NCBI GenBank assembly: GCA_024626585.2 | Contig: JANKJI020000004.1 | Coordinates: 63,393,472-63,417,751, forward strand | DNA from: Ginkgo biloba | Taxonomy: Eukaryota > Plantae > Ginkgophyta | DNA: 24,280 nt | Direction: 5' to 3' | In this document: in pieces, positions 1 to 24,280 of the stretch | How the letters are laid out: each line of letters starts with the position of its first letter | Numbering within the stretch: the stretch's first letter is position 1 | Notes under the pieces: model-generated | What the model was told of the DNA's origin: nothing | Seen by the model: only the letters and a program-made list of their open reading frames with translations | The model's database searches: none | Made by a program: the position numbers and the translations under genes

Positions 1-2052
1 GCTTACTTTTTTATTTTCATAGAAGTAATTCATTTTTAGTTATCCTTTTTATTTTTCTTTTTTTAATTTTTTCAATAGTTTTCTATTATTTAATAACCAT
101 ACACAACTATGTTCCCCTTACATAAAATATAAATTTATCCTAATTAAATTTACCAAAAATAACTTAGTACAATATCGCCTTTTATTTTATTATCTTATGC
201 TCATATTTGTAAGGTTGGAATTTGGCCATTTAACCATCCTAGTATAAAACCAATCATTGAAATATAGAATTATAAGCTAAGTAGTATCAGGTAGGATCCT
301 TATAGTGCCATTATCCATAGGGTAGGAAATCCAACTTATTAATTTATTGTTGAGAGAGCTCTCCCTTTCATAAGGGAGAAAGGAATAGGTTCCTCCAAGG
401 ATACTTGTCATAATACTAAATTTTTTTATGAGTATATGATTAGTAATATGAAACATATTAGATATGGTTACATTGGTATATTACTAACATATTATTAGGG
501 AATATGGGCATAATACTAATAGTCCTCCACTCAGAATCATAGGTATATTTTGGTTCCTAACAATATTTCTATTTTTTCCTCCTTGAGTGTTAGGTTATCT
601 AATCAAGACCTTTATATTTAAGGTCTCCTTACCTTAAGAAGTTGAAGTAAGTGGTGTCCCTTTATTATTATGGGTCATAATTTCCTTACTTAATAACCAA
701 TACACATGCTATTATTGTAAGGAATTCTACTTGCATTGTATTTTCATTTAAATTTAAAAGGATCATTAATTACACTTTAATAATAATAACATATAATAAT
801 ACGAGCCTCCTTCATGTATGCATTATAATTTTTGGATTTATTTTCTTATTATTTTAATATTATTTATTTTCCTTAGATTGGTCTTATATAATACCTAGAA
901 TACAATCCTTTATAATCTAATCATCAAAACAACTCACATTTTAACTTATGGGTTTATGAGTCTATCATAGGTATTTATATCATCCCATAAATGTTTTAGA
1001 CATATTATAGGGTTATAATATAGTATAATGGTTCACCTGAATCAAATTAATTTTATATTCCCCTATAAACATGTTTTAGATGTTCCTCAAATTAAGACTT
1101 TATATTAGGATAATCTTACTGACTCTTAAAATCTAATTAACATTTCCTCATCTTAAGGTTTTTATCTCCCTCCTCACATAAGAGTATAACTTAAATAATA
1201 GGTCTATCTAACCATTTATTAAGATTATATTATAGTACAACACCACCTATTTTATTAGCACCTTCCATATAAGAGGATAAAATCTCACATTGTAGATAAG
1301 ACCTTACTTTAAATATTAAAATATTTTAGTCCCTTATGTTTGTAAGTTATAATATTCCTCTTAATGGGTCTACATTATCACCCCTTAAGAATAGGAAAGT
1401 GACAAAAGGTGATTTACCTCATGATAATATGGTTTATTTATTTTAATATTTATTAAACCTTCACAAGGTGACACATCCATCCAAAACGATAATACTTTTG
1501 GTCCATCCTTAATTATTGTATCTATTAATGACCCCTATAATACATGATAATTAATTGATCATATATCATAATTAAATATTGCATAAGAATACAATCCATT
1601 TTTAAATTAATAGATGGTTGCTAACCCTATGCCTTCAGATATGGACATCCATTTCATTAATGTTCCTTTTAAATAATAAATTTAATAAAAATATTTTTAT
1701 TTTGGAGGAAGTATTCCATCTCATTTTAACCCTCCTTTGGTGGCACTCCTTTTATACACATTTATCCTTTTATGTTTAGATATCATGTTGCAATCATATG
1801 AAAATGAATGGATGGCTATTCATAAGGGAATGCAACCCTTCTTCCATATCCTAATGTAAATATTATAGGATGAACTCCTTAATTTGTTAACTAAAAATAT
1901 ATTACCCTTTTTAGAAGCACTTCATAAGTTCCTTGATCATAACCTACCCTTCNNNNNNNNNNNNNNNNNNNNNNNNNNNNNNNNNNNNNNNNNNNNNNNN
2001 NNNNNNNNNNNNNNNNNNNNNNNNNNNNNNNNNNNNNNNNNNNNNNNNNNNN

Positions 2053-2834
2053 AAGTGGGTTGAGGCTATTCCAGTTAATAAAGCCAATAGTGAAGTAGCT
2101 GTGCAATGTTCATTTTCAACCAAACTATAACTAGATTTGGCATCCCATTAGCTATTATTTCAGGTAGAGTCCATTTCTTTAATGAGTTGATGGAAGAACT
2201 ATTTTGAAAACTTGGAATAAAACACTCCAAGACTTCCTATTACCATCCTAAAGCTAATGGTTTAGTGAAATCATTCAACAAAACATTGAAGATAATTCTT
2301 TAATGAATAATTTATGAAAGCTATTAAGATTGGCATCCTAAGATTTATTCAACATTATGGTCTTAGAGAATGACCACCATGGTTACCATAGGTTTTATAC
2401 ATTTTTCACTCGTGTATGGATGAGAAGTTATTCTTCCCATTGAAGTGTAGATTCATTCTTTAAGAATAGAAGTTCACAATCAGTTATATTTGATAGACGA
2501 TTATACCATTCAACTTTCCAAATTAAAATAACTTCATGAGATATGTCTTGGGGACTTTAATATTATANNNNNNNNNNNNNNNNNNNNNNNNNNNNNNNNN
2601 NNNNNNNNNNNNNNNNNNNNNNNNNNNNNNNNNNNNNNNNNNNNNNNNNNNNNNNNNNATTCTTTTCCAAATCCAAAATGAAGATAGGCCTCGACAAGTT
2701 AAAATCTTGATGGTTAGGACAGTTTTATTATTTTGAAAGTTTTATATAAGGAAGCTTATCAACTCTCACATATGGATGATAATGTATTTCCAAATCCAAT
2801 AAATGGGTCCTCTCTAAATCACTTTTATTCTTAA
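2053..2834 (+). mobile_element. Decayed Ty3/gypsy (Tat/Athila-group) integrase: rve core and GPY/F C-terminus
   Basis: Manual translation across stops, frameshifts and a gap gives KWVEAIP..TRFGIPLAIISGR..LGIKHSKTSYYHPKANGLVKSFNKTL..DWHPKIYSTLWS*R..LVYG*EVILPIE and KLKS*WLGQF..EAYQL..FPNPINGSSLNHFYS*. The catalytic D and E are mutated. Confidence 0.93.
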
Positions 2835-2891
2835 TATTAAAAGTAAGAAACCTCCCTCTTTGAATCCTCTTATTAATGGACATTAATATTT

Positions 2892-2907
2892 AAAAGAGGG
2901 GGAACTA
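2892..2907 (+). mobile_element. Polypurine tract (AAAAGAGGGGGAA) and probable 3' LTR start (TA at 2906, presumably from TG)
   Basis: Purine tract about 60 nt after the integrase stop. The LTR end could not be located because of gaps. Confidence 0.6.
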
Positions 2908-5900
2908 TCCTTAGATTAACTAAGTTTATCTATTCATTAAAAAGAACGTTTGTGTATTTTACATGATACATCTATCTAAAATGTACAATTCCAACATCAA
3001 ATATCAATAATATATTTATGTACACAACCATGGAATATGAAGTGATTAACAATATGTTTTTGCGTGTGTGTATATGAGTGTAACATTTTATAATATCATA
3101 TCTTTGATATAAGTACACATTAAGTAGTATTGATAGTTTAAAACACACACACACACTATCACACACACATATAAATAAAATATATGAGGCATCATCCAAC
3201 TCTAAAAACTCTTCCTACACTAAGAAGGAGCCTCATAACTCTCTAGAATGTAATAGGAGTTCCTTTTTATAAATATTCATATGGTAGTAGNNNNNNNNNN
3301 NNNNNNNNNNNNNNNNNNNNNNNNNNNNNNNNNNNNNNNNNNNNNNNNNNNNNNNNNNNNNNNNNNNNNNNNNNNNNNNNNNNNNNNNNNNNNNNNNNNN
3401 NNNNNNNNNNNNNNNNNNNNNNNNNNNNNNNNNNNNNNNNNNNNNNNNNNNNNNNNNNNNNNNNNNNNNNNNNNNNNNNNNNNNNNNNNNNNNNNNNNNN
3501 NNNNNNNNNNNNNNNNNNNNNNNNNNNNNNNNNNNNNNNNNNNNNNNNNNNNNNNNNNNNNNNNNNNNNNNNNNNNNNNNNNNNNNNNNNNNNNNNNNNN
3601 NNNNNNNNNNNNNNNNNNNNNNNNNNNNNNNNNNNNNNNNNNNNNNNNNNNNNNNNNNNNNNNNNNNNNNNNNNNNNNNNNNNNNNNNNNNNNNNNNNNN
3701 NNNNNNNNNNNNNNNNNNNNNNNNNNNNNNNNNNNNNNNNNNNNNNNNNNNNNNNNNNNNNNNNNNNNNNNNNNNNNNNNNNNNNNNNNNNNNNNNNNNN
3801 NNNNNNNNNNNNNNNNNNNNNNNNNNNNNNNNNNNNNNNNNNNNNNNNNNNNNNNNNNNNNNNNNNNNNNNNNNNNNNNNNNNNNNNNNNNNNNNNNNNN
3901 NNNNNNNNNNNNNNNNNNNNNNNNNNNNNNNNNNNNNNNNNNNNNNNNNNNNNNNNNNNNNNNNNTTCATATATAATGGACACATATGAGAATGTGTATC
4001 TCCTCCTATGAGTATTATACAAATTTATTGATCCTATAAAGGACAATAATAACATGATGTTAGAGTGATACAATGTGCCATCCATTCATCCATCATAGAT
4101 CCTGGGGTACCCTATAATTTATGGAGAATATATTAATCCTTTGAGTAACCATCTAAGCCACTATATTGTATGTCTCATCTTGGATCTCTAAAATATCAAT
4201 GGTATCGTTATCCCTCATAATATANNNNNNNNNNTTACACAATCTTTGAGATACAATAACTCAATCCTGATCTCTGAATGGATCTCCCTAAAATGGCATA
4301 TATGTCTTACTCTATGATAACCCCATTATGTAGTGTATATTCTCTCAATTTATTTTTAATACATGAAATAAACAATTGAACACTCACATATGAAAATCCT
4401 ATCAAATCATAGCGAGACTAATAATCTAGTTATAAGAATATGATTGGGGTTCTTTATAGAATATAAGAATCCTACATCTCCTAAGAATATTAATCATCTT
4501 AACATTATGGCCNNNNNNNNNNNNNNNNNNNNNNNNNNNNNNNNNNNNNNNNNNNNNNNTTACTCTAGGATCAGTTTTTAACATATTGACTATTTTATTA
4601 ATATCATGCTTTTTCCTCCTCTATGTTGTATTTTTCCCTTGAATTTCCTATGATTCTATTCTATAAGGAAAATATATGGTTCCTTTAGAAGAGATAGAAC
4701 TTCCTGAGGAAATATATAGTATTAAGAGAAAGGCTATAGTGTAGTTTATTTTCCTAAAATTTGAAATTTTAAAAATTGACAAAAATTTATAAATAACAAG
4801 TATAATTAATAATTGATATAGTTTTTGGGACCTACCTAATTACTATAAATGGACTCATTCTAACTTCACTAAGTAATATACACCTAAAATCTCTATATTA
4901 TCTCTATATCACCATGTTGACTTGTACAAATGATTACAAAAAAATTTATATATATATATATATATAATATGCCAATTTGGTACTATAATGTGACTTTTGA
5001 ACTTCATAAATTTCACACTGTGTTAATTTTTAGCAAAATTATAGCTTTTTGAACCATTATTTTATATTTATTGATTCCATCCATATTTGATGATGTTATT
5101 AGTATTAATTTAGATTTCTCTCAACTAAAACATCATTTTGGTCATCATTTACCTTAGAATATATAAGAACCTAAGGTATACTTAAATTGAACATCTTTAT
5201 AGTCCATAATAACCTAAAGNNNNNNNNNNNNNNNNNNNNNNNNNNNNNNNNNNNNNNNNNNNNNNNNNNNNNNNNNNNNNNNNNNNNNNNNNNNNNNNNN
5301 NNNNNNNNNNNNNNNNNNNCTTACACACACATAGTGTTAGTCCATCATCTCCATAATAGTAGTTTTATATCAAGGATGATATATATATGAATACTTAATA
5401 GGGATGGTAGAACCACATTGATATTATTTCATATGAAAAATTTCCTCCTCTCACTCTATACTTGAAAAAAAATATTAAGAATAAGAAAACATTTGTGATA
5501 CTTAGGAAATAATATTCATTAAAGAAAATAATTCAAATTCTTTATCTATTAATTTTGAGTGTATTTGAACTAAATAAATCCTCTTAGAAAAATGTCAAAA
5601 ATGAATGAGAATCATGTCGGTGAGTTGAGAAGATATAAAATCATAAGGTAAGAAATACATTAACAATTATTAGAATATAATTACATCAATCACTCACTGG
5701 TAGAAATTAAATACATGAAATTGGAAATAGAATGGATTTCCATTAATAGATTAGGATTTAATTATACAAACAATAATAAAGGAAAAAATAAAGGGAATAT
5801 AGGAGAATAAAAGATGAAATTAGCTTCCAAAATATTCCTTATTATTTTATACTATATCTCTTTAACCAATCACATTCTTCCACTTTGTGTAGAAAATTCA

Positions 5901-6277
5901 ATACATTTTTTCCACACTAGTAATTTTTGTCCTCTTCCCTCTTATTAAAAGTAAGTTTTTATATCGAATGATAGAGAAGTTTATTTCCCATGATTTTCTC
6001 ACATAGAGATTGATATTTTCCAATATACTTGGGATCAAATGTCATCTCTAAATTCTTCCTCCTTAGGAGGAAGAATAATCTACTTTTATTAAGAATAATA
6101 GACTAATTCTTTTTGTAGTTTTCTCAATTATTTTCTTACTTTTTAAGAATCTCCCATTCTTTCCCCTTGTAGTGAAATTTTATTACACCATGGGAAATTT
6201 CTTTACTATGTATGGTAAAATGATAATTAGTGGTATTCGATATATTATATTTATATTTTAACCTGAATTTTATGGGG

Positions 6278-6308
6278 AAATTTGGATGTTAACAAATCAC
6301 CCCCTAAA
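6278..6308 (-). mobile_element. PPT-like tract followed by an LTR start (TGTTAACATCCAAATTT); the LTR runs leftward toward ~5.4 kb
   Basis: The minus strand reads TTTAGGGGGTGATT|TGTTAACATCC, a typical PPT/LTR junction. The far boundary is not defined. Confidence 0.5.
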
Positions 6309-9300
6309 CTATAGGTTACTATATGGATGATATACTCTTATACTTAAATATATAAAATGATTCTAAGACTCTTTTAAACTATGTGGAAGTAGTATGTAGA
6401 GATAGATGACTTCCTAAAATAATCTACTTCTATTTCTATTATCCTAGTNNNNNNNNNNNNNNNNNNNNNNNNNNNNNNNNNNNNNNNNNNNNNNNNNNNN
6501 NNNNNNNNNNNNNNNNNNNNNNNNNNNNNNNNNNNNNNNNNNNNNNNNCAAGTGTTACTTATGTTTAATGGTGAATGATTTATTGTATGAATAATAGGGT
6601 TTATTTTTAATAGTAGTGTCAAGTGTTGTTGGCACTTATCTTGGGAATGATTTTGTATCTGCAAGCTTAAATTATACTAGTGTGTTTTTCCTATTTTTTA
6701 TTCTATATCCTAAGAATTGATATGAAAGTGTGTTAAACCATTTACTACTTTAGATGATTTTTAAGGAATATGCTTTGAGAATTATTGGAGTGAAACCTTA
6801 GAGGTCAGTTATTGTAGTGCGATAATTTTTTCTCCAATATTTTTTCAATCACTATTAGAGGAAGATAAAGACTGGAAAATTTAGAAGCTTGTCATCTAGA
6901 GGGATTGAGCGTTGTTGGCTCTCTATATTTCAAGTTATCTAGGATTGTANNNNNNNNNNNNNNNNNNNNNNNNNNNNNNNNNNNNNNNNNNNNNNNNNNN
7001 TCTATGTCAAAGCTCCTTTTACTCACCAACCTTAAACCTTGTTCTGTTATCTGAGATAAGTAGCATATTATTTTTAGTTTCTTTCTGCAATTTTTATTGT
7101 TAATGCAAACAACATCGTTTCATGTACATTGTGAATATACTTGTAAGTAAATTATACTCCTTTTTATTTATTGTATATTTGTAAATAACTGAGTAAGCCA
7201 CACTTAATAATAGCGAAGGGAGTTCAACTCTCGTGTCTATCCTAATNNNNNNNNNNACCTTGGTCATTTTGATCAAATCTTCATAGTTCTTAGGGTACAT
7301 AAAATACAATCATCAATAACTTATAATTATATAGTGAAGTTACATCGATAGATGACAGACTTAGTAGATACTATACATGGTTTGTTGGGATAGACCAACA
7401 AGGAAAAGATATATGAAACTTATAAACTTCAAGATAAATTAAACATGACTTTGAATGATGTAAAACCCTAAATTTAATGATGAGGATTTCAAGTATATTA
7501 GAAATATATATCTATTAACTAATGCATACATAAGATAAAAGTGAGAATTTGACCATACATATATGAACTATAAGAGTAGTTGATAGTTAATTGATAAAAA
7601 ATTAATACTTGAGGTTTGTGTGATAAATAATTAGATTATAATATTGAATGGTATGTAAAATATAATACCTAAATGAAAATAAAATTCATCCTAATTAATA
7701 GAGTANNNNNNNNNNNNNNNNNNNNNNNNNNNNNNNNNNNNNNNNNNNNNNNNNNNNNNNNNNNNNNNNNNNNNNNNNNNNNNNNNNNNNNNNNNNNNNN
7801 NNNNNNNNNNNNNNNNNNNNNNNNNNNNNNNNNNNNNNNNNNNNNNNNNNNNNNNNNNNNNNNNNNNNNNNNNNNNNNNNNNNNNNNNNNNNNNNNNNNN
7901 NNNNNNNNNNNNNNNNNNNNNNNNNNNNNNNNNNNNNNNNNNNNNNNNNNNNNNNNNNNNNNNNNNNNNNNNNNNNNNNNNNNNNNNNNNNNNNNNNNNN
8001 NNNNNNNNNNNNNNNNNNNNNNNNNNNNNNNNNNNNNNNNNNNNNNNNNNNNNNNNNNNNNNNNNNNNNNNNNNNNNNNNNNNNNNNNNNNNNNNNNNNN
8101 NNNNNNNNNNNNNNNNNNNNNNNNNNNNNNNNNNNNNNNNNNNNNNNNNNNNNNNNNNNNNNNNNNNNNNNNNNNNNNNNNNNNNNNNNNNNNNNNNNNN
8201 NNNNNNNNNNNNNNNNNNNNNNNNNNNNNNNNNNNNNNNNNNNNNNNNNNNNNNNNNNNNNNNNNNNNNNNNNNNNNNNNNNNNNNNNNNNNNNNNNNNN
8301 NNNNNNNNNNNNNNNNNNNNNNNNNNNNNNNNNNAAAATTGAGATTTAAAATTATTCATTTTATGTAGTGTAGGCCCAATATTTTGATTTGTCTCATGTC
8401 GAGGAGGTTGTGAGTACTTTATAAGTATGGAATTATAGTAGATTAGATTTTCTTATGTATATGTGTTCCTTGAATGCATCAAGTCTCGATAAACTTGTTA
8501 TTACCATCAATGATATTTTTATTTTATCTATTTGCATTGGAAGTTCTTGTACAATTCCATTATTTGGATCCTAATTGTTGTTCTCCTTGTTTTACTTCCC
8601 CATATAATCTTATTCTTCACTTTCCTTCAATTATTCTTCCTCTAATACTTCTACCATATGAAACATTTTATGATACTTCTTGCATACATGGTTATTTGTA
8701 ACATCCCACTTTCCTACTCGTGCAAAGAATCCTCATAGGTCAAAAGTTAATATAAATAGATATTCATTAAAATTATATGATTTAGGCTAATTGCTTTTCA
8801 TATGTTATTGGGCAAATAAAAATGGCTTTGATTAACTTGTTTACTCATAAAGTGTAGTCCACACATAGGCACATTGTATGAATGGATGGAGCATGAAGGA
8901 AATTGAAATAAATTATATTTCAACCACTTGATATAGGGATATTCATTTTGTGCATTAGTAGAAAGACTGGAAGGCCTACAAAAGGAAGAAGGTAATAATG
9001 TGCAACCACCACATAAACCAAGAATAATATAATTAATATTAGAATTTATCTTTTAAATTAATAAGGATAATGCTTATTTTTATACAATATAATCTCAGAG
9101 TGGGACTAAGATTGATATTTTATCAGTTTCTTTACCTTTCCTTTGTACTAGAGTTAATTAGGTGGTTTTCCAATGGATGGGAAATGAGATCCATGTTATA
9201 TCTAGAGGAATGATTATGGATGATAAAATATAGTGGATTGTATACATCATTTATAATAGGTTGACTCACCAAGTGATTATTTATCGAGTACCTTTGAGGT

Positions 9301-10280
9301 TTAAGAACCTCATCCATTGATGTCTTATTCTTATAGATCTCTTTGCATGGATTAAGTTTCATGATTAATGAGATAATCCTTAGCCATGATGCATACAAAA
9401 ATGGCCAACACTAATTTAAACTCCCCTTTGTATGCATGACCATATACTTTGAGAGGTTTATTGATTTGAGGCCTAAGCCTAATCCTTTGACTATTGATCC
9501 ATCACTACTAAGAATGACCAAGTGTGCCATACTAATTCCTTGATTTGGCACTAGTGTATAGGTTGTTGGATAGAGAATATATAATTTGTGTGTTATTTAG
9601 ATAGAAACTTTTATACCAGTAATAAATATTTTGGTATTATACCATCCTTATTTTAGGTTCTAATGGAGAGAGGATATTGATCTATAGATCTATCAAGTGA
9701 TGAGTAGGTTTAATTAAGAGGTAATATTTATATTTGATTTTACTTTCNNNNNNNNNNNNNNNNNNNNNNNNNNNNNNNNNNNNNNNNNNNNNNNNNNNNN
9801 NNNNNNNNNNNNNTATTATATAACAAATATGTGTTCATGCACTCCTCCACTCTAAAATCTAGGTGTGGATCTAGAGGTTCTTTCTATCATAGAGTATTTT
9901 GATGAGATCCTATCTAGGAGGTTCAAACCTAGTGCCTATTATCACTTATCTATTGAGACACTATAAAGGATAGAATCCTTTCCCATTTATATGAGATGAT
10001 TAAGATTATTATTATAATATGTTATATCCCATGCTAACTATAATAGATAACATATATATTGGGTTGACCTAGTACATAAGGGGGAAATTTTATCATGTCA
10101 TCCAACTAAGGAGAGGGGGACATCGGATGATTATAGGGTTATTCCCTAATATTTTTATAATTAAAGTAGTATTATTATGTTAATATCATCATTATTTTAT
10201 CTAGATTATATTTATTATGTACATATTTCTTAAATATATAAATAATATTTTTAAAGCTACACTTTTACATATATATGATT

Positions 10281-10330
10281 TTGTGATTTTATATATTTTT
10301 TTGTGATTTTATATATTTTTTTGTGATTTT
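10281..10330. repeat. 20-bp tandem repeat x2.5 (TTGTGATTTTATATATTTTT)
   Basis: Exact copies at 10281 and 10301, and a half copy at 10321. Confidence 0.9.
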
Positions 10331-10355
10331 GTCTACAAATGTGTATTTACATTAT

Positions 10356-10546
10356 CTATGAAAAATAAAGTGTTCTAATTTCGAAGGATGTGATCAATTT
10401 CCCATAATATTTTACATCCCTATAAATTAGTTGATAAGCTCCATTTTCTAAGATCTCCTTCATAATATAAATACTATTCCATTGGTGGTTAAACATTCCT
10501 AGTCCTATATTTTCAGTTGATTGGTCATAAGAAAATATGAGTCCTC
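10356..10546 (-). pseudogene. Integrase C-terminal GPY/F region
   Basis: YDQSTENIGLGMFNHQWNSIYIMKEILENGAYQL.. resembles GKFxPxWxGPYxVxxVLxxGAYxL. Confidence 0.8.
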
Positions 10547-11233
10547 NNNNNNNNNNNNNNNNNNNNNNNNNNNNNNNNNNNNNNNNNNNNNNNNNNNNNN
10601 NNNNNNNNNNNNNNNNNNNNNNNNNNNNNNNNNNNNNNNNNNNNNNNNNNNNNNNNNNNNNNNNNNNNNNNNNNNNNNNNNNNNNNNNNNNNNNNNNNNN
10701 NNNNNNNNNNNNNNNNNNNNNNNNNNNNNNNNNNNNNNNNNNNNNNNNNNNNNNNNNNNNNNNNNNNNNNNNNNNNNNNNNNNNNNNNNNNNNNNNNNNN
10801 NNNNNNNNNNNNNNNNNNNNNNNNNNNNNNNNNNNNNNNNNNNNNNNNNNNNNNNNNNNNNNNNNNNNNNNNNNNNNNNNNNNNNNNNNNNNNNNNNNNN
10901 NNNNNNNNNNNNNNNNNNNNNNNNNNNNNNNNNNNNNNNNNNNNNNNNNNNNNNNNNNNNNNNNNNNNNNNNNNNNNNNNNNNNNNNNNNNNNNNNNNNN
11001 NNNNNNNNNNNNNNNNNNNNNNNNNNNNNNNNNNNNNNNNNNNNNNNNNNNNNNNNNNNNNNNNNNNNNNNNNNNNNNNNNNNNNNNNNNNNNNNNNNNN
11101 NNNNNNNNNNNNNNNNNNNNNNNNNNNNNNNNNNNNNNNNNNNNNNNNNNNNNNNNNNNNNNNNNNNNNNNNNNNNNNNNNNNNNNNNNNNNNNNNNNNN
11201 NNNNNNNNNNNNNNNNNNNNNNNNNNNNNNNNN

Positions 11234-11530
11234 TATTAGTTGAAGAGGGATTAGATGATATATTTTTCTAAAATTTAATAATTAAGAATTAGAATATCAT
11301 TTAATTACATAATGATAGTATTTAAATATTATTGGCTAATAGTATATTGTGCAAAGGATTTTTTCAATTGTGCTTATGCCATCTTAGTGACCATCATATG
11401 TCCCAATATGGAAATCATTTAAAAATTTGATAGATTTAGATTAATTAAGGAAACATTATAAAACATAATCAACATAATGTATGTATAATGTATTTTCTAT
11501 TATGATGTAATGGGGGAATATTTTCTCAAT
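11234..11530 (-). pseudogene. Integrase zinc-binding (H2C2) region
   Basis: LNDFHIGTYDGH*DGISTIEKILCTIYY*PIIFK resembles HxGxCGGHxxGxxTAxKILRxGYYWPTxFKD. Confidence 0.85.
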
Positions 11531-12100
11531 TCACTTCTTCTCCTCCTTTGATACATTAGATAGATACTTTTGGGTTTGTAGATAAAGTATAATATCTGTA
11601 TACCATGGATATTTTAAGTCTAGTAAGATGATATGTTCATCAAAGAATTTCGTGTCAACCATTTCTTCCTTTATATCTAAGTCTGAAGGAGTCTTTTCCA
11701 ATTGATCATCTATGGATTTCCCTTTAACTAATTTCATGGTTACAAATTTAATATTGACTTGTTGTATACATATGATCCATATTCCTATTTATTTAGAGAA
11801 ATAAATATTTTGAATAAAATACTTGAGGCAATTTTGTGGAACCATGACCCTCGTACGATTATTCAAGAGATAATATCATAATTTATTGAATGCATAAATA
11901 AGTTCAAAAAAATATTTTTTCATGATGGAATATTTGAGATGGTATCTTGAAAGATTATTATTAACACAATAAATTTCACATTCATTCTTTTATTTACCTT
12001 CTTATACTAAGAAAATTAAAATTATGAAGAGAGATATAACATTAAATACTTATAAAATTTAGGTGGTTATAGAATACATGTTGTAGTGAGAGTTATCTTA
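11531..12100 (-). pseudogene. RNase H-like domain and tether (includes ORF 11531-11737)
   Basis: IL*PPKF..KYSIMKK..AFNKL*YYLL..LKY..IGIWI..KLVKGKSIDDQL..FFDEHI..PWYTDIILYL. Confidence 0.85.
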
Positions 12101-12155
12101 AGATATTTAAAGGACTTTGGGGCCTTATAATCCCATTCATTAGGGNNNNNNNNNN

Positions 12156-13130
12156 CCCATTAAAAACTTATATTATTCATGAGAAGATGAAGAAACCCTT
12201 TAAATTTGAGTATATAACCTTGAATAAATATTCTCCTATGTTAACTCTTCCTTGAAATCTTTGAATTTCCTTAACTGCATGAGGTGGTAATAATTTCATG
12301 ATTTATTTTATTTTGTTAATATATATAGAAATATCATTCTTGGATATAATGTATTGCAAGAAACAACTAGAAACAACATAAAATATGTTATTCGAAGGAT
12401 TAAGCCTAATCTTGAACTTTCAACATCTATAAAAAATCTACATTAAATTCATTATGTGGCCCTCACATTTTCTATATTTTGTCAATATGTAATCTAGGAA
12501 AGTAATTATAACCTTTGACATTAGCTCATGAAAGGCATAGTTCATTTCTCTTTGAAAGGTAGCACTGACATTCCTAAGGCTAAAACATATAACTTTATAG
12601 AAAAATATTACCTAAGGTATAGTAAAATCCATCTTAGGTCTATCAACTTTAAAAATAAGGATTTTTTTTATATCCTAAAAATTCATCTATGAGTGAAAGA
12701 ACTTCATAAATAGTTGTTCTATCAATGAGATCATCCATAAATGGAGTATGATAGTTATCCTTATGGCATTCCCTCTTTGATTTTTATATTCCATACATAT
12801 GTGTATTGAACCATTCTGATTTTATACTGGGATAATATTGGATACCCATTATATATATTTGATGGGATAAATGAAATAAATATCTAATAATTTCCAAAGT
12901 TTTTATTTAATAACTAATTAGAAGTTATCATTTACTAGTCTCTAATGCTATCATACTAGATTAATATTAGGACATATTAATATATTATCAGTGACTACAT
13001 TAGTATCCATTCCAATCATCTCAAAATATGACCTAATAAATACATCTCTATAATCTTAAAATATTTTTCTAAGTTAATCTTACTCCTTCAATGTGTATTT
13101 AGTACCTTAGGTAATGTACTCTAGTTTTCT
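12156..13130 (-). pseudogene. Reverse transcriptase
   Basis: KDNYHTPFMDDLIDRT..LSLIDEFLGY..SLRNVSATFQREMNYAFH..FLDYIL (decayed YxDD)..KIRLNP..KEIQRFQGRVN. Confidence 0.93.
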
Positions 13131-13134
13131 GGAG

Positions 13135-13169
<35 letters not shown>

Positions 13170-13863
13170 AGGGATTATATTCATCAAATTTTACTCTTAA
13201 AATACATTAATAACATTTGGTGTGAGAGATAAGAAATCTNNNNNNNNNNNNNNNNNNNNNNNNNNNNNNNNNNNNNNNNNNNNNNNNNNNNNNNNNNNNN
13301 NNNNNNNNNNNNNNNNNNNNNNNNNNNNNNNNNNNNNNNTTCATAAACAGTTGTTCTATCAATGATATCATCCATAAATGGAGTAGGATAGTTATCCTTA
13401 TGGCATTCCCTCTTTAATTTTGATAGTCCATATATATGTTTATTGAACCATTCTTATTTTAGACTGGGATAAGATAGCCATTATATATATTTGATGGGAT
13501 AAATGAAATAAATATATAATAATTTCTAAAGTAAAAATAATAACTACTTAGAAGTTATCTTTTACTAGTCTTTAATGGCATCATACTAGATTAATATTAG
13601 GACATATAAATATATTATTAGTGACCACATTAGTATTCATTCCAAGCATCTCAAAATATGACCCAATAAAGACATCTCTATAATCTTTGAAGATTTTTCT
13701 AAGTTAATCTTCCTCCTTCAATGTGTATTTAGTAACTCAGGTAATATACTCTAGTTTTCTAGAGTAAGAGATATATATTTNNNNNNNNNNNNNNNNNNNN
13801 NNNNNNNNNNNNNNNNNNNNNNNNNNNNNNNNNNNNNCATTTGGTGTGAGAGAAAATAAATCT
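12703..13863. repeat. Direct duplication of ~540 bp (12703-13239 vs 13340-13863) of the RT N-terminal part, separated by a 100-N gap
   Basis: The copies align end to end, about 90% identical by eye; both start TTCATAAA.AGTTGTTCTATCAATG and end CATTTGGTGTGAGAGA..AAATCT. Confidence 0.95.
13137..13166. repeat. (AT)15 microsatellite
   Basis: Read directly. Confidence 0.95.
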
Positions 13864-13869
13864 ATAATT

Positions 13870-14503
13870 CCTTTAGGTAGGAATTTATTGGTCTAAATAA
13901 TAATGATTTCAATTGAGTTGCCTAAAAATGAGCCTTTATTATGTAGATAATAATCTTGACCAAATTTATGATGATAAATTGTCCAATTGGCAATAAATTA
14001 TATTCAAATAACTTGTCTATGACCTTAACTCCAACACTGGTTATATATCCCTCAAAAGTAATTATTANNNNNNNNNNNNNNNNNNNNNNNNNNNNNNNNN
14101 NNNNNNNNNNNAAATTTTATCAACTATCATAAGCCTTTCAAATGTTGAAACTATGGCCACAACTTGATAACCCAAGCTACTAAAAGGTACTCTATGATAT
14201 AAATAATAATGTTGATTCCTCATCTACAAAGCATTGCATAATATTTTGACCAAGATTTTTTTTTTTATGAAAAAGGAGTCGATGATCATAGGCATGGTTG
14301 AACATTTGATATGTAAAATATAATAAAAAAATATCTTGTAGGATCAATAGTTCATAATGCTAAAATCAAATGTTCACTCTGTGTAGGAAAATTTTGTATG
14401 ACCTCTAGAATTGGCATAGGTAATGGTGAATGAGATAAATCATCCATACATAAATAATTTATAGCTTCTTTATTATAGAGATTATGTTCCACCCTTTTTT
14501 ATT
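13870..14503 (-). pseudogene. Gag C-terminal end and aspartic protease
   Basis: HNLYNKEAINYLCMDDLSHSPLPMPILEVIQNFPTQ; GQNIMQCFVDEEST (decayed IDEGAS-type catalytic motif); LKAYD; VKVIDKLFEYNLL. Confidence 0.8.
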
Positions 14504-14609
14504 NNNNNNNNNNNNNNNNNNNNNNNNNNNNNNNNNNNNNNNNNNNNNNNNNNNNNNNNNNNNNNNNNNNNNNNNNNNNNNNNNNNNNNNNNNNNNNNNN
14601 NNNTATCTA

Positions 14610-14970
14610 TGGCATATTTTTATGTGTGAATTTTTTTCACGTTAATATCTTTCTCTCTCAATTTAATATAGTGTGTGTGTGAGTAATAATCCCACATTGG
14701 TACCAACCTCGAGAATGGAGTGGTTTATGAATCCCATCACCCACCAAACCCTTTGCCAATGGGGTAACAAGATTAGAGGTGCAATCCATCGATCACACAT
14801 TTGTGGGACTATTCACCCCTATTAACATTAGGTCATAATGTTGTGTGTTGTGTAGTGGCCCTCTTGACTCGGTTGGCTCATTGTGATATAAAAATGTATA
14901 TTGCAAGTCTATTCGTGGCATATTAAAATGTGTGAATTTAATTCACATTAATCTCTCTCTCTCTCTCTCT
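14610..14970. repeat. Unclassified repeat with ~50-bp imperfect direct repeats (14610-14659, 14916-14965), ending in (CT)n
   Basis: TGGCATATT...ATGTGTGAATTT..TTCAC.TTAAT.TCT.TCTCTCTC occurs twice, about 306 bp apart. Confidence 0.65.
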
Positions 14971-15086
14971 ACATTATCCCAGTCCATTTAACTTATATCA
15001 TGAGAATTCCTTCCACATTCCCCTCTTTCACTCCTTTCTCTTGTTTCTTCCTCATACCTTACCCATTTTGGCCAGTGTTCAACTCC

Positions 15087-15779
15087 ATGACCATGAGAAT
15101 TTACTGAAAAATGGTGAGTATGGTGCCTTGAATCTCCAAATGTAGTTGTTCCAAACTTTAACTTACCTGTATATGAGTTCTTTTCCTCTTTTCTTTGCCA
15201 TCCAACAACTATAGTTGGGTCTACTCTTAATACAAGTTGTATATTTCCACTTGATATTTTTGAAAGTTAGCGAGTCTGGGTATTTTCCAAATTGACAGAG
15301 TTGTCTTTTAAAGATATTGATATCCTAACAATTCCTTTTGAATGAAATGATAAGTGCCCAGAAGTTTAAAATCCAAGGAGAGAGCATAATGTTGCACTAG
15401 GAACCACTTCTGTGGAAGAAACTAATAATGTTTAGTGTAACAGCATGGCTGTGGCAACATCACCTCTAGAATCCCTCATTATTACCAAGTTTTCACCAAA
15501 TATGATAGTGTCCTTCTTGGATACATATGACTATACTTTACTAAACATAGCCATCCCTTCCATAATGCCACCACCATTAAACAACTTTTAAAAAGATAAA
15601 TTTGTAAGAAATAACTGAGAATGCTGCACATAGGCTATAAAATTTTCCTCTTTCTCCCACCGTTGTTGCATTCTCTCAAAATCCTTAATTTATTCTATTG
15701 TATTCTGTTTTGGACCCAATTCCAAACTAGACGTTAGGCCTTCCATACTATAGATGTCATAAATTTTCCTCTTGCGCTC
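15087..15779 (-). pseudogene. ATJ13: Processed DnaJ13/OWL1 (DNAJC11-like) fragment, N-proximal segment (end of J-domain to SHG), placed second
   Basis: 231 codons in one frame with 6 stops: ERKRKIYDIYSMEGLTSSLELGPK..GGGIMEGMAMFSKV*S..SLKDNSVNLENTQTR*LS..SGNIQLVL..VGWQRKEEK..GKLKFGTTTFG..HTHHFSVNSHG. This matches recalled plant dnaJ13 ([43 protein letters not shown]). No intron. Confidence 0.92.
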
Positions 15780-16110
15780 AAGGATATGATCCAAAGTCAT
15801 TTTTTACTTCTCTAGATTTTTTTCTTTTCCCCTTTTTATGTCAGTAAGGTTTAATTACACAAACCTTTAGAAAATCATAGAGTGATGATGGAATAATTAA
15901 TTTCCCAATAGCAATAAATGGGTTCAAGGCTCTTGAGAGTAATACAAGAATACTAAATTTCTGATCGCCACGATGGAGTTCAAATCTCAAAAAAAAATTA
16001 TGAATTCCTAGAGTGTGGAGAATTCACATAGTAGTGTAGTTTGATATTATTTTTCCACCTTTGAATTCAAATTCAAGGGAAATAATCCCAATTCTACCTC
16101 CAATTTGACC
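15780..16110 (-). pseudogene. ATJ13: Processed DnaJ13/OWL1 fragment, C-proximal segment, placed first
   Basis: GQIGGRIGIISLEFEFKGGKIISNYTTM*ILHTLGIHNFFLRFELHRGDQKFSILVLLSRALNP..IIPSSLY..IKPY..LEK*KMTLDHIL matches GRIAGRVG..LEIEVGGGRKIS..KFELHRGGQK..LLSRHLNP..IPTSLY..VKPY. There is one +1 slip in an A-run near 15835. Confidence 0.9.
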
Positions 16111-16304
16111 AGCTAACGTCAAGTTACAATTAAGACCTTTGTCGAGAAACATTGAATAAGCTTTCACAAATGTAGTAAAATATGTAATGGAATGCTCCAC
16201 AACAACCATTGACTCAATGAATCCATCTCCACACTCGAAGCACACCATTTTCTTGTAAGTGATGAAGAGATGTTAATAAGTAAAGAGGCACATCAGGAAA
16301 GTCT

Positions 16305-16316
16305 GCTTTGATACTA
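16305..16316 (-). promoter_or_regulatory. Primer-binding site, tRNA-iMet (unit 3)
   Basis: TAGTATCAAAGC vs consensus TGGTATCAGAGC (two G->A changes), abutting the LTR. Confidence 0.85.
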
Positions 16317-16547
16317 TATTGAAATAGGTACTCAAATTGCATTACATGCAAATTTGTACCAAGAACATGTGTAATTCAAAACTGTTCATCATTACAATAT
16401 TAGTGTCATCTATTTATACACTATGGGGATTAATTGCTTTATAAATACTAACATTTATAATTACTTCATGTGATCACATGATGGCTAATGTTATTTTTCT
16501 AACATGTGATGACTAATATGTGACCATTAACAACATTATTTCTAACA
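16317..16547 (-). repeat. Short LTR type A (231 bp), internal and shared between units 2 and 3
   Basis: TGTTAGAAAT...ATTTCAATA termini, an internal TATAAATA, a PPT on one side and a PBS on the other; homologous to 20146-20328. Confidence 0.9.
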
Positions 16548-16558
16548 CCCTCCCTTAA
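16548..16558 (-). promoter_or_regulatory. Polypurine tract (TTAAGGGAGGG), copia-style
   Basis: Immediately precedes the TG of LTR A. Confidence 0.88.
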
Positions 16559-16649
16559 TGTTGGTTGGGGGTCACATGAAAAATGAGGTGTTGGTATTGA
16601 CTCTACAAGACTTTATTTCTTCCCATTATGATCTCATTATCTTTCATAT

Positions 16650-16856
16650 TTGAAATTTCCAACTTGTGGTCCTTCCAATCTGGTTCTTCTTTTTGGTTTA
16701 GATTTGAAGCCTCCAACTCATAGTCCCTCCAATATGGTTTTATTTTCTCTTTCAGATTTGAAGCCTCCAACTCGTTGTCCCTTCAATTTGCTTCTACTTT
16801 CTCTTCTTTTCTCAATAAAATTCTATTTTTGGAAGTCTCCAACCCATGGTCTCTTC
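16650..16856. repeat. 54-bp tandem repeat x3 plus a degenerate fourth copy, just upstream of the PPT
   Basis: Units start TTGAA..TCCAACT at 16650, 16704 and 16758, with a related motif near 16830. This explains the 18-aa periodicity of ORF 16650-16943. Confidence 0.88.
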
Positions 16857-17227
16857 TTTAGCAATTATCCTCTCCTCAGAGCATCCAAATCATGGTCCCT
16901 ACAAGGTTTTTCCCTTCCTAAAACATTGCATAGTTTTATCTAAAATAATCTTTTATCCATCAATAAATTGAATTTAATTATAATCAATTCCTCATTTTCC
17001 TCTCCATATCCATCACTGTCTTCCTTAATAAGTTTTTTCTATTACTCAATGTTGTGATCTCTCATTATCCAATTTACTATCCTCCTTAGTTGAATAACAT
17101 TCTCATAGAAAATATATTGAATCTAAACTACATTATATACATGTATAACTTTTCATACTAATATGGGACTAAATCAAACATCTATAGAATAATTTTAAAT
17201 ATGAAATGTAATTATAATTTCTCCCTA

Positions 17228-17601
17228 TGACAATAGTATTTGATGAAAGAGTATCAAGACCTTGATGATATTTCCATTTTTGGACATACCCTCCAATCAT
17301 TATACTCCATGATATAATATTTCACTCGGGTATTTTTTCAAACAGATGGTATGGAACCCATATTTCACATTCTTGACTATATAAAAGAATATGATTTGTG
17401 TCTAGTCTTGATTATGTAACCATGGATCCTCTTGCTGTGTTACAAATTTGTTGAATGGATAAATGCTAGGAGTACACTCATTATAGTTACATAGTTGGAA
17501 ATCATGCCAGCAAGTTACATTCAATGAAAGAGAATCAATACCTCAACCTAAAAATCATTCTAGTCTATGATATTTCTTAAAGATATTTTGTCAAGTAATT
17601 A
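17228..17601 (-). pseudogene. PLS-class pentatricopeptide repeat (PPR) gene fragment
   Basis: LLDKISLRNIID*N; EVLILFH*M*LAGMISNYVTIMSVL..L*HSKRIHGYIIK; HLFEK; NIISWSIMIGGYVQ/NGNIIKVLILFHQ. Confidence 0.88.
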
Positions 17602-17604
17602 TAG

Positions 17605-18700
17605 TTGATAGTATAAATATGATTGGCCTTTCCACTTGATAGAAAACTCGATTTCATTCCAATCTATCTCATCATCTGATGAGGTACTTAATACAGGTGG
17701 CCCAGGTTGTTTATCATCTGCAAGTGCATTTTGATCAATTCCCTTAGGTTGATGCCATATTACTCTCTCAATTATATCAACATCATATTCATTAAACTCT
17801 TCTATGGAAATTTTAACTTGTTTATTGGCCTGTTCTTCCTCTTCATCTTCACTCTATTCACTTTTAACATACAAAATTTTATGAATCGATCTACTTGACT
17901 TTTGTAACTCTATTGAATGTACATCCTTATTCCTCAACATGGGATGTTAACCCTATCCCTTCCTATGAAGTGATAAGACCTTCCTTGATGAATGATTAAA
18001 ATATTTATCACTATCTTCATTTGTATCTTACGTAGAATATTTCTCATTCTCTAATATTATCCTTCCCCTTTTGGGGTGCATAGATCTAGTTAAACCTTTT
18101 TCTTCTCTAGCTGACTATGAAGCTCTTATAACTCTGTGGTTACCTCGATAGACAAGTCCTATATACTCTTAATCACCTTCATCCCCATCCTCCTCCTCCA
18201 TATATTCTTCACTAGCATACTGTTCATCCTTGCATGTTTGACGATGACTTCAATTGGCACTATAAAAAATAGGATTGAAATCAACATCATCCAAGCCATC
18301 CTCATATTCATCATCCTATTCATCCTCTTTATGGTAATCATCATCAACAACTTCTAATTTTATAGATTTTGACCTCTTTGGAACATTTTTTTTTTCACCA
18401 ACAACCCTTATTGAAATCCTAGAATTTAAGCCTCTCACCCTATTAGCCTCTCTACCCAATAATGATTCACTCCTGTCTTATCCACCCTACTCATACTAAT
18501 CATCAAATAACATATCTTCCATAGGGAACTCTATTTGGTCTCTCTAGTTTTCTCCAGCATCCTTATGCTCATAGTAGTCCTCTACTTCTAACTAGTTTTC
18601 TCCATCGTGAGTTATATTATCTCCACAACCTTCTTCACCTTGGTAATTAGAATCTATTTTTTTTAAATCTTTCCCAAATTTAGAACTTTTCTCTTATTTA
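17605..18700 (-). pseudogene. CHR5: Processed CHR5 (CHD1-type remodeller) fragment: acidic N-terminus to first chromodomain; may extend to ~18870
   Basis: FPMEDMLFDD*YE*GG*DRSESL (cf. VPADEMLSDEYYEQDGEEQSDSL), EDGLDDVDFNP, SSRSIHKILYVKSE*SED, DIIERVIWHQPKG, DWNEIEFSIKWKGQSYLYYQ (cf. SIEKVLWHQPKG..DWNEMEFLIKWKGQSHLHCQ). No intron is evident over ~1.1 kb. Confidence 0.92.
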
Positions 18701-19058
18701 GCATAATTTTAGTTAAATGGAGAGTGTGTGCCAACATAGATTCCAACACCTTTTTCACCACCTATCTTTTAGCACCCACATTAGCATTCATGTGCATTCA
18801 CCATTTTGCATGTGAATGAAGATTATTATGATAAACTCTCTGCCTTGAAATTGGTCAAATTTCACCTCTTCCTTAGAATTACAACAATAAAAATATCCTC
18901 CAAAGAAATTATTTGATAGAGTTACTCCTTATAAACTAACAATTATATTTTTTATAAGAAGTAATAAAAGTTATATTTTTACATAGCGAGTGATGAATAG
19001 ACACCAAGCAGATACTGAGTAGAAAAGAGACACAATAGGAGGCATAACAAGAAAGCTT

Positions 19059-19070
19059 GCTCTAATACCG
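19059..19070 (-). promoter_or_regulatory. Primer-binding site, tRNA-iMet (unit 2)
   Basis: CGGTATTAGAGC vs TGGTATCAGAGC. Confidence 0.8.
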
Positions 19071-19347
19071 TATAAGAAATTAAGAGATATCATTTATCTC
19101 ATATCTTTTGCATGAGTTATAGCTCTGAAATAATATTCACAACATGAAGAAGACAAAAATATAACACACAAAATAATATTGATATTCTAATATCTTTTAC
19201 AATGTGAATAGCCTCTATATATACTCTATAGAGACTAACTAACTTGCAAGTAACTCAACTACTAATATGTATAATATCTTATTTGATCATGTGACAACTA
19301 ATACGACATCCAATATATGACTTAATATGATGACTAGTGTGTGAACA
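19071..19347 (-). repeat. LTR type B (distinct from type A, truncated by the gap)
   Basis: Abuts the PBS, contains a TATA-like GAGTATATATAGAGGC, and shows only patchy similarity to LTR A (CATGTGA..ACTAATA, TGATGACTA.TGTGTGA). Confidence 0.65.
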
Positions 19348-19447
19348 NNNNNNNNNNNNNNNNNNNNNNNNNNNNNNNNNNNNNNNNNNNNNNNNNNNNN
19401 NNNNNNNNNNNNNNNNNNNNNNNNNNNNNNNNNNNNNNNNNNNNNNN

Positions 19448-19884
19448 AGAAGGTTATCCCTGAGCACGGTATTCCCTGGTATTAATTATGATGCTCATAT
19501 TATCATACAAAAGCTCTAGGGAGGGTGATCTTGCACCCTCTTCATAAGATCACCCTCCTCATCTATCGTCTAATGACAAACCAGACTGCAACAAATGTCC
19601 ATGAGCTTGACATTCATAACTCGAACCTCTAGGTCAAGATCCATAGCCCTAGTTAACTCTTTCACAAAACCTGGAAGTTGAATTCCTAGAAGCCGTTTTG
19701 GATCATCAGCCCACTGGGTTTTTCTTTTCCTTTTCCTGATAACAGAGCCAACACTCTCTTGGGTTTCACCTTCCCCATCTGTTTGAAAACCCTAGCATGA
19801 GATAAGTTTCTTGTCGCTGCTCGCTTCAGTTGATTTTGTACCTTGATTATTCGCTTGGCTTGACCCCTCTACTTGGTCTTCCAT
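19448..19884 (-). pseudogene. SF1: Splicing factor 1 (SF1/BBP) N-terminal fragment
   Basis: [79 protein letters not shown] matches plant SF1 ([57 protein letters not shown]). Confidence 0.93.
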
Positions 19885-20134
19885 GGTTCTTGATTATCCG
19901 ACGCATTGCTACGCAACCACTAGACTTACCACATAGTAATCGTCGGTTGAGGCAATGACAAGAGGTCCTATTTCGATTGCATGGGTATTTCATATGTGCC
20001 CTCTAACACCAATTTTGATTCCTGGCAGAGAAGCCACACACAAGGGAAACTACGTCTAGAATTTTTCTAGTCTTCCCACACTCAAGGAGCATCATTTCCT
20101 TGTTAGTGATGAAAAGACGCAAAGGCATTATTTT

Positions 20135-20145
20135 ATCTCATACCA
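20135..20145 (-). promoter_or_regulatory. Degenerate PBS, tRNA-iMet (unit 1)
   Basis: TGGTATGAGAT directly after LTR A'. Confidence 0.7.
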
Positions 20146-20328
20146 TATTGACATAGGTACTCAGCTTGCATTACATGCGAATCGTACCAATAACATGTTC
20201 AATCTTAGAATTGTTCATTATTAAATATGAGTGTCTTCCATTTATACACTATGGACATTAACTACTAACATATATAATAACTCCATGTAATGATTAATAT
20301 GTGACCACTAACTACATTATTTCGAATA
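20146..20328 (-). repeat. Short LTR type A' (183 bp), 5'-most LTR of the array
   Basis: Aligns with 16317-16547: ATAGGTACTCA..TTGCATTACATGC..GTACCAA.AACATGT..ATTTATACACTATGG..TAATATGTGACCA.TAAC.ACATTATTTC. Confidence 0.88.
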
Positions 20329-20943
20329 GCATTTCCATATAAAAGAAACACTCTATCCGTATGTTTATTATTAGAGTATAAATACTAAATAAACACCATG
20401 AAAAATTTATGCAGTAGTGATCTAATGTATAATTGTTGTTCATTTTAGGGCTTAAAATACATTGGAAACCATAAAGTTAAGCACCTCCAATGTGGAGAAT
20501 CAAAGAATTAGAACTTTGAATTGGGATGTTTTAGTTCCCATAAAATATGGGATAAATCATTTACACCTATCATATGATAATATTGACATATTTACTACAT
20601 GCAATCATCCATAAAGTGTGTTAAATAAGACTACATCAACACAGGTCTATGTGCAATATAAGATATGTATAGTACTATGCATAACATATATATTCAATAG
20701 ATTGTACATCATATGCTACAAATAATCTAGAGACAGTGCTACACATGTAAAATATGTTGAATTACCATCATATATATTGATTAACCGAATACAATTTTAA
20801 ATGTCTTCGAGTGTTATTTTCCATTTATAGTGTATGAGTTTAAGATAACTATATATAACCTAATGTTATGGAATTAATACTTCATGGATATTTTTTTTCT
20901 TGAAAGCAAGGGCGGGAGTGTTTATATACATATTTTTTTAAGG

Positions 20944-20945
<2 letters not shown>

Positions 20946-20975
<30 letters not shown>
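20946..20975. repeat. (AC)15 microsatellite
   Basis: Read directly. Confidence 0.95.
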
Positions 20976-20977
<2 letters not shown>

Positions 20978-20979
20978 AT

Positions 20980-21125
20980 ATATATAATAGAATTCAAAAT
21001 TTTATTCAATAAAGTTTACGAATGGATGGATGTACACTTTCAATTTTTTAAGATATATAGTATAGATACACACACACACACATACATATACACACTAGTA
21101 CAAACCCATGGAAAATAATTTCCAT
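20980..21125 (-). mobile_element. Helitron-like termini: a 3' end (hairpin 21108-21125, then GGGTTTGTACTAG|T) next to a 5'-like start TCTATACTATATAT at 21066
   Basis: A hairpin lies about 10 nt before CTAG, and a TC-start lies in an AT/CA microsatellite context. No RepHel coding is seen. Confidence 0.45.
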
Positions 21126-22619
21126 AATAATAATTATTCATTATAAAATATTAAAAAATCAAATACACTTATATCCTTGTAAGGATACACCTATGATATT
21201 ATTTAATATTATATTGTATAAAAAAACATTAAGATCATGGAAATTGAGCCTACTAAACATTGAATGAATATTATTAAGTGAATTTTGTTTCTTCTTCATG
21301 TGAATAAATTATGTGGATTAGTTTTCCTAAGATGATGGTGAAGTTATTGTGGTGGAAGATTAAATGTCACACAAAAGTGGGGTTTTGGNNNNNNNNNNNN
21401 NNNNNNNNNNNNNNNNNNNNNNNNNNNNNNNNNNNNNNNNNNNNNNNNNNNNNNNNNNNNNNNNNNNNNNNNNNNNNNNNNNNNNNNNNNNNNNNNNNNN
21501 NNNNNNNNNNNNNNNNNNNNNNNNNNNNNNNNNNNNNNNNNNNNNNNATTTCCTAAAAAATAAAGAATTTGAAAAAAAAAAAATTTGAGAATGAGAAGAA
21601 TCTTAGTAACATACCTCATCATTTCCACTTTCTTTAGTTGTAATAACCTCTCTAATATTATTTTCTTGATTGTTTTTATCCTTCAAAGAATCCATGCTAA
21701 AAAATTAGAGAAAAAATAAGAAATTTGTATTTGACATCTTCTAATAAAACTCTCAATCTCTAGGCCAAATCTAAGCTCTATCTAACAAAATAAATCTCTA
21801 AAAATATCCAAACAACTTAGTCCAAATCTCTCTAAAATGTTTAAAAATATACCAAAATATCATGGAAAAGCCTTCATAAAACTAAACAAATATTGGGGGG
21901 AAAGCCAAGTAAAAAAGGTCTCTAAATAGGCCTTTTTTTGCTAAAAAATTACGATCCTTATAGAGGCCAATTTTAAAACTAATCAAAATTGAGGCCCAGG
22001 TGTCAATCTAGGGTTATTTTCATGTAGTTTCTAAGTCAAATTTAATAATTTTCATTCAATTTTTTCATGTATTAGAATTAAAGATAGAGTTTTTATCAAT
22101 TTGTCTTTTCCAATTATTATTAATTTTGTTTTGTAATTTTCATAGGCAGAAAGGTGAGATTCTAAGAAATGAGTGGGTCATCAAAAACACATTCATATAA
22201 TAATTATGATCCATCAACAATATTTATTATGAGTGTTATTTTATTAAATTAAAATTTAATTAATTTATAATACATGCTCACAATTAAATATTTTCATATG
22301 AATTTATAATTTTGGGGGGAGAATGCTCTATTACACCTGAAAGTAGTTCAAAGGCTTTATCAAAGCATGTCATCTCTAAAAAAACTATCACTCTTGATGA
22401 CTCAATGGTAAGAAATCAATAAATTAGTAGTATTTTTCAGTTTAATTTTCTTTTATATATATTTATGTCTATAGGATGTACATACCTATAATAATAAATA
22501 TTAATTAATGCATATACATAAACATATGCACACAAAAACATATGTATGCATGATTATTCTTGACTTAGCATACATTAACATACTAAAGTACCCATATTAT
22601 ATGGTGTTAATATCTTGAT

Positions 22620-22938
22620 AAGCATCTAATAATATACCTATATATATATATATACACTACCTTTTTTTTATATAGTTATTAATATGTAATATGTTATTAT
22701 ATACCTAAGCCTTTATACACACACATACACACACACACACACATATACACGTGTATACATACTTATAAAAATATATTATTATACTTACATATTATTGTAT
22801 ACGTATATTAGTTACTAGATATATACATATACACACAATATGTGAATTCTTATAATTATTTTTATAATATACATATATATATTATATATGTATATTATAC
22901 CTAAATACTAGTTATTATACCTATCTATCTATCTATCT
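22620..22938. repeat. Compound low-complexity (TA)n/(CA)n/(CTAT)n tract
   Basis: Read directly. Confidence 0.8.
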
Positions 22939-22963
22939 AACATAGCCCCTCCTAGGAACGAGG

Positions 22964-24280
22964 ATGTACTCCTCAACCAATGTTTGCACAATGAAAGAAA
23001 TTCACATAGATTGAAAGAAAAATAAACACTTGCATAAGAACATAATTCAAAAATTTAACATCTCATTTATATGACATTAAAACACGCTCTCTTATTACAT
23101 GAAAAATATTTCTCTTATTACATTCTCCCCCACTAGGGTTCAATTCTCAAAAACCACTTTCTTCCTTCCTCCACCTTGGAGGGGATACATGAAATAAATA
23201 AAAAAATAACCTCCTCTCAATGACCACTACCAAACGAGGTTCTCCTATGCTGCTCAAATCCTGTGTCTTCCAATAGATTCCTCCTTCCTCTATCTTGCAG
23301 GCAATTCCTAAATCCCTATAGCCAAAGGTTCTTTTCACCTTCTTTACCTCATTGGTTTGGTCCCATTGACCTATCCTCTTTCCTTACTTTCCTCTTTGAT
23401 GCCTATTATAGATGCCTTCTTCCTTTACTTCCAAGCTGCCCTCTTCCCTATGCACCAAAAAATCTTAACTTCTTTTTCCTCTAGTTGCCAAGGTCATTAG
23501 GCCCCATCCCTCCAAAATCCTCACCTACCTCTCATTAATTTTAAAAAGATTTTTTGGAGCCTTAACTACAATTTGTTTTGCATACTATAGGTGAAATAAT
23601 GTCCACTTGGATATATTCCCGATGTGCCATTAATCCCCCTGAGTCGCCATTAAATTTTTTATAATTTTAATTTTTGTTGCAGGTCTTTAGGTCATTTGTC
23701 AACTCATAGAAAAATAACCTAAGTTGTTCATCATCTTATTTTTCCATCGCTCCTTTATCTCCATCCCTTATGCTCATTCATATAACCCCTTTACGCCATT
23801 TGTCAACCTCCTTTAAGTCGTTCTTCTATCTTCTTTAGCCCATTTGTTAGCCTTCCACTGCATGATTGTCAAATCTAATTTAACAGTTCTTCATTATTTT
23901 TTCTTCCCTTTATAGGGTTATATTTCACCTGTAATTTTTTCACTCTAGTTGGTACTTCCTTTAGGTCATTTTCTTCGACCCTCTTCTTCCTTCATCCAAA
24001 ATCAATCCACTTTTACCTCATTCATTTAAAATTCCTCCACCAACTCTTCCAAAACTATTGAAAAGACCATAACTTAGCAAAATCATAGTGATGCCCCTAC
24101 ATCATCCTCCCTAAGTTGTAAAATATTGCATGGGATCCTACTCATGCTCATGCTCAAACTCCTTTAACATTCATCCAACACCCTCCATTCTTTTCTTTTG
24201 TTCCAAGCGTTGTACTTGGATGATAATCTACTTCTTCTTCATTCAACACCTGCTATTATGCACTTCCAATTACTATCTTT
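22964..24280 (-). mobile_element. 3' end of another LTR element: purine-rich internal region, PPT (AGTGGGGGAGAA) and LTR start TGTAATAAGAG at 23122
   Basis: PPT+TG junction; the 13-mer TCTCTTATTACAT is duplicated at 23088 and 23111. No domain is recognised in the internal part. Confidence 0.45.

Follow-up and report, generated by a model that had tools for sequence, protein, structure and literature searches.

A probable stepwise composite of related, decayed LTR units carrying processed host-mRNA fragments in Ginkgo biloba

Introduction

How did pieces of several host mRNAs come to lie, all in one orientation, among three short long terminal repeats (LTRs) in the Ginkgo biloba genome, and do they speak for a new vector system or for ordinary gene capture? 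The locus occupies positions 15000-20328 of a window of 24,280 nt, which is the whole stretch of DNA analyzed (assembly GCA_024626585.2, contig JANKJI020000004.1, forward strand 63,393,472-63,417,751); all coordinates below are window positions. Nineteen runs of N mark the window as a gap-rich draft. The original prediction saw here a tandem array of non-autonomous LTR vectors on the minus strand, loaded with four different host genes and acting as a retrogene and exon-shuffling system. The analysis below retains most of the architecture and much of the cargo, and assigns them a more ordinary origin.

Three related LTR modules

The minus strand carries three related modules, each an LTR with a tRNA-Met-type primer-binding site (PBS), arranged head to tail in the order A', B, A. 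The succession of LTR, PBS, leader, and cargo occurs three times, while that of 3' region, polypurine tract (PPT), and LTR is intact once. Including cargo, the units are 0.9-2.8 kb long. Unit A' carries a fragment of SF1 (splicing factor 1), unit B fragments assigned to CHR5 and a PPR gene, and unit A a DnaJ13-like sequence; several pieces of 31-84 nt are also present. Alignments among A, A', and B, the PBS-like sites, the PPT, and the repeats largely bear out the predicted anatomy.

LTR A' (20149-20331, minus strand; 183 nt, TG...CA) is the 5'-most LTR of the cluster, and a TATAAA box lies within it at 20246-20241. Its alignment with LTR A (16320-16547, minus strand; 228 nt, TG...CA) reaches 84% identity over 292 ungapped columns, with a score of z=23 against dinucleotide shuffles, and this homology runs on through the PBS-like site and ~75 nt of leader, to 20076 and 16229, respectively. 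LTR B (19075-19466, minus strand; ~292 nt after gap closure, ends TG...CT) is a divergent relative of A, alignable with it once the two sides of the gap are joined, and matching it in local alignment at 77% with z=6.7, higher than all control stretches. Pairwise, the three LTRs differ by 16-23%. No further LTR A-like copy occurs elsewhere in the window. At ~14985-14973, a 13-nt resemblance to an LTR start could be a truncated third LTR; by a hand estimate, ~0.4 such 9-mer matches are expected by chance in the window, and the resemblance is not relied on.

The canonical copia tRNA-iMet PBS is TGGTATCAGAGC. Three to four nucleotides past each LTR lies a 12-base PBS-like site that agrees with it, by hand count, at ~9-10 of 12 positions (~9 of 12 in unit A'). 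In unit A', the PBS-like site (20145-20134) and its leader occupy 20076-20145, and the leader is common to unit A; in unit B, they occupy 18990-19070 (PBS 19070-19059) and align with the PBS of unit A and the beginning of its leader; in unit A, they occupy 16214-16316 (PBS 16316-16305), all on the minus strand. Because the LTRs are short and the PBS is of the tRNA-iMet type, the elements are probably copia-derived. Within the unit A leader, a 42-nt segment (16255-16214) corresponds to an expressed host mRNA, represented by X20 record 17 and by X24 reads whose ends are loose on either side. This segment, with a weak Pfam match to Zn_ribbon_19 (E=0.028), may have been captured at an earlier time.

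Immediately before LTR A, the PPT reads AAGGGAGGG (16548-16556, minus strand). It is preceded by a family-specific 3' internal region of raised depth (16557-17171, minus strand), which includes 3.1 copies of a 54-bp repeat at 16640-16805 as delimited by TRF and a repeat finder; many contigs of other copies skip 54-bp units. Both the tract and the repeats are therefore where they were predicted to be, and LTR A sits between a PPT and a PBS, with all three LTRs and internal regions in a single orientation.

The junction upstream of LTR B is of a different kind. The assembly places a gap at 19348-19447, and the original prediction marked a gap between SF1 and LTR B. A single 2835-nt contig (X1 record 4) aligns from positions 1-233 on 19680-19448 and from 234-2835 on 19347-16746, with nothing between. 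Because it joins 19448 directly to 19347, the gap has zero true length; the predicted order holds, without any intervening sequence, and the assembly is to be corrected at this point. It follows that SF1 runs directly up to the start of LTR B without a PPT, the TG at 19466-19465 abutting or overlapping the SF1 end.

The units are decayed as elements as well. Thirty minus-strand fragments gave no gag/pol match in Pfam, and of the N-free open reading frames (ORFs) in the window only one, within the 54-bp repeats, reaches 90 aa; the absence of gag/pol noted in the original prediction is thus upheld. No chimeric ORF exists at the locus, inverted repeats were not found in the window, and an Rfam search returned only a chance, sub-threshold archaeal snoRNA. 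Matching 5-mers as target-site duplications (TSDs) are absent at every pair of LTR ends, and an outer 3' LTR was not found in the window; because of this, no unit can be demonstrated to be an intact integrated element.

Captured host-mRNA fragments

All identified cargo lies on the strand of the LTRs, in sense, as had been claimed. The fragments derive from 5' or interior portions of mRNAs, each ends inside coding sequence, and poly(A) tails of the sort that would indicate LINE-mediated insertion were looked for and are present on none of them. Every piece contains stop codons, so that the cargo is nowhere the intact coding sequence of the original prediction.

The longest fragment (17620-18660, minus strand) corresponds to the N-terminal cDNA of a CHR5/CHD1-type remodeler and ends in the middle of chromodomain 1. 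Its 1041 nt keep a single reading frame, broken by 13 in-frame stops and free of introns. An exhaustive HMMER search gave 39 matches, the best at 1e-17, and the matching protein P0020 has the CHD1 domain architecture; the chromodomain fragment alone had no match in Pfam or PDB, and no encoding contig is on record for P0020 or P0002. One tblastn HSP spans residues 101-441 of P0006. At the ortholog locus (L001), introns follow residues 213, 232, and 380, and this single HSP crosses all three positions, so that the predicted freedom from introns holds for CHR5, the piece examined. From a very short stretch, CHR5 differs from its probable parent contig at 25 of 295 bases, or ~8.5%.

The SF1 fragment (19466-19937, minus strand) is likewise an N-terminal cDNA fragment, with protein-level homology at 19731-19466. 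Stop codons interrupt it, its frame shifts once, and 13 nt are duplicated in inverted orientation. It matches P0040, which bears the SF1-HH domain (PF16275), with E=1.3e-12; two tblastn HSPs, a Pfam SF1-HH match (E=0.004), and SF1 as the sole PDB match agree with this assignment. Reads taken for the SF1 parent mRNA cover bins 19356-19937, and differ from the fragment at two listed positions in an estimated span of ~80 bases, a very short stretch, giving ~2-3%. Judged by sequence, the identity of both CHR5 and SF1 as cargo is proven. One candidate reading, in which A and A' would be the paired LTRs of a single young insertion bearing SF1, was rejected, the LTRs being 16% apart and SF1 only ~2-3% from its parent.

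The other two of the four predicted genes stand less firmly. The interval 17172-17480 (minus strand, extent judged by eye) contains a frameshift and is weakly suggested to be a PPR-gene fragment by Pfam matches to PPR (E=0.02) and PPR_2 (E=0.04) on 17321-17172. In unit A, frame statistics delimit two pieces on the minus strand, each in a single frame: piece 1 at 15844-16122 with one stop and piece 2 at 15087-15803 with six, compared with 8-15 in the other frames. Both are clearly coding-derived. We tentatively take them to be DnaJ13, with piece 1 presumably from a later part of the protein and piece 2 from the end of the J-domain onward. On this placement, piece 2 is upstream in the protein and downstream in the DNA, and the order is permuted. 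The only PDB match of piece 2 is the J-domain end of DNAJB2, at a non-significant E=0.74; word-index protein, Atlas, and PDB searches, and Pfam at E up to 10, were otherwise blank for DnaJ13. Next to piece 2, an 84-nt stretch (15011-15094) is from another, well-expressed host mRNA, represented by X20 record 16 (a 1019-nt contig at depth 236) and ~23 X24 reads, the ends being loose on either side.

Copy number was approximated by summed contig depth, a rough proxy and not a true copy number, with a single-copy baseline of ~75. By this measure, the LTRs stand at ~15-50 times the single-copy level: ~2770 for LTR A', 1257 for LTR B, and 2240-3717 for LTR A, with 290-1580 for the 3' internal region. 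Every cargo piece is at single-copy summed depth (likeness of at least 90%), and for this reason the cargo-bearing chimeras appear not to have been amplified after capture. Reads of poly(A) RNA agree with the region at 90-99% and in part only, and are interpreted as mRNAs of the parent genes. Contigs identical to the A'-SF1 unit occur in what is probably an RNA run, and this unit is at most still transcribed at a low level. The present cargo, then, is pseudogenic and single-copy, and the retrogene and exon-shuffling role once proposed for it does not survive.

Assembly of the array

Fragments that are processed, sense, and free of poly(A) favor capture by reverse transcriptase over LINEs or DNA transposons. 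The reading that we consider fairly probable is that the locus is a decayed composite, assembled stepwise from at least three related non-autonomous LTR units whose internal regions are fragments of processed host mRNAs. Element RNA would be copied inside virus-like particles supplied in trans, and reverse transcriptase, we infer, would switch onto co-packaged mRNAs and then back. Such switching would leave fragments in sense orientation, devoid of introns and of poly(A), between the element's leader and its 3' end. The head-to-tail order would then have arisen in several steps, with one unit inserting into or beside another, and unequal or illegitimate recombination may subsequently have left the shared or abutting LTRs. 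Given LTRs 16-23% apart, together with SF1 at ~2-3% and CHR5 at ~8.5% from their presumed parents over very short stretches, several events are indicated rather than one simultaneous system.

That same divergence bears on the alternative that survives best, a concatemer made in a single event. Here, serial strong-stop transfers and template switches within one virus-like particle would have joined several element RNAs and mRNAs, the DnaJ13 RNA perhaps being circular, and the product would have inserted once. Such an origin would account for the single orientation of every piece, the many small mosaic pieces (31, 42, and 84 nt), the permuted DnaJ order (on the placement assumed above), and the exact coincidence of the SF1 end with the first bases of LTR B; an LTR bearing both a PPT and a PBS, like LTR A, is predicted by the Sabot-Schulman model (PMC1950507). 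However, the cargo ages appear unequal and the three LTRs are far apart, no TSD pair bounds the array, and LTR B has no preceding PPT. The single-event concatemer is thus unlikely.

Part of the array might instead be an artefact, a short-read assembler having fused two loci through the high-copy LTR A/PPT/54-bp stretch, such that the shared LTR does not exist. The gap-rich draft invites this suspicion, with its 19 N runs, and so does the pattern of contigs. X1 and X2 contigs span 15230-16524; exact contigs end there and resume at 16746. The high-copy sequence between (16525-16745) has a depth of 20-50 times baseline and only a mismatched contig among those listed, none of which bridges it exactly, so that the join is the assembly's own. 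Yet no N run occurs at this stretch, and a DnaJ13-bearing contig covers LTR A except for ~23 nt, in two studies. Moreover, A'-SF1, SF1-B-CHR5-PPR, and LTR A-DnaJ are each contiguous inside single contigs, and the first two of these place two differently loaded units side by side regardless of how LTR A was joined. We regard such a fusion as very unlikely.

An equally improbable account is filler DNA, in which end joining would have filled a chromosome break with free cDNA pieces from elements and mRNAs, the locus never having consisted of mobile elements. It would fit the absent TSDs, the missing PPT before LTR B, and the short pieces in mosaic; but end joining predicts random orientation, whereas all pieces identified run in the sense of the LTRs, and it must also contend with the thrice-repeated LTR-PBS-leader-cargo order and the one intact 3' region-PPT-LTR succession. 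Scarcely credible, and already contradicted, is the notion that LINE processed pseudogenes, or DNA-level captures by a Helitron or Pack-MULE, merely lie between solo LTRs: LINE retroposition is rejected by 5' or internal mRNA fragments without poly(A), and Helitron or Pack-MULE capture by the lack of introns in CHR5 and of inverted repeats in the window.

Relation to known elements

The stepwise composite has close relatives in the literature. Spliced-mRNA capture by non-autonomous LTR elements is known from pepper, potato, and rice (PMC5664825), and maize Bs1 carries fragments of three host genes (reviewed in PMC13317346). Like those retroduplication elements (PMC5664825) and Bs1, the Ginkgo locus has intron-less mRNA fragments set among LTR, PBS, and PPT, lacks gag/pol, and has several genes captured by a single element. 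Unlike them, it presents no intact LTR pair with TSDs and no chimeric ORF, and its cargo is decayed and single-copy.

TRIMs offer a second comparison. TRIMs that captured exons only are published, such as soybean GmaRetroS15 with fragments of three genes, and so are TRIMs in tandem arrays of L3I2 and larger (PMC4717578). Exon-only capture and three LTRs and internal regions in one orientation are common to the Ginkgo locus. TRIMs have very short LTRs and a total length below ~1.5 kb; the LTRs here (183-292 nt) loosely fit, and the units run to 0.9-2.8 kb with cargo. The published tandem arrays repeat one internal region, and those TRIMs known to bear cargo are simple elements that have two LTRs and TSDs and mostly exist in at least two copies (PMC4717578). 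Here the cargo differs from unit to unit, and the LTRs are 16-23% apart.

Complex LTR elements that share an LTR, through recombination or abnormal template switching, were described by Sabot and Schulman (2007; PMC1950507), and the internal LTR between PPT and PBS is a feature held in common. The Triticeae examples fuse autonomous or known families (PMC1950507), whereas the units here are cargo-bearing and non-autonomous, and the SF1-LTR B junction lacks a PPT. LTR-mediated retroposition is also treated by Tan et al. (2016; PMC5131818), with the general idea of retrocopying through LTR elements in common, for animals and not plants. Both exon-only capture and LTR-sharing arrays are therefore already published, and the locus is clearly a case of ordinary gene capture by LTR retrotransposons and not evidence of a new vector system.

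Significance

The locus offers one well-resolved local case of the dispersal of host-gene pieces by LTR elements. A broader proposal, which we consider quite unlikely, is that the LTR A/B family is a 'Pack-LTR' family, most of whose ~15-50 copies, a figure from the depth proxy, bear different 5' portions of host mRNAs. Pick-up would occur by forced copy-choice at mRNA ends, and later switches would overwrite earlier cargo, the host-like 42 nt that the leaders of A and A' share then being a relic of this process. Single particles would also give rise to arrays of several units, a DnaJ13 copy derived from a circle among them. If the whole family were indeed to bear diverse cargo, plants would possess an RNA-level counterpart to Pack-MULEs, and this would have consequences for the cross-talk of siRNAs with SF1, CHR5, and other such genes.

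Architecture of the LTR units

All features of the LTR cluster discussed here lie on the minus strand. LTR A (16547–16320) and LTR A′ (20331–20149) each start with TG and end with CA, and align at 84% identity over 292 ungapped columns interrupted by three larger indels. Beyond the LTR, their homology takes in a 3-nt spacer, then a PBS-like site of 12 nt and ~75 nt of leader, stopping at 16229 and 20076, respectively, and the alignment score reaches z = 23 against dinucleotide shuffles. LTR B is far more divergent and was not recovered by blastn. Local alignment with LTR A nonetheless yields 77% identity spanning the LTR, PBS and leader start, with a score (z = 6.7) higher than that of all control stretches from the window. 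We take the PBS-like sites of the units to resemble the canonical copia tRNA-iMet site. A polypurine tract, read from the sequence, sits immediately 5′ of LTR A on the minus strand and is itself preceded by 3.1 copies of a 54-bp repeat, bearing out the predicted order of repeats, polypurine tract and LTR A. In all, the series of LTR, PBS and leader followed by a sense host fragment without introns is seen three times, and that of 3′ region, polypurine tract and LTR once.

The 100 N between 19448 and 19347 represent zero bases, because a 2835-nt contig of sequencing run X1 joins both sides directly: its positions 1–233 fall on 19680–19448 and 234–2835 on 19347–16746, with nothing in between. 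An identical 296-nt contig in runs X2 and X20 extends 63 nt beyond 19448. Once the gap is removed, the alignment of LTR A with B runs straight over the junction, and no polypurine tract precedes LTR B. The TG that starts LTR B (19466–19465) coincides with the exact end of protein-level SF1 homology by tblastn.

The surrounding plant draft sequence is ~70% AT and contains 19 N runs. Throughout the window, no N-free open reading frame of at least 90 aa was found except one within a repeat, and none of 30 minus-strand fragments matched gag, reverse transcriptase or integrase, in agreement with the predicted lack of gag/pol. A direct duplication of ~630 bp (91–95% identity) occupies 12703–13778, interrupted by an N run. 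Head-to-tail copies of a 306-bp unit occupy 14610–14965, each beginning on the minus strand with (GA)n; this is the most repeated sequence of the window (summed depth ~12000 vs. a baseline of 75), and it truncates the third LTR unit. Just ahead of the (GA)n run, 13 nt at 14973–14985 (minus strand) resemble the start of the LTR family and might be what is left of a third LTR, although ~0.4 chance matches of this kind are expected in the window by hand estimate.

Host-derived cargo

The SF1 cargo of the A′ unit is well founded. It matches P0040, a 94-aa protein with the SF1 helix-hairpin domain (SF1-HH, PF16275), at 1.3e-12. In tblastn it falls into two HSPs with one frameshift between them, and Pfam (E = 0.004) and the sole PDB match agree. 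Within the fragment, a perfect 13-nt inverted duplication (19520–19558, minus strand; arms 19558–19546 and 19532–19520) breaks the reading frame where P0040 is continuous, and may have arisen through a snap-back error while the RNA was reverse transcribed.

Searched exhaustively with HMMER, the 84-aa CHR5 fragment of the B unit matched 39 proteins (best 1e-17), including P0020 (1741 aa), which has the full CHD1 architecture of double chromodomain, SNF2, Helicase_C, CHD1 HTH and CHD1-like_C. Residues 101–441 of P0006, the product of an ortholog locus in another plant, align with 18660–17620 as a single tblastn HSP that keeps to one frame and contains 13 in-frame stops. In the gene for P0006, introns follow residues 213, 232 and 380, and one of these introns measures 3.8 kb. 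At each of the three positions the window copy runs on unbroken; it is therefore a processed copy, in line with its predicted freedom from introns.

The remaining assignments fared unevenly. PPR cargo has a Pfam match (E = 0.02) as its sole support. Both DnaJ13-like pieces keep to one frame and clearly derive from coding sequence; the name DnaJ13 was not confirmed by protein, Atlas, PDB or Pfam searches, the only PDB match being to a J-domain end (E = 0.74). The pieces (15087–16122, minus strand) are presumably colinear with Arabidopsis ATJ13 in permuted order, the later protein part first; on the same assumption, piece 2 ends at about the residue where piece 1 starts, like a circle opened once. 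Three small pieces, brought out by the 90–99% alike reads of the poly(A) RNA run X24, match well-expressed host mRNAs, with reads bearing loose ends on either side of each: 84 nt at 15011–15094, 31 nt at 18795–18825 and 42 nt at 16214–16255, the last in the leader common to A and A′ and with a weak zinc-ribbon match.

All cargo fragments come from the 5′ part or the interior of mRNAs and, as predicted, lie in sense orientation to the LTRs. None ends in poly(A); such tails, together with target-site duplications, had been named as a sign against capture.

Depth and transcription

Against an exact-contig depth of ~75 in X1, summed depth, which is not a copy number, reaches 2240–3717 over LTR A; the values are 2770 for A′, 1257 for B, 1580 for the 54-bp repeats and 290–585 for 16834–17221, but just 75–130 for all cargo. 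This contrast shows that the LTR and 3′ region belong to a repeated family and that the cargo is unique.

In X24, no reads at least 99% alike to the window were found; its reads are 90–99% alike, align only in part, and are read as parent-gene mRNAs. In each of six small, presumed RNA runs belonging to five studies, ~11% of the window's sampled words are present. In X20, the one of the six that was placed and whose label names another organism, these words are accounted for by contigs matching the A′-leader-SF1 unit, identical to 19448–19680 and, bar one letter, to 19654–20181. The unique stretches beside this unit have no depth in X20. On this evidence, low-level transcription of the unit is possible.

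Origin of the cluster

Template switching of reverse transcriptase onto a co-packaged mRNA would generate the pattern of LTR, PBS, leader and sense host fragment, and separate cargo-bearing units would then come together stepwise by nesting and recombination. It is possible that the cluster is partly an assembly chimera: no exact contig among those listed covers 16525–16745, where it is the assembly that joins two units through a common LTR. Against this, A′-leader-SF1 (19654–20253), SF1-B-CHR5-PPR up to the 54-bp repeats (16746–19680) and LTR A-PBS-leader-DnaJ (15230–16524, in two studies) each lie within single contigs. A single concatemer formed in one event is also possible, but the LTRs of the three units are 16–23% apart, A is nearer to A′ than to B, and cargo ages look unequal; stepwise assembly is favoured on these grounds. 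As to divergence from the presumed parents, two listed positions set all SF1 reads apart from the window over an estimated ~80 aligned bases, and 25 of 295 bases differ in an X2 contig that matches CHR5. Break-repair filler is a further possible source.

Non-autonomous LTR elements are reported to have captured the spliced mRNAs of thousands of plant genes (PMC5664825). A single other paper describes both tandem arrays of TRIMs and TRIMs that hold exon-only pieces from as many as three genes (PMC4717578), LTR-sharing elements are “not uncommon” (PMC1950507), and Bs1 holds parts of three genes (PMC13317346). The only new point of the Ginkgo biloba cluster is that neighbouring units hold different cargo.

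Follow-up and report, generated by a model that had tools for sequence, protein, structure and literature searches.

How did a copy of one spliced host transcript come to lie in a plant chromosome with its later part read before its earlier part, beginning and ending at the same few bases? The question is raised by positions 15087-16110 of a 24,280 nt stretch of Ginkgo biloba DNA, hereafter the window, in which a decayed coding sequence (CDS) of DnaJ13 (DNAJC11-type) is found on the minus strand, within a gap-free block extending from 14604 to 19347. A preliminary description of this locus had read it as an intron-free, circularly permuted retrocopy, and had proposed that a circular RNA, or a cDNA circularised through microhomology, was copied once round by a template-switching reverse transcriptase (RT) and captured by a long terminal repeat (LTR) element.

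A natural gymnosperm DnaJ13 transcript contig (L004, CDS 237-1880) served as the reference for the colinear comparison, in preference to any joined model of the genomic loci used below (L001-L003). Against it, BLASTN produced exactly two HSPs: window positions 16111 to 15777 (part B) correspond to mRNA positions 1130-1463, at 74.9% identity (E 1.6e-60), and positions 15780 to 15089 (part A) correspond to 443-1134, at 74.8% identity (E 3.4e-132). The later part of the CDS is therefore read first, and the alignment to this relative's transcript consists of the two clean diagonals in reversed order, with abutting ends, that the preliminary description had anticipated. Part B (15777-16110, minus strand) comprises the end of exon 6, exons 7 to 10 and the first 9 nt of exon 11; part A (15088-15780, minus strand), which is read second, extends from approximately nt 60 of exon 2 to approximately nt 65 of exon 6 (mRNA positions 443-1135). 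At the inner join between them, where the minus strand reads ..ATCCTTGAG|CGCAAG.. at 15780/15779, the HSPs overlap by the 4 nt TGAG (15777-15780, minus strand), the same (T)GAG over which the junction had been said to form.

The outer ends behave in a similar manner. Part B opens with GGTCA (16106-16110, minus strand; identified from the sequence and from BLASTN), and the T adjoining it at 16111 also agrees with the L004 transcript; part A closes with ATGGTCA (15088-15094, minus strand), which contains the second GGTCA at 15092-15088. Since part A ends at mRNA position 1135 and part B starts at 1130 or 1131, these ends have the 5-6 nt (T)GGTCA in common, a terminal redundancy. The GGTCA reported at both ends of the copy is thus present, and so is the reported absence of any loss of CDS, with the opening at SHG|(Q/R)IG where SHG|R had been given. 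The 'circle' has a circumference of 1,017 nt, and the copy amounts to one turn plus the redundancy, with no sequence missing. Only positions 207-1227 of the 1,644 nt CDS are present, without introns, as in a copy of part of a spliced mRNA. Two independent breakpoints in a 1.6 kb CDS would fall within 6 nt of one another with a chance of around 0.8%, and the equal divergence of the two parts (74.8% and 74.9% identity) fits a single source and a single event or age. No DnaJ13 homology was found elsewhere in the window; a weak nucleotide match to exon 11 beyond part A (15074-14915) was rejected as chance, there being neither a protein-level match outside 15087-16110 nor an L004 HSP. The copy is dead, with six stop codons in part A, and stops and a 1 nt insertion in part B. 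A Pfam scan of its stop-free pieces gave nothing useful, because these are too short and too decayed.

DnaJ13 proteins were recovered by phmmer using a stop-free 60-residue piece of the copy. TBLASTN of these proteins against the window placed gymnosperm DnaJ13 proteins first, a ranking that by itself points to a gymnosperm rather than an angiosperm as the most likely host. They reach 60-62% amino acid identity, including those of the Logan transcript cluster P0171 (61.5%), Cryptomeria (61.6%) and Juniperus (59.7%); identities to angiosperm proteins are 54-56% for Amborella, Magnolia and Persea and 54% for Camellia. Exact look-ups of P0127, P0143, P0172 and a 74-residue open reading frame of the window returned no record. 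Exon maps were obtained by walking the annotated protein along the loci of Camellia (L001), Magnolia (L002) and Persea (L003), in all of which exons 2 to 10 have the same sizes: 287, 198, 115, 87, 89, 85, 54, 81 and 78 nt. When aligned exon by exon with these three genomic loci, exons 2 to 6 lie head to tail in 15780-15091, and exons 7 to 10 in 16077-15795, without intron sequence; hence exons 2-6 and 6-11 are each contiguous in the copy, as expected of the intron-free retrocopy that had been proposed. Two Logan contigs of 4.8 and 3.7 kb (runs X1 and X2) match the window at 15555-15780 only, with 31 substitutions and 6 gap letters. This interval is exactly the exon 2 part of the copy, and these contigs most likely represent the species' own intron-bearing DnaJ13 gene, by which the exon 2/3 boundary is confirmed in Ginkgo itself.

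Sequence reads place the arrangement in the genome. Over 15230-16524, Logan contigs of 1,295 nt from two studies (X1 and X2) show 0 and 2 differences from the window; the inner join is therefore contained in them, as are the start of part B and the primer binding site (PBS) and LTR that lie upstream of it; a further contig of 516 nt covers 14742-15257 with 0 differences. The permuted arrangement is not an assembly artefact, and the contiguity at 15780 for which the preliminary description had sought confirmation is provided by the read contigs of both studies. By depth the copy is single, with only one contig in each of the bins 15304-15443 and 16004-16073. In one RNA run (X24), of which 6% was read, depth was 0 over 15724-15863 and likewise in the remaining unique bins, giving no indication that the copy is transcribed in that sample; the run is a poly(A) library, a type that does not capture circles. 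RNA reads mapping to 15304-15583 differ from the window by at least 17 letters per read, and their variants are common to an intron-free DNA contig over 15490-15722; such reads come from the parental mRNA or from a second processed copy. The contigs concerned derive from DNA runs (X6 record 20, and one in X1); over 15490-15722 they are approximately 82% identical to the window, contain no intron at the exon 2/3 boundary, and have five variants in common with the RNA reads. They represent either a second, more parent-like processed copy of DnaJ13 or cDNA within the libraries.

The sequence upstream of the copy, in its own reading direction, has the organisation of the 5' end of an LTR retrotransposon. 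A 228 bp LTR with TG..CA ends (LTR2; 16320-16547, minus strand) was identified through a repeat search and alignment, and is of high copy number, at 30-150 times the single-copy depth. A polypurine tract (PPT), AAGGGAGGG (16548-16556, minus strand), precedes this LTR, and a PBS (16305-16316, minus strand) that matches the consensus of the initiator-Met-tRNA type at 10 of its 12 positions follows it. Behind the PBS lie a leader (16214-16304, minus strand), in which the RNA reads have loose ends at 16214 and 16255, and a filler termed x' (16111-16213, minus strand), which separates the leader from part B, is present in around 1-2 copies by depth and matches no DnaJ13 transcript. Alignment revealed a further unit upstream, with a 183 bp LTR (LTR1; 20149-20331, minus strand; repeat search and alignment) and a PBS-like site matching the consensus at 9 of 12 positions (20134-20145, minus strand). 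The two units have LTR2 in common, forming an LTR-int-LTR-int array in which the middle LTR has the PPT on one side and the PBS on the other; they are alike through LTR, PBS and leader as far as about 16228, and then diverge. The low-copy block 14954-16283 lies directly behind this high-copy LTR.

Short TG..CA LTRs, a PBS and a PPT without gag or pol are typical of terminal-repeat retrotransposons in miniature (TRIMs), and Pfam scans of the internal pieces found no gag, pol or other transposable element protein domain. However, the internal region between LTR1 and LTR2 is approximately 3.6 kb in length, where the miniature internal domain of a TRIM measures a few hundred bp, and a small LARD- or TRIM-like element loaded with host sequence is the more fitting description. 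Neither a third, 3' LTR nor a PPT was found downstream of the mosaic by a repeat search and self-BLASTN, and the copy can therefore be placed inside an LTR element on its 5' side only: the proposal that it was carried within such an element is only half supported, by the 5' LTR, PBS and leader. A 9 nt match to an LTR start near 14975 was considered as a third LTR and lies within chance, and a purine-rich run at 15011-15050, considered as a PPT, is assigned by RNA reads to another expressed gene. On its 3' side the mosaic is bounded by an unrelated high-copy repeat (14604-14953; depth 3,000-25,000 relative to approximately 75 for single-copy sequence), beyond which is an N gap.

Several other repeats and open stretches were observed in these surroundings. 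The repeat on the 3' side, followed as far as 14965, has a depth 40-300 times single copy over 14604-14965, and scans for tRNAs and against Rfam produced no match. A 50 nt direct repeat occurs in it at 14610-14659 and again, 306 nt further on, at 14916-14965, and there is a (GA)n run at 14952-14970; internal joints are numerous in the read contigs that contain it, which would suit a tandem or SINE/MITE-like family. Three tandem 54 bp units (16634-16795) lie immediately upstream of the PPT; they are open on the minus strand as an 18-residue repeat (..LEASNLK..), and forms with one extra unit occur in read contigs. The internal region of the upstream unit contains an 84-residue open stretch (17602-17853, minus strand) ending in ..IEFSIKWKGQSYLYYQL, which we take to resemble the start of a CHD-type chromodomain, and a weak pentatricopeptide repeat (PPR) hint at 17172-17321; both are fragments of host genes. 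Elsewhere in the window, a direct duplication of about 440 bp (12703-13148 and 13340-13778, 90% identical) has its copies some 635 bp apart, with an N gap between them.

Immediately beyond part A, poly(A) RNA reads define a second captured piece. Fragment y (15011-15094), 84 nt in length, is approximately 93% identical to an expressed transcript, with six fixed differences, and is covered at depths of 13.7 and 10.9 by first-mate strand, with loose ends at 15011 and 15094 (run X24). The reads on it continue into unrelated sequence on both sides (14 and 22 reads, agreement 1), the 22 reads of the other gene matching as far as 15094 before they depart from the window; y therefore comes from another expressed gene. 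A 42 nt piece at 16214-16255, within the leader, similarly matches an expressed transcript with a CxxC motif (MVCFECGDGF..; KKMVCFECGDGFIE), a weak hint of a zinc ribbon. Identities are 93-95% for the two pieces, and beyond either end of each the corresponding expressed transcript departs from the window. These transcripts represent the donor genes for the mosaic, which accordingly holds parts of at least two expressed transcripts other than DnaJ13.

The junction of part A with y is informative. As judged from the relative's transcript and the window itself, DnaJ13 reads ..TTCTC-ATGGTCA-AATTGG.., and the gene from which y is derived reads ..GATGAGG-ATGGTCA-TGGAG.., giving a 7 nt microhomology at the fusion; one of at least 7 nt would arise by chance with a probability of around 4e-4. 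Because the y gene itself carries ATGGTCA at this point, this end of the copy, as defined by the RNA reads and a composite of the sequences, can be read as a microhomology switch point. The second GGTCA may consequently be derived from y as well as from DnaJ13, and of the earlier view of this motif as the opening of a circle, its occurrence at both ends survives, with the second occurrence readable as a point of switching. Microsimilarity is therefore found at both the B|A (TGAG) and the A|y (ATGGTCA) fusion points, the chance of at least 4 nt at the former being approximately 0.016. A 5 nt match, TGGAG, following a 3 nt offset beyond ATGGTCA, was noticed post hoc.

The observations to be accounted for are the geometry of the copy, its lack of introns, an inner join that falls within exons on both sides, the microhomologies, an upstream LTR with its PBS and leader, and the recovery of the locus from the reads of two studies. 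With a probability of roughly 0.6, we consider it to be an ancient, dead piece of mosaic cDNA that was made inside a small non-autonomous LTR retrotransposon through template switching by RT. Of the proposals in the preliminary description, template switching is the one that most likely holds, given an intron-free, permuted copy with microhomologies, directly behind an LTR, PBS and leader. LTR-mediated retroposition by template switching is marked by incomplete copies of spliced mRNAs, the joining of more than one parental gene and short microsimilarity at fusion points, with a reported median of 6 bp (PMC5131818), a length that the 4 and 7 nt microhomologies here match. Tandem units with a common LTR are likewise a described product of template switching (PMC1950507).

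Under such a mechanism, RT engaged in minus-strand synthesis would have been copying another cellular RNA, represented by fragment y, when the nascent end paired through ATGGTCA with exon 6 of a spliced DnaJ13 RNA. In a first pass, the DnaJ13 RNA would have been copied back to about nt 60 of exon 2, where a switch at TGAG would have moved synthesis to nt 9 of exon 11 in the same RNA. A second pass would then have proceeded back towards exon 6, with exit after (T)GGTCA at the first landing place, followed by the copying of other RNA and subsequently the leader, PBS and LTR of the element itself. It is conjectured that RNase H had by then removed the template from the first landing site onwards, and that the second pass stopped where the first began for this reason, with synthesis running off and a copy choice being forced. 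Run-off of this kind would explain both why the point of entry is also that of exit without a closed circle, and why only a single turn was made; we infer that the template was a linear RNA. A closed circle would yield the same product, and it is only the position of the join that argues against the back-spliced kind.

DNA end joining would also leave microhomology, and an origin at the DNA level, though unlikely, has to be weighed. In such a scheme, a colinear retrocopy or cDNA was circularised at TGAG or duplicated in tandem, then broken and end-joined to x' and y; alternatively, a circle was opened by a staggered cut and its ends were filled in. The 4 and 7 nt microhomologies also fit microhomology-mediated end joining, and a 5 nt duplication is what a staggered cut and fill-in would produce. 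However, a tandem dimer would need two cuts separated by exactly one unit and 5 nt (chance about 0.8%), and if GGTCA arose by fill-in then ATGGTCA of the y gene at the fusion becomes a further coincidence (around 4e-4). The end of x' adjoining the copy is unlike an LTR terminus, making the involvement of integrase unlikely, and reverse transcription typically yields mosaics of this kind, in which short pieces immediately follow an LTR, PBS and leader. Autointegration, integrase-mediated insertion into a circle, 1-LTR circles and nested insertion with a 5 bp target site duplication were each considered and rejected, as none gives the order LTR-x'-B-A-y with a direct B|A join.

Less probable still is the idea that the template was a covalently closed circle of DnaJ13 RNA, produced by back-splicing at cryptic sites or by some other ligation, with a non-canonical junction, which was packaged in a virus-like particle and copied once round by RT. 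One turn of a circle would give the observed geometry, and non-colinear retrocopies are the signature used to recognise pseudogenes derived from circular RNAs (circRNAs), for which the same study allows that non-colinear joins can have other routes (PMC4897178). The evidence against it comes chiefly from the inner join. The first 9 nt of exon 11 close part B (..CAG|GTCCTTGAG in the transcript), and part A begins approximately 60 nt inside exon 2 (..GATGAG|C..), so that 15779/15780 falls on neither exon boundary and the join is exon-internal on both sides of the conserved exon map, in which the start of exon 2 and the exon 10/11 boundary are those mapped in angiosperm genes. In circRNA-derived pseudogenes entire exons are joined at a back-splice junction (Dong et al. 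2016, PMC4897178), and an exon-internal join lacks this defining feature. An AG precedes the acceptor side, and in the three angiosperm genes the donor side is followed by GC, within GCAAG, resembling a GC-type donor; but in the gymnosperm transcript L004, which is closest to the copy, it is followed by GG, and no placement that TGAG permits gives GT or GC. A cryptic GC-AG back-splice is therefore retained as a minor rival only. The RNA run, as a poly(A) library of which 6% was read, contributed no read over the join. The circRNA template that had been proposed is, on the position and letters of the join, not supported, and the accompanying caution that the junction did not obviously look like a canonical back-splice was well placed, since it is exon-internal with no GT after it. 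Were the template nevertheless a closed RNA circle, this would be a circRNA-derived pseudogene in a seed plant.

That two DnaJ13 fragments or paralogues were captured independently and came to lie side by side by chance, or that the assembly is at fault, is largely refuted and highly improbable: gene-fragment capture is very common in gymnosperm genomes (PMC13477047) and the scaffold contains 19 runs of N, but the stretch lies in the gap-free block, the inner join and the beginning of part B are both covered by contigs of two studies, and the parts show equal divergence and meet to within 6 nt.

Template switching inside the element would have taken place long ago. The copy has diverged from the species' own exon 2 by approximately 16%, and LTR1 and LTR2 are 78-89% identical, hence the whole structure is old; these divergences, uncalibrated, suggest an age of roughly tens of millions of years.

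Capture in itself would be ordinary, gene-fragment capture by retrotransposons being commonplace in giant plant genomes. The unusual part is the exact once-round geometry, with two passes of one transcript beginning and ending within the same few bases. If the reading of the locus as a product of template switching is right, it is a natural footprint of the behaviour of retrotransposon RT and RNase H inside the particle, and retrocopies in swapped order are no proof of circular RNAs unless their joins lie on exon boundaries. Should such copies recur in the genome, a census could separate those derived from circles from those derived from switching, and measure template switching in vivo.

Among known systems, retroviral copy choice, forced and dynamic, provides a parallel to the proposed steps: RT abandons its template where this is broken or has been degraded by RNase H, and resumes on an acceptor at a short homology. 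That model comes from retroviruses in cell culture, whereas here the process is reconstructed from one genomic fossil. The circRNA-derived pseudogenes (PMC4897178) are alike in being intron-free copies with exons in a non-colinear, reversed order, but differ in that many copies have one back-splice join, in contrast to the single copy described here, with a join internal to exons 11 and 2 over a 4 nt microhomology, embedded in a multi-gene mosaic behind an LTR. Complex elements that share LTRs, and TRIMs, offer the same LTR-int-LTR-int organisation with foreign internal sequence (Sabot & Schulman 2007, PMC1950507; reviewed in PMC13317346). The likeness to TRIM-type elements extends to the short LTRs (183-228 bp), the TG..CA ends, the PBS and PPT and the lack of gag and pol; in contrast to classical TRIMs, the internal regions here are longer, consisting of kilobases of host-derived mosaic.

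Chimeras formed by template switching within LTR elements are known in plants from maize Bs1 and from rice retrocopies. Those described from Drosophila and vertebrates also consist of partial spliced mRNAs fused to LTR-retrotransposon sequence, with microsimilarity at the fusions, several parental genes and a non-autonomous product (Tan et al. 2016, PMC5131818). The Ginkgo locus, of which the 5' LTR side alone is visible, differs from these in that one transcript was used twice, in swapped order, with the place of entry being that of exit. No description of a once-round permutation with terminal redundancy was found in the literature searched, and a once-round permuted copy of this type would be a new form of LTR-mediated chimeric retroposition.
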